Positions 1-64,000 of a stretch of 64,000 bases of DNA are shown one piece after another. Numbering within the stretch: position 1 is the first letter of the stretch; each line of letters starts with the position of its first letter. The notes below the pieces were generated by a model. That model was not told the DNA's origin and searched no databases. It saw only the letters and a program-made list of their open reading frames with translations. This DNA comes from Octopus vulgaris (taxonomy: Eukaryota), in assembly GCA_951406725.2 (NCBI GenBank), contig OX597820.1, positions 74,400,001 through 74,464,000 on the forward strand, given 5' to 3'. The position numbers were made by a program, and so were the translations under genes.

Positions 1-898
1 GAAGCCAATGAGAAACTGTCTACGTGATCGTTTCCTCTACTAGAAAGAACGGCTAAATATCCTTCAAATTATACTCTTTCGTCTTAAAAAGAAAGATATA
101 TACAAATTAGATAACGTAGAAATAATAGCGCCAAAAATGTGATTTTCACGGCTGGATGATTTTGATAATAGATCTTCACTTTGGGAGTTGGAGTTGGTAC
201 TAACATGCAACAGTTAATAAATAATGCAAAAGTGGAAACACGTTTCTTTGGGAGTGTCCTGACTAGTTTCATCTCTATTCGGAGAGTCAACAGTCAACAA
301 ATTACCCTTATTTTTTATCTACAGATAAAGCATTCATCTCCACGTTACCTAAGTTTATCGAAGAGTAAGCCTCTTGTTGGTACACACCGGCACTAATGTA
401 ATCATTGTTGTTGCTGTCAAAAGACAAATAATCAGAACATATACCACGAGGATACTTCTCAGACTTTCTGACATTTCTGCTAATTAAGACCCCGCTCTGG
501 ATTGATATTTTTTTTATCGACTCTCGATACGATGAAAAGCGAAGTTGACCTCGATAGAATTCAGATTCAGAGCGCAGCGACCCAGAGAATATATCGCATT
601 GTGTATGATTTTAAGGACTCGGCCTACATTACAATTTTAGTATCCCCACAAAATGAAATCATGTGAAACCAAATGCAATCAATTCGTCAAAGAATTGTCT
701 TGACTGTGAATAGGCATGTCTATGCTTAAGAAAATGTATTTTGTTTCATTTGTCTGTTTGAAGGAAGGAGACCCAACAAGAAAACACTATACCCACCCAT
801 GACCAGCACTCATGTAAAACGCAGAAATTGTTTCAGTTTCTTGGTTTCATTACCATCAAAAATCTCAACTGGCAAATCTCAACTCCCCGTTCCGATCA

Positions 899-936
<38 letters not shown>

Positions 937-1279
937 ATCGTATGTTCCCTCAACCCCATTCCCAAACACTGCACTAATCACTCCACACAGTCCATCCTTC
1001 TCGGAATAGCAGCTGACTAGAATTCCCTCCCTCCTCATGACTTACAGTCTCACCCATCTAGGAGAGCCCGCAGAAGCCATGGAAACTGCTTCTTCATCGA
1101 AACCCATTATTGGAAGCAAAATGTCAGCACGATGTTTTAATTGTGCAGGAAAGAATCGGTTTTCTGTGGTCCGCTTCTGTTTACTGATTATGGAGTATTT
1201 TAAGAAAGGCATGAATTTCATAAATCCTACTTTTACTTCTCTTTTAAACACGAGGTTCAGTTTCTTTGAGAAAATATTG

Positions 1280-1460
1280 GATTCAAATTTTGGCACAAGG
1301 CCAGCAATTTCGGAAAAGGGAGAAATCGATTACATCAGATCCAGTGCTCAACTGGTATTTATGATATCGACCCCGAAAGAATACAAGGAATTTGAAATCA
1401 GAACGCAAAGACGAACGAAATGCCGCTAAATATTTTGCTCGGCGTGCTAACGATTCTGAC
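1280..1460 (-). mobile_element. Degenerate copy of SINE family A (tRNA-derived)
   Basis: Reverse complement matches the GTTCTGAGTTCAAATTCC...GGGGTCGAT...AGTACCAG body and the GGCCTTGTGCCAAAATTTGAA tail seen in other copies. Confidence 0.7.
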
Positions 1461-2344
1461 AGTTCTGTGGGAAAATATTAAATTCTGAGGGAAAATATTA
1501 AATTATCATGTATATTGGAGTTTCAAATCAATTAAAATTACGTTGGGAAAAGTAGGCCGTCTTTTATAATGCCAGAAAAAAGAAACAGAACAGACAAACA
1601 AAAAACAAAACTAAGATAATCATAGTAGGAACACCTTTGATCATAGATGATCTGGGGGCTTAAACGGCAATAACAACAATGACGATAGCAACAGCAACAG
1701 CAGCAACAACGTCAACATCAACGGCATTAGCAGCTGTAATACCAAGGACAAAAATGATCGACATGGGGATACTGGAGAAGATTAAATTAACTTTAGTATT
1801 AGCCTGGATATTCGTAGTCAAATACCGATGCAATATCAGAAATCAATACGGCGCAGACGGACAATAACAAAAGATATTTAAAATACAAGTCGGCTTTGAT
1901 CAAGCGAAACTATAATTAAAACATCACAGCCAGGACCATAACATCTTATTTGCAGACAACCTATCCAAGATTACATAATCCCGTCCTCATTTAGGATTAA
2001 GATGGTGATCTGAGGTTTGAGTGCACGTTCACTGTTACTATTGAAGTTTTCTATTATCACCGACGTGCAGTCTGAGGGGACTTTGGTTGTTGTTCTTTGT
2101 CCCGAGCAACATAGTGCTTCGTTTTTTGGTTTTTATTTTCATTTTGCATACGTACGGTTTTAAAACTTAAATGATATTAATTATTGTTGGACGTGAAAAA
2201 AATGCCCTCAACAGCGCGCGGGTATGGGTGTGTGATAAAAAACGAAAAACTGTCGCTTCGCTAGTATATGGGCCCAAGATCTCTCGCGCAAAGTAAGCAA
2301 TATCTGGCATGTCTTTGGATTGGCCAATACATTGTCGTGTTAAA

Positions 2345-2606
2345 GGCAGAAACATTAACACGCCTGGCGAAATGCTCAGCGGTATTTCGTCTGCTGTTAC
2401 GTTCTGAATTCAAATTCCGCCGAGGTCGATTTGCCTTTCATCCTTTCGGGGTCGATTAAATAAGTACCAGTTACGCACTGGAGTCGATATAATCGACTTA
2501 ATCCGTTTGTCTGTCCTTGTTTGTCCCCCCTGTGTTTAGCCCCTTGTGGGTAGTAAAGAAATAGGTATTTCGTCTGTCGTTACGTTCTGAGTTGAAATTC
2601 CGCCGT
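2345..2606 (+). mobile_element. SINE family A (tRNA-derived), partial dimer
   Basis: GGCAGAAACATTAACACGCC head, B-box-like GAATTCAAATTCC, core GCCTTTCATCCTTTCGGGGTCGAT; a second monomer starts at about 2566. Confidence 0.85.
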
Positions 2607-2957
2607 TAAACTTTCCAAGCGTTAAACTTTCTCATTCTCCAAGCGTTAAACTAATACATATGTTTAGTGTTTGCACACCCGTCTTCGTCTTCTTTTTTTT
2701 TTGTAAATTCTCACTACATACATACATACATACATACATACATACATACATACATACATACATACATACAAACATACATACATACATACCCTCTTGTTGA
2801 TGTTGAAATTCCAATGAAAGAGCCTTGAATCTAGGTTAGAAACCGGCTTTTTCTCTAAATAAAACTGAATGATGACATACATAACAACAAATATGAGCAT
2901 GCTTAGATATGCGACTATATGCATGAAAAGACACACAAAACAAAACATACAAATGTG

Positions 2958-3000
<43 letters not shown>

Positions 3001-3319
3001 AGAAATATCCTATTGTTAATGTTGAAATTCCAATGAAGGAACCTTGCATCTAGGTTAGAAACCGGCTACCTGCACATATACATTCATACATACGTACATA
3101 CGTAAGAGTGTGTGTGCATGTTTATGTGTGTGAGTGTGGGCTTAACATTTCCACAACTTCATGACGTTTGTTGGTGTCTTTACGTCTCCGTAAATTAACG
3201 GTTTGGCAAAAGAGACCGATAGAATAAGTACCAGAGTTAAAAAATAGTAATTCGGTCGATTTGTTCGACTAAAATAAGTATGCATACATACATACATACA
3301 TACATACATACGTACATGA

Positions 3320-3382
<63 letters not shown>

Positions 3383-3719
3383 CATGCACTAAGTAAAGCA
3401 GTTATTCGCCACACACCCAAACTCTACGCATACACACACGAACACACACATACATACACACACACACACACACACGATACATATACATACACGCACACAC
3501 ACACATACTTCAAAGTAGCAGTACTGACCTGTGGTAGGGACAAAAGGCACCACTCCTTCTTCTACTAGCCCTACAAACACGCTTTGTTTACATCCACAAC
3601 CACACACATATACACACACACACGCACACACACACACACACACACGTCTCATCATTGCACACATACACACACACACGCACACGCACACCTCTGCGCACGC
3701 ACATATCCACACTTACACA

Positions 3720-4020
3720 CACATTCCTCCTCTACCAGTCTCCTGTCTTTGACAATACTACTCTCCTCTGTTTGAAAATATCTTTCTTCACCCTTTTCCT
3801 TCCGGTCTTTCAAAATGTGACCTCGTGTGTACCGTTGGCGATTTTTTTCCCTCTGTCCTCCCTTCTCTGGATCCTTCCTTCTCCTATGTTTCCGACGAAG
3901 AGCTCCGCTCGAAACGCTAAACCCTCCTTCTTTCCTTCTTTCCTGAGCGTCCAGTAATACTATATTTGTTCCACGTCCTCGCGTTGTTGTGTCTTTTTGT
4001 ACTTTCTTGTTTGAATTAAC
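3720..4020 (+). mobile_element. Penelope-like pLTR fragment
   Basis: Pyrimidine-rich body with an HHR-like motif at 3888-3922, ending at (TA)n; similar to 37527-37750 and 38478-38595. Confidence 0.65.
3888..3922 (+). ncRNA. Compact hammerhead-like motif, variant core, probably inactive
   Basis: GTTT-CCGACGA-A-GAGC-TCC-GCTC-GAAA-CG-CT-AAAC; U4C core and U16.1 mutated to C. Confidence 0.55.
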
Positions 4021-4026
4021 TATATA

Positions 4027-4117
<91 letters not shown>

Positions 4118-4267
4118 TTGATTTGAAAACCCCACTGGAATGGGAGAAAGCGCTAATAATCCAAATGATATGATCTGAATGATATGATATATATATGTAA
4201 AAAATGTAATATATAAATAAATATCTATAAATATGAACCATCCGATCTGATTACCTCATTTCTTCTA

Positions 4268-4298
<31 letters not shown>

Positions 4299-4339
4299 AC
4301 AAAGTGGAGTTGTAAGGAACCGCACGAGTGGAATTATAG

Positions 4340-4423
4340 ATGAAAGAAGGTTTGAAAATGCAATTTTAAAATATGTTTATTTACTTAAATAAACATATTT
4401 TAAAATTGCATTTTCAAACCTTC

Positions 4424-4429
<6 letters not shown>
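4340..4429. repeat. Perfect palindrome, 44-bp arms and 2-nt loop
   Basis: 4340-4383 is the exact reverse complement of 4386-4429; (TA)n lies on both sides. Confidence 0.95.
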
Positions 4430-4474
<45 letters not shown>

Positions 4475-4478
4475 CATA

Positions 4479-4726
4479 CAGGGTGTGATGGGTAAATTGT
4501 CGACATTTTATATTTTTGATTTCGCGCAAGCGAATTGTTTGTTTGTTTTTATCTTGTCCACTACATAGTATGGTAGGGTCAGTTGGACACCATCTGTAAG
4601 AAAAACAGCACGCTAACGTAATTCAGTCTGCCAGAAATTTGGAAGCGACATGTTGTACTGCTTGGCATTCGAACAGGAAGCTCCAATAGGAACATTTCAG
4701 AGTGTTTGGCTGTGAATTTGAGGACA
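4479..4726 (+). mobile_element. Tc1/mariner-type DNA transposon 5' end with transposase N-terminal remnant
   Basis: TA|CAGGGTGTG terminus; downstream frame reads PEIWKRHVVLLGIRTGSSNRNISECLAVNLRT, resembling a transposase HTH region. Confidence 0.6.
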
Positions 4727-5367
4727 TGGACCGAGAGTGATAAAAATCAAACATTTTGCTAATTATTTCTTAAGAGCATATGTAATTGCGTGCAGACATA
4801 GTCACTGTCGGCCCCTCTATTCATTAGCCCCCTGGTACCTCAAAAATCTAATATTTGGGCAGAGATATACAAATAGTTAGATAGATAAAAAGATAGGAAG
4901 AGAAAGAAAATGAGAGGGAACGAAAGAGAAGGAGGAGAGAGGGGAAGAGTAATTGACAGTCTAATTGTAGCATTAGACTGGTACTAATATTTCACAGGTA
5001 CGCGGTCCAGTGATTGGGCACATGATCATAAAGCTGTAGGCTCAAGTCCTTGAGCAAACGGTGATTTGCGTTCATGAGGAGGGCTCTACAAACAAATGAA
5101 GGTACATCAGCAACTAAGTGCCCCCAACCAAACAACACCACCACCAGCGCCAACAAGAACAGAAACAACACCATCGTCACCACCACTACCACCACCACCA
5201 ACAACAACTTCAAAGAAGGAAGAGAAAATGAGAAAGACTCATACCCCACCTCCAAAAACCAATAACCTCACCCCAAATTTCACCAACCAGCATCAACACC
5301 AACAAAGTCAACGCACTCAAAAATAGACCCCAATACACTTTCCCTCCCACCTTTTGATTCCTCTGAC

Positions 5368-5802
5368 ATGTCAGATGAAGATGACACAGAAGATTGGCAA
5401 ATGGCCACAGGGGGAAGAAGAAAAGGGGGAAAAAGAATAGTGGAGCAGACAAATAAAGTAGGGAGGTTTACCACTCCCGAAACCAAAACACCCGCAGAAA
5501 ACAAAAGCATCAACACAAACACATTAACACCAAACCCCACCAACAACCCAGACCTAATGGAATACGTTTGGTCAAACACCAAAATAATAGAAAATGATAC
5601 CAAAACAAAGAATCACTCACGCACAACACCACCACAAAACATTAAAATCATACACATAAAACAGAACACACACAGAACCCTGAAATCTCTATACCCTGAT
5701 GCAATTGGGCGATTTCAAAAATACCTGTCTAAAAAACTATACAAAAACCCTTCTGGGAAAGACTGTGAGGTGAAGAACAAAGAACTTTCGGACAGTAAGT
5801 GA
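5368..5802 (+). pseudogene. Possible LINE ORF1 N-terminal remnant
   Basis: A/C-rich frame with an acidic-then-basic N-terminus (MSDEDDTEDWQMATGGRRKGGKR) just upstream of the Tx1 ORF2; no diagnostic motif seen. Confidence 0.35.
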
Positions 5803-5812
5803 CTCTCTCTCC

Positions 5813-5846
<34 letters not shown>

Positions 5847-5897
5847 TTCTCTCTCTCTCTTTCTCTTTCGTCTTCCTTTCGTTTGTAAAACATACAC

Positions 5898-8500
5898 AAA
5901 ATAGGCAGTATAAATGAACGTGTCTTGGATCGCCTTGGAAACAAGGCTACCTGCTAAACGGCATCAAGTCACACAATCTGCATATCATAGCCATCGGTGA
6001 GACCAAACTCCACAGCGCGCGGGCACTCCTGCACATGTTCGGCGGACATTTCGACATTTATTTTTCTCCGTGTCTGCCGAGAATGGGCGGAGGTGGCACC
6101 GCGGTGCTTCTTCGGAAGAGTCTGGACCTCAAAGTAAGAGCAGCCCGGAGGGTAGGTTGGTCGTCTTGGATGTCAATGGCAGTAATAGGTGTGCTTTTCG
6201 ATTAATAACAGTTTATGCACCGTCCTTAACAGACCGGCCAGCTTTCTTTCGACGTCTAGAGAGTTTCCTGGGAACGTCACGACCTTTACTTTTAGTGGGG
6301 GTTTGGAAAGCTACGCTGGACACGCATCTAGACTACGTGGGCAGAGATAGTAATAGGAAGGGATGCAAATGCCTCAAAGATCTGCTCAGACGTTTCCAAC
6401 TGTCTGACAGGTACCGACTGGACCACCCAAATGTACCAATGTGGACATGGAGCAACCGCATCGGGTCGTCCTGATAGAACATAGATAGAGTATTCTGAAG
6501 GGCAGTGGATAAGGATAGTGCAGGTTGTCCACAATTCCATATGGTCAGCTACACAGACCATAAATTTGTGACTTGTACACTTGACTTAAATAAGACATAT
6601 AGGCAGAGTCCTGGTTACTGGAAGCTGAACGCATCGTTCACAGCACGCCAGGCTTACAGGGACCGGATTAGCACATTAGTTGAGAGAGCATTGACGGGTA
6701 CCATCATCAAAAACAGATGGTGGTATACCCTAAAGAAAGCAATTAAAGCAGAATCTGTTAGGTACAGTAAGGCCCTAGCATTAGACCGAAATAGAATACA
6801 GGGAGACCTAGTTAAGAAATTAGAAGAGACACTTAGAACTGGCATCACGTCCAACGTACTGGCAGCGAGGTTGGCCCTCGACCAACACTTCAACGCCAAA
6901 CACAAAGGATGCGTTGTCAGAGCTAGGATGCGTGCTCTGAGGAACGAAGGAGTTGAAGCCGCCCGAGAGGCCCGAGTGGCGGAGGCGCAACGAGGCAACA
7001 GAGCCACCATTAGGTCACTTACAGATGAACAGGGGCGCGAATTACTCGAGCCTGAAAGGATGTGTAAGGCCTTTCAACAACACTTTGCCCGACTGTTCGG
7101 GACAACTGGTAGGTCAGAACACAGAGTTGACTTTAGTGCCTACCTGCATGGCCTGCCACGTTTCTCAGGAAGAGAAGCGGAGTGTTGTGAAAGACCCATC
7201 ACAGCCACAAACGTACGGGATGCGATGGCAGGCTGCGCAGGAGAAAGTCACCGGACTTGGATTGTCTGCCCTACGAACTTTATTGTCATATACCAAACTT
7301 GTTTGGAGGCGTCTTGGCAGCTGTCTACTGTAACTGGCAGCAAAACGGGAGTATCCCCGTCTTTGTAAAGCGAGGATCGGTGGCACTGCTAAAGAAAGAC
7401 CCAAACAAGGGGACCGTCATAGATAACTTCAGGCCCACCACTCTGCTCAACACAGGTTTGAAAATTTTGGCGAAGGTGTTAGCCGAGAGGTTGGCGCTTG
7501 TCATCGAGAAATTAGTCGACAAGGCGCAAACGTGCACCGTGCCGGGTAGGAGTATCTATGACAACCTCCATCTGATGCGTTACAATCATAAACAGGGTAG
7601 TTAAGGAACCTGGTATGGGTAGGGCGCTGATCAATTTGGATCAGTCAAAAGCTTTCGATAGGGTACACCATCACTACTTGGAGGCTGTCCTTAAAGCGGC
7701 TGGTTTCGGTCCCATCTTCCGCTGTTCGATCGCTGCCTTATACAGTGGCATCCGCTCGGTAGTTCGCGTAAATGGTCATCTATCCAGATCATTTAACATC
7801 ATGCGTTCGATTCGGCAAGGATGCCTCCTCTCATCGTTTCCGTATGTATTGACACTGCGGAAGCTGGCGACGCTGAGGCGCATCCCACGAGAGCTGGGAT
7901 GCGGGAGGAACGTGTCTGTGTATGCGGACGACGTCACCGTCATAGTGTCGAGCCACAAACACATTGACCTGGTTGGCTAGACAATAAAATAATAGGAAGC
8001 GGTAACGGGAGCAAAAATTAACCGGGAAAAGTCAGTGCGCTTGCGGCTCGGCACCTGGAGAAGTAAGCCCATTCCGTCCAACAGCGTCTCTACTGTGGGA
8101 CGCTGGACTGACGGACCGATTAAATTGCTCGGAGTTTGGCCCGGTCCGAATCTCGAAATGGAGAAGAACTGGGGCGAAATAACGACTAGGCTGGCCACTC
8201 TCACCCAGCAATGGGCCGAAAGGAAGCTATACCTAAAAGGTCAAGCGGAGGTGGAGAACGCGTACATTGCATCCGTCATCAATTACCGTCTGCATACTCT
8301 TCCGCTTCTTGTGCAAGGGAAGCGTTCCGATGGTTAGGCGATCCGTTTGCTGTCAACACCCGCTCAATGGAGGGCTAGGCATACCGTGGTTGATGATGCG
8401 CAGACATGCGCTGAGACAGTGAACAGGTGTATTCGCCGTTTGTGAGGCGCGCAGCTCGTCTCCATGACCGAACTGCAACCTTGGATCAAAAAGAGGCCGA
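5898..8500 (+). mobile_element. L1/Tx1-clade LINE ORF2 pseudogene (APE endonuclease + reverse transcriptase), frameshifted
   Basis: APE motifs (IIAIGETK, ITVYAP, TDHKFV), SPGYWKLN linker, RT motifs RPTTLLN, LDQSKAFDRV, SIRQGCLLS, VYADDV, spread over several frames. Confidence 0.93.
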
Positions 8501-8664
8501 GGCTAGGCGAATGATTGGCTTTTTTTTTTCCCCACGATCCCTTTTGATCGAAATTCGACCCACTTTATTTCTCTTCTTCTTCCCAAAAAGAAAAGCTCTA
8601 CTTTGTATTTTGTCCCCTTTGTGTTCAGCTCTGCGTGGCCAATAAAGAGGCATATCTCTCTACC

Positions 8665-9125
<461 letters not shown>

Positions 9126-11637
9126 ATCGATCAAGTAAAATATTTTATTTTTATATTTGCTTGTCTCCATTACTAATCATACAAAGTTAATTGGAAAACA
9201 GTGCCACGGAACATATTTCAAACTTTCTCTCTATACGTATGCTAGCTATACTTCCAAAGTTTCGGGGCTGCTCCTACATTTTGATTACAGTTAAAACTAT
9301 AACAAGCTGGTGTTCAGAATTATCAAGAAATATACTGCATTAGTTTATTTCTTATTTCTTTATTCCCTTTCTGTTTTTGGTTTTCGCTAGTTAAGCATCA
9401 TTAAATTATATCAACTTGAACAATGTTCACTTCAGTAAAATGATATATATTTTTTCTTTCTTACTAGTTAAATTATCCCTCCATGATGCTTGCTATACAT
9501 CAACTGCATAAAAGAAGTAAATTGCTTTTAATGTAGTTTTGGAAGTCTTTGATGTTTTACCGAAATCTGCTGATTGCTATTAACAGTCCTTGACATAAAG
9601 TGAAGGCAATATATGTAGAAAAGGTAGTCGTAATACTGGTGAGGAAAAAAAGTCTCATATGTGTAACAAAAATCCGGGTCACCAAAAGCCAATTACGAAT
9701 TTTGGTTAACGATCATATTCCTAAAATGCTCGTTTGCCATCTCGTGGTGAATTATCTGAAGAATTTATAAAATCAGGCACCTACGTTAAATTCATCCTGG
9801 TGAAAGTCTGACGGTAATAAAGAAATATAATTAAAAAAAGGCAAAACCAGGAACTGAAAAGTGGTCCCCATGAACGTTTCCATTGATTTCCAGACAGGTG
9901 AGTGGAAGGGAGAGTGTTATCCTAAAACCTGAAACCCGACGCAAATGCTTACAACAGCGTGGAGTTCTTTCCAAAAAGGCACCTATAAGCCAAAACCTGG
10001 AGCTAAACAGGCGACGAATTAAGTTTTCTATTTGTTGTTAACTACAGGTCAGTCTTGATTGAGAAGATGAGTATTAAGATATCGTCGATATTTTAGACAT
10101 GATATATGTAAGACTACATTTATGTAATGTGGACGCCTTTTTTAAAACAATAGTTTACAATTCGATGTTTTTTGACAGCTGTTTCTAAGAGCTATTTCTA
10201 ACCATACATAGGTTCCGTTGCTGGGTGAAGAATACTTGTGACTCCGTTTGCTTATTGTTGGTTAGATACAGATAAGTTCTGATTTATCTGACTTATGGTC
10301 AAAACAGGTTCAGTTGTGACTATTTAGCCGTTCCACATACATACATATATAAATACATACATATATACATACATACATACATACATACATACATACATAC
10401 ATACATACATACATACATACATACATACATACATACATACATACATACAAACATACATGTGCACTCTGCTACACTGGTGTGGAAGATATCACACACATCA
10501 GCAGTAGCTGCTCCATGCATCTATGATATATTATATGCCTCTGAGGCTTGATATGGTTGTAAAAATAATCGCGGGAAGGATTGCCCTGACGTATACATCG
10601 AATGTATGTCAGAACTAGCAGGCATTCACACCTTCAAAAGCAAGGAATATCGGTAGAATAAGCCAATAAAAACAGCTATTTGGTGCAAACGTAACAGACC
10701 TGATAATGTTTTGTGGAACAGGGGACAAAATCACACTCTGTTTTAGAAACCAGCTGCCCAGCGGATGTGAATGTACAATTAAAAGTTCAGCAAAAAGAGA
10801 ACATTTATTGTTAATCAATGCAGAAATTACAGCTCTTATTCCCTGACTATAAATTCTCGTCTGTACCTAGAATTTGTACAATAGGTTGTGCGCCTACAAA
10901 TTTACACTACAACCTAGAAATATTCGGTTTTTCGGAGAAAGTGCAAGAAACTGACGTGGCTTCTCCAAAAACAATCTATTAGCGGCAGAGTGAATATCTG
11001 TGAGACATTCCAAAGATTATCCATTTGAGAGTCTTTAGTCGAATAGATGCATTAGTTATGCATGTGCATCGACAATTCAACCGACGCACCAGTTCAGACA
11101 TATATTTACAAAAAGCGGGAAAACTTGTGAACTCAAAAAGTCTTGTCGCTTTGTGAGCGAACGGGTAAAGAACATACACGAGTGCGAGCATGCGTTGGTA
11201 TTTGTGTTTGTGTGTGTGCGTGAGCGCGTCTCTTTAAAAATACTTATAGCCTTTCATATATTGTATAACATCCTTAACCCTCTATTCGTAATTTATAAAT
11301 GTGTTTTTTTTTTCTTCTTTAGATTTTACGTTATCATTTCTTTCTTGTTAAACTCTCGGGCAGATTGCATTTTGTTTTTATTTTTATCATTTTGGTCCCT
11401 TGTGGAAATTAAGGAAAGATTATTGTTATATTTTGTTATTATAACTAGATAAAGAAATCATCATGATCGCCGTCATCTTTCTCATGTTCATCATCATTAC
11501 TTTCGTGGTTGCTTTATCTTTTACGAGGTGTTCCGAGACTTAGTCATTTTACTGTGAGTGTACTCGTATTTTTTTTAATGATTAGCAATGATATATTGCA
11601 GGGAAGGGAGAGGCAAGTCTGACAACTGCTGCTGCTC

Positions 11638-11730
<93 letters not shown>

Positions 11731-11758
11731 TCGACATTTTTGGTGAGGAGGCCTGCCG

Positions 11759-12013
11759 ATTAGATCGACTCCAGTACGCAACTGGCACTTAATTTATTCG
11801 AACCTGAAAGGATGAAAGGCAAAGTCGACCTCGGCGGAATTTGAATTCAGAACGTACAGACAGACGAAATACTGCTAAGCATTTCACCCCGCGTTAGCGG
11901 TATTTCGTCTGCCGTTACGTTCTGAGTTCAAATTTCGCCGAGGTCGACTTTGCCTTTCATCCTTTCAGGTTCGAATAAATTAAGTACCAGTTGCGTACTG
12001 GAGTCGATCTAAT
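11759..12013. mobile_element. Head-to-head inverted pair of SINE family A segments
   Basis: 11759-11878 (minus) and 11894-12013 (plus) are near-complementary with a 15-nt spacer. Confidence 0.9.
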
Positions 12014-12038
12014 TTCTGTCATTGTACCTGAAGTAAAG

Positions 12039-12100
<62 letters not shown>

Positions 12101-12146
12101 GCAGCATCAACAGTGATGGTGGTGGTGGTGGTGGTAGTAGTAGTAA

Positions 12147-12220
<74 letters not shown>

Positions 12221-13349
12221 TTTTGAACTCAGATTAGCCGCGACTGCAAGGATCTATGATGAAAGGTATTGAAACCGCGACCAAACCGTCTATTTCATTA
12301 ATGCTGTGCATTAGGGCCTCTAAAACGTCGTTTGAATAATTAATTATTTACTTAAGACTGGGCCGACCAAAGCCTTGTGAGTGGATTTGGTAGACGGAAA
12401 CTGAAAGAAGCCCGGAACCATGTGGTTGTGAAGCAACATTCTTACTACTCAGTCACTCTTGCGCCTATGTTTTATATATTATTTTTTTATATTGTTTATA
12501 ATTGTTTTATATATTATTCACGTTATTGTACTTCGTTGTGCCCGTGAAAAATTTGTTGTTCGTGGAAAAATTCTCCGGGGCGCAGAAATTGTTGGGAACA
12601 GTTGTGTTTGAGCTTTTAAAACTGCAGTATTCAATATGCCCGTCCTTTCCTTTAAAAGAGTAGCGTATGATTTAAGTGGATTTGAATGTTATTTGCAGCA
12701 GGTCAAGCAGCACATAGAATTTCCGTTGGTTTTCATTATCCCTTCTTTTAGTATGTAGTTCCTTTCTTCTACACAGTTTGCACTTTAACGAGGAGAGAGA
12801 GAGGTTTACTTGTTATTTAGTTATCACGTTGAGTGAGGTCCAATGGCAATATACGTGTGTCAAGAGTGGATCAAGAAGTCTCTACTTTAAACACAGTTAT
12901 GCAGCGTGTTAAAAAGGATTTGGGTGTTGCGTTGAGTAAGGTCAACTGATTACATGGCGCTCGCTCATTGGTTTCAATATGGGCTCACTCACACTTACAA
13001 ATCTCACTAAGTCACTCACCCATATCATTACACATTCTCTCAATCATTGTTTCACACTTTGCCAATCTCTCTCTCCCTCTCTCTCCCTCTCTGTCTGTCT
13101 GTCTGTCTCTCTCTCTGTCTCACATACACATACACATACATATACGTATATATACTTAGATATTTACATACGTGTGTGTATGTATTAAAAAGATGTTAAC
13201 TTTATATGTTATATGTATATATACACATGTATAATACACGTATACATATATATGTATATGACTATATATGTGTGTGTATGAATGTATGAATGATATATAT
13301 GATTGTATACAGACATATGTATGTATGTATGTATATATATATCTGTCTG

Positions 13350-13382
<33 letters not shown>

Positions 13383-13396
13383 ATCTCTCTCTCTAT

Positions 13397-13436
<40 letters not shown>

Positions 13437-13457
13437 ATACACACATATATATTTATG

Positions 13458-13508
<51 letters not shown>

Positions 13509-13831
13509 AATGTATCAACGTGCATTTGTTAGTTGTACCTTTGCTAGAAGCTCTACAATAATCGACAGTCAAAGCAGTCAAGCAGGTTTTGCAGCTATCA
13601 ATCTTGATATGATAACTAACTTACCATCTCCAGCTGGCAGCAGTTCCAACGGATACCGGAACTATTGACCTTTACTCGACAACAACTGACTAAGACTATT
13701 AGTCATGAAGCGTTAATTAAATCAGCGATGTTAGTCTGATCCCTGCCGTATAAACCTACTACTGTGAGTTTGAGAGAGAGAGAAAGAGGGAGAATGCAAG
13801 AGACAAAGAGCGAGAGAGGGAGAGAGAATAT

Positions 13832-13863
<32 letters not shown>

Positions 13864-14154
13864 GGGAAGAAGGATAGAAAATAATATTCAGTTCAGTGAT
13901 GTTAGCCGCCATAATGCTTACTGCCATTATATGAAATGTGATAAATATAAAAGTGTCATACATACTAAGAGTCCCTGCTGGTCGTTTGGTTAAGCTAGCG
14001 GAAAACTACAAGACAAAGGCTCGATAATTCGCAAGTTTGTCGCCGGTGTTTTATTATGTCAAGTCACATGATCAAAGAGTGCTCCAGCATGACCACAGTC
14101 CAATAACTGAGACAAGAAAAGGATGAAAGAAAACTGATTAGGTAAGTTAAAATA

Positions 14155-14370
14155 ATCCTTTCTGCTTTAGGCAGAAGGCCTGAAATTTATGGCGAGGGGA
14201 ATAGTCGATTACATCGACCCCAGTGTTTCGCTGGTACTTAATTTATCGATTCACGAAAGGGCGAAAGGCAAAGTCGACCTCGTCGGAATTTGAACCCAGA
14301 ATGTAGCGACGGGCGAAATAACACTAAGCGTTTCGTCCGGCGTGTTAATGATTCGGCAAGCTTGCCGCCT
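14155..14370 (-). mobile_element. SINE family A
   Basis: Full head-to-tail match on the minus strand. Confidence 0.85.
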
Positions 14371-14471
14371 TTTTTGTCAGCTCACCACATTGGAAAATGC
14401 CCCAGTGGTACTATCTGCATGGACAACATATAGTTAAATTCAGGCTCCAATGACTTAAAATCAGTGGTTAA

Positions 14472-14675
14472 TCTCTTTTTACTCTTTTACTTGTTTCAGT
14501 CATTTGACTGCCGCCATGTTGGAGCACCGCCTTTAGTCGAGCAAATCGACCCCAGGACTTATTCTTTGTAAGCCTAGTACTTATTCTATCGGTCTCTTGG
14601 CCGAACCGCTAAGTTACGGGGACGTAGACACACCAGCATCGGTTGTCAAGCGATGTTGGTGGTGGCGGACACACA

Positions 14676-14748
<73 letters not shown>

Positions 14749-14948
14749 AAACACACACACATATATATATATACATATACATATATACGACGGGCTTCTT
14801 TCAGTTTCCGTCTACCAAATCCTCTCACAAGGCTTTGGCCGGCCCTTGGCAATAGTAGAAGACACTTGCCCTAGGTGTCACGCCGTGGGACTGAACCCGG
14901 AGCCATATGGTTGGTAAGCAAGCTACTTAGCGCATAGCCACTCCTGCG
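14472..14948 (-). mobile_element. SINE family B (tRNA head, CORE-like segment, internal (TA)/(TG) microsatellite; resembles octopus OR-type SINEs)
   Basis: Reverse complement of the GCAGGAGTGGCT...GGTTCAGTCCC...GGATTTGGTAGACGGAAACTGAAAGAAGCCCGTCG...GGCCGCAGTCAAATGACTGAAACAAGTAAAAGAG family layout. Confidence 0.9.
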
Positions 14949-15062
14949 TTCTCAACCATTTTTTAAAACTTTGGACGCTTTTGATTCCTGTTTTACACTT
15001 CTGGACCTCTATAATCATTCGATGTATATAAAAAATTTCCAACAGTGATTTTATAATTAAAT

Positions 15063-15370
15063 ATAGGCACGGGAGCAGCTGTGTGATAAGAAGCTTGCTT
15101 CTCAAGCACATGGTTCTGGGTTCATTTCAACTGTGTAATACCTTGTGCATATGTCTTTTAATATAGCTTCGAGCCGACCAAAGCCTTGGAACTGGATTTG
15201 GTAGGCGGAAACTGAAAGAAGCTCGTTTTATGTATGTCTGTTTTTGTCCCCCCACCAACCCACCGTCGCTTGACAAACGATGTTGGTGTGTTTAAGTCCC
15301 TGCATCTTAGCGGTTCGGCAAGAGACCGATAGAATAAGTACTAGGTTTACAAAGAATAAGTCTTAGGGTC

Positions 15371-15401
<31 letters not shown>

Positions 15402-15625
15402 TGTGTATCTCTTTGTGTGTGCGTGTTTGTCTCCACCACCATCGCTAGACAACCGATGCTGGTGTGTTTACGTCCCCGTATATTAGCGACTCGGTAAAAG
15501 CGACCGATAGAATAAGTACTAGTCCTAGAAAGAATAAGTTCTAGGATTGATTTGCCCGACTAAAAGCGGTGCTCAAGTATGGCCGCAGTCAAATGACTGA
15601 AGCAAGTAACGGTATAAAAGAATAA
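15063..15625 (+). mobile_element. Two partial SINE family B copies
   Basis: 5' copy at 15063-15370 and a 3' half at about 15400-15625. Confidence 0.8.
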
Positions 15626-15830
15626 AACAAATGTATGTATATATACATATAAGCATATATGTATGCATATATGTGTATATATATGTATGTATGTAATTAT
15701 GGCGGGTTTATCTCAGGGTCGGGCACGCGAAACCACCCCCATTCATTTTGTTTGTCCGGAGGCTATTGATAGAAGGCATATGAATGTATATATACATACA
15801 TACATACATACATAAATGTATATGTGTGTG

Positions 15831-15870
<40 letters not shown>

Positions 15871-15876
<6 letters not shown>

Positions 15877-17716
15877 CCTGTATCTCCTTTTTTTGCTTGT
15901 CTTGTTCCTTGGTTTGTGTCTATGTTTTTCGTCTCTCTATGTGTTCGACGTCCTTTTGGTGTCCTGTACACATATATGCGTGTATATGTACATGTAGAGG
16001 TAGGTACGTACATACATGTTTATATATATGCATATATTTTATTAACATATTATACGACTAAACGCACGCACCCTATTAAGTAAGATTGTTCTGTTTATCA
16101 AGTTCGCCTTGATATTAACTCTCACGCGACTCTGCATCTTTCTTTCTTTCTCTCCCATTCCCTTTTTCGTCCTTTTTCCCTCACTTAACTTGTCTCTTCC
16201 TCTCTCTCTCCCCCTCACTGTTCTTCATGGTCTCCTCGCACCATTCCCCTTCTTCTCTCTCTTCCTCTTGCTCCTCCTCCCCCATTCCCGTCGTCCATCT
16301 GCGACGTACTTCCGTCGTAACTGCTATCCCGCCTTTCCTCACCTGCCTTCTAAGGCCACTGGTCGACATCTTCCTCTCTCGTCGTCCACTATAATCCAGC
16401 GTTTGCAATACTTTTTTCGTCTGGCGTTAACAGCCCTTCTTATCTTGTTCTCCTTGTCCTGTCTCTCACTGTTATATATTTATTTTTCCACTGTTTATAT
16501 ATATATTTTTTACTGTTTATATGTTTGTACTGTCGTTACCGTCTTGCTTTTTTTTTTTTACCCCTCCGCGACAAGATCTCAGAATTTTAATTGATTTGCT
16601 TTTCGCGGGAAGGAATTTTTCATTCGAAGTATACGTCTCGCTTTTATCCTTCGAAACGTTTAGTAGATGAAACTTTAGCGACTGAAGAAGGGGATTTTTC
16701 GTTGTGCTTATTGTCCTGTATCTCCTTTTTTTGCTTGTCTTGTTCCTTGGTTTGTGTCTATGTTTTTCGTCTCTCTATGTGTTCGACGTCCTTTTGGTGT
16801 CCTGTACACATATATGCGTGTATATGTACATGTAGAGGTAGGTACGTACATACATGTTTATATATATGCATATATTTTATTAACATATTATACGACTAAA
16901 CGCACGCACCCTATTAAGTAAGATTGTTCTGTTTATCAAGTTCGCCTTGATATTAACTCTCACGCGACTCTGCATCTTTCTTTCTTTCTCTCCCATTCCC
17001 TTTTTCGTCCTTTTTCCCTCACTTAACTTGTCTCTTCCTCTCTCTCTCCCCCTCACTGTTCTTCATGGTCTCCTCGCACCATTCCCCTTCTTCTCTCTCT
17101 TCCTCTTGCTCCTCCTCCCCCATTCCCGTCGTCCATCTGCGACGTACTTCCGTCGTAACTGCTATCCCGCCTTTCCTCACCTGCCTTCTAAGGCCACTGG
17201 TCGACATCTTCCTCTCTCGTCGTCCACTATAATCCAGCGTTTGCAATACTTTTTTCGTCTGGCGTTAACAGCCCTTCTTATCTTGTTCTCCTTGTCCTGT
17301 CTCTCACTGTTATATATTTATTTTTCCACTGTTTATATATATATTTTTTACTGTTTATATGTTTGTACTGTCGTTACCGTCTTGCTTTTTTTTTTCCCCT
17401 CCGCGACAAGATCTCAGAATTTTAATTGATTTGCTTTTCGCGGGAAGGAATTTTTCATTCGAAGTATACGTCTCGCTTTTATCCTTCGAAACGTTTAGTA
17501 GATGAAACTTTAGCGACTGAAGAAGGGGATTTTTCGTTGTGCTTATTGTCCTGTATCTCCTTTTTTTGCTTGTCTTGTTCCTTGGTTTGTGTCTATGTTT
17601 TTCGTCTCTCTATGTGTTCGACGTCCTTTTGGTGTCCTGTACACATATATGCGTGTATATGTACATGTAGAGGTAGGTACGTACATACATGTTTATATAT
17701 ATGCATATATTTTATT

Positions 17717-17722
<6 letters not shown>
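15871..17722 (+). repeat. About 2.2 near-identical tandem units of 835-838 bp (Penelope pLTR-like or retrozyme-like), flanked by (TA)n
   Basis: Unit starts TATTGTCCTGTATCTCC at 15871, 16709 and 17544; visible differences are mainly in a poly-T run. Confidence 0.92.
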
Positions 17723-17755
<33 letters not shown>

Positions 17756-18032
17756 TCATACATATATGTATGTACATATACATATGTGCGTATGTATGTA
17801 TACCCATATACACGCTGTATGTATGTTTTTAGTATACAGTAAAAGAACGGAATTTCAGCAGCTGAGAAAATTTCATTAGTTTACTGTATAAATACACAAT
17901 AATTAATTTTAAAGACTCTCACGAGCAGAGTGCTTTTACTTAGTGAGTTATCGACAAATTAACAAACATCTGTGTATATGTGTATAGATATGTACATGTG
18001 TGTATATGTATGTGTATATAAATATATGTATT

Positions 18033-18125
<93 letters not shown>

Positions 18126-18154
18126 AGAATCATGTATAAATAAACATTTATAAA

Positions 18155-18193
<39 letters not shown>

Positions 18194-18335
18194 CATATAT
18201 ATTTATATATATATAATGATGTTATATGGAGTCCATTAATGGAATTTTGACTGTTACTAAAATCTCATTAATTGAATACTTTACTTTTCCTGTCTGAATT
18301 TTCCTTAAAACAATAGTTTACATACTTACCTAGAT

Positions 18336-18376
<41 letters not shown>

Positions 18377-18883
18377 TCACCTCTTTCTCTATACCTTTTT
18401 TATGCATATGCACACACACACAAACATATAACATATATACATACATATATATTATATAATATGTATATTAAATTCATATTACATATAGATGATCCAATTT
18501 AAAACCGAAAATTACAACACTACACTTAGTCTTGAAAATCTGTAACCAAATCTTAATGAAGAGCCTGAATCTGGTTTACTAACTTGGCCATAACTACCTT
18601 GTTTTGTTTCTTTTGTAAGTGTCAAATTGACTCATTCTGGTGGCGATGATGTAGGTAGTTGCTGTGCTGATGACGTTTATGGTGGGGGAAACACAAGCGC
18701 TGTTTGCTTTCCAGCTCTTTTTGTCAATGGCACGTCCCTTGTGAAGAATTTCTGATTCTGGAGATCCTCCTTGCAAGCACATGACATATAATTTCTAGAA
18801 CCGAGTATAATGTCAATATATTATGAATTCATACTGTATTCAATATGCGTGTATACACATACATACATAAGTACATATATCTA

Positions 18884-18958
<75 letters not shown>

Positions 18959-18989
18959 ATATATATATATATACATACATATATACACT

Positions 18990-19032
<43 letters not shown>

Positions 19033-19064
19033 GTGTGTGTGTATGTGTATATATACATATATAT

Positions 19065-19240
19065 AGGGAGAATTTACGAAAAAAGCAAAAGACGAAGACA
19101 GATGGTGTACGAAACAAACAGATGTATTAGTATAACGCTTAGGAATAGAAAAACTCTGTTACGTTTCGAGCCTACGCTCTTCTACAGAAAGGGACACGGA
19201 AAAAAAACAAGGAGAGTAAAAATTGTGTGCAGTGGCTAGA
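19065..19240 (-). mobile_element. Penelope-like pLTR 3' fragment with compact hammerhead variant (19157-19190)
   Basis: Minus strand reads TTT-CTGTAGA-A-GAGC-GTAG-GCTC-GAAA-CGTA; same family as 39570-39750. Confidence 0.65.
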
Positions 19241-19473
19241 GAGAGAGAGAGAGAGAAAGTGATATATACAAACACATAACATAAGGACATGCTTATTTTT
19301 GCCTCCCAAACTACTACTGCGTTTAAAATCAGATACAGTGGACGACAAGGGAATAAATAATTTGAACACCTAGAACATATGAGACCAAATCAAACCATAC
19401 CCTAATGGTTGCAAGGTATGCTACCTACAGAACATGGATAAGTATTTTTTTTTAAATATTAGAACTTCAAATA

Positions 19474-19865
19474 AGGCGTTGTGCTGGCAGAATCGTTAGC
19501 ACGCCGGACGAAATGCTTAGCGGTATTTCGTCTGCCGTTACGTTCTGAGTTCAAATTCCGCCGAGGTCGACTTTGCCATTCGTCCTTTCGGGGTCGATTA
19601 AATAAGTACCAGATACGCACTGTGGTCGATGTAATCGATTTAATCCGTATGTCTCTCCTTGTTTATCCCCTCTGTGTTTAGCCCCTTGCGGGTAGTAAAG
19701 AAATAGGTATTTCGTCTGTCTTTACGTTTGAGTTGAAATTCCACCGAGGTCGGTTTTGCCTTTCATCCATTCGGGGTCAATAAATTAGGTACCGTTTGCG
19801 TACTGGGATCGACCAAATCGATTTGTCCCTCCCGCAAACTTGTTGGTCGTGTGTTAAAATTTGAA
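19474..19865 (+). mobile_element. SINE family A, dimeric
   Basis: Head plus two body monomers joined at GAAATAG|GTATTTCGTC. Confidence 0.88.
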
Positions 19866-20717
19866 GCCTGTACTATGACCTTAAATGCTTCAGTGAATAA
19901 TATGTTTGTCATTTTCACAAAACGGAACACGCATCATCGAAGTTTTAACTAATTTCACAGGTACGATAAAGCACAATTAAGTGCGTTAAATACTACAGGG
20001 CTTTTACCTGTTAACATTAAGCTCGCAGCATACCACTTCCATATTTCTTATATTTTTGTAACATATCTTGCCATCCACATGATTCCAACCATGCTGAAAT
20101 TAATATGAAGCGCAGCATATACCGTGAATGAAACGCGAGGTTGAAAAATCCTAGCATGCTATTGATAACTTTCAATGTACGTGCCCAAACGAAAATTAGA
20201 AATTGGCTTACACAAGAAAAGATGATTGAAATAGGGTACACGTATGTATGTATGTATGCATGTATGTATGTATGTATGTATGTATGTATGTATGTATGTA
20301 TGTATGTATGTATGTATGAATGTTTGTATGAATGTATGTATGTATGTATGTATGCATGTATGTATGTATGTATGTATGTATGTATGTATGTATATATGTA
20401 TGCATGAATGTATGTAATAGATATTTCTTAAAATATGAATGCCTGATTTTCCTAACTTAAAACCTACTGGACATATGCATGCATGCATTCATACATACAT
20501 ATACACAAGCATACACACACGTACACATACACACACATGTATAGATAAAGAGAGAGAGAGAGGCACGTGGTTGTGTGGATAGAAGTCTGCTCCCCAACCA
20601 CATGATTCCAGGTTCATTCCTACTGCGTGACACTTGGTGAGATGTTTTCTACAAAAGCCTCGGGCCAGCCAAAGACATATGAGTAGTTTTGGCACGCAGA
20701 AACTCAAAGAAGCACAT

Positions 20718-20754
<37 letters not shown>

Positions 20755-20784
20755 ATGTCTATCGATCTGTCTATCCATCCATCC

Positions 20785-20858
<74 letters not shown>

Positions 20859-20873
20859 ATATCTATCTATATA

Positions 20874-20926
<53 letters not shown>

Positions 20927-21057
20927 CGTTGTAATTAACCTTTCCTCAGTGACAAGGTTAATCATGAGAACCAAATGCTGTGTAAAGATTATTCTGTGAC
21001 TGGATTTTCCTTAGACAATACAAGCTGAGCTGTCTTTGCTTCTTTTGTTTACAAATG

Positions 21058-21099
<42 letters not shown>

Positions 21100-21389
21100 C
21101 ACACAATATGTATATATATATATACATATTGGAAACAAAGGTGTATTGATCTGAATAGGTGATTGTCGTTACTGATCCAAAGGATTACTGTCAACGATAA
21201 TCTGGTGCTTATTATTATTGTTGTATCCGTGTAGTTGAATCGTGTCCAAATGTTATGCTCTGTCAAAAAAAGAAAAAAGAAAAAAATTCTGATCGACATT
21301 TTAATATATTGATATCAAATGTCAATGTCGTGTGTAATAGAAACTAGTTGCTATGGCCTATAACCCGTAAACAGTGACAGAAATAAGCA

Positions 21390-21477
<88 letters not shown>

Positions 21478-21491
21478 CATAGATATATATG

Positions 21492-21526
<35 letters not shown>

Positions 21527-21533
21527 GTATATG

Positions 21534-21592
<59 letters not shown>

Positions 21593-22070
21593 GTATATAT
21601 GTGTGCGTGTGTCTGCATGCATATGTGTGTGTATGCGTTTGTCTGTCTGTGTGTGTGTGTGTGTGTGTTTTTATGCGTGTGTTGACTGACCGTTATTGAA
21701 ATCGTGGCCTTTTGGGTTATACACGAATCGTTATTTCTCTGCATGCATTGCTATGTATTTTCTGAAACTTATAGACGTGTTGCTATTATTGTTTTTGTTG
21801 TTGTTGTTGTTGTTTTTGTATCGCCCCTGGCTGGCTCGAATCGACTAGATGTTTAAGTGAAGGCCATGCGGCCGTGTGTTTATTTTTTCCATTCATAGTT
21901 GTTTAGAGTATGCTTCTTTCTTATATAAGTATAGCTTAAAAAAAATAATTTTAAAATAACCCAGAAGATCCTTAATCCCATGAGACTTCGTTGCTATATT
22001 CTTAGAAGGAATTTAGTCTTTACTTGTGAAAAATGAAAGAATTTTTTGTTTAACAAAATTAATTTCTTTC

Positions 22071-22535
22071 AGTTCTATATTTAAGAGATGAGGAATTATG
22101 TACATTATTTACATTATTTACATTTGACAGATATGTGTCCTCATCTTGTTTGTTTTTAACACAACGTTTCAGCTGATATACCCTCTAGCCTTTATCAGGT
22201 GTATTGGGGAAATGTCTAACCTGGGTTCTCATTCCTAAGGTATTTTTCAATGTTATCAATGATATTAATACGCTAACTTTTTGTTTTTGTACGAACCTCC
22301 TCTCTCTCTTACTTTGCCGCTTGTTTGAAGTGTGACACTCACCACAGGTACGTACAAAAACAAAAAGCTAGCGTATTAATATTATTGATAACATCGAAAA
22401 ATACCTTAGGAATGAGAACCCAGGTTCGAAATTTCCCCAAGACACCTGATGAAGGCTGGAGGATATATCAGCCGAAACGTTGTGTTAACAACAAACAAGA
22501 TGATGACAAATATCCATCAAATGTAAATAATGTTA
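22071..22535. mobile_element. Inverted (head-to-head) pair of Penelope pLTR fragments
   Basis: About 22110-22298 is complementary to 22346-22532 with a 47-nt spacer; same family as 30827-30975 and 48010-48180. Confidence 0.88.
22441..22486 (+). ncRNA. Type I hammerhead ribozyme (Penelope-type minimal)
   Basis: Stem I GACAC/GTGTT; core CTGATGA plus extra A; stem II GGCTG/CAGCC; GAAA; palindromic AACGTT in place of stem III; predicted cut after GUU at 22481. Confidence 0.8.
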
Positions 22536-22558
22536 ATTCTTTCATTGTTTATGTAAAG

Positions 22559-22596
<38 letters not shown>

Positions 22597-22951
22597 AAAA
22601 CAACTTAACATAAAAATGACTCAATAATTTTAGCAAAGTATATGTCTATTAAACTTTCACAAGGAAAATGGTGACTGTAACTTCGAAGTTTCTGTTTGCT
22701 TGCCTTCGTCTGATTCTATGACTGTTGATTGTTGTTGCTTATTATTCCTTTGTTTCGAAGATGAAACGAAAATTCACCGGTTCTTACATCTGTATTTGTT
22801 CTCATGTTGTGTCAATTCCTTTCAGAATAATTACCCATTATTCATATGTATGTCCAGTAAAAGGAGAATTGTGTTGTATGATAGCACATGGTAGCTGATT
22901 CCCGTGGAGAAGCTTTAAGGTTATTACTCAGATAATATCATATTATTATTA

Positions 22952-22989
<38 letters not shown>

Positions 22990-23036
22990 TTGAATTGAAG
23001 AAATGGAGCTGAACGCAGATTGAACAGAAATCGTTT

Positions 23037-23130
23037 TATTTCATTCTACACGTGTTTCGAAAGGCACAAATTACCAAAATCCGATGGAATAATGGGACCA
23101 TATTGTGTCTTTCTCTTCAGGAAGAAAATA
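23037..23130 (-). ncRNA. Type I hammerhead ribozyme (mirror copy)
   Basis: Exact reverse complement of 23752-23845. Confidence 0.85.
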
Positions 23131-23751
23131 GGAAATCCGTTGGAAAAACAAAAACAGAACAGAGGCGGAGCAAAAACAAATCGAACTATGCTCCTAAGAG
23201 CCCATGGCGAAACTGTTTATCAGTGTATGTTGAGAACCGGTGGCTGAAGAATTCAACGGGTCAGGCATCGGTCAATCATGTGGGTGAGGGGGCAGGGGCG
23301 TAGATGTTCTTTGTGACCGAGAATAAAGTTCTGACTATTTAAGGAATATTGGAATATTGGAATTTTTTTTGCCACCCAACGGTCATCACGGCAGTAGCCA
23401 CTGACAGCCGAACGATCAAACGCACACACGTACACAAAAAATGTTTTCTACCCCTACGCCAACACACACGTATATAGAACAGTATACACACACACACGTC
23501 TCTAAGTAGATTTTTTCTCGCCCCTTATAAAACATCCAATATTCCTTAAATAGTCAGAACTTTATTCTCGGTCACAAAGAACATCTACGCCCCCTCACCC
23601 ACATGATTGACCGATGCCTGACCCGTTGAATTCTTCAGCCACCGGTTCTCAACATACACTGATAAACAGTTTCGCCATGGGCTCTTAGGAGCATAGTTCG
23701 ATTTGTTTTTGCTCCGCCTCTGTTCTGTTTTTGTTTTTCCAACGGATTTCC

Positions 23752-23845
23752 TATTTTCTTCCTGAAGAGAAAGACACAATATGGTCCCATTATTCCATCG
23801 GATTTTGGTAATTTGTGCCTTTCGAAACACGTGTAGAATGAAATA
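23752..23845 (+). ncRNA. Canonical type I hammerhead ribozyme
   Basis: Stem I TATTTT.TTC/GAA.GAAATA; core CTGAAGA (23762-23768); stem II GAAAG.CACAA/TTGTG.CTTTC; GAAA; stem III AC-ACGT-GT (palindrome ACACGTGT); cut after GUA at 23835. Confidence 0.88.
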
Positions 23846-24052
23846 AAACGATTTCTGTTCAATCTGCGTTCAGCTCCATTTCTTCAATTCACCAATAATG
23901 TTCTAATTTCAATTATCCGCACCAACGCACGGTTGCAACACCATATGGTTGTACCTCCAACCGTGCTGTTTTACTGCTGTGATTTTTGCTACTAAGGTAT
24001 CGGTTAAACTTTTGATTAATCTACTACAAGATTATTCATCTTTCTATTTCAC

Positions 24053-24140
<88 letters not shown>

Positions 24141-26277
24141 GTATATATGCATACATGTGTGCATGTATGTATATATGTGTGTATGTGTGTGCGTAGGTAG
24201 GTGTGTTCACAGACAATATAATTTGTAATGTGGCTTAGAAAAGGCAAAGCTTTTGGAATACGGAACAAATATTTCAATCATGCAAATCAAGTCTGTTAAA
24301 ACCACAGACTTATTTGCAACTTTTATTCCCTGACACAATTTATCGCGAACTTGAACTTCTAGAAGTCATGCAGGCGAGGGAGTCCCATAATTTTTCTTCC
24401 GTATTTTGAAAGCAACCCAATAGAATTTGAGCAATTTTGACATGAAGCTATATTTCTTTTTAACTAATTAACGCCCTGTATCATTTAAACATATGTAAAG
24501 AGCAGAGTTGAGCGGTGAATATATTTACAGGCTAATATCTCGGTGGCCATTAAGAATATTTATGGCTGGGTTTAAACAGAGTTACGTTAATATAGTTAAC
24601 GAAACCATTTATACTGAAATTTTAATTACTATAAATTAAATTGTTAAAGCACTTTACTCAAAACGTATTTTGAATTGAGGGAACCAGAATGTGCTAATGA
24701 TTTCACTTGTAATTTTGTTCTTCTTGCAGTTCCTTTTTCTCTTTTGATCTCTTAGGAAATATCAAATATATTCTCACCTCGACTACCCTGTGTATTATTC
24801 TGACGTAGTGTATTAGTTGAACTATATGGTGTGATATTCTTTTCTTTTCTAACTACACAGTGTGAGATTCATTCTGTGTGTGAGGGTGATCTATCTGTTA
24901 TTTTCTGCTAATTGATTGATCGAACATTGGTCTGTTTATCGGCCCGTCACTGATTTGATGAGAGTTATTACGCAGCAGAGCTAAATGCGTTTAAAATTAC
25001 CACAATAACAAGTTGCATTAATGTAATACATTAGCTTTTACTTATTTCAGTCATTGGACTGCGGGCAATATCAGGGACCACGTTGAAGGGTTTTAGTAAA
25101 ATAAAATCGGCCCCGGTCATTTCCTTTAAAGCCCAGTGCTTATACAACCGGATTTCTTTTGCCGAGTAGCTAAGTTGCAAGTTAACAGACCAGCACCAAC
25201 TGTCAAGAAGCGGAGGGTGGGCAAACAAAGACACACACACATACACACACATAGAGGCCGCAAAGCGAGTATCCTAACCACACACTTACGTCTGTGCCTC
25301 TCAACGAGAATTACGATAAAAATTTTGCAACAACAATAGATTTGGTAGCAAATAAAACTTGACTAAGTTTAATTAAGCATAAAATTGTCAACAGAATAAA
25401 ATTACCAATCAACGCCAAAATAAGAAAAAGAAAAAAAGATTAAAATATATTAAAAACAAGAAAATAACCAGGATTTATTTTCTTGCCTCTTTCTTCTACA
25501 TGTTCATCCGGTAGACACTGAAATATATATATTATTGTGTGTGTAAAGCTAATAATATTTGTCAGGCACTAGAGACTGCACTATCGTACCAACTAATCGG
25601 TAAAATGGTGAGAGTGAGTGGTGTGTGGATTCTATAAGCGAATGAGGAGCAATGTTTGTAAAAGAAAGCTATTAAGATTGATTTTGTCTTCATCATGCTC
25701 AACAGAACCAATGACAAACAGCACCAACTACACTTGATTACAAAATGGAATATATATATATATATATGTATGTATGTATGAATGTATATATGCGTGTGTA
25801 GGTGTGTGAGTGTGTGTGAGTGTGTGTACGTGTGTAATTTTGTTTGGCAGTCCCTAAGGATGTATCTAAGGATGTCATTGGTTGTAACTCCGTTGACAAG
25901 AAGAAAAATATAGGGTATACAAAATATACAAAACAAATGAAAGTAACTACGTAAAAGGGACAAATAAAACAAACACAATAACCTGGTATTTATTTATTAT
26001 TTATTTTAAAACGTGAATCAAACCGTTACTAGAAAGCGGGTAGCTACGACCAGTTTAGAGGTCTTTGTCGTTGCTGAATAAATCTTGCTGTGCAAATATA
26101 ATCCTTTCACATTATTCATTTCAAGAGAAGAATTTTATCAGGGTGATTCTGGAAGGTCAGTTACCAATGTACAGAATATCAACAAAAGCAATACCTCTTA
26201 ATTTATTTTGCTTCTATTCTTCTATCGCTTTCTCTGTTTGATATTTTTTCTTCCTCTTCTTCCGTTTGTTTAAAAAG

Positions 26278-26392
<115 letters not shown>

Positions 26393-27337
26393 TTATTTGT
26401 CTGTCTGTCTAGTTATGTACTCGTGATTTGTTCAGATATCAACTCCATGCCTGAATATAATTTTCTCCAGAAAAACTCTTCGCTATATTTATCATTCGTC
26501 TATCTAGCATACATTTCATATATGCTCTCCCAACATAGAATACGCGTGCGTATTCTAATAGATGTTTGTTGTTCAAATTCATCTCACTAAACGAATGCGC
26601 TGCTAGGCACTTACACGCATTCAAAGTCTGTTCGGATTCACTAATAAAATTTCTGCTCGTTATGAGAGTTTAGTTTTCTTTCAGAAACCATTGGTTATTT
26701 AATTTCTTCGTTAAGAGAACAGTTCATATATGGACGACATTCCTCTCTATATGCGTTACTTAAAACTATTCACTTACATTTTACACAGAAAATTGCAAGG
26801 TAAGTTATAATATAAATTTCATAAACGAGAAAAGTGCTAGCTTAGTAAATTTCCATATTAGAAAATGAAGTAAATAAGGAAATATTAGTTTTCTCCTTTG
26901 AGAATGCAACACAAATTGGCATAATAACCTTAAATAGTTAAAACTACTTTTACGCATATTAGAATTTGTTTTTACACATAAAGAGAACATAGCGATTTAT
27001 GCTCTATAAAAGTTTATATCATTATTAGATACATTTAATTTGTGTTAATGCTGTCGGCGTCTTGTCAATGATTACGTTTAGAATGAACAGGTGCAATTCT
27101 GTTTAATACCGTCTGGCTGTTGGACTTAATCATTCATTCAGCAATGTTTACAATGGACTTAATCAAACATTTCACAATGTTTACACTGACCACTTTATAC
27201 AGATTTAGGCTTAATCTGTCTTTGAGACAGTCTTACAATGCTTTTTGTGTATAAATTCATTACTAAAAATCATACACTAAAAGCTAAAAGGTTTACTAGG
27301 ATTTTTACGCAATTACTATGATGACACCGCTATTATT

Positions 27338-27344
<7 letters not shown>

Positions 27345-27425
<81 letters not shown>

Positions 27426-27460
27426 CATTATTATTATTATTATTATTACTATTATTATTC
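27345..27460. repeat. (ATT)n microsatellite
   Basis: Direct reading. Confidence 0.9.
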
Positions 27461-27907
27461 AAATTGACCTCCATCTTCTAAAGTTTAACGGTTGAAGATT
27501 CCATTAAAAAAATCCTTACAAATATTGTATCAAATACGAACACTTTAATGGTATTCTTCATCAGCTACTGTATTTGTCTACATCTTTTAGCCAATATTTT
27601 ATGTATCGTCAGATGCAAACACCTTGTTTGTATATTCAGTATCCTCTCAGACAGGAAGTTTGAATCTGACTACGCATAGTGTTGGTCAAAACTCTTTGGA
27701 TACGTTCTCTGGTGCAGTATGTCTCCCAAACAAATCACTGTTATGCACCAGTAATTTTAAAATGTGTGCTGAGGAAGAATTTGGTAATTAGAAATAAAAA
27801 TAAATGGAAATAAATAAAATATATAAAAATATGTTTCTTTTGCTGTTGTTTTTATTTTTTTGCACATTGGATCTTGAAGCATATAAAGCTATAAATAATA
27901 TGTAAAT

Positions 27908-28340
27908 ATTGGTTTTTAATTTTGGCAGAAGACCAGCAATTTCGGGAATGGGGATTAGTCGATCAGATCGACCCCAGTACTCGCCTTATTTTATCGATTC
28001 CGAAAGGACTGAAGGCAAAGTTGACCTCAGCGGAATATGTACCCACAGCGTAAAGACGGACAAAATGCCGCTAAGCATTTTGTCCGGTGTGCTAACGATT
28101 CAGCCAAGTCGCAGTCTTGTAGAATGTAAATACTGCTTTCATATTCTGGCAGAAGACCAACAATTTAGAGCGAGGGGATAAGTTGATTATATAAATATCA
28201 ACTGATATTTATTCTATCGACTCCGAAAGGATGAAAGGCGAAGTCGACTTTGGCAGAATTTGAACTCAGAAAGTAAAGACGGACGAAATGCTGCTGAGCG
28301 TTTTTTCCACCGAGCTAAGGAGTCTGCCAGTTAATCGCCT
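27908..28340 (-). mobile_element. Two degenerate SINE family A copies in tandem
   Basis: GAAAGG...GGCAAAGT(C/T)GAC...GAATTTGAACTC-type segments occur twice. Confidence 0.75.
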
Positions 28341-28944
28341 TGATTATTGGGATGAAAGACGATTTTGGATAGAAAAATATCTACTGGGGTTGTGGGTTCG
28401 TCTTTTACGATCCTTCATCTTTTACGATACAAAAGGGTTTATCAACTCAATATTCACATACTGTCATTTATAGCTTTATATGCTTCGAGATTCACTGTTC
28501 CAAAAACAATTATTTCATGTTCTTTCAAAGTTTGTAAATTCTTTTAACGTCAATAAAAAAATACATAAAATATGTAAAAATAAAATAAAATAAAAAATTA
28601 ATGTAGAAATATATAGATTGTGTGAACTACTATTGTATTGCTCTCTCAGTTAAAGTGTGTTTTTAAAAAAGAATAATTTTAAACATATTGTTGAAATATG
28701 GTGGTAAAAAAATATTGTCTAAAAACTTATAAAGAACATTCTAATGAAATAAAAACAAGTGTGAAGTAAAAATACCTGTTATATAGATGTGTTTAACGCA
28801 ATTAAATGCCAGTTAAAATGAATCGAGACGTGATCTCCATTATACATAACAAGTTAAATTTCATGATAATTTCGAAGACACTAAATGATAAAGAAATCCT
28901 TCTTTCATTAGACTCAACAAGTATTTACGAGTAATATCTCCATC

Positions 28945-28994
<50 letters not shown>

Positions 28995-29001
<7 letters not shown>

Positions 29002-29240
29002 AAAATGGGACAAGAACGCAAAACATCCAGACAGGGACAACAAAACATCCAGATAGACGATAGAAATGAAACAAGGAGGGTCATTCGGAGTTTCCTTTCC
29101 TCAGTCTAGTTCCAGATTATCTTTGCAATTTCGGCTGGTTATACTCGAGATTGCTCCAATCAGGCCAGCCCCAAGGAAAAACTAAGCTAAGCGCATTAGA
29201 TTCCTTGGAATAAAGTAGCGAATGTATACGAAAACAAGGA
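28995..29240 (-). mobile_element. pLTR-like fragment ending at (TA)n, carrying the reversed-order hammerhead-core motif
   Basis: Minus strand: GGCTGG...CCAGCC-GAAA-24 nt-CTGAGGA-AAGGA...TCCTT, then a T-rich tail. Confidence 0.55.
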
Positions 29241-29549
29241 TATATGTCTGTGTGTGTGTGTGTATTATGAAGATATATTTTTTTTAATTCTGGAATATAA
29301 AGAGTTTATAAAAACAGAATTTTACAAGTGTTCAATTAAGTGCATCTTTTATCTTTTGCTTGCTTTAGTCATTGGGCTACGGCCATTCCTGGGAACGGCT
29401 TTTGTGTTCGAACAAATTGACCTCAGTACTTATTATCTTAAAGTCATGTACCTATTCTGTTAGTCACTTTTGCCGAAGCGCTACTTTACAGAGACACAAC
29501 CAAACCAACACTAGTTGACAAGCAGTGAAGGAGGGTTGACAAACACACG

Positions 29550-29611
<62 letters not shown>

Positions 29612-29759
29612 AACACAAATATTTGCATGTATGTATTTATGTATGTTGTTGTACATCTGTATGTATGTATATACATGTTTATTGTACATCTGTATGTATA
29701 TATATACATGTTTATACACCACATGCTTCCATACTGCAGTTGTCCTCCTCCTGCACAAC

Positions 29760-29920
29760 TGCAGCAACACCCCACACGTACCCATCGATGTTCGTGTGCA
29801 GCAACTGTACCAAGGACTGCCACTCTAGAATTGGACTGTTCAGTCACAGTAGACGCTGCACATCATCAAAGTAGGCCCCCACCCTTGGCGCAACCCATTG
29901 TCTATCAAGACAGACGGGGG
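29760..29920 (+). mobile_element. RTE-clade LINE 3' end
   Basis: FVCSNCTKDCHSRIGLFSHSRRC C-terminal zinc finger followed by a CCATTGTCT..AGACAGACGG tail. Confidence 0.8.
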
Positions 29921-30203
29921 GAAAAGAAAAGAAAAAGAAAAAGCTTCCATACAGTTTCCTTTTCGAAATTCATTCCCATGGCAATGGTACACCTGAGGCT
30001 ATAGTAAGAGACACTTGTCCAAGGTGATGTGCACGTGGGGGCAAAGCAAGCCTTTTTAACCTCATAGCCATACCTGCGCCAAAAACCAAACGTAAATTTC
30101 CTTCTAATTTCTGTTTTAAAGAAGTACACAGCTCCGTAATTCATATGGAAACGTGAGATTTTCAGTTTTTATGAAATATAATTTTTTTCTTTAAATTCCC
30201 TAA

Positions 30204-30620
30204 TAGGCGTAGGAGTGGCTATGTGGTAAGTAGCTTGCTTACCAACCACATGGTTCCGGGCTCTTCGACTTTAGCCTCGGGCCGACCAAAGCCTTTTGAG
30301 TGGATTTGGTAGACGGACACTGAAAGAAGCCCGTCGTATATGTGTGCGTGAGTGTGTGTGTGTGTGTGTGTGTGCGTGTGTGTGTGCGTGTGTGTGAGTG
30401 TGTGTGTATGTGTCTGTGTTTGTTCCCCCCCAATATCGCTTGACACACCGATGCTGGTATCTCTACGTCCCCGTAACTTAGTCGTTCGGCAAAAGAGAAC
30501 GATAGAATAAGTACTAGGCTTACAAAGAATAAGTCCTGGGGTCGATTTGCTCGACTAAAGGCGGTACTCCGGTATGGCCACAGTCAAAATGAGTGACACG
30601 AGTTAAAGTTTAAAGAGTAA
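30204..30620 (+). mobile_element. SINE family B with internal deletion
   Basis: Head, internal (TG)n and tail all match the family. Confidence 0.88.
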
Positions 30621-30826
30621 AGTCAGTAATACTGCAAAAATTGGTCAAACTCTTTCTTTCAGTGCATTTGAATATTCTAGAATAAAGTCATGACAATTTT
30701 CATTAGTGGTGCTAACAATTTCTATAAAAATTTAAAAACTATTGATTTTATTCCTGGTTTCCTTCTGTCAATCAAAACGAGATATTATTACTTTTTGAAA
30801 TATGTATTGACATCGTTGAATGTAAA

Positions 30827-31208
30827 CATTATTTACATTATTTACATTTGACGGATATTTGTCCTCATCTTGTTTGTTGTTAACACAACGTTTCAGCTGA
30901 TATACTCTCCAGCCTTCATCAGGTGTCTTAGGGAAATTTCGAACCTGGGTTCTCATTCCTAAGGTATTTTTTGATGCTATCCTTCTTCTTCTTATCATCA
31001 TCATCATCATCATCATTATTATTATTACTATTATTATTATTATTATTATTCAGGTCACTGCTGGAATCGAACTCAGAATATTGGGATTAGTAGCCTGTGC
31101 TCTTAACCGATACACCACATGTCCATGGGCAAAATGAGGACAAATATTCGTCAAGTGTAAATAATGTAAATAACGTACATAATTCCTCATCTATTAAATA
31201 TAGAACTG
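30827..31208 (-). mobile_element. Penelope pLTR with tRNA-derived head, microsatellite and hammerhead, plus short inverted tail copy
   Basis: Minus strand: A box TGGTGTATCGG and B box GAGTTCGATTCC (31051-31132), (AAT/GAT)n, hammerhead at 30882-30927; 31134-31208 is a plus-strand copy of the tail. Confidence 0.8.
30882..30927 (-). ncRNA. Type I hammerhead ribozyme, near intact
   Basis: GACAC-CTGATGA-A-GGCTG-loop-CAGCT-GAAA-CGTT-GTGTT; G.U wobble at the base of stem II. Confidence 0.7.
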
Positions 31209-31640
31209 TATTAAGTTTTACATAGAATAACCTTGTGTAATTGTTCTTTTATTGTCTTTAAGTACGGTCTGCATGAATATCCAAGTAAATTGTTAATACA
31301 ATTATAAGATACTTCTGAAGAAAAGGTGGTAACGACCGGCGACTTGTACGAGTGATTGTACCAACGAACAGAATGTATTGACGTGCTCAAATTATTAAGA
31401 GTTGCAGGACTTGAGATCTTTTCAAACTTTATAATATATTTGTCGTGAATAAAAATAGATATGTCGTGAAGGGGTTAGTAGCGAAAATATATCGAAAACG
31501 TTGTCGCAGACATCCAGGAATTTTCTTAAAATTATTACTATGCGATCTCTTTAAACCAGCAAAATTGATAATCTGCAACGCAAGGCTCTGCAATAAGGGA
31601 TACCAAAAAATTGGAATATATATATATATATATATATATA

Positions 31641-32468
<828 letters not shown>

Positions 32469-32536
32469 CATACATACACACACACACACACACATATATA
32501 TGTATATCTATATCTATCTATCTATCTATCTATCTG

Positions 32537-32593
<57 letters not shown>

Positions 32594-33101
32594 ATATATA
32601 TATATATATATACATGCACACACACATATATATATGTAAAAAAATATATATATGTTTATATATGAACGCACATATATTTTTTACATAGATAGCTATATCT
32701 GGTTATATCTCTAACGGCTCATCTCTCTCTCTCTCCCCCTCTCTCTATGTGTAAACGCACACACGCATCTTTTTCTTATCTAGCTATGCATTTGTCTATC
32801 AGATGCGTTCCCTACAATCAACCAATACTTTGTCAAGGTGTGTGATAAGCTGAAATATTTGGACAGTTTTTTTTTGAAGAACTTCGCAAGCGCATCACCA
32901 TTTCTGCCTTGCCTAAAAGTATCCGTCTTTCAAGTGACAGGAGACGAGATCAGACTTCAAAGTGTGAAGAGCTGAAAGAAACACTGCAAGGTATTCCATC
33001 TGACTCCCTAGCAATTTTGACACTTCGCCACATAAATTTATATTAGTGTATGATATGCATGTATGTATGTATGTATGTATGTATGTATGTATGTATGTAT
33101 G

Positions 33102-33132
<31 letters not shown>

Positions 33133-33207
33133 GTATGTATGCATGTATGTATGTATATATATATGCACATATATTTGTAATCATGGATGTATATATGGAT
33201 GCATATT

Positions 33208-33238
<31 letters not shown>

Positions 33239-34357
33239 ATGCACATTGACATATAGGTAAACATATATGTATGTGTGTATGTGTGTGTGTGTGTACAGGC
33301 GCATATAGACACGAATATGTGAATAAAGGAAAATAGCTCGTAACATAATTAGTTAGAATTATAAGTATGTAATAATGAGCTACCTATACAGCGATTAAAT
33401 TTAATAAACATTGCTAATTTCATTTCTGCTCCGCATCCTTAAGGAAAAAGGAAGGAATCCTATACTTTGACGTACGTATGGAGAGCTGACCTTGTGTCAT
33501 TTTACTCTGGTTGTTCTTAAAAAGAACGTACACAACATCACAGCCCATAAATACACGTATATATTTATCTGTGTATGGTCGCATGATACCCGTGTATGTT
33601 TATCTATGTATAGTCGCTTATCGATAAAATATGCATGTCAATCCGTCTTAATATCAATAAAATTGCGTTAGCGTACATGGATAATTTGAATATAAACCGG
33701 CCAAATCTTCATACATCGATCGAAAGCAAAGTATAATCAAGCCAATATCTTAGCATATTCCGAGGATTGCATATATACATGTATGAATGTGTCATATTGC
33801 TGAAGAAAAGCATGGAGATAGTAACACCGACAAATATGAATAAAAAAAGAGTTTAAAAAATACCAGCTATTTTGTGTGACTATGTTATCATTTAAAATAT
33901 TCTCTATATATATCGTATGCATGCATGCGGGCACTTGTGTACGTATGTATACATGTATGATTATAGGTACGTACATATGTATGCATGTATGTATGTATGT
34001 ATGTATGTATGTATGTATGTATGTATGCATGTATGTATGTATGTTTGTATGTATGTAATGTATTTGTGTATACATGTATGTATGTGTATAGAACGAATTT
34101 TCTCAGATATCATATGCAAAAATGTCGAGTTTTTCTTTTTTGGATATTCTATTTCTGGTCGTCTTCGTTATTATATATCATTTACATAGGAATAGCGCTG
34201 TCCATAGAATGGGCAAAGATATTAGATATTTTCTTTCCTGTTTTGGATCAATGAATCGAAACTTAGATTATATATATATTTTTTCTGTATACAAGCACAG
34301 GCAAATCCAGTAACATACGCATGTAAATGCATAAGCATCAGTGTGTGTGTGTGTGCG

Positions 34358-34406
<49 letters not shown>

Positions 34407-34408
<2 letters not shown>

Positions 34409-34815
34409 TCTCTTTTACTCTTTTACTTGTTTCAGTCATTTGACTGCGGCCATGCTGGAGCACCGCCTCTAATCGAGCAACTCGACCCCGGGACTTATTC
34501 TTTTGTAAGCCCAGTACTTATTCTGCCGGTCTCTTTTGCCGAACTGCTAATTAACGGGGACATAAACACACCAGCATCGGTTGTCAAGCAATGCTAGGGG
34601 GACAAACACAGACACACAAACACACACACGCATATATATATATATACATATATACGACGGGCTTCTTTCAGTTTCCGTCTACCAAATCCACTCTCAAGGG
34701 TTTGGTCGGCCCGAGGCTATAGTAGAAGACACTTGCCCAAGGTGCCACGGATGTGGGACTGAACCCGGAACCATGTGGTTGGTAAACAAGCTACTTACCA
34801 CACAGCCACTCCTGT
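34407..34815 (-). mobile_element. SINE family B, full length
   Basis: Full match to the family on the minus strand. Confidence 0.92.
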
Positions 34816-34851
34816 GTATATATATATATACACATTCATACATATATATAA

Positions 34852-35392
34852 AGGTTTAAGGACGGCATAAGGACTACTATGATATCACTTGGAATGGATT
34901 CAGAGGACATAGAAACCCTTGCCTCGGATCGAGCTGGATGGTGAACAAAAGTGTGGAGTTAGTGAAAGCGTTTGAAGAGGCCGGGATAAGCCATGCAAGA
35001 CTCAAAAGAAATTTAAGGAAGAATGTTACGATCAAGAAGGCGAATCACAATGACCTTTTTGTATGCCCAATTTGTGACAGACCATGCCTTTCTTTTGCTG
35101 GGCTCAAATTTCATTTGCGAACCCATGGAAAGTGAACCACCACCAAGTATTCTGCCTATATGTCTGTGCACTTCTTTGAATGCAGTGTATGCCAGAATAT
35201 CTGGAAATTTAACGGTGGCCTCAAAATGCATTTCAAGATCCACAAAGATCTGAACTTATCTGCAGCTCTTATTGGTCCAAATCGGATGTGCAATTTATGT
35301 GAGTGACTTTTCAGAACGTTGGTTTAAAAAGCCGTATCATATGCCATGATGGTTGCAAGGTATAGGTACGGAGATGTACTTGGATAGCAAGT
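34852..35392 (+). mobile_element. RTE-clade LINE 3' end with three C2H2 zinc-finger remnants
   Basis: RFKDGIR...ETLASDRAGW; CPICDRPCLSFAGLKFHLRTH; CSVCQNIWKFNGGLKMHFKIH; degenerate CNLCE...ICH. Confidence 0.8.
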
Positions 35393-35423
35393 GACTTGAT
35401 CTGAGATCGTGTGCTGGAACGAA

Positions 35424-35586
35424 AACAATTGCAGCGTGGAAGCAGCACGAAGCTTTGTCAGTGAACAGGTCGCGGTCTCAAAGCGACGAAAATATTTTGA
35501 CAAATTAAATTTAAATGTTGAAGTGAATCTAACGGTTTTGTGTGTTTCTTAAATGGCTTATAAACACCTTACACGCTGCAATTGTT
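35424..35586. mobile_element. Short MITE-like inverted-repeat element
   Basis: AACAATTGCAGCGTG ... CACGCTGCAATTGTT inverted repeats. Confidence 0.5.
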
Positions 35587-35963
35587 ATCTTTTATTTGTT
35601 TCAGTCATTTGACTGCGGTCAGCTGGAACGCCGTCTTTAGTCGAAGAAATCGCATGTGTAACCAACCATGAAGAACAAATCAGCAGTTTCAAGAAATAAA
35701 ATACTAATACCGTTAACACGGCAACCACATTAACATTTAGAATATCACCAGCCCACTACAACTACACTTTGAAAACAGTTTACCAACGGCCCTTCAGCAA
35801 TAACACGTCCTAATAAGCTCAGTGACTACTACTAAATTCAGGACACGACAGAGAGATAGGATGTTCTTGAAGCCGAGGATTTTAAACTTATGGAGATAAT
35901 ATTTACACATCGCCTGAAGAAACACAACTATATTTCATAATGCATATATTTCATATTTCATAT

Positions 35964-36195
35964 AGGCGGCGAGCTGGCAGAATCGTTAGCACGTCGGGCG
36001 AAATGCTTAGCGGTATTTCGGCTGCCGTTACGTTGTGAGTTCAAATTCCGCCGAGGTCGACTTTGCCTTTCATCCTTTCGGGGTTGATGAATTAAGTACC
36101 AGTTACGCACTGGGGTCGATGTAATCGACTTAATACTTATGTCTGTCCTTGTTTGTTCCTTTCTGTGTTTAGCCCCTTGAGGGTAGTAAAGAAAT
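35964..36195 (+). mobile_element. SINE family A monomer
   Basis: GGCGGCGAGCTGGCAGAATCGTTAGC head and full body. Confidence 0.9.
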
Positions 36196-36416
36196 ATATA
36201 TTTCATAATGCAGGTAAACAGTTCCATAAACAAGTACCCGTTGCGTGGAAGCAATTGTAGTGATTAAAAAATAAATGTCTAACCGTACCCCTTGTTGTTG
36301 ACTCCGATTTTTTCAGTTGTCTATTCATACATGACAGATGTCCAAACACAAACCTGAAAGTACTACTACTACTACTACTACTACTGTTTTATACTATACT
36401 CTAACAGGCTACACCA

Positions 36417-36474
<58 letters not shown>

Positions 36475-37227
36475 TATGTATGTATGTATGCATGTATGTA
36501 TGTATGTATATATATGTATATTTGTTATACACTTATATGTAATGCAGGTCTACATTCTTTGCTTGAATCTAATAATGTACTGTAAAAGTTTTCTCTTCTG
36601 ACGAAATGGTTAATGCAAAAAGCAGACTGACTGAAAAATAAAATAAAAGAAGTTACCAAAGATTTCTCCTATTCTCTTACTACAGCGCACATATAAAACT
36701 ATGTGTGAGTGTAGCAGAATGCATTCTCGTTGGTTAAATTTTAATCCTACAACATAAATTCCTGTAGCTTTAATGGTTTTATCAAAAATCGGTTACGTAT
36801 ACTTTTAGACATACCCGACAGGGAAGAATTGAAGGCAAGTAGATATACTAGATGAGATAAGCAATTATATAGACTATAATATGTGTGCGTATAGTTAATT
36901 AAATTTACATCATTTTATATGAAAAAGGGTATACTGACAAAATAACAAAATAACGGTTTTTTTATAAAGAGCCGAGATGTTGATAATACGTGAATTTCGC
37001 GAACTCTTTCAAGAGATTTTAGTTTACCTTACCTCGGAAATCAAAGAGGAATTGGGGGTTAGAACTAACTCATGAAAAGCTAATTATATTGAATCGATAT
37101 ATTAGTTACATATAGATGAAGGATAATCCATTTATTGATTTAAAATATCAAACTACTTTTTTTACTGATAACTTAGTTAAAAAAATTATTTTACTGTTAT
37201 GTGTAAATAATTTTAAAACTTTTACAG

Positions 37228-37274
<47 letters not shown>

Positions 37275-37437
37275 GTATGTATAAGAATATCTATCTATCT
37301 ATCTATCTATTTATCTATATATATATAAATATGTATATAAGTTCAGCAAAATTTAGATTCAGATGAATATGGTACTTAAGTTAAAGGCACCAGAATTTGG
37401 TATGTTTTTATCCATATAAATCAAATGCTTATTTTGA

Positions 37438-37472
<35 letters not shown>

Positions 37473-37493
37473 CATACAAACCTACATACATTC

Positions 37494-37529
<36 letters not shown>

Positions 37530-37607
37530 ACCGTAACACCACATGGATTGTTGGCGATTGCTTTCCTACTTTTTCCTTCTTTCCCTTTGGATTTTCCTGT
37601 TTTTTTC

Positions 37608-37646
37608 TTGTTTCCGAAGATGAGCTATGCTCGAAACGTAAAACAA
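37608..37646 (+). ncRNA. Compact hammerhead-like motif, U4C core, in a pLTR fragment (37527-37750)
   Basis: TTGTTT-CCGAAGA-T-GAGC-TAT-GCTC-GAAA-CGTA-AAACAA; 6-bp stem I. Confidence 0.65.
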
Positions 37647-38078
37647 CTACTCTCTCCTTTCTCTGAGCGTCGAACTAGTACATTGCTTGTGCTATGTCCC
37701 CATGTTGGTTTGTTTGTTTCTTTTTCACTGTGCTTCTTTTTTAAATTGAGCAAGCAAAAATTCCCCCTGACAGGAAGGTTATTTTGTCCGAGTGTTATCA
37801 ATTTACCGCTGCATGGAAATGAAGTGTTTTTCTGAAGAGCATGACACGTCATCCGGTTTGGGATCGTCATTTCAATTCCTAGACAGGGTTGTGCGTTGTG
37901 GCCTTGATGGTCCCTTAACACGTGGTACACTCTGCACCTGTCCAAGCAACGTTGGTTTGATGAAGAGAGAGTGATCTAACGTACGGCACATACATTTTGC
38001 TCACTACTAACAAATCATTTGTGCATATTGTTCAGGAAAAGCTGAACGCTCATACGTTGTCTTCGACAAGAGACTCCA

Positions 38079-38123
<45 letters not shown>

Positions 38124-38162
38124 TGCAAAATTTAGGTTAGTTGCAATTAGTCACAAACATAC

Positions 38163-39092
38163 CCTTTTACTCTTTTACTTGTTTCAGTCATTTGACTGTG
38201 GCCATGTTGGAGCACCGCTTTTAGTCGACCAAATCGACCCCCGGACTTATTCTTTGTAAGCGTAGTAATTAATCTATCGGTCTCTTTTGCCGAACCGCTA
38301 AGTCACGGGGACGTAAACACACCAGCATCGGTTGTCAAGCGATGTTGGGGGTACAAACACAGACACACAAATACACACACACACGCACATATGTATATAC
38401 ATATATACGACGGGCGTCACACATACATACACACACACACGCGCACAAACACATGCACATTTATAAATATGTAACTACATGTGTGCCGTTGGCGATTTCT
38501 TTTCCTTCTTTGCACTACTTCCCTTTCTCTTTTGCAACGAAGAGTTATGCTCGAAACATCAAAGTCGCCTTTCATCGAACGTCAAGTTAATACACATACA
38601 AATGCATGCTTGCACACACACACATACACACACACACACAAACACAAACACAAAATACATATATATGTATGTGTGTGCGTATGTGTGTATATATATATAC
38701 GTTTTTACTCTTTTACTTGTTTCAGTAATTTGAATGCGTCCATGCTGGGGTACCACTTTTAGTCGAAGACGTGGACCCAAGGATTTATTCTTTGTAAGCC
38801 TAGTACTTATTCTAGAGGTCTGTTTTATCGAACCACTAAGTTACGGGGGCGGATACAAACCAATACCGGTTGTCAAGCATTGTGGGGACAAACACAGACT
38901 CACAAATACACATACACACACGCATATATATATTCGATGGGATTCTTACAGTTTCCATCTACTAAATTCACTCACAAGGGTTTGGTCTACCCGAAGCAAT
39001 AGTAGAAGACGCTTACCTAAGGTGCTACGCAGTGTGACAGAACCCGGAACCATGTGGTTCGTAAGCAAGCTACTTACTCACAGCCACTCCTA
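38163..39092 (-). mobile_element. Two SINE family B copies (38163-38415, 38703-39092) around a plus-strand pLTR fragment with a decayed hammerhead (38529-38564)
   Basis: Family matches; GCAACGA-A-GAGT-TAT-GCTC-GAAA-CATC. Confidence 0.75.
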
Positions 39093-39095
39093 TAT

Positions 39096-39165
<70 letters not shown>

Positions 39166-39439
39166 TATATATGCATATATACATACGTATATGTACATAA
39201 TTACATCTATACGTATATATATATATATATATGCATATGTGGGCACAGGACGTCATGATACGTGTACAACAAAAAAGTACGAAGCACGAGTACATGGAAC
39301 ATGAACTATTTTTTCGAACAACGAAAGACACAAATGGAACACAAAACAAACAACATAATGAATGACCCCTTCATCAGTTGCTGGCTGTTTTTCTAGTCTC
39401 GTATTTCGAGCGTTTAATATATATATATATATATTCAGA

Positions 39440-39503
<64 letters not shown>

Positions 39504-39624
39504 GCGCGTCTGTGCGTGTGTTTGTGTATATATATACACATATTTATATGTATGAATATACATATGTATAGCCACTACACATTTTTTCTCTCCTTGTTTC
39601 TCTCCTTGTTTTTTTCTGTGTACA

Positions 39625-39658
39625 TTTCTGTAGAAGAGCGTAGGCTCGAAACGTAAGA
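39625..39658 (+). ncRNA. Compact hammerhead-like motif with CUGUAGA core
   Basis: TTT-CTGTAGA-A-GAGC-GTAG-GCTC-GAAA-CGTA-AGA; core identical to the copy at 19157-19190. Confidence 0.6.
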
Positions 39659-39771
39659 GACTTTTTCTATTCCTGAGCGTTATACTAATACATCTGTTCG
39701 TTTTGTACACCACCTGCCTTCGTCTTTTGTTTTCTTCGTAAACTCTCCCCATATATATATATAGGTATGTG

Positions 39772-39836
<65 letters not shown>

Positions 39837-40239
39837 GTGTGTGTATGTATGCATGTATTTATATATATATATATATTTATATATACACGCATATTCATAT
39901 ATGTTTACCGAGTACACATATGAGTCTATACGCGTATGCGCGCTTGCTATCTTCCTTTTTTCTTCTTTTTGATATATATGCATCCATTTTCTAACATACA
40001 CTGTAAACACGGTACGCGTAAGGAGGCGTGGAGATACTTTATGGTTATTATGAGTTTCTGGTCATCTGGTCGCGTACTTATCTCATTGTTTCATCTGTCG
40101 GTGTAAACTATAATATATCGGTGTTGTTGTAGAGCGTTGAGATAGATGGAATGCAAAACGGAGTCGGTGAATGGAGCGAGAAATATACATATATACATAT
40201 ATGTATCTATGTATATATGTATACATATATGTATCTATG

Positions 40240-40274
<35 letters not shown>

Positions 40275-40709
40275 GTGTGTGTGCGCCTGTCTGTGTGTGT
40301 GTGAGAGAGAGGTGACAGATTGGCAGAGAAATATATAACGAGGAAGACAATGGCATTTAAGTGTTTAAAGAGGAAAAAAATGCGAAAGCCAATGAAATGA
40401 TGAATAGAAAGCGTATGATTTTGCATAAAGAGTGAGAAAAAGAGAAACATATGTATGTAGATGTGTGTGTGTGTGCGTGTGCGCGTGCTTGTGTGTCTCT
40501 GTGTATATATATTCACATATATGTATGCGTGTTTCTGTATATATATATAAATACGTGTGTGTGTGAATGTATGTAATGTATGTATGTGTAGAAACGGAGG
40601 CAGAGAGATAAACAGAAGGGACGGATTAGTTAGTGAAAGGTTCAATTTAAGTATCCAGGAAAATAAAGAGAGCAATGATAAAAGAGGGTTAGACTGGAAT
40701 AGCTCGAGG

Positions 40710-40751
<42 letters not shown>

Positions 40752-41091
40752 GAGAGAGAGAGAGAGAGAGAGAAAGGGTGGCTGTATATATGAAAATGAA
40801 GGCCTTTGATATATATACATATAGAGAGATATATACATGTATGTATATATATGCATGTATGTATGTATATGTATATGTGTGTGTGTATATATTTGTGTGT
40901 GTACATATATATTTGTGTGTTGGTATATATATATATATATGTATATATACATGTATATATTGTATACATACATAGGTACACCACAGACACATATACTTAC
41001 ATATATATCTATGTATGTACATTTGTGGATGTGTGTAGCAAAAGACCGAAAGAGGAAAATGAGAGAGAGAAAGAGAGTGTGAATGAGATCA

Positions 41092-41127
<36 letters not shown>

Positions 41128-41757
41128 TGTGGAGGAGAGAAAGCTTGTCACTGCGGGATAAAGATAAAGACAAAAATGAGGAATGATCAAAGAGCGTGAT
41201 AAATAGAGAATAGATAATAACTAGATAGGGACGCAGAGATAGTAAGGAGAAAAGGAAAAAAGAAAAGGAGAGGGCCGATATGTCGGGAATGCAAAACAGA
41301 ATGTATATACAAATAACAAAAATTTCGCTGAAGATGAGAGAGGGTTAGTGTAGATGAGGGCTGGGCAGAAAAGACAGAGGTTTGTAGTCAGTCGAAGTGG
41401 ACAATTTGGTATGATAACCCCCAAGAGGATTGAAGTAGGGCAGAGAATACATTAACTTCACATTTCCAAACGAAGGCAGGTTGAAAAAAGAAAAATGGAA
41501 TAGTATGTCAATCGTGGCAACGAAGAAATCCTTCATGTAAAACGGTTGACGAGAAAAGAAATTAGGTTAACATTGTGGAAGTGTAGAGGGATTGGCAGAG
41601 GTTTCGCTTTGTCATTTGCAAGTAGATAGGAAAATAGGGTTTTGTTTTAAATATAGATAACGCCTATGAAAGCGCAATAACGCATTGGTTACAGATTTCG
41701 TGCATTCGAATTCCTGGTTCACACAATTCTAATTCCTTTACTGTTTTATTTATTTAG

Positions 41758-42163
41758 TTTTGTTTAGCCCCAGGACTCATAAGGCTGGTTACCTGGTTTC
41801 CATGACCGAGACCACATTCCTGCTGAACGAGTCGTCGCTGCGTTGCAGACTTTAAGAAGAGCAATTTTTGATAGAAAGACATTATTTTTTTTTTTGTTTA
41901 GCCCTAAGACTCATAAGTCCAGTTACCTGGTTTCCACATAAATGGTCGAGATCACATTTCTCCTGGACGAGACGCCGGTGCATAGTAGAGCTTAAGATCA
42001 GCATTTTTTGAGAGGAGGACATTATTTTTGTTTAGCCCTAGGACTCATTAGGCCGGTTACCTGTTTTTTCCATATAAATGGTCAAGAGCATATTCCCACC
42101 TCAAAGAGACGCTGCTCCGTTGCAGAGTTTAAAACCAGCAATTTTTGAGTGGAAGACACTATT
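41758..42163. repeat. Three diverged tandem units of about 130-135 bp
   Basis: Each starts TTTGTTTAGCCC..GACTCAT..G..GTTACCTG and ends GCA(A)TTTTTGA...GACA.TATTT. Confidence 0.8.
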
Positions 42164-44089
42164 TGATTGCACGGGTTCAAGAATTTGACTGAGACTTTAT
42201 TTAGAAGAAAAAAGAAAATCCCATTAATCATAAGTCTGCATCGACTTAGGGGCAAATAACAAACATAACTCTACATAGTGTCGACATTTCTCGCTTTCAA
42301 TAATGAATATTTTTATGATTTTTTACATGAAATGTAAGGGTATTCTACCAAATAGAAGCCTTATCTGTTTATTTATCTATATATTTTCCTTCCATTGATA
42401 TGAGCTTACAAATTTCACTGATGGGGCCTACTGAAGTTTAGTTTATATCTTGCTGATCTGTTACTCATTCTTTTAGAAACGTTTGATTTTCTATTTGAGT
42501 AGCAAACTTCTTGATTGCTTTCGCTGCCAAAAGCGGCGTGATACACCACTCCATGTCGTCACAAAGAAAAAGCCAATGTGAGTTCATTTGATATTTGTTT
42601 ATTAGATATGGCAGCCAAATCATATCATATGGCATCAGAAAGAAAGGTAAACACATTGAATGCTATCACTAAAATATATTAAGTCAGGATACTCAAAACG
42701 AAAAATACGGGCAATCAGGGAGTAGTTGAACGGCAAACTAACAATGATACACAGTTACAACTGAACCAGTGACAGAATTTATCAGTGGTAATTGATACTG
42801 TGAGAAGTAATAGCCAAATCTCCCTCAAACCGTAGCCGACTGTCTTAAATCTGTAACGAAACGTTTTCTTTACAAGTACAGTAAAAGAAGAAAGGCTGAA
42901 AGCTGGCAGAATCGCTGACATGTCGGAGAAAATGCTCAGAGTTATTTCAACCAGCTCTCTACGCTCTTTTCTGAGTTCAATTCCCACTGAGACCAATTTT
43001 AGCTTTCATTCTTTCGAGGTCGATAAAGTAGAGTACCAGTCAAGTACAGGAGTCGATGTAATCGAATTGCTCTTTTTCATTAAAAAGTTACTGGCGTTGA
43101 AACCTGAAGTTAACCGGCGTCTTACTGATGGAAACTGGTTTGCGATGGAAACCGGATAACTGGCCTGTTAACGAGTCCCAGGCCTCGAAGAAAAAGGATT
43201 ATATGAGACAATACAATCCGGTGTGTTTCTTCTGTTTTTATGAATATTTCATATGAAATAGATTTGCAGGCGAACCGAACACATAGAGGCTATTACCAGA
43301 AATACGATTAAACGTCTTGAGCAGGTTTTGAACTCAGATCAGATTAGAAGACAGTTGAATGAACTTATACTTCCGACTGCTTTCCCCCTCTACATCTAAT
43401 CTAAACAAAATACACATTACGAAATAATTTTGGCTCGTCAAAACAAAAAAAAAACAAAATCTTGGTTATATAAATGGACGGCATTAAGATTTTCATTGAT
43501 TCTATTTTACATTTGAATAAATGTAACAAAAACATAAATAAGAAGAAATGCAAAAAAACAAATACAAAATCGAAATAAAAACAAAACAAGTTTTCAGTAA
43601 ATCCTCCATAATATAAATACAAATAAAAATAATAAAAAACTACAGAATTTGCATCTAAGTTTATTTGCAAGAGATAGTATTTTAGCATCAAAACTAATTT
43701 CCCTGGAGAAAAGCTGGGATATTTCATTTGTCAGAACAAACGTAATGGAACAGGAAGAACAGAAACTAGTAAGGATTTTCCTTGACACTGGGTCGATCAG
43801 TATATGTCAGAACTAAGTCGCTGCTGCTTTCTATTTCGAGATGATTACAGTAACCAATATGAGATGTTGTTTCATTATATTACTGTAGATTATAATAAGA
43901 GTAGTAGATTCGCCTCTATTTTTGAACCAAAATTTACAGAAACTCAAGTGCAGTCACATGTAATGCTGCTTCTTTTCTCTGTTCTGAAGTTCTAGTGATG
44001 CATTAAGAGGAAATGTTTTCAATTACTACCATTGTTTACTTGTATTCTTTCTGCTAATATCACTGCCTCGTATTATTTGCTCGTGTTGA

Positions 44090-45138
44090 GGCGGCGGGCT
44101 GGCAGAATCGTTAGCGCGCCGGGCGAAATACTTAGCGGTGGTTCGTCTGTCACTACGTTCTGAGTTCAAACTCCGCCGAGGTAGACTTTGCCTTTCATCC
44201 TTTCGGGGTCGATTAAATAAGTACCAGTTACGCACTGGGGTCGATATAATCGACTTAATCCGTTTGTCTGTCCTTGTTTGTCCTCTCTGTGTTTAGCCCC
44301 TTGTGGGTAGTAATGAAATAGCTATTTCGTCTGCCGCTACGTTCTGAGTTCAAATTCCGCCGAGGTAGACTTTGCCTTTCATCCTTTCGGGGTCGATTAA
44401 ATAAGTACCAGTTACGTACTGGGGTCGATATAATCGACTTAATCCGCTTGTCTGTCCTTGTTTGTCCTCTCTCTGTGTTTCGCTCCTTGTGGGTAGTAAA
44501 GAAATAGGTATTTCGTACTGAGTTCAAATTCCGCCTAGGTCGACTTTGCCTTTCATGCTTCGGAGATCGATAAATTAAGTACCAGTTGCATACTGGGTCG
44601 ATCTAATCGACTGGCCCCTCCCCACAAAATTTCGGGCCTTGTGCCTAGAGTAGAAAAGAGTCATTAGCACACCGGGCGAAATACTTAGCGGTATTTCGTG
44701 TATCTTTACGTTCAGGGTCAATAAATTAAGGACCAGTGAAACACTGGGATCGATGCAATCGACTAATACCCTCTCATAAAATTTCAGGCATTGTACCTTT
44801 AGTGGAAAGGATTATCATTATTGTGGTGGCGAGCCGGCAGAGTTGTTAGCACGCCGGTCAAAATTCTTAGCAGCATTTCTTCCATCTTTACGTTCTGGGT
44901 TCGAATTCCGCCGATATTGACTCTGCCTTTCATGTTTTCGGAGTCGATAAAATAAGTACCAGTTTTATATACACGGTTTTATTTATATATATAGTTTTAT
45001 TTCAATATTTCTTGCCAATAGAGAACGAGCAGGTTCCTAATCTAGATCCAAGTCGGAATTTGAGCTCAGAAATTAAAAACGGGCGAAATACCGCGAAGCA
45101 TTCTGCCCGGCGAAGTAACGATTCTGCCAGGTCACCGC
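44090..45138 (+). mobile_element. Cluster of SINE family A: trimer 44090-44657, further copies to 44965, minus-strand head 45053-45138
   Basis: Repeated body monomers of about 180 bp. Confidence 0.9.
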
Positions 45139-45139
45139 T

Positions 45140-45363
<224 letters not shown>

Positions 45364-45762
45364 AATCAAAAAACAAAAACGACAAAAATAAAAAATGACA
45401 TTAGAATTTCGTTTTCACGTACAGCAGGTCCCTGGAAGTATCCTCCTACCCAAGTCCTTCTGTTGTAGACTATTTGCAATGAACCAATGAAATTATTTGC
45501 TTTGAGAGGGTTCAACGTCTGCGGTTCAAGGTAAAAAATTGCTGTCAACATTTATCATATTTATTGTATGCCGCCTTCATCTGAGATCCTTATTGGGAAT
45601 GAAAAGTGATAAAAGAGGGTATATATCAGCTTTAGGCGCTTCTGATCTATAGGAAAGGCATTTTCTGGGAATTTCAGTATTCGATCTAATCGGCTTGCTG
45701 AGTCACACACACACGGCCGCGCGGATACAAATTTGTGCCTATACATACATGCATACATACAT

Positions 45763-46180
45763 GATGGCTGCCCCCTTGTTATCAAGTATGGCCATTGCAC
45801 GAAGCTTAACTGTTATTGGTGCTGTGATCGAATGTAACTTTTATTTGCTTTTTAAGGCTACAGCCAGCCATTCAGCTGAGACTCACATCGCCATCAACAA
45901 TCATGAACAATGTTGTTATCGTGCAATGCCTGTGCAAGAAGATTTTTTTTAAGTGAGGTAAGGCTGTGCACTGAGTCAATCCCACTCACTAAGCAACAGC
46001 AGCCATAATCCGAAAAGAAGAACAACTCAACATCATCGGTAACCACTGAGCCACAGGTTTTATGTCGGAGTTATCCCAGTTACCTGAGTTACTTTCTCCT
46101 TGAAGGATGCCCTAACAAAGGCTAAGAGTCATTCACTCCCAGTGGTTTAACCGCGTGATCGGGTATTCAGTCCGATTATT
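45763..46180 (-). mobile_element. Probable internally deleted RTE derivative (5' UTR fused to 3' tail)
   Basis: Minus strand has segments resembling RTE 5' UTRs and ends ATGGCCATACTTGATAACAAGGGGGCAGCCAT, like RTE tails; recognised from memory only. Confidence 0.4.
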
Positions 46181-46455
46181 TCTATGTCCCCGCGCATGCA
46201 TACAAACATACATACATACATACATACATATGGTGTGTTTGTCCCCGCTGCCGCTTGACTATCGGTGTTCGTTTGTTTACGTCCCCGTAAGCAAGCAGTT
46301 GGCCAAAGAGATCGATTGAATAAGTACCAGGTTTTAAAAAATAGCAGTATGAATGAATCGTATGACCAAAATCCTTCAAGCCGGTGCTACAGCATTGCCG
46401 TACTCAAATGACTGGTACAAGTAGAAGATAAACGGTACATACATACGTACTTACA

Positions 46456-47135
46456 CAGGGTTATACCTGTAATTATTGGTGTGCTGGGATATGTAACACA
46501 CTGCCTAAAAATCAGTCTTCAGAAATTAGGCTTTTCAAAGCCAGAAAGGAGAAAGCTAGTTCGAAGACTACAGATCCAATCCATCAGAGGAACTGTAAAA
46601 ATCTGTAAAACTTTCCAGAAGTTTATCATTTAAATATACATGAGCATGAGAATAAATGCATACATACATACAAATCTGCACACATACATACATACATACA
46701 TACATAAATTGTTTGTTCTTTCTCGAGCCATGCCTAGCTCATAGGGCCGGTTTCCCGGTTTCCTTGGCGTATAAGTCCCCCACCTGGATGGGACACCGGT
46801 TCGTCGCAGGTGAGCTGCAAGATGCAGGAGGAAAGAGTGAGAGAAAGTTGCGGCGAAAGAGTCAGCAGAAGTTCGCCATTACCTTCTGCTGGAGCGCGTG
46901 GAGCTTAGGTGTTTCGCTCATAAATCGCCCGGTCTGAGATCCGAACTGGCGATCCCTCGACCACCAGTCCGCTGCTCTAAACACTATGTGCCTCCACATA
47001 TACATACATACATATATACATACATAGAAACAAACAAAAGTATCTTGATGTTTAAATTCCAATGAAGGAGCCTTGGCTCTAGGTTAGAAACCGGCTCATT
47101 CTCTATTGGCAAGAAATCTTGAAATAAAACTGAAT
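46456..47135 (+). mobile_element. RLE-type LINE 3' end interrupted by a SINE
   Basis: VIPVIIGVLG...LQIQSIRGTVKICKTF*, then (TACA)n; the presumed 3' UTR AAATTCCAATGAAGGAGCCTTGG.TCTAGGTTAGAAACCGG resumes at about 47030 and also occurs at 2790-2870, 3005-3070 and 44995-45052 (minus). Confidence 0.7.
46707..46996 (-). mobile_element. tRNA-derived SINE family C nested in (TACA)n
   Basis: Degenerate tRNA head (TGGAGGCACA...AGTTCGGATCTC) and tail GGAAACCGGGAAACCGGCCCTATGAGC..GGCTCGAGAA.GAACAAACAA. Confidence 0.75.
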
Positions 47136-47186
47136 AGTGAGATACATACATACATACATACATACATACACACGCAACCCAAAACA

Positions 47187-47248
<62 letters not shown>

Positions 47249-47296
47249 TAATGTAAATATATACGAAAGTTTGTTTCGTATAAATTTCCTTTTATG

Positions 47297-47377
<81 letters not shown>

Positions 47378-47657
47378 TTTTCTAGTTCTCAAACAGCAAA
47401 ACAGTTCTCGCTAGATATTGCTAGTAAAGTAATGCAACAGTAATTCCTAAGCCTGTATTGATCAGCACGTAGTGCTATATAAACCTGTCTGGAAACAGAT
47501 GGTATATTACGACTATGAAAGTTCAGAAAATATATTTTCGTACTAAATCAAAAAGTTCATTTTGAGTTCAATATCTATTAAAAACAGTGCAAGATTATTC
47601 TTGGAAAGCAAAGTAAATGAATGAAAGAATGAATGAATGAAGATATTGAAAAATATT

Positions 47658-47831
47658 CCCCTGGGGAATGGAGTTAAAATAAAAGACAGAGAACACCACT
47701 GGAAAATATAAAAACTAAAAGAAGCAGCACATATGCTAGGACACATCAACCCCCTAAGCAGACCGAGTGGAGATATGAGCAGCATATGGGAACCGGTATT
47801 AAGGAAGGACAGAAAAATATTAGATTTATAA
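47658..47831 (+). pseudogene. Penelope GIY-YIG endonuclease C-terminal remnant
   Basis: PLGNGVKIKDREHHWKI*KLKEAAHMLGHINPLSRPSGDMSSIWEPVLRKDRKILDL*, matching the vkil..E..w.kRk.kEa.h pattern of Penelope endonuclease ends. Confidence 0.75.
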
Positions 47832-48180
47832 GCCCTAAAATTCACTCCACAATTGCCCACGGGCATATGGCGTAGCGGGCTACTAACTCCAAGATTCCGA
47901 GTTCGATTCCAAGCATTGACCTTAACAACAACAACAACAACAACAAAAACAACAACTACAACAACAATAATAATAATAATAATAATAATGATAATAATAA
48001 TAATAATGTAGAAAATTACCTTAGGAATGAGAACCCAGGTTCGAAATTTCTCCAAGACACCTGAGGAAGGCTGGAGGGTATATTAACCGAAATGTTGTGT
48101 TAACAACAAACAAGATGAGGACAAATATCCGTCGAATGTAAATAATGTACATAATTCCTCATCTCTTAAATATAGAACTA
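47832..48180 (+). mobile_element. Penelope pLTR: tRNA-derived segment, (AAC/AAT)n, decayed hammerhead (48056-48101), tail
   Basis: TGGCGTAG...GAGTTCGATTCC at about 47868-47910; GACAC-CTGAGGA-A-GGCTG...TAACC-GAAA-TGTT-GTGTT. Confidence 0.8.
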
Positions 48181-48309
48181 TATTGAAAAATAATTGAGGA
48201 ACATTTTATAAAATGTGGATCATAGGTACGCTTTATGAACGAGTCAAGTACATATATGTTCGTGTGCGTGTGTGCACGAGGAAAAAAACAATTTATCTGC
48301 CGGAATACT

Positions 48310-49412
48310 TACTAAATTTTGGTACAAAGCTAACAACTTTGAGGGGAGGGGAAGTCAACCATATCAACTCCAAAGCTCAGCTGGTACTTATTTTTTCCAC
48401 CCCGAAACGATGTAAGGAGCAACTGAACTCAGAACGTGAAGGGCCGGAAGAAATACCGCTAAGCATTATATCCGGTGCTGTAACGATTCTGTCAGCTAGC
48501 TGTCTTTGTATGTGGGAATATTGGGTTAAAATTTTGGCATAAGTTCAGCAATCACGGGGTATGGGTGCTCAACTGGTACTTATTTTATCGACCATAAAAG
48601 GATGAAGGGCAAAGTCGACCTCAGCAGAATTTGAACTCAGAACGTAAAGACGAATGAAATGCCGTTAAGCATTTTGTCCGGCATGAAAATGATTCTCCTT
48701 GCTTGTTACCTTGCGTCTGTGGGAATATTGGTTTCAAATCTAAGCACAATGCCAGTAATTTTGAGGGTGGGGGCCAAGTCGATTACATTGACCTCAGTGT
48801 TCTCCTGGTTCTTATTTAATTGAATCTGAAAAGGATAAAAGGCCAGATATACTTCGGCGGAATTTGAACTCAGAGCGTAATAACGGACGAAAAATTGCTA
48901 AGCACTTTGCCTGGCGTGCCAACGATTTTCCTTGCTTGCCGCCTTTGTCTATTGGAATATCAATATGTATTTTAACAGGTGACTGAGAAAATATGTTGGT
49001 TAAGGTGTTCGAAATCTTTTGGAATTCTATTAATATCTTTACAGACAGATTAGAAACCATCACTTTTCATCGTGTCATTGAAATTCAAGTAAGCAGCTCG
49101 TTCACACACCTATTCAACATCCATTGGACTTTAAGACAATTAGCGGAAGTATTGACCAGGTTACCAAATGAAACCCGCTTGTGAGTGTCGGATACAGGTT
49201 TTATATACTTTTCTACTCTAGGCACAACGCCCGAATTTTTTGGGGAGGGGGCCAGTCGATCTAATCGACGTAACTGGTACTTAATTTATCAACCCCGAAC
49301 GGATGAAATGTAAAGTCGACCTGAGCAGAATTTGAACTCAGAATGTAATGACGGACGAAATTCCGCCAAGCATTTCGCCCGGCGTGCTAACGTTTCCGCC
49401 AGCTCGCTGCCT
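48310..49412 (-). mobile_element. Four SINE family A copies (three adjacent at 48310-48945, one at 49208-49412)
   Basis: Repeated GAATTTGAACTCAGAACGTAA...CTAAGCATTT segments. Confidence 0.8.
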
Positions 49413-50431
49413 TTAATATTGTTTTATATTATACGTAGCGTTTTATAGTGTACGCAGGTTTTATATTGCCCGTAGCGTTTTACCTCAGCGTGTTCCAGAT
49501 TTTGTCGTCACTGGATGTATAGAAATGAGAGTATTCTTAGTCTCCATTTCAGAAGCTAGAATACTGAGCGCGGTGGCGTCGTGTTGGTGTGGTAGTCTGA
49601 GGAATCCGTAGAGATGTTGATTCCCAAGTGAATTCATTTCAAATGTTTTATGCTAACATACAACTTTCATCCATGTAGCTATGTATGTCAGCCATGAAAT
49701 ATTTCGCAGTTCTCTCCGCCTCTCAGGAATGAGAACGTTGGATCGCCAGTAGTTTATGCATCAAATACTAATAGGTTTATTTTATCACAATAGAGGCCAA
49801 ATATAGTGTATAAAGCCGTTTCTGTATAGTATCCATGAGTGCATAAACGTGAGGTAAAGGAGTCTGCGGTCGTAGGACAACAGGAAGCGAACTGGCAATA
49901 ACTAACGTACACATTGGATAGGGGTATCCGGATCTGAGACACCCAGGCAGAGCATTTGTTCAGGAAATAAAAAGATGTTGCTGAACATAAATTTAGTTTC
50001 TGCATTCTTTAACTTGTTTCAGTAATTTGACTGCGGCCATACTGGAGCACCGGAACAACTTCTACATTAAATGTTGAACATATCACCAACAGAACAGGAA
50101 AAAGAATACTCCTAAAATTTGTCTGAATTGTATGATTTTCAGGGTTGTTTTCAGGTGACGATGAAAATGTTCGACTTAATTATTCGCTGTAGAATGGTAA
50201 GATACGGTTCCTGTCCTTTTGTCTTTAGAAAGTTGGAGAGTTCTATAATACACATAGAAGCATACATATATACATACATGACATATATGTTTGTATGTAT
50301 GTATGAATGTATGTATGTATATATACATGCACGTATATGTATGCATGTATGTATGTATGTATTTATCTATCTATACACACACGCACACACACAAACATAC
50401 GCACACACACAAACATACGCACAGACACACA

Positions 50432-50478
<47 letters not shown>

Positions 50479-50598
50479 CTTTGCCTGACCAAGCTATCAA
50501 ATGTGTATGCTGTATGCTTGTTTCTCAATCTGTGTATCTGCGGAAAGAGAGAGAGATGAGAGAGCGAGATTGATCGATAGATAGATAGATCGATGAAG

Positions 50599-50678
<80 letters not shown>

Positions 50679-50966
50679 GAAAAGAAGGGAAGGAGAGAAT
50701 AAAAAGACGAATGGCTGATACTTCGTATTCGCTCTGCTGAATCGCACGGCTATGCACATGTTCATCTGTTTCTACATTTATCATAATACTTACAACGCAC
50801 GTACACACACATACACACACGCATACAGGAGCGTAGATGTATATCTAAATATACACAGCACACACACACACACTTATACTACTTTATCAATTAGCAGATG
50901 TTAATGCTAATAAAATATACATAATCATGTTTGAAGTGTTTTAATTTTTATATGAATATATACGTA

Positions 50967-51052
<86 letters not shown>

Positions 51053-51388
51053 CACGTCTTTCCCATCGAGACAGGTTTTCAAAGACCGGATTAGTACACT
51101 AGTAAAGAGGGCTTTGACGGGAGCCATCATCAACAACAAATGGTGGTTTGCCCTCAAGAGAGCAGTAAAAGCAGAAGCGATTTGGTACAGCAAAATACTA
51201 GCCATAGATAGAAATAGAGTAGAGGGTGAGCTAGTTAAGAAGCTAGAAGAGGCAATTAGAAGCGGCATTGCATCCGACGTTTTGGCGGCGAGGTTGGCCC
51301 TCGACCAACACTTCAACGCCAAACACGAAGGGTGTGCTGTCAGAGCTAGGATGCGTGCTCTAAGGAACGAAGGTGTTGGAGCCGCGAG
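51053..51388 (+). mobile_element. Internal fragment of the same L1/Tx1 family as 5898-8500
   Basis: DRISTLVKRALTGAIINNKWWFALK...ARLALDQHFNAKHEGCAVRARMRALRNEGV aligns with about 6630-6968. Confidence 0.92.
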
Positions 51389-51425
51389 AATCCTTGTTTG
51401 TTTTGATTGTTTCTAGGTGAACTAA

Positions 51426-52420
51426 GGCGGTGAGCTGGCCGAAACGTTAGCACGCCGGGCGAAATACTTAGCGGTATCTCGTCTGCTGCTACGTTCCGAG
51501 TTCAAATTCCGCCGATGTCGACTTTGCCTTTTATCTTTTCGGGGTCGATTAAATAAGTACCAATTACGCACTGGGGTCAATATAATCGACTTAATCCGTT
51601 TGCCTGTCCTTGTTTGTGCTCTCTGTGTTTAGCCCCTTGTGGGTAGTAAAGAAATAGGTATTTCTCCTGCTGCTACGTTCTGAGTTCAAATTCCGCCGAG
51701 GTAGACTTTGCCTTTCATCCTTTCGGGGTCGATTAAATAAGTACCAGTTACACACTGGGGTCGATATAATCGACTTAATCCGTTTGTCTGTCCGTGTTTG
51801 TTCCCTCTATGTTTAGCCCCTTGTGGGTGGTAAAGAAATAGGTACTTCGTTTGTCTTTACTTTCTGAGTTCAAATTTCTACGAGGTCGACTTTGCATTTC
51901 ATCCTTTCGGAGTCGATAAAATAAGTAACCGTTCATCACTGGGTGTCGATATAATTTCAGGCATTGTACCTATAGTAGAAAGCATTATTCATAGATCAAC
52001 TAAAGTGGCGAGCTGGCAGAAACGTTAGCACGCCGGGCGAATAGCCTAGCGGTATTTCGGCTGCCGTTAAGTTCTGAGTTCAAATTCTGCCGAGATCGAC
52101 TTTGCCTTTCGTCCTTTCGGGGTCGATTAAATTAAGTACCAGTTACACATTGGAGTCGATGTAATCGACCTAATTCATTTGTCTGTCCTTGTTTGTCCCC
52201 TCTATGTTTAGCCTCTTGTGAGCCATAAAGAAATAAGAAACGTTAGCCCGTCGGATAAAATGCTTAGCGGAATTTCGTCTGTTATTACGTTCTGAGGTCA
52301 AATTTCGCTGAGGTCAACTTTGCTTTTCCTCTTTTCGAGGTCGATAATATAAGTACCAGTTGATCTCTGGGGTCGAATTGATCCCACCCTCAAAATTGCT
52401 GGCCTTGGGCCAAAATTTGA
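51426..52420 (+). mobile_element. SINE family A trimer (51426-51985) and dimer (52004-52420)
   Basis: Repeated monomers with fixed junctions. Confidence 0.9.
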
Positions 52421-52619
52421 AACTTTTATATCCAGATCAACCGTGACTTCGCAGACCCAACATTAAATCCTTGCCATAAGTAATCAATACTTAATTTTTA
52501 AACTCACTTTAGCCTAACCACAATGTATTATTTTTCTTTCCTTTTTTTCTTCGAAGGGTAAAGAATGATTTTATGGGGATTTGGCTATTATTTCCCGCAG
52601 AGAAGTCTATAGTTTAAAG

Positions 52620-52870
52620 CAGTGGTCCTTAACCATTTTTTGCCTATGGATCACTTTGAGTCATAATTAATTCAGATTGACCCTCATAAATATTCGATGT
52701 TTTAAAAAGCCTATTGTACATTTATAAATATTATTCAAAATTGTTTTTAAAAAATTGCTGGAATATTTTGTATATTATAGATGTATAATCAATTTATTGC
52801 ATATAAACTTTAAAAGCAAAATCTTATATGGACCCCTATGTACCATATGTGCCCCTGTTAAGACCCACTG
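52620..52870. mobile_element. hAT-type MITE
   Basis: TIRs CAGTGGTCCTTAAC / GTTAAGACCCACTG; imperfect 8-bp TSD GTTTAAAG / GTTTAGAA. Confidence 0.75.
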
Positions 52871-53186
52871 GTTTAGAAGTTTTCTTGTGGGGGTCGACGT
52901 AGAAGCTCCCGTTCTGTATTCAAATATTCCTGCAGAATCTAGGTTGTCTTCTAATAGGCATTTTGCCAGCTGACTGGACTGGGACAACGTGAAATAAAGT
53001 GCCTTGGTCAAGGACACAACTGCCGCCAGGAATCGAACTCATGATACTACGATTGTGAGCCGAATACTCTAACCACTATGTTGTGCACTTTCACGACTAC
53101 ATTTATTTGCATAAGAGATAATACATACAATTATATATATATTTAAGCTTTAAGCTTTAAGATTATATAAAAATACCATTATATAT

Positions 53187-53590
53187 AGGCGCAGGAGTGG
53201 CTGTGTGGTAAGTAGCGTGCTAACCAACCTCATGGTTCCGGGTTCAGTCCCGCTGCGTGGCATCTTGGGCAAGTGTCTTCTACTATAGCCCCGGCCCGAC
53301 CAATGCCTTGTGAGTGGATTTGGTAGACGGAAACTGAAAGAAGCCTGTCGTATATATGTATATTTATATATGTGTGTGTGTCTGTGTTTATCCCCTTAGC
53401 ATTGCTTGACAACCAATGCTGGTGTGTTTACGTCCCCGTCACTTAGCGGTTCGGCCAAAGGAACCGATAGAATAAGTACTGGGCTTACAAAGAATAAGTC
53501 CCGGGGTCGATTTGCTCGACTAAAAGGCGGTGCTCCAGCATGGCCGCAGTCAAATGACTGAAACAAGTAAAAGAGTAAAAGAGTAAAGAG
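53187..53590 (+). mobile_element. SINE family B, full length, apparently young
   Basis: Complete head, CORE-like CTTGGGCAAGT, body and (AGAGTAAA)n tail. Confidence 0.93.
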
Positions 53591-53719
53591 TAATATATAT
53601 ATATGTGTGTGTGTGTGTGTGTATAAAGAAAGAGAGAGACAGAAAGAAAAAAGAAAATGTGCCTTGAATTTGAAAACTAAGGAAATACTTTTAAAAAACA
53701 CTTCTTTTAATTTTCATGC

Positions 53720-53950
53720 CAGAAAAGTGCGAAGACAGAGGATGGGAAAGCTGGGGAATACCAAGACCTAGCATTGGAAGTAAAACGAATCCATATAGCC
53801 TCAAAAGTATGTGTAGTACCTATTGTGATCGGTGCATTTGGGTCCATCTCAAAAAAGCAATATTCTGACATGAAAAGCTGTAAATATGAAATTTCTTAGG
53901 AAATGCAAAAGATTGTTTCAACTGGTACGTTACACGTATTGAGAAGTCTT
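53720..53950 (+). mobile_element. R4/Dong-like LINE C-terminal remnant
   Basis: EYQDLALEVKRI...VVPIVIGAFGSI...MQKIVSTGTLHVLR. Confidence 0.75.
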
Positions 53951-54268
53951 ATCGTTGTGAATTTTCTTATCGTTGTGAATTTTCTTTTTGACCTTTCTTT
54001 TCTTTTTCCTTTTCTTTCTCTTTCTTTTCTTTTTCCTTTTCATTTTATCGATTTTTAAAATATTTCATTTTTCCTTTTTCTTTCTTTCTTGCCTTTTTTC
54101 TATCACATAACTTGACTTTGTAAATAAACAATCTGGTGTGTTTATTTTAATGACCTGCCATTGTATACAGTGAATTTCTTTGCTCTAGGTGTGGGGAAGA
54201 CACTCAGCAAGAAGTGGCAAAAAATTGTAATAATGATGATGATGATAATAATAATAATAATAACAATG

Positions 54269-54327
<59 letters not shown>

Positions 54328-54329
<2 letters not shown>

Positions 54330-55340
54330 GAAAACATGGAAAATGGAGAAAGGGTACCGATAAGTGTGGAAGACTTATCGAATTCGAGAGCTTAATGAGA
54401 TACCTATCCCAAAGTAAGGAAACCTTGCTAGTGTCAGGAATGAGGGAGTATTGAAAGCAGAGAAAAAAAGGAAAAGGAAAGGAAGAAATATAAAAAGGAC
54501 CCGAATAGGCATTACGCAACAAGGAACTACACAATTCCATGAATCCACAACAGAGGTTGCTGGAAAACATGAGTTGGCTTGGCTGTAGAAAGGAAGACTG
54601 AAAAATGCGATTGAAAGAACTATACTGGTAGCGCAAGAACAAGCTTTGACCACGAATTGGAGGGTCAACCTTAAGAATGAGCAAGTGTCTCCGCTGTGCT
54701 TTACCTGTAATAGAGTGGACGAAACCATTGCCCATATCACGAATGAATGCTCAAGACTTGTCCCAAATCATTACAAGTTGTGGCGACACGATAAGGTAGC
54801 GAAAGTGCTTCACTGGAAACTGTGCGAAAAGTGGGGGCTAGAGAGGGGTAAAATGTGGTGTGAACACAAACCGCAGAGAATGGTGGAGTCAGAGACTTGC
54901 AAAGTCCTTTGGGAGTTCTCAATCTAAAGAGATTAGTTGCTTGAGTACAACAAACCGGACCATGTGCTGGTCGACATGATGCACCACATGTACTATATAA
55001 TTGATGTTGCATGCCCCCTTGACTCACGAATAGTCAAAAAGCAAAGAGAAAAAATAGATAAATACAATCCTCTTAAGTAAGAAATAGTCCGGTCTTTGAG
55101 GACAGTATCAGAAGTTATTAAGGGGAATATCTAAAGGAAATGGGAATAGAGTGCTCAGTAGAACTGTCACAAAAGGTTTCCCTCCTTGACACGGCCAGAA
55201 TAATCAGGAAAGTATTAGATAACTGAAAAGAACAGATAGCATTGTACCGTCGGCTGCAGGCAGCAAGTCCGCTACCGGTGCAAACCTTGAGGAGTTCCAA
55301 CAAAACCTGTGATAAAAAGAAATAACAACAAGAATAACAG
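54328..55340 (+). mobile_element. R4/Dong-clade LINE 3' portion (CCHC finger + restriction-like endonuclease), pseudogenised
   Basis: AQEQALTT, CFTC...ETIAHITNEC, RHDKVA, NKPD, IIDVACP, KIDKY, TARIIRKVLD; lies next to (AAT)n. Confidence 0.9.
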
Positions 55341-55799
55341 TTGTCTTTCTTCTCAATTAAGAAAAAAAGGAACGTTTTTGGATCTCAAAAATAGCTTTTC
55401 TTTTATTTCATCTACATAATTTCATATTTTCATTGTTTTAGAACATAATTTGATGCAGTTATACAAAAGAGTAATGAAATTCAGTAATATTTCTGGTTTA
55501 TCAATAGCGTTAATCGTATAAATAAACAGGCTTCAACCGGAACCCCAAATCGAGTCTACTCTAAAATCCTTGTCCTTTCTGCTGGACATAATGATTTGCT
55601 TTGGCTAAACCGAAGAGCCCTAAATCCTACAAAAATGGCAATTGATAACATGTGATGATTAATCCTTTTTCAAGTGGAAAAACCACAAAAATAAAATGAA
55701 ATATTTCAATAGAAAATCAAAATCTGTTCACATATTTGACTTAGCCTCCACGTAATTATTAGTTAAGATGTAATATGAACAATTTAACCTTCAAAACGA

Positions 55800-55888
<89 letters not shown>

Positions 55889-55930
55889 TTAATATTTTTA
55901 TTATTGTTGTTGTTGTTGTTATTATTATTA

Positions 55931-55998
<68 letters not shown>

Positions 55999-56367
55999 GT
56001 CTAACGAAGAAACGAAGGATATATTTCTGATTGAATGACTTCTAAAGAAAATAGGCTCTTATCCCGATATCCCAGCAAACAAAAGATCAGTAACAATCGA
56101 TTGTTCAAACTATCCACTTTGTTCTCATGAACAGGACATTGGAGAAAAACACATCAATAAGCGACACACCTTACTAGCAGATCCGATTATTTCCTGTTTA
56201 CCATGCGACAGCTTAACTTTTGTTATTCAGCTATATCAAGTTTGGACATGCTGCTCGTCTATATGTGATTGTATATACATAGATCCACACACACACGCGC
56301 GTGCACATACATGCATTTAAATGCATACATGCATGCATACAAAACTGACATACACACACACATGTGT

Positions 56368-56418
<51 letters not shown>

Positions 56419-56464
56419 GTATGTATGTATGTATGTAGCTATCTATCTATCTATATATCCATCC

Positions 56465-56562
<98 letters not shown>

Positions 56563-57177
56563 ATATATACATATATATATATATATGTATGTATGTATGT
56601 ATGTATCTATGTTTGTAAGTTTTTATGCATATGTATACAAGATGCAACGTTGCTATTTGTCTTTTCCATAAATTCTCCGGAAGTGAATCTTGTCCTTTTT
56701 TTTCAAAACTTTTCCCTCGACTTCTCAACGTGTATCTGAATCGGCATTTTATCTTACTTTTACAATTTCTGAACTACATTAAATATTGTCTCATCTTATT
56801 TCTTCAATTAAATTTTTCGTCTCTCAGACATTTTCAGGAAAGACTTTCTATTTAAATTCTAATCAGATTAACGTATATTAATCTTAAATATGGATAAAAT
56901 AATAGGCTTACTTGGAGTTACCATTGTCTATACATACAGCAGTCAGACTAGTCTTATAATATCTATTTCTGGATGTTTTTGTATTTACCAAAGAGGTTTG
57001 AACATAAGATAAATATAAATATGATTCTTTATTCCTCCGGCTATTCAACTTATAAAACTCTTTTAGGAACTATTCTATGGAATTATTGTTGCCGACGAAA
57101 ACCATAACCATATTCCTCGGATTTCGGATTTTATTAGAGATATGAATATTCTATATTGAAGCTATATTTACTCCATG

Positions 57178-57525
57178 AATGCGCATGGCGCAGTGGTTAG
57201 AGCATCGGGCTTGCAATCGTGAGGTTATGAGTTCGATTCCCGAACCAGGTTGTGTGTTGTGTTCTTGAGCAAGACAACTTTACGTTGCTCCGGTTCACTC
57301 AGCTGTAGAAATGAGTTGTGACATCACTGGTGCCAAGTTGTATCAGCATTTTCCTTTCCTTTGGACAACATCGTTGGCGTGGAAAGGAGAGGCTGGTATT
57401 CATGGACTGGTATACTGACCTTCTATAAATAACCTTGCCTGGACTTGTGCTTTGGAGGGGAACTTTCTAGGTGCAATCCCATGACCGAAAGAGTCCTTGC
57501 ATGATCGAAAGGGTCCTTTACCCTT
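57178..57525 (+). mobile_element. tRNA-derived SINE family D
   Basis: A box TGGCGCAGTGG, B box GAGTTCGATTCC, CORE-like GTTCTTGAGCAAGACA...CACTCAGCTGTAGAAATG. Confidence 0.85.
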
Positions 57526-57611
57526 ATATTTAGCCACAAATTATTTTTGAAATTTACATTACTGAACCATCCCGCCCAGATCTTTGCTTTCACTAGTATT
57601 TACCTTTGTAC

Positions 57612-57890
57612 AAGGTGCATGGCCTAGTAGTTAGCGTGTTGCACTCACGATTGCAAGGTTACGGTTTCAGTTACCTGACCAGGCAGTACGTTGTTTTCTT
57701 GAGCAAAACACTCCATCTCACGTTGTTCTGTGGTCACTTCGACATCCGACCTGCGGCACAACGTGCACCTGTACAGGAAATATCGATTTAATAGAGGGAG
57801 TGATCATATGTACAGCACAACCATTTGATCACTGTAAACCAATCATTTGGCGAGGTTGTTCAGCAGGAAATTGCTAAACCGTCTTTCTCG
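57612..57890 (+). mobile_element. tRNA-derived SINE family E, degenerate (related body at about 37870-38075)
   Basis: TGGCCTAGTAG A box, TTCTTGAGCAAAACAC, shared TGCACCTGT...CATTTG.TCACT...AATCATTTG body. Confidence 0.65.
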
Positions 57891-58364
57891 GACTCGAGAA
57901 ACTTTAAAAGAAAGCATTTATATGGAATTTTTATGTATTACTCTCCGTGAAAAAACAGCATGGTAGGGAGATGTGCAGTTTTGTCAAAAGACTCATAGAC
58001 TAGGGAAAAGGGACACCCACGTGATGGTGAACAGAGTAACTTCTTTATTATCAAAGACCGGGAACAAAATCACGAGTGCATTAGTACTAACGTTTGAGAT
58101 TTAGATACGGTAACCGTGGACTTTATCAGTCTCCGAAAACAATCAATGGTTTAATCAAAATATTGATTTATATTCCACATGGATAAGCAAGAAGTGCGCT
58201 CTGCTGTAGAACGACCAAAGCTTTGCCTTAGAAAGAAATCAGTTACTGAGCCGAAATTACAATCTCTATTGCTAAAATGCAAACGCACATTCATAATGCG
58301 GACTTTCAACATATGAAGTTTAAAAACTATTAACTACTTATATGGATTTGTGATACTAGAAGCC

Positions 58365-58845
58365 ACTTTTGGCAAAGTCGACCACAGTGGAATTTGAACT
58401 CAGGACGTAACGGCAGACAAAATGCCGGTAAGCATTTCGCCCGGCGCGCTAAAGTTTCTGGTAAAAATATATGCGTGCTAACCGAGGGAAAATAAATAAT
58501 AAAATATATTAAGTAATGTCTTAAATGTTTTTTTAAGGTGGGGTGGGGCAACAATAATATCAAATGAAAAGAAGCAATTAATGAGGTGGCTGAGTGAAGT
58601 ATTTTGATGCTGACGTGTGGTGGCAGAAACGTTAGCACGCCGGGCGAAATGCTTATCGGCATTTCGTCTGCCGTTACGTTCTGAGTTCAATTTCTGCCGA
58701 GGTCGACTTTGCCTTTCACCCTTTTGGGGTCGATAAATTAAGTACCAGTTACGCACTGGGGTCGATGTAATCGACTTAATTTATTTGTCTGTCCTTGTGT
58801 GTCTCCTCTATGTTTAGCCCCTTGTGGGCAATAAAGAAATAAGAA
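58365..58845. mobile_element. SINE family A copies (minus 58365-58458, plus 58615-58845)
   Basis: Family match. Confidence 0.85.
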
Positions 58846-59029
58846 GCCATTTTAAATATAAATATCATATCTGATCAAGAATGTCGCTTGTACTACATTA
58901 AGCAGCATCAGTCCATTTTGTTCGCTTACGGGGTGTTTTGATGCCAAGCCAAGCCCTTTGTTGTAGTGACACCAATACCATAGCGTCGACTGTGGGCTTG
59001 TGGCTGTGGACAGTCGCTTCAATACCGCC

Positions 59030-59169
59030 AAGAGCGAGCTCATGACACTTCTTGGACCCTAAGTAAGGCATGTGTAAAATTTGAACGAAATTGGTTGTGT
59101 AGTTCTCAAGTTTTAGGGAAACACGCAGACAGACAGACACACATTCTCAGTTTTATATATATATATAGA
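59030..59169 (-). mobile_element. 5' end of a non-autonomous Helitron-like element
   Basis: Minus strand starts A|TCTATATATATATATAAAA, then (GTCT)n and CCAATTTCGTTCAAATTTTACAC, like 59852-60259. Confidence 0.55.
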
Positions 59170-59733
59170 TAAACTCTTAAGACACCTGACAAAGCCAAAA
59201 TAAATATGGATTAATCGAATCCACAAATTTCCAACGAAGAAAACTGCGACTATTGGTCGTACTTTTCAGATTGCGGCCATGCTAGGGCAGTGATCTCAAA
59301 GATGTTACTTGATTATAACAAACCTTTTTTGTAAATCAATTTTTCATAATCTTTTTATAGAATGCGGAGTCAATCGTAGGCAAAAAGCAATGTTTCCTAA
59401 TACACATCTATCAGACACTGAAGCTTAAAATATATTCATTTTTGTGGTATTTTTTCGTTTTCTTTGTAAACTCAAACGTGCACGAATGTACATAGATACA
59501 TAGATACATACATACATACATACATACATACATGCATACGTGCATACATACATGCATACATGCATACATACATACGTGTGTGCGTTTAAACATATATGTA
59601 TGTGTGTGTGTATGTGTGTGTGTCAAATAAAATGAGGAGTATATATTTCCCTACGTCTTCCTTATTTGCTTCCTTTTCCATAATAACTCCTCATTGATCT
59701 CTAATATTTCCCTCTATTTAACCATCTTACATC

Positions 59734-59781
59734 ATCTCTGATGAAGAAATATCCCTAATATCGCAGAAATAGCTGTAAGAT
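59734..59781 (+). ncRNA. Decayed type I hammerhead in a pLTR fragment
   Basis: ATCT-CTGATGA-A-(damaged stem II)-GAAA-T-AGCT-G-TA-AGAT. Confidence 0.6.
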
Positions 59782-59851
59782 TAACTTTCTCTTTATAAAT
59801 GTCCTGAAAATTCCACACAGCCTTGGCTTCGTTGTCTCATTTTATTTAACA

Positions 59852-60259
59852 CTAGCAGCATAGCCCGGCGTTGCCCGGATATGTAAGAGCCCCTAGTAGG
59901 CAACGACTAATCCCAATCTAGTTCTTTCCCTCTAGGGAACGAAGGCGCATGTGTAGGTTGCAGTGTCTTCTCTTCACTCGAATACTCCTATGTATACGAT
60001 GTTCGTAGCTGTCTCCCGACAGAAAATGTGTTGCATATAAAAAGCTTAGATTCTCGACCCCATGTCGAATTTATCGATTTTTTTCAGAACTGGGGGAACT
60101 TTTCAAAATTTTCGCTGCGTTAGTTTTGAATTATGACATTGGGCTATGTCTGTGTCAAGTTTCATCAGAATCGGTTGAAAGCCGTGGTCAGGGTGAGGGT
60201 ACAACCTGACAGCTACACAGACACACAGACAGACAAACTGCCGTTTATATATAGAGAGA
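59852..60259 (-). mobile_element. Complete non-autonomous Helitron
   Basis: 5' A|TC, 3' hairpin CCGGGCAACGCCGGG followed by CTAG|T, no TSD. Confidence 0.85.
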
Positions 60260-60399
60260 TATAAATGCTTATACAAGACACGCGTTAGATTCCTTACTCG
60301 TACCATTATCGAACCGAGAGTTTAGCTACGGTCCTTCCATGTCACTTACATAGCGTTACCTGCCACCTTGGGTCTTCTGGATACCAATACCACTCATAT

Positions 60400-60552
60400 A
60401 TAGTGGCTGTGAGGTAAGTAGCTTGCTTACCAGCCACATGATCCTGGGTTCAGTCCCGCTGCGTGGTACCTTGGGCAAGTGCCTTCTACTAGAGCCTCGG
60501 GCCGCCCAAATCCTTGTGAGTGGATTTGGTAGACGGAAACTAGAAGCCTATC

Positions 60553-60600
<48 letters not shown>

Positions 60601-60862
60601 ATGTGTGTGTGCGTGTGTGTGTGTGTGTGTGTATGTGTATGTATGTGTATGTATATGTGTCTGTGTTTGATTCCCCCAACATCGCTTGACAACCGATGCT
60701 GGTGTGTTTACGTCCCCGTAAATTAGCGGTTCGGCAAAAGAAACTGATAGAATAAGTATTAGGCTTACAAAGAATAAGCTCTGGGGTCGATTTGCTCGAC
60801 TAAAGGGGGTGTTCCAGCATGGCCGCAGTCAAATGACTGAAGCGAGTAAAAGAGATTAAAGA
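60400..60862 (+). mobile_element. SINE family B
   Basis: Head to tail match. Confidence 0.9.
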
Positions 60863-60883
60863 GTATATATATATATATATATA

Positions 60884-62516
60884 TCTTATGATAAAAGGCA
60901 GATTTTCTCTGCCTGTTCCCATGTTTCTTTTTAATACAATTCTACAATATAGAATTCCTTCAATTGTAATTTACCAATGATTTTTCCAAGTAGATTCGAT
61001 TGGGTCATGGCATAAAAAGTTTTTTCAATTTGACCCCCAATTAAGCAAAAATTCGAGAAAACTCAATATTTTACGATTTCCCTCTCTCATTTCAAATGGT
61101 TTACTCCTGCTATTACTTCTCCTACTTTCTCTTTGCAAGTGTGCAACAATTAAAGTGAAAGTATTAATATAACAGGGATGAGCCATTAATACTAGTCATC
61201 CTTTTTGCTAGAGGAAGATCCGCTATGGTCTTATATGCTATATCACTGGTTTTCAATTCATATTAATCAAATTAATATTCAATTTTTCACCCTTATTATG
61301 TGTGTGTGTGTGTATTAGTAATTCGTATAAAATTGCATTAATGACTTGAACTTGAATAAGTGGTTTCACATAAATGGGGATAAATTAAAAAGGTCTGTTG
61401 TTGTTATTATTACTGTTTGACTATTGTAATCACGTTTGTTGGTTCTTCGTCAGGGAAACGTTGTAGTGTTGCATTTGTTAAATAATTGTAAACCGTAACC
61501 CTCCCCCTTTCGGAGAAGGGGCTTTGGTTATTGTTTAAAAATTGAATTGTGTCCCTGTTTGGGGAAATTGACAATATTTTCACCGTCTTTACGGAAGTAT
61601 TTTTGTCAAAATGCCTTCAATAGACGAAAGTCCAAAAATGAATTTCGCTGCAGCCGTACACTTCTATACAAGAGGGAGGACAAGATCCAATTGATCGAAA
61701 TTGCAAGAGACGGGCCTACAATTCCAGTCTGTTATATATTTTGAGTATTGTTATCACTAGCGATATCAAGATATAACTTTGAATTTTGTATTTTATGTGT
61801 AGATGTATATATATATAGATGTACATGTAATATGTACACATATATATATATACACATATATACATGCATAATATATCTACCCATACACACATACGCACAC
61901 ACACACTCACACATACATAGGGGCAGGTGTGGCTGTGTGGTAACAAACTACGTTCCAAACACATGGTCCTGGGTTCAGTCCCACTGTGTGGTGACTTGGC
62001 ATGTGTCTTCTGCTGTAGCTTCAAACCAACAAAAGCCTTCTCAGTGGATTTTGTACATATATACAGGCATACATACAGATATATACATGCATGTTCTATA
62101 TCTTATAAATTACCCATATTTACTTACCCATGCTTCATTCCCCTCTTGCCTACATAAGCATCCATTCTCTTTTAACACAGCATGAAGTTTTGTAACAGCA
62201 CATCCGTTGCCGTTCGTGGAAATCGAAGAGATCCTATTCACCTGCGAACGTTTTACACCGCCTTCCACGACTATCAAATTCTTACATTTATGAGAACAAT
62301 AACATGGCTATTTTCAAGGCAACCTCGCATTCAATTCTTACACCATTCTACGAGGGGGTAGGAACCCCTTTACACGGCTTTCTATACACTTACAAATACA
62401 TTCATTCGCCGTAAACTTATATCAATATTTGCTTGAATAATCATCATAATTCAGTGCAATCATCAACAGTACTTTCAAGCAATTCAGCCTCGAGCATCGC
62501 CGGGCAATTCTGCTAG
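60884..62516 (+). mobile_element. Putative 1.6-kb non-autonomous Helitron in (TA)n with nested SINE B fragment (61920-62055)
   Basis: 5' A|TCTTATGATAAAAGGCAG resembles the 5' end of 59852-60259; 3' CGAGCATCGCCGGG hairpin-like segment followed by CTAG|T. Confidence 0.65.
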
Positions 62517-63659
62517 TATATATATATATATAAAACCGTCTAAAGGATAAAATTATCCATTACACTACCGATATATACTACCTATATTAAACCATGGGAA
62601 TACATATGCAAATATATTATGCTCATAGCTTATAGGTAAAGACAAAGATAAAGCTGGGTTTATCAAGAATCAAAATTTAAAGAAAACAAAAAATGGAGAA
62701 ATACTGATGAACAAATCGTTGTTCACCAGTACTTCTCTATTTTCTGCTTTCCTTATATTTTCTCTCTCTCTCTCTCTGAGGATGATGATGATGAGAATGA
62801 TGAGGAGGAGGAGGCAGGTGATGATGAACGATGATGATAGTAACTTGTAATTTCAACCCAGATGGGAATCTTCAGATTGAGGGATTTTTTTCAAATGAGA
62901 GTTTTTCTTTGTTTTTGTTTTTTTAATGTAATTGGTGTTGTTTTGTGGCGGGTGAATATACTTATTTTATTTGTTTTTATTGGAAGGCTCTTGTTCTGTC
63001 TGGGTAACTTGGGGATAAGTGTTCGCGCAGGAAAGAAGATCGATTAGGTATATAAAGATAAGTGGTCTACTCCGTGATTAAAAAGAAAAAAAAAGATTCA
63101 TAAATTAATTAGTCATTCAGTAGGATAGTGTGTGAAAGTGTATAGTGGTTTCGTAATTGCACAAGCATGAATGTTTTGGAGAATGAAGTTCACTGGAGCG
63201 TGAATATTCTTATAAATATACATCAGGTTAGAGGTTTAATATTTGAAGAATTTTCTGGATAGAGACAATGGCATTGTCGATAAATAGGATTTGATGCTTT
63301 GCAGTAAATTGACTTATTGGACGAATGTGTATGAGTCTTTGTGTGCGTGCGTGTGTGTGTACGTATGTATAAAGTTCAAGGGTGATGTTAGACTGACAGG
63401 TGCATATGCGAATATATATATACAAGTAGATATGCGTACACATATATGCAAATATTACGTCTGTATATAAGTATGTTTGGATATGTGTGTGAGTGTGGGT
63501 GTGTGTATGCATTGATCTTGAGTTAGTGCTTTCAAAATAAATTAATACGCCAGATAACATTCTCTGGATAAAGGAATCAATAGAAATGTAGAATCTCAAA
63601 ACTTTTCAGACCAATATGGAGATTGATAGGGACTTCGAAGTCTAGACATCACTGTCACT

Positions 63660-63732
63660 CTAATACACACACACACACTCACACATGCTCACGCACACAT
63701 AAATTCACACACATATTAAAATATACATTTAA

Positions 63733-63782
<50 letters not shown>

Positions 63783-63805
63783 ACATACACACATATATAT
63801 ATATG

Positions 63806-63868
<63 letters not shown>

Positions 63869-63879
63869 AAATATGTATA

Positions 63880-63911
<32 letters not shown>

Positions 63912-63950
63912 AATATATATATGTATGTATATGCATATGTATGTATATTC
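63660..63950. repeat. Compound (CA)n/(TA)n microsatellite (one of dozens in the window)
   Basis: Direct reading. Confidence 0.95.
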
Positions 63951-64000
63951 AGTGACATCAGACGAAGTTGAGAATTTGGTTCCATTGATTTATCTGTGTT

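Follow-up and report, generated by a model that had tools for sequence, protein, structure and literature searches.

Background

Eckert et al. 2023 (PMC10085705) described the hammerhead ribozyme as three blocks, C, G and S, and validated two non-circular orders of these blocks, SGC and CSG, that come from metatranscriptomes and metagenomes; type SGC cleaves in vitro, all four of its helices being needed, and block C was taken to be uninterruptible. The hammerheads of Penelope-like elements (PLEs) are minimal type I ribozymes of canonical order, with little or no stem III, that need dimers, and they bear an unpaired base between positions 9 and 10.1 (PMC4209133). Naiad PLEs, which target (TA)n, have been reported as being without canonical hammerheads, some of them holding cores or half cores that fit no descriptor (PMC8557442, Craig et al. 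2021); HHR_core was flagged in 9 Naiads and HHR_half_core in 8, with no fold given (PMC8557442). Animal non-LTR retrozymes (PMC7229834; bioRxiv 10.64898/2026.07.22.740005) carry classical type I hammerheads, and the available text of the bioRxiv report leaves permuted forms, molluscs and cephalopods unmentioned. No report of permuted hammerheads in PLEs, retroelements or animal genomes was found in the main texts of the open-access literature.

Here we analyzed a 64,000-nucleotide stretch of Octopus vulgaris DNA (hereafter, the window; contig OX597820.1, positions 74,400,001 to 74,464,000), which contains four elements, E1 to E4. Judged from its sequence, the motif that these elements have in common combines a hammerhead core with four helices that covary and pair in a crossed (non-circularly permuted) order, apparently opened between A9 and 10.1. 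It resembles types SGC (HRIMA-1) and CSG in the S-G-C order, the crossed stems I-III, the short linker between stems I and II, and the fourth helix that braces these two stems; however, in type SGC, the stem II strand follows CUGANGA, whereas in the window it stands before block S. By analogy, the motif would work like an SGC hammerhead, yet it falls outside that type on one feature, the intact block C. The unpaired base of PLE hammerheads makes A9/10.1 a plausible break point. With the minimal type I PLE hammerheads (PMC4209133), the motif shares the location in the PLE 3' repeat, the proposed cutting of tandem precursors with the proposed circular templates, and the extra base at 9/10.1, but it has a full stem III and the crossed order. 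Naiads (PMC8557442) have the same target and a motif near the 3' end, which in Naiad_Ovul and Naiad_Obim is of the very same order, whereas the window elements are non-coding and, in the case of E1, young. As in the retrozymes, which are proposed PLE dependants, there are non-coding tandem units with one hammerhead each (835-838 nt in E1 and 713 nt in another family); the crossed order, in contrast, places the window elements outside the retrozymes. As far as the open-access literature shows, both the A9/10.1 opening and the occurrence in animal retroelements are undescribed; this backbone opening is without tested precedent in the literature consulted, which counts against the explanation that we prefer. 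A first-pass annotation of the window had suggested an undescribed split or permuted hammerhead-like RNA; permuted it is, but non-circular permutations as such were already described in 2023 (PMC10085705).

Occurrence of the core motif

All five cores listed in the first-pass annotation were found where it had placed them (Table 1). The pattern GAAA-N20-30-CTGANGA has 6 matches in the 64-kb window compared to 1.30 ± 1.08 expected (0 of 100 shuffles reach 6); the sixth match lies at 62869-62907, with a spacing of 28. Across the 2.8-Gb genome, YGAAA-N23-26-ACTGANGA gave 30,459 matches vs 2,614 for the reversed pattern, the flanking Y and A having been joined to the pattern only after the families had been seen. 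When plain spacings were counted in 600 kb of evenly spaced genome stretches, there was barely any enrichment (8 at 24 nt and 6 at 25 nt, with a background of about 3 per spacing), which indicates that the window is richer in the motif than the genome on average.

A first look at the genome returned 1,823 candidate relatives of E1, 689 of E2, 143 of E3 and 2,889 of E4. The E1 copies are near-identical, with 484 exact matches of a 22-nt core pattern, often in tandem and 832-844 nt apart. The four elements had been presented as otherwise dissimilar, and their letters do differ; four unrelated origins, however, are not borne out, given that E1 and E4 have flanks in common and each element has many genomic relatives. 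No open reading frame (ORF) with an N-terminal GIY-YIG and a C-terminal reverse transcriptase (RT) was detected in E1-E4 or their 1.5-kb flanks. Lacking such a frame, these elements can only be non-autonomous, and their tie to Naiads comes from the shared motif, target and position; the Naiad traits that they display are the (TA)n target, 5' truncation, tandem or inverted arrangement, and the 3' motif.

Table 1 Coordinates and helices of the motif in elements E1 to E4.
Feature	Position	Strand	Description
E1	15873..17722	+	5'-truncated, non-coding array flanked by (TA)n tracts; ~2.2 tandem units of 835-838 nt
E1 core	16653-16688 and 17488-17523	+	GAAA-25-CTGAAGA
E1 stem II 5' strand	16609..16614	+	GAAGGA, first G = 10.1; upstream of cleavage strand; pairs with 16647-16652; covaries
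E1 helix X 5' strand	16618..16623	+	brace of stems I and II; pairs with 16667-16672; covaries
E1 cleavage strand, block S	16633..16642	+	stem III 3' strand ACGT, C17 at 16637, stem I strand TCGCT
E1 block G	16647..16659	+	stem II 3' strand, GAAA 16653-16656, stem III 5' strand
E1 last block	16667..16688	+	X 3' strand 16667-16672, stem I partner AGCGA 16677-16681, CTGAAGA 16682-16688
E1 second hairpin	16689..16726	+	probably outside the ribozyme; unconserved
E1 second ribozyme copy	17444..17523	+	predicted cut 17472/17473, 835 nt after the first
E2 copy	29098..29170	-	stem II GGCTGG/CCAGCC, stem III GCAAT/ATTGC, C17 at 29149
E2 core	29132-29098	-	GAAA-24-CTGAGGA
E2 stem I			TCGAGT/ACTAGA, one mismatch; most family copies have ACTCGA
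E2 helix X	29164-29158 with 29118-29112	-	one mismatch
E3 copy	32213..32286	+	older, decayed; stem II ACGC/GCGT, A17 at 32235, stem I TTATA/TATAA
E3 core	32252-32286	+	GAAA-24-CTGACGA
E3 helix X and stem III		+	X CCAAAAA/TTTTTGG; stem III with one mismatch
E4 copy	39371..39417	-	5'-truncated ~7 nt past predicted cut; without stem II 5' and cleavage strands
E4 core	39407-39371	-	GAAA-26-CTGATGA
Stem II, families E2/E3/E4			GGCTGG/CCAGCC; ACGCC/GGCGT; GAGCA/TGCTC
Helix X, families E2/E3/E4			CCAGATT/AATCTGG; CCAAAAA/TTTTTGG; CTGTTTT/AAAACAG
Stem III, families E2/E3/E4			GCAAT/ATTGC; ACAAT/ATTGT; CGTAT/ATACG
Stem I, families E2/E3/E4			TCGAGT/ACTCGA; TTATCG/CGATAA; TTGTTG/CAACAA

Fold and strand order

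The strands follow each other in the order II-5' strand, X, cleavage strand, II-3'/GAAA/III, X', I'/CUGANGA. The stem of the first hairpin is stem II. In its loop lies the cleavage strand with U-H; this strand forms stem III with the bases that follow GAAA and stem I with those that precede CUGANGA. The fourth helix, X, joins the bases 3' of the II-5' strand to the bases 5' of the stem I partner. Thus, of the two hairpins that each core half had been thought to close on its own, the first is real as stem II but not a simple hairpin, since its loop carries the cleavage strand, and the second, although it can be traced in the copies of the window, is rejected as a conserved element, since no more than 3 of the 24 subfamily representatives do better with their own downstream tail than with a shuffled one. 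In E1, the loop reads ACGT-C-TCGCT, whereby ACGT pairs with A-CGT of GAAACGT in stem III and TCGCT with AGCGA immediately before CTGAAGA in stem I; these pairings place C17 at 16637, and the predicted cut, 3' of U-H, would fall between 16637 and 16638. The family copies of E2-E4 keep this layout with different letters in every helix; full copies of the E4 family carry the strands that the truncated window copy lacks (GAGCA/TGCTC and CGTAT-A-TTGTTG).

The CUGANGA and GAAA columns are invariant in the alignment, whereas N7 is A, C, G or T across the representatives. The U16.1-A15.1 pair is U-A in 18 of 18 aligned rows, H17 is C or A in 24 of 24 representatives (U-H was demanded by the descriptor), and the 10.1-11.1 pair is always purine-pyrimidine (G-C in 16, A-U in 5 and G-U in 3 of the 24). 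The linker from stem I to stem II measures 1-5 nt. An invariant core and U-H, a variable N7 and covariation of all four helices across subfamilies agree with the earlier proposal of a hammerhead core under selection.

The bases after A9, i.e. directly after CUGANGA, barely pair with the strand before GAAA (0-2 bp in 17 of 24 representatives, 3 in 1, and 4 weak pairs in 6, the E1/E4 group) while the upstream strand does, suggestive of a chain opened at A9/10.1. Conceivably, the RNA cleaves instead as an ordinary type SGC, with the bases after CUGANGA forming stem II and the upstream strand providing an alternative or inhibitory pairing, that is, a switch. The four pairs, one kind being G-U, in the E1/E4 group (5 of 24 representatives and E1) and the tail of the published spider Naiad_Smim, which by eye folds as a true SGC, are compatible with such a switch; however, the 17 representatives with 0-2 bp include E2, E3 and the Naiad family, the upstream strand makes 4-7 covarying pairs, and the published coral and jellyfish tails, viewed by eye, pair upstream only, so that we consider the switch unlikely.

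Types I, II and III (orders CGS, GSC and SCG, each a three-way junction without a pseudoknot) are ruled out by the crossed S-G-C order, and an Rfam search of the window gave no match at the gathering score, in line with the earlier failure to fold a standard type. Given that neither Rfam nor standard descriptors match the knotted form, hammerhead censuses of animal genomes are likely to undercount. A canonical type II fold within the 24-26 nt spacer was also inspected by eye, with no consistent stems. Nested folding gave z values from -0.41 to +1.11, i.e. no stability signal, as expected for a pseudoknot, and is uninformative.

The window additionally holds canonical-order, minimal type I, PLE-style hammerheads at 22446 (+), 30922 (-) and 48061 (+), of the form GACAC-CTGANGA-A-GGCTG..CAGCC-GAAA-CGTT-GTGTT, with a stem II that resembles that of E2. 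Another repeat (L167, +3872 and -7033), with GAAA-22/24-CTGATGA and a hairpin before GAAA, fails the descriptor and may be another variant.

Covariation and descriptor tests

In an independent MAFFT alignment of 18 hand-picked copies, in which one row and the stem II and X strands of E1/E4 are out of register, 87.1% of the cells are paired compared to 61.3 ± 2.0% after shuffling (0 of 500 as high), a figure inflated by the choice of the aligned copies, like that of the 24 subfamily representatives, from passing copies. Two-sided changes occur in 16 of 18 pairs, and slid registers pair at 22-50%. Stems I and III are paired at 96-97%; helix X is paired at 78%, with two-sided changes in 5 of 5 pairs. 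Thus, stems I to III, together with helix X, all covary on this alignment.

Of 52 copies fetched regardless of whether they pair, 31 can form both stem I and stem III; the same holds for 398 of the 2,576 swaps between subfamilies and for 9 of the 408 sequences at other spacings. When the spacing is 23-26, 97 of 217 matches pass the four-helix descriptor; at the other spacings covered (8 to 60), 4 of 432 do so, the pool being enriched in family copies; 2 matches pass in 770 kb of unselected stretches. The 223 matches fall into 83 spacer clusters, 24 with a passing member and 59 without; those failures that were inspected are largely truncated, decayed or chance matches. The relatedness of E1 and E4, and the fact that copy number alone shows no selection, would suit a motif that arose by chance and was multiplied within one or two families of repeats, but the two-sided changes, the 24 subfamilies and the same fold in cnidarian Naiads leave this account with a negligible probability, covariation refuting it.

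Naiad elements as carriers

The 3' tails of 50 published Naiads (PMC8557442 supplement), 330-400 nt each, were folded by eye, and non-circular hammerhead folds were recognized in 14 of them, from cephalopods, cnidarians, nematodes and a spider. The order of the window motif was seen in 8 tails (Obim, Ovul, Esco, Amil, Anas, Aacu, 2_Movir and 3_Chem; stem II is imperfect in Esco, and Aacu has two mismatches), a complete CSG in 5 nematode tails (Hcon, Hpol, Asuum, 1_Nbra and the record before Hcon), and an SGC fold in Naiad_Smim. Ptep and 4_Dst show a partial fold only; in total, 36 of 50 tails have no complete fold within the 330-400 nt viewed by eye, and 34 have none at all. In bivalve, hemichordate and Clytia-2 Naiads, the 3' ends hold, at the place of the hammerhead, another conserved motif without CUGANGA (CGGGTG, hairpin, GCAG, GC-TTAC/TCAC, CACCTG), possibly another ribozyme class (PMC8557442 supplement).

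In the octopus genome, the Naiad motif pattern has 238 matches and the control 0. An RT followed by a collinear 3' UTR with the motif was found in L272/L317, L274/L315 and L478; the RT frames, which are decayed, stop about 0.9 kb ahead of the motif and lack a C-terminal endonuclease, and their peptides match published Naiad_Obim by eye, with an RVT_1 score below the cut-off. The motif sits, therefore, in the 3' UTR of Naiad reverse transcriptase copies. No intact Naiad ORF is present among the 150 matches listed, all of which are decayed, whereas E1 copies are near-identical, a point against the explanation that we prefer. The association with (TA)n-targeted Penelope-like elements proposed in the first-pass annotation stands, with the (TA)n context and the motif in Naiad 3' UTRs; a Naiad RT is a putative mobiliser of E1-E4. 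The 3' end of Naiad-1_Movir (PMC8557442 supplement) appears to resemble a twister ribozyme, which would suggest that Naiads swap ribozyme classes.

Two other candidate carriers were rejected. A PLE with a C-terminal endonuclease beside E1 (in L006) has no motif in its 3' UTR in 44 loci and their extensions. In the Neptune-like L475, the motif lies 540 nt past the stop but behind a (TA)n tract, and the 3' UTRs of L476 and L477 differ, indicative of a nested insertion; a metagenome scan with the L475 protein gave 2 loci, with no motif. L475, L476 and L477 form a young, intact family (RT of 753-782 aa, CxxxxCxxC linker, C-terminal GIY-YIG, upstream ORF) in whose 3' UTR no hammerhead core was seen, a candidate trans-mobiliser at (TA)n. 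An additional PLE family with a C-terminal endonuclease (L211, G000:C2:95767001-95775000) has an open frame of 1,138 aa that is Asn-rich at its N-terminus and gives no Pfam match.

Copy ends and transcripts

The 5' boundaries of the E2b family were counted in 92 copies from the first 90 loci of 1,952 matches, located by an anchor downstream of the core. Counted from the predicted cut, 8 boundaries lie at +20 to +59, 10 at +10 to +19, 20 at 0 to +9, 6 at -1 to -10, 3 at -11 to -20 and 0 at -21 to -40; 30 of the 92 copies start at most 20 nt after the cut, a pile-up that may include deletions and inversions and in which many junctions use AT/TAAT microhomology with (TA)n, favouring some sites. 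By eye, in a partly overlapping set of 100 rows, 24 of 29 boundaries lie in the 12 nt after the cut. The pile-up fits a reverse transcriptase running off cleaved RNA.

Such ends would also pile up if RT stalled at the knot of a conserved, non-catalytic cis-element of hammerhead descent (an RT loading or stop signal): the split core is a putative catalyst only, pseudoknots stall RT, TA microhomology accounts for many junctions, and E1 is without a pile-up. However, the catalytic positions and the U-H triplet are invariant while stems and N7 vary, and the ends cluster at the cut side of the knot rather than at its 3' base, which makes a non-catalytic role very unlikely.

In E1, by eye, 3 of 100 rows start after the cut and 4 in the 36 nt before it, i.e. 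no pile-up is apparent; long tandem runs without a pile-up would fit a re-ligated circular template. The sequencing runs listed include no RNA holder; contigs of four runs (not on record as RNA) cover the E1 unit, and in three the end of the unit continues into its start, a junction for which a genomic tandem is an equally good explanation. The E1 runs reach six units in a row, as in G000:C2:83359730-83365969, an array with inverted copies on both flanks. In a single case, two tandem E1 units (G000:C2:154336551 and 154337383) both lack the same 4 nt, a deletion on the 5' side of the predicted cut that ends exactly at it, which would fit ligation and copying of a trimmed monomer.

Proposed mechanism and significance

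We put at roughly three in four the probability that the knotted hammerhead self-cleaves the RNA of Naiad PLEs and of their likely non-coding dependants, giving linear or circular templates for (TA)n insertion. The core would close only once CUGANGA, the last block, is transcribed, and would then cut 3' of U-H; a stem III of 4-5 bp would let a single copy act alone, unlike the dimer-needing minimal PLE hammerheads. If a tandem transcript were cut twice, a monomer of 835 nt would be released, the ends of which, held by helices II, X and III, would favour circularisation; a Penelope-type RT/endonuclease could then copy circles into (TA)n, yielding tandem arrays, or, alternatively, the linear 3' product could be copied, yielding copies that start just after the cut.

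The strands might instead assemble between two copies in a tandem transcript, as a strand-swapped dimer rather than a knotted monomer. Tandem arrays, the dimeric action of metazoan PLE hammerheads (PMC4209133) and the possibly slow threading of three helices into a closed loop all speak for a dimer; nevertheless, stem III has 4-6 bp and is mostly non-palindromic, and in SGC and CSG, the connectivities of which are nearly the same, short monomers do cleave (PMC10085705), so that the dimer appears quite unlikely, and cleavage by the knotted monomer is retained.

With A9 rejoined to 10.1, the strands would make one circle, of which SGC, CSG and the window form would be three opening places. We also lean, with some reserve, towards a wider reading, whereby the hammerheads 'missing' from Naiads are non-circular permutations found across at least four phyla of animals: nematodes would have CSG, a spider SGC, and cephalopods and cnidarians the form opened at A9/10.1. 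On this reading, the core-opened form would be active as a monomeric ribozyme, with about 28,000 copies of intact core in the octopus genome, and all three forms would stem from a single circular ribozyme into which the remainder of the element was inserted at different points. This would explain the apparent lack of a ribozyme in the Naiad group. If true, non-circular hammerheads, so far a few hundred sequences from metatranscriptomes, would number tens of thousands of copies in animal genomes and have a biological role. It would also overturn the view that Naiads, which rank among the most abundant retroelements of invertebrates, spread without hammerheads. Likewise, the A9-10.1 backbone link would be dispensable, giving a seventh topology beyond the six thought possible and offering ribozyme engineers a new place for ends.

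Other repeats in the window

Broken non-LTR retrotransposon frames with endonuclease- and RT-like motifs were noted at 6001-8337 (+) and 51050-51416, and tandem SINE-like units of 184 and 134-137 nt are present at 44142-44612, 51479-51955 and 41750-42164.

What the first reader, a model, noticed from the sequence alone, without database searches (positions are those of the whole stretch)
47658..48180. Penelope 3' end whose pLTR contains a tRNA-derived Pol III head upstream of the hammerhead
Seen in one contiguous stretch: GIY-YIG C-terminus, stop at 47831, then within about 30 nt a tRNA-like segment (B box GAGTTCGATTCC, A box partly deleted), (AAC/AAT)n, hammerhead and tail. The same head-microsatellite-hammerhead order recurs at 30827-31132, so it is a family trait, not a chance nested SINE. 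Established: schistosome Sm-alpha repeats combine a tRNA-derived Pol III promoter with a hammerhead. Inference: this links an autonomous Penelope to a SINE-like retrozyme and may show how such elements arise.
Basis: partly seen in the sequence, partly recalled or inferred. Interest (0 to 1): 0.8.

Follow-up and report, generated by a model that had tools for sequence, protein, structure and literature searches.

The report
Penelope retrotransposon with tRNA-derived promoter head
This is a dead copy of an abundant protein-coding jumping gene whose terminal repeat starts with a tRNA-derived segment, and most genomic copies begin right at that segment, so the element likely uses the cell's tRNA-type transcription to spin off short SINE-like copies of itself.

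Summary
47658-48179 is one 5'-truncated Penelope-like element (PLE) copy inside a 13-bp target-site duplication: endonuclease end, stop, tRNA-derived head, (AAC/AAT)n, ATG, minimal hammerhead, tail. 41 of 43 ORF-selected copies that reach the stop carry the head; 2 keep stubs; none is empty. The same block precedes the ORF, in frame, so the head is the element's 5' leader. The family's A and B boxes are intact; the 12-nt deletion is private to this copy. Most heads are not ORF-linked: 24 of 30 pattern-picked and 7 of 9 randomly sampled full heads start at about the head's first base. Ends follow PLE reverse-transcription starts, not the ribozyme cut, so these are not retrozymes. Short and ORF-linked copies share variants, so no separate SINE lineage is shown. 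The 2.35-kb ORF lacks TTTT (P about 0.04), weakly permitting Pol III read-through. Pol III use is inferred; a palindrome at the same spot is the main rival. Not found in print in nine searches; Repbase and Dfam were unavailable. This scan noted the same family on other pieces of this genome.

The parts
47643..47655 (+). left target-site duplication (13 bp)
   Evidence: identical to 48180-48192
47658..47831 (+). C-terminal 58 codons of the PLE ORF (end of the GIY-YIG endonuclease region), 5'-truncated, one premature stop; TAA at 47829-47831
   Evidence: a longer family copy aligns to an Anolis protein P0014 at 31% over 291 aa
47832..47860 (+). spacer between stop and head; its last 7 nt form a short palindrome with the first 5 nt of the head
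47861..47924 (+). tRNA-derived head (76 nt in intact copies; 12-nt deletion here); A-box-like 47868-47878, B box 47899-47910
47925..48008 (+). (AAC/AAT)n microsatellite, variable in length between copies
48027..48179 (+). ATG and first 51 codons of the ORF, duplicated at the 3' end as the pLTR; ends at the 'long' (tail-bearing) end, +153
48056..48101 (+). minimal type I hammerhead: stem I 48056-48060/48097-48101, core 48061-48067, extra A, stem II 48069-48088, predicted cut after 48096 (+70); damaged in this copy
   Evidence: features as in PMC4209133
48180..48192 (+). right target-site duplication (13 bp)
30827..31132 (-). short unit of the same family: starts about 8 nt before the head (31124-31050), (AAT/GAT)n, hammerhead, short end
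31130..31207 (+). inverted second arm of that insertion, carrying the long (tail) end
22069..22539 (.). third insertion of the family: two diverging hammerhead arms (about 22069-22267 minus, 22377-22539 plus), no head

Best explanation
This is a broken copy of a Penelope/Poseidon-type retrotransposon whose terminal repeat opens with a fixed tRNA-derived A/B-box head, which likely acts as an internal RNA polymerase III promoter and so would yield the short head-to-tail units that make up most copies. Shown: the repeating unit is head, (AAT)n, ATG, hammerhead inside the first codons, a 2.35-kb RT-endonuclease ORF, stop, a 30-nt spacer, then the next head. Inferred steps: (1) a tRNA or tRNA-SINE head (Arg-like best, isotype unresolved) was captured once between stop and ATG; its cloverleaf decayed and its boxes were kept. 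(2) Pol III starts about 2 nt before the head and meets no TTTT in the pLTR. (3) The PLE protein starts reverse transcription inside the ORF N-terminus at about +125 or +157, as shown in vitro for the anole element (PMC11167929), and copies back to the RNA 5' end. A transcript of only about 300 nt is therefore a complete template, with its promoter at the 5' end and its enzyme-loading site at the 3' end. (4) Two such cDNAs, one from each start site, join as inverted arms. The hammerhead sets neither end. Long ORF-bearing copies come from longer or multimeric RNAs whose polymerase is undetermined.
For: Head fixed: 25 of 27 endonuclease-selected and 16 of 16 RT-selected copies that reach the stop; 2 stubs; no empty site. 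Leader position: pLTR directly upstream of and in frame with the ORF; the hammerhead-encoded peptide aligns with the N-terminus of intact homolog P0001. Boxes: strict A box at 8-18 and B box at 53-61; identity to 7 tRNAs is 15-17 of 20 in the boxes and 26-34 of 53 outside. 5' pile-up: in 600 kb taken at fixed intervals, 15 insertions; 7 start within 10 nt of the head's first base, 2 run upstream, 2 start inside the head, 4 lack it. 24 of the first 30 pattern hits start there. Exact 20-mers genome-wide: spacer 850, head 4,670, only 33 nt apart, about 4.7:1 after correcting for match rates of 13 and 15 of 41. 23 of 30 clean starts (no spacer, no fold-back) keep AC, AT or GT at -2/-1, so copying ended 2-3 nt before the head, past the 3' arm of the palindrome. 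PLE tail: 3' ends cluster at +120-130 and +153-161; 34 of 45 inverted pairs have one of each. The Neptune-like PLE of the same genome has no head and no boxes in its pLTR.
Against: No transcript evidence: three RNA-seq runs show equal depth in both directions, 67-72% of laid reads run on into unlike sequence, and there is no pile-up of molecule starts at the head. The palindrome at the same spot can explain the 20 of 59 fold-back starts without a start site. Of 6 ORF-N-terminus copies with a whole head upstream, 4 continue into a previous ORF end and only 2 start at the head, so templates that begin upstream exist. A and B boxes are also the most conserved parts of any tRNA, so box enrichment is only partly independent evidence. 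Rfam and ARAGORN do not call the head.
Confidence: 0.6

Rival explanations
1. The head is a passive relic. RNAs are long (Pol II, host read-through or hammerhead-made circles), and the 12-nt palindrome that straddles the head's first base makes cDNAs snap back or anneal there, which mimics a start site.
For: Fold-backs centred exactly on the palindrome: 20 of 59; 333-401 reads per run have a loose end 7 nt before the head that continues as an inverted head; 4 of 6 long copies start upstream of the head; described PLEs keep an internal promoter and an intron in the pLTR (PMC8557442 passages).
Against: 30 of 59 starts carry neither spacer nor fold-back, and 23 of these end 2 nt before the head, inside the palindrome's loop, where a template hairpin is already unwound. 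Both boxes match their strict patterns while the cloverleaf has decayed.
Confidence: 0.27
2. The short units are a separate SINE lineage that copies itself through PLE enzymes; the autonomous element acquired its head from that SINE by recombination.
For: Short units outnumber ORF-linked heads about 4-5 to 1. Several solo copies begin with a few inverted head letters rather than spacer letters, as expected if fold-back copies served as sources.
Against: Variants at 7 of 8 sites have the same frequencies in 46 ORF-linked and 50 short copies; the eighth (p = 0.02) does not survive correction for 8 tests. No headless ORF copy was found.
Confidence: 0.1
3. An ordinary tRNA-SINE inserted by chance into this one PLE copy.
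For: A head followed by (AAT)n looks like a SINE with a simple-repeat tail, and may be the ancestral event.
Against: 41 of 43 ORF copies carry it at the same place; no head with a different shared tail in 664 kb; one TSD around the whole copy; the junction is bridged in contigs of two other coded organisms, D and F.
Confidence: 0.01

Closest known systems
Penelope/Poseidon-clade EN+ PLEs, e.g. Poseidon of Anolis carolinensis (PAc; PMC11167929, parts 1-2 of 4 read)
   Same: Single RT + C-terminal endonuclease ORF, pLTR overlapping the ORF start, hammerhead at the ORF start, two 3' ends 30-40 nt apart, tandem and inverted insertions; hammerhead cut not marking ends
   Different: The pLTR opens with a tRNA-derived A/B-box head and most copies start there; no such head is mentioned in the parts read
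TRIMp3: Helenus (tRNA in LTR), Cassandra and Ajax (5S in LTR) (PMC10886601; abstract, outline and passages)
   Same: Small-RNA-derived Pol III promoter inside a terminal repeat; proposed origin by SINE insertion into the repeat
   Different: Those are non-autonomous LTR elements with PBS and PPT, and share little terminal sequence with their autonomous partners; here the head sits in the protein-coding PLE itself
Schistosoma Sm-alpha/Sj-alpha (seen only through the review PMC6765202, passages)
   Same: Pol III-type promoter followed by a hammerhead
   Different: There, per the review, cleavage frees monomers from tandem transcripts and leaves the promoter at their 3' end; here the promoter stays 5', ends ignore the cut, the ribozyme is the minimal PLE type and the parent ORF is attached
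Metazoan non-LTR retrozymes (PMC7761336 passages; bioRxiv 10.64898/2026.07.22.740005, part 1 of 5 and a term search)
   Same: Short non-coding type I hammerhead units related to PLE pLTRs
   Different: Retrozymes are tandem repeats, make circles and are said to lack promoters; the preprint's main text has no 'tRNA', 'Pol III' or 'promoter'
tRNA-derived SINEs paired with LINEs (general knowledge)
   Same: Head with A/B boxes, decayed cloverleaf, 3' end shared with the partner's RT-loading region
   Different: The partner is a PLE and carries the same head itself; no separate lineage shown

Membership tests
EN+ PLE, Penelope/Poseidon clade | Single ORF with RT and C-terminal GIY-YIG endonuclease | tested here: met
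   RVT_1 at E 2e-10; column-majority frame open for 783 codons; alignment to P0014 through the endonuclease motif. Pfam gave no hit on the endonuclease stretch itself
EN+ PLE, Penelope/Poseidon clade | CCHH motif present, CX2-5CxxC linker absent | tested here: met
   Read by eye in natural frames L046 and L286; criterion from PMC8557442
EN+ PLE, Penelope/Poseidon clade | pLTR with minimal type I hammerhead (extra nt after A9, G10.1-C11.1, palindromic 15.2-16.2) | tested here: met
   Census of 85 arms against PMC4209133; cleavage not assayed
EN+ PLE, Penelope/Poseidon clade | Partial tandems, inverted 5' arms, one-sided 30-40-nt tail | tested here: met
   (34 of 45 pairs long/short)
EN+ PLE, Penelope/Poseidon clade | Phylogenetic placement of the RT | not tested
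   No tree built; homologs are mostly unnamed
SINE | tRNA-derived head with A and B boxes at the 5' end | tested here: met
SINE | Transcribed by RNA polymerase III | not testable with these tools
   Available RNA-seq appears unstranded and is dominated by embedded copies
SINE | Non-autonomous lineage replicating apart from its partner | tested here: inconclusive
   No diagnostic variants at 8 sites; small sample
Non-LTR retrozyme / Sm-alpha type | Unit ends set by hammerhead cleavage | tested here: not met
   7 of 313 starts and 4 ends within 3 nt of the cut
Non-LTR retrozyme / Sm-alpha type | Head-to-tail tandem arrays of the short unit | tested here: not met
   0 of 15 randomly sampled insertions; occasional direct partial repeats such as L095 and L263
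Non-LTR retrozyme / Sm-alpha type | Circular RNA | not testable with these tools
   No suitable library; none of the joints shown matches a cut-to-cut circle of the short unit (30 joints were not shown)
TRIMp3 | Two LTRs with PBS and PPT, non-coding, LTR-retrotransposon partner | tested here: not met
   Element is a coding PLE with tail and inverted arms; works-like resemblance only

The most novel reading that the evidence does not exclude
The whole autonomous element is read by RNA polymerase III: transcription starts at the tRNA head and runs through a 2.35-kb ORF kept free of TTTT terminators. It would be a protein-coding retrotransposon and its own SINE in one, translated from an uncapped RNA, possibly with help from the hammerhead at +70. 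Support: 0 TTTT against 2.65 expected (P = 0.038 by synonymous shuffling, 0.12-0.23 by Markov nulls); 23 control frames show 47 against 48.5 and the Neptune-like ORF 6 against 7.1; two ORF-bearing copies start at the head (L160, L177).
Probability: 0.25. Interest if true: 0.9.

Novelty: new variant of a known kind. Interest (0 to 1): 0.68.

Why it matters
PLE promoters are known for very few elements, and the partner enzyme of hammerhead-bearing SINE-like repeats such as Sm-alpha and retrozymes has been argued mainly from similarity. Here parent and short unit are one sequence, present in tens of thousands of copies. It offers a direct route from a PLE to a SINE: internal RT initiation makes any short transcript from a Pol III head a complete template. 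The in vitro PLE assay already exists, so each step is testable. If the ORF is also read by Pol III, it would be a protein-coding mobile element driven by the tRNA polymerase.

Tried and rejected
Rfam on the window, the region and an intact copy: no tRNA or hammerhead hit. ARAGORN: none in the window or in 5 intact heads. Donor tRNA: best scores Arg(TCG) and Arg(TCT), with Ser(GCT) the closest match in the D-loop region; only 11 anticodon types were held, so the donor is unresolved. Free cofolding of two hammerheads did not return the active dimer fold, and the monomer fold gave stems I and II with the core mispaired; the ribozyme call rests on motif features. Expression: no listed holder of the unit is on record as RNA; the raw-read lay could not show starts or strand. 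Head-similarity search is biased to complete heads and to one copy's alleles, so it was left out of the variant test and is not used for the headline counts; it is half of the 59 copies. The junction query was not counted as proof of a family trait because it selects for the junction. A separate SINE with the same head and another tail: not seen; 7 of 50 non-ORF heads run into unrelated sequence. Sequence look-up in the scan's own findings returned nothing.

Full report
Setting. The window is G000:C7:74400001-74464000 of a 2.8-Gb genome in 227 contigs.

Observation. Window 47658-47831 reads as 58 codons with one premature stop and ends at TAA 47829-47831. It is 90.8% identical to the ORF end of a near-full-length copy. 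A longer natural frame of the family hits Pfam RVT_1, and another aligns through the endonuclease motif to an Anolis protein, P0014 (31% over 291 aa, E 7e-42). That P0014 is a Poseidon protein is my inference; Pfam gave no hit on the endonuclease stretch. The head starts at 47861, the B box lies at 47899-47910, the ATG at 48027, the hammerhead at 48056-48101, and the copy ends at 48179. A 13-bp duplication flanks the whole copy (chance 5 of 16,230), so it is one insertion. The second locus (30827-31132, minus strand) and a third, headless pair of arms (22069-22539) are confirmed.

Is the head in the family? Queries that did not contain the head were used. Of 29 endonuclease-selected loci (query locus dropped), 27 reach the stop, 25 carry the head and 2 keep only its first letters. 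Of 27 RT-selected loci (query and 2 duplicates dropped), 16 reach the stop and all 16 carry it, one only partly. No empty site was seen. Contigs from coded organisms D and F bridge the stop-to-head junction.

Where does it sit? Loci selected on the ORF N-terminus show the same block directly upstream of the ORF and in frame with it. The peptide encoded by the hammerhead aligns with the N-terminus of an intact 847-aa homolog. The unit is therefore head, (AAT)n, ATG, hammerhead, ORF, stop, spacer, next head. Of 30 N-terminus loci, 6 have a whole head upstream: 2 start at it, 4 continue into a previous ORF end.

What is the head? An intact 76-nt head scores z 4.5-8.2 against 10 of 11 anticodon types harvested from held loci, best Arg(TCG) and Arg(TCT); the donor is unresolved. 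It matches strict A-box and B-box patterns (recalled consensus) at 8-18 and 53-61, and is closer to tRNAs inside the boxes than outside. ARAGORN and Rfam do not call it. The window copy lacks 12 nt after head position 14.

Where do copies start? Sixty 10-kb stretches at fixed intervals on C1-C9 hold 15 insertions, which scales to roughly 70,000 (Poisson range about 39,000-115,000; my arithmetic, if these contigs are typical). Seven start within 10 nt of the head's first base, 2 run upstream, 2 start inside the head and 4 lack it. Of the first 30 hits of a head pattern, 24 start there, 5 are ORF-linked (3 of them look like one duplicated copy) and 1 starts in the spacer; of 12 hits of another pattern, 2 are ORF-linked. 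Exact 20-mers number 850 for the spacer, 4,670 for the head and 8,443 for the hammerhead; with match rates of 13 and 15 of 41 the head-to-spacer ratio is about 4.7. Among 59 heads (30 pattern-picked, 29 similarity-picked), 9 are spacer-linked, 20 fold back at a palindrome that straddles the first base, and 30 start cleanly; 23 of these 30 keep AC, AT or GT just before the head (about 22% expected, my rough figure).

Where do they end? 3' ends cluster at +120-130 and +153-161 from the ATG; 34 of 45 inverted pairs have one long and one short arm. This is the PLE tail, explained for the anole element by two internal reverse-transcription starts (PMC11167929, parts 1-2 of 4). The predicted cut at +70 marks neither end: 7 of 313 arms start and 4 end within 3 nt of it. 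The hammerhead has the minimal PLE features of PMC4209133 (passages; census of 85 arms); activity was not tested.

A separate SINE? 43 of 50 non-ORF heads continue into the hammerhead unit; the other 7 run into unrelated sequence. At 7 of 8 variable sites, short and ORF-linked copies have similar frequencies. No separate lineage is shown.

Could Pol III read the ORF? The column-majority ORF of 63 segments (median 92.9% identity to it) has no run of four T on the sense strand: 0 against 2.65 by synonymous shuffling (P = 0.038), P 0.12-0.23 by Markov nulls; G runs are also absent, with 1.06 expected. Controls: 23 other long frames, 47 against 48.5; a young Neptune-like PLE of this genome, 6 against 7.1, with no head. 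This permits read-through and proves nothing.

RNA. Three raw RNA-seq runs (organism B) cover the element equally in both directions, mostly as parts of other transcripts, with no pile-up of molecule starts at the head or the cut. 333-401 reads per run show the fold-back boundary 7 nt before the head. They do not test Pol III.

Mechanism. Best reading (0.6): Pol III starts about 2 nt before the head; because the PLE enzyme primes inside the ORF N-terminus, a transcript of about 300 nt is a complete template, which gives SINE-like units flush with the head. Main rival (0.27): long templates, with the palindrome producing the boundary. The clean starts inside the palindrome's loop favour a real RNA end; the fold-backs and the upstream-running long copies do not discriminate.

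Known or new. It is a PLE by every structural test run, not a retrozyme (ends and tandem tests not met; PMC7761336 passages; bioRxiv 10.64898/2026.07.22.740005 part 1 of 5 and term search) and unlike Sm-alpha as described in PMC6765202 (passages; the original paper was not read). The nearest analog is TRIMp3 (PMC10886601; abstract, outline, passages), which is non-autonomous and LTR-type. Searches found no description of a tRNA head in a PLE pLTR; passages of two cephalopod repeat papers (PMC13282606, PMC8967140) and of PMC8557442 do not mention it. Repbase, Dfam, SINEBase, subscription papers and supplements were not seen. Earlier notes of this scan report the same family on other pieces of this genome; my reading was written down before I saw them.

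Verdict. Real, family-wide, new variant of a known kind; interest 0.68.

Noticed in passing
L316:2078-6700 (G000:C8:57973001-57982500); also L317-L320: A young Neptune-like PLE family with intact frames of over 1,100 codons, a cysteine linker before the endonuclease, direct pLTRs with a hammerhead-like motif whose core starts with U, and a very T-rich leader; 21 such long open frames were listed.
   Followed up: partly
L283, L284, L285 (G000:C1 about 7.93, 8.95, 9.05 Mb): Three near-identical ORF-linked copies with the same private microsatellite, probably a segmental duplication.
   Followed up: no
L099, L108, L109, L266, L267, after the head: The (AAT)n tract is often interrupted by other repeats, some with protein-coding frames; it may be a preferred target of microsatellite-targeting elements (label recalled).
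   Followed up: no
window 5266-9190: Several long frames on the plus strand; the one at 6499-7368 looks like a LINE remnant.
   Followed up: no
window 48340-48800 and 30400-30600: Copies of another abundant short repeat that I recall as an octopus tRNA-type SINE; unrelated to the head studied here (no match).
   Followed up: no
G000:C3:70854349-70896823 and C7:103873451-103889788: Clusters of 18 and 7 matches to a tRNA-Ser(GCT)-type motif, confirmed as a tRNA gene for L255; L126 holds a tRNA-Cys cluster.
   Followed up: partly
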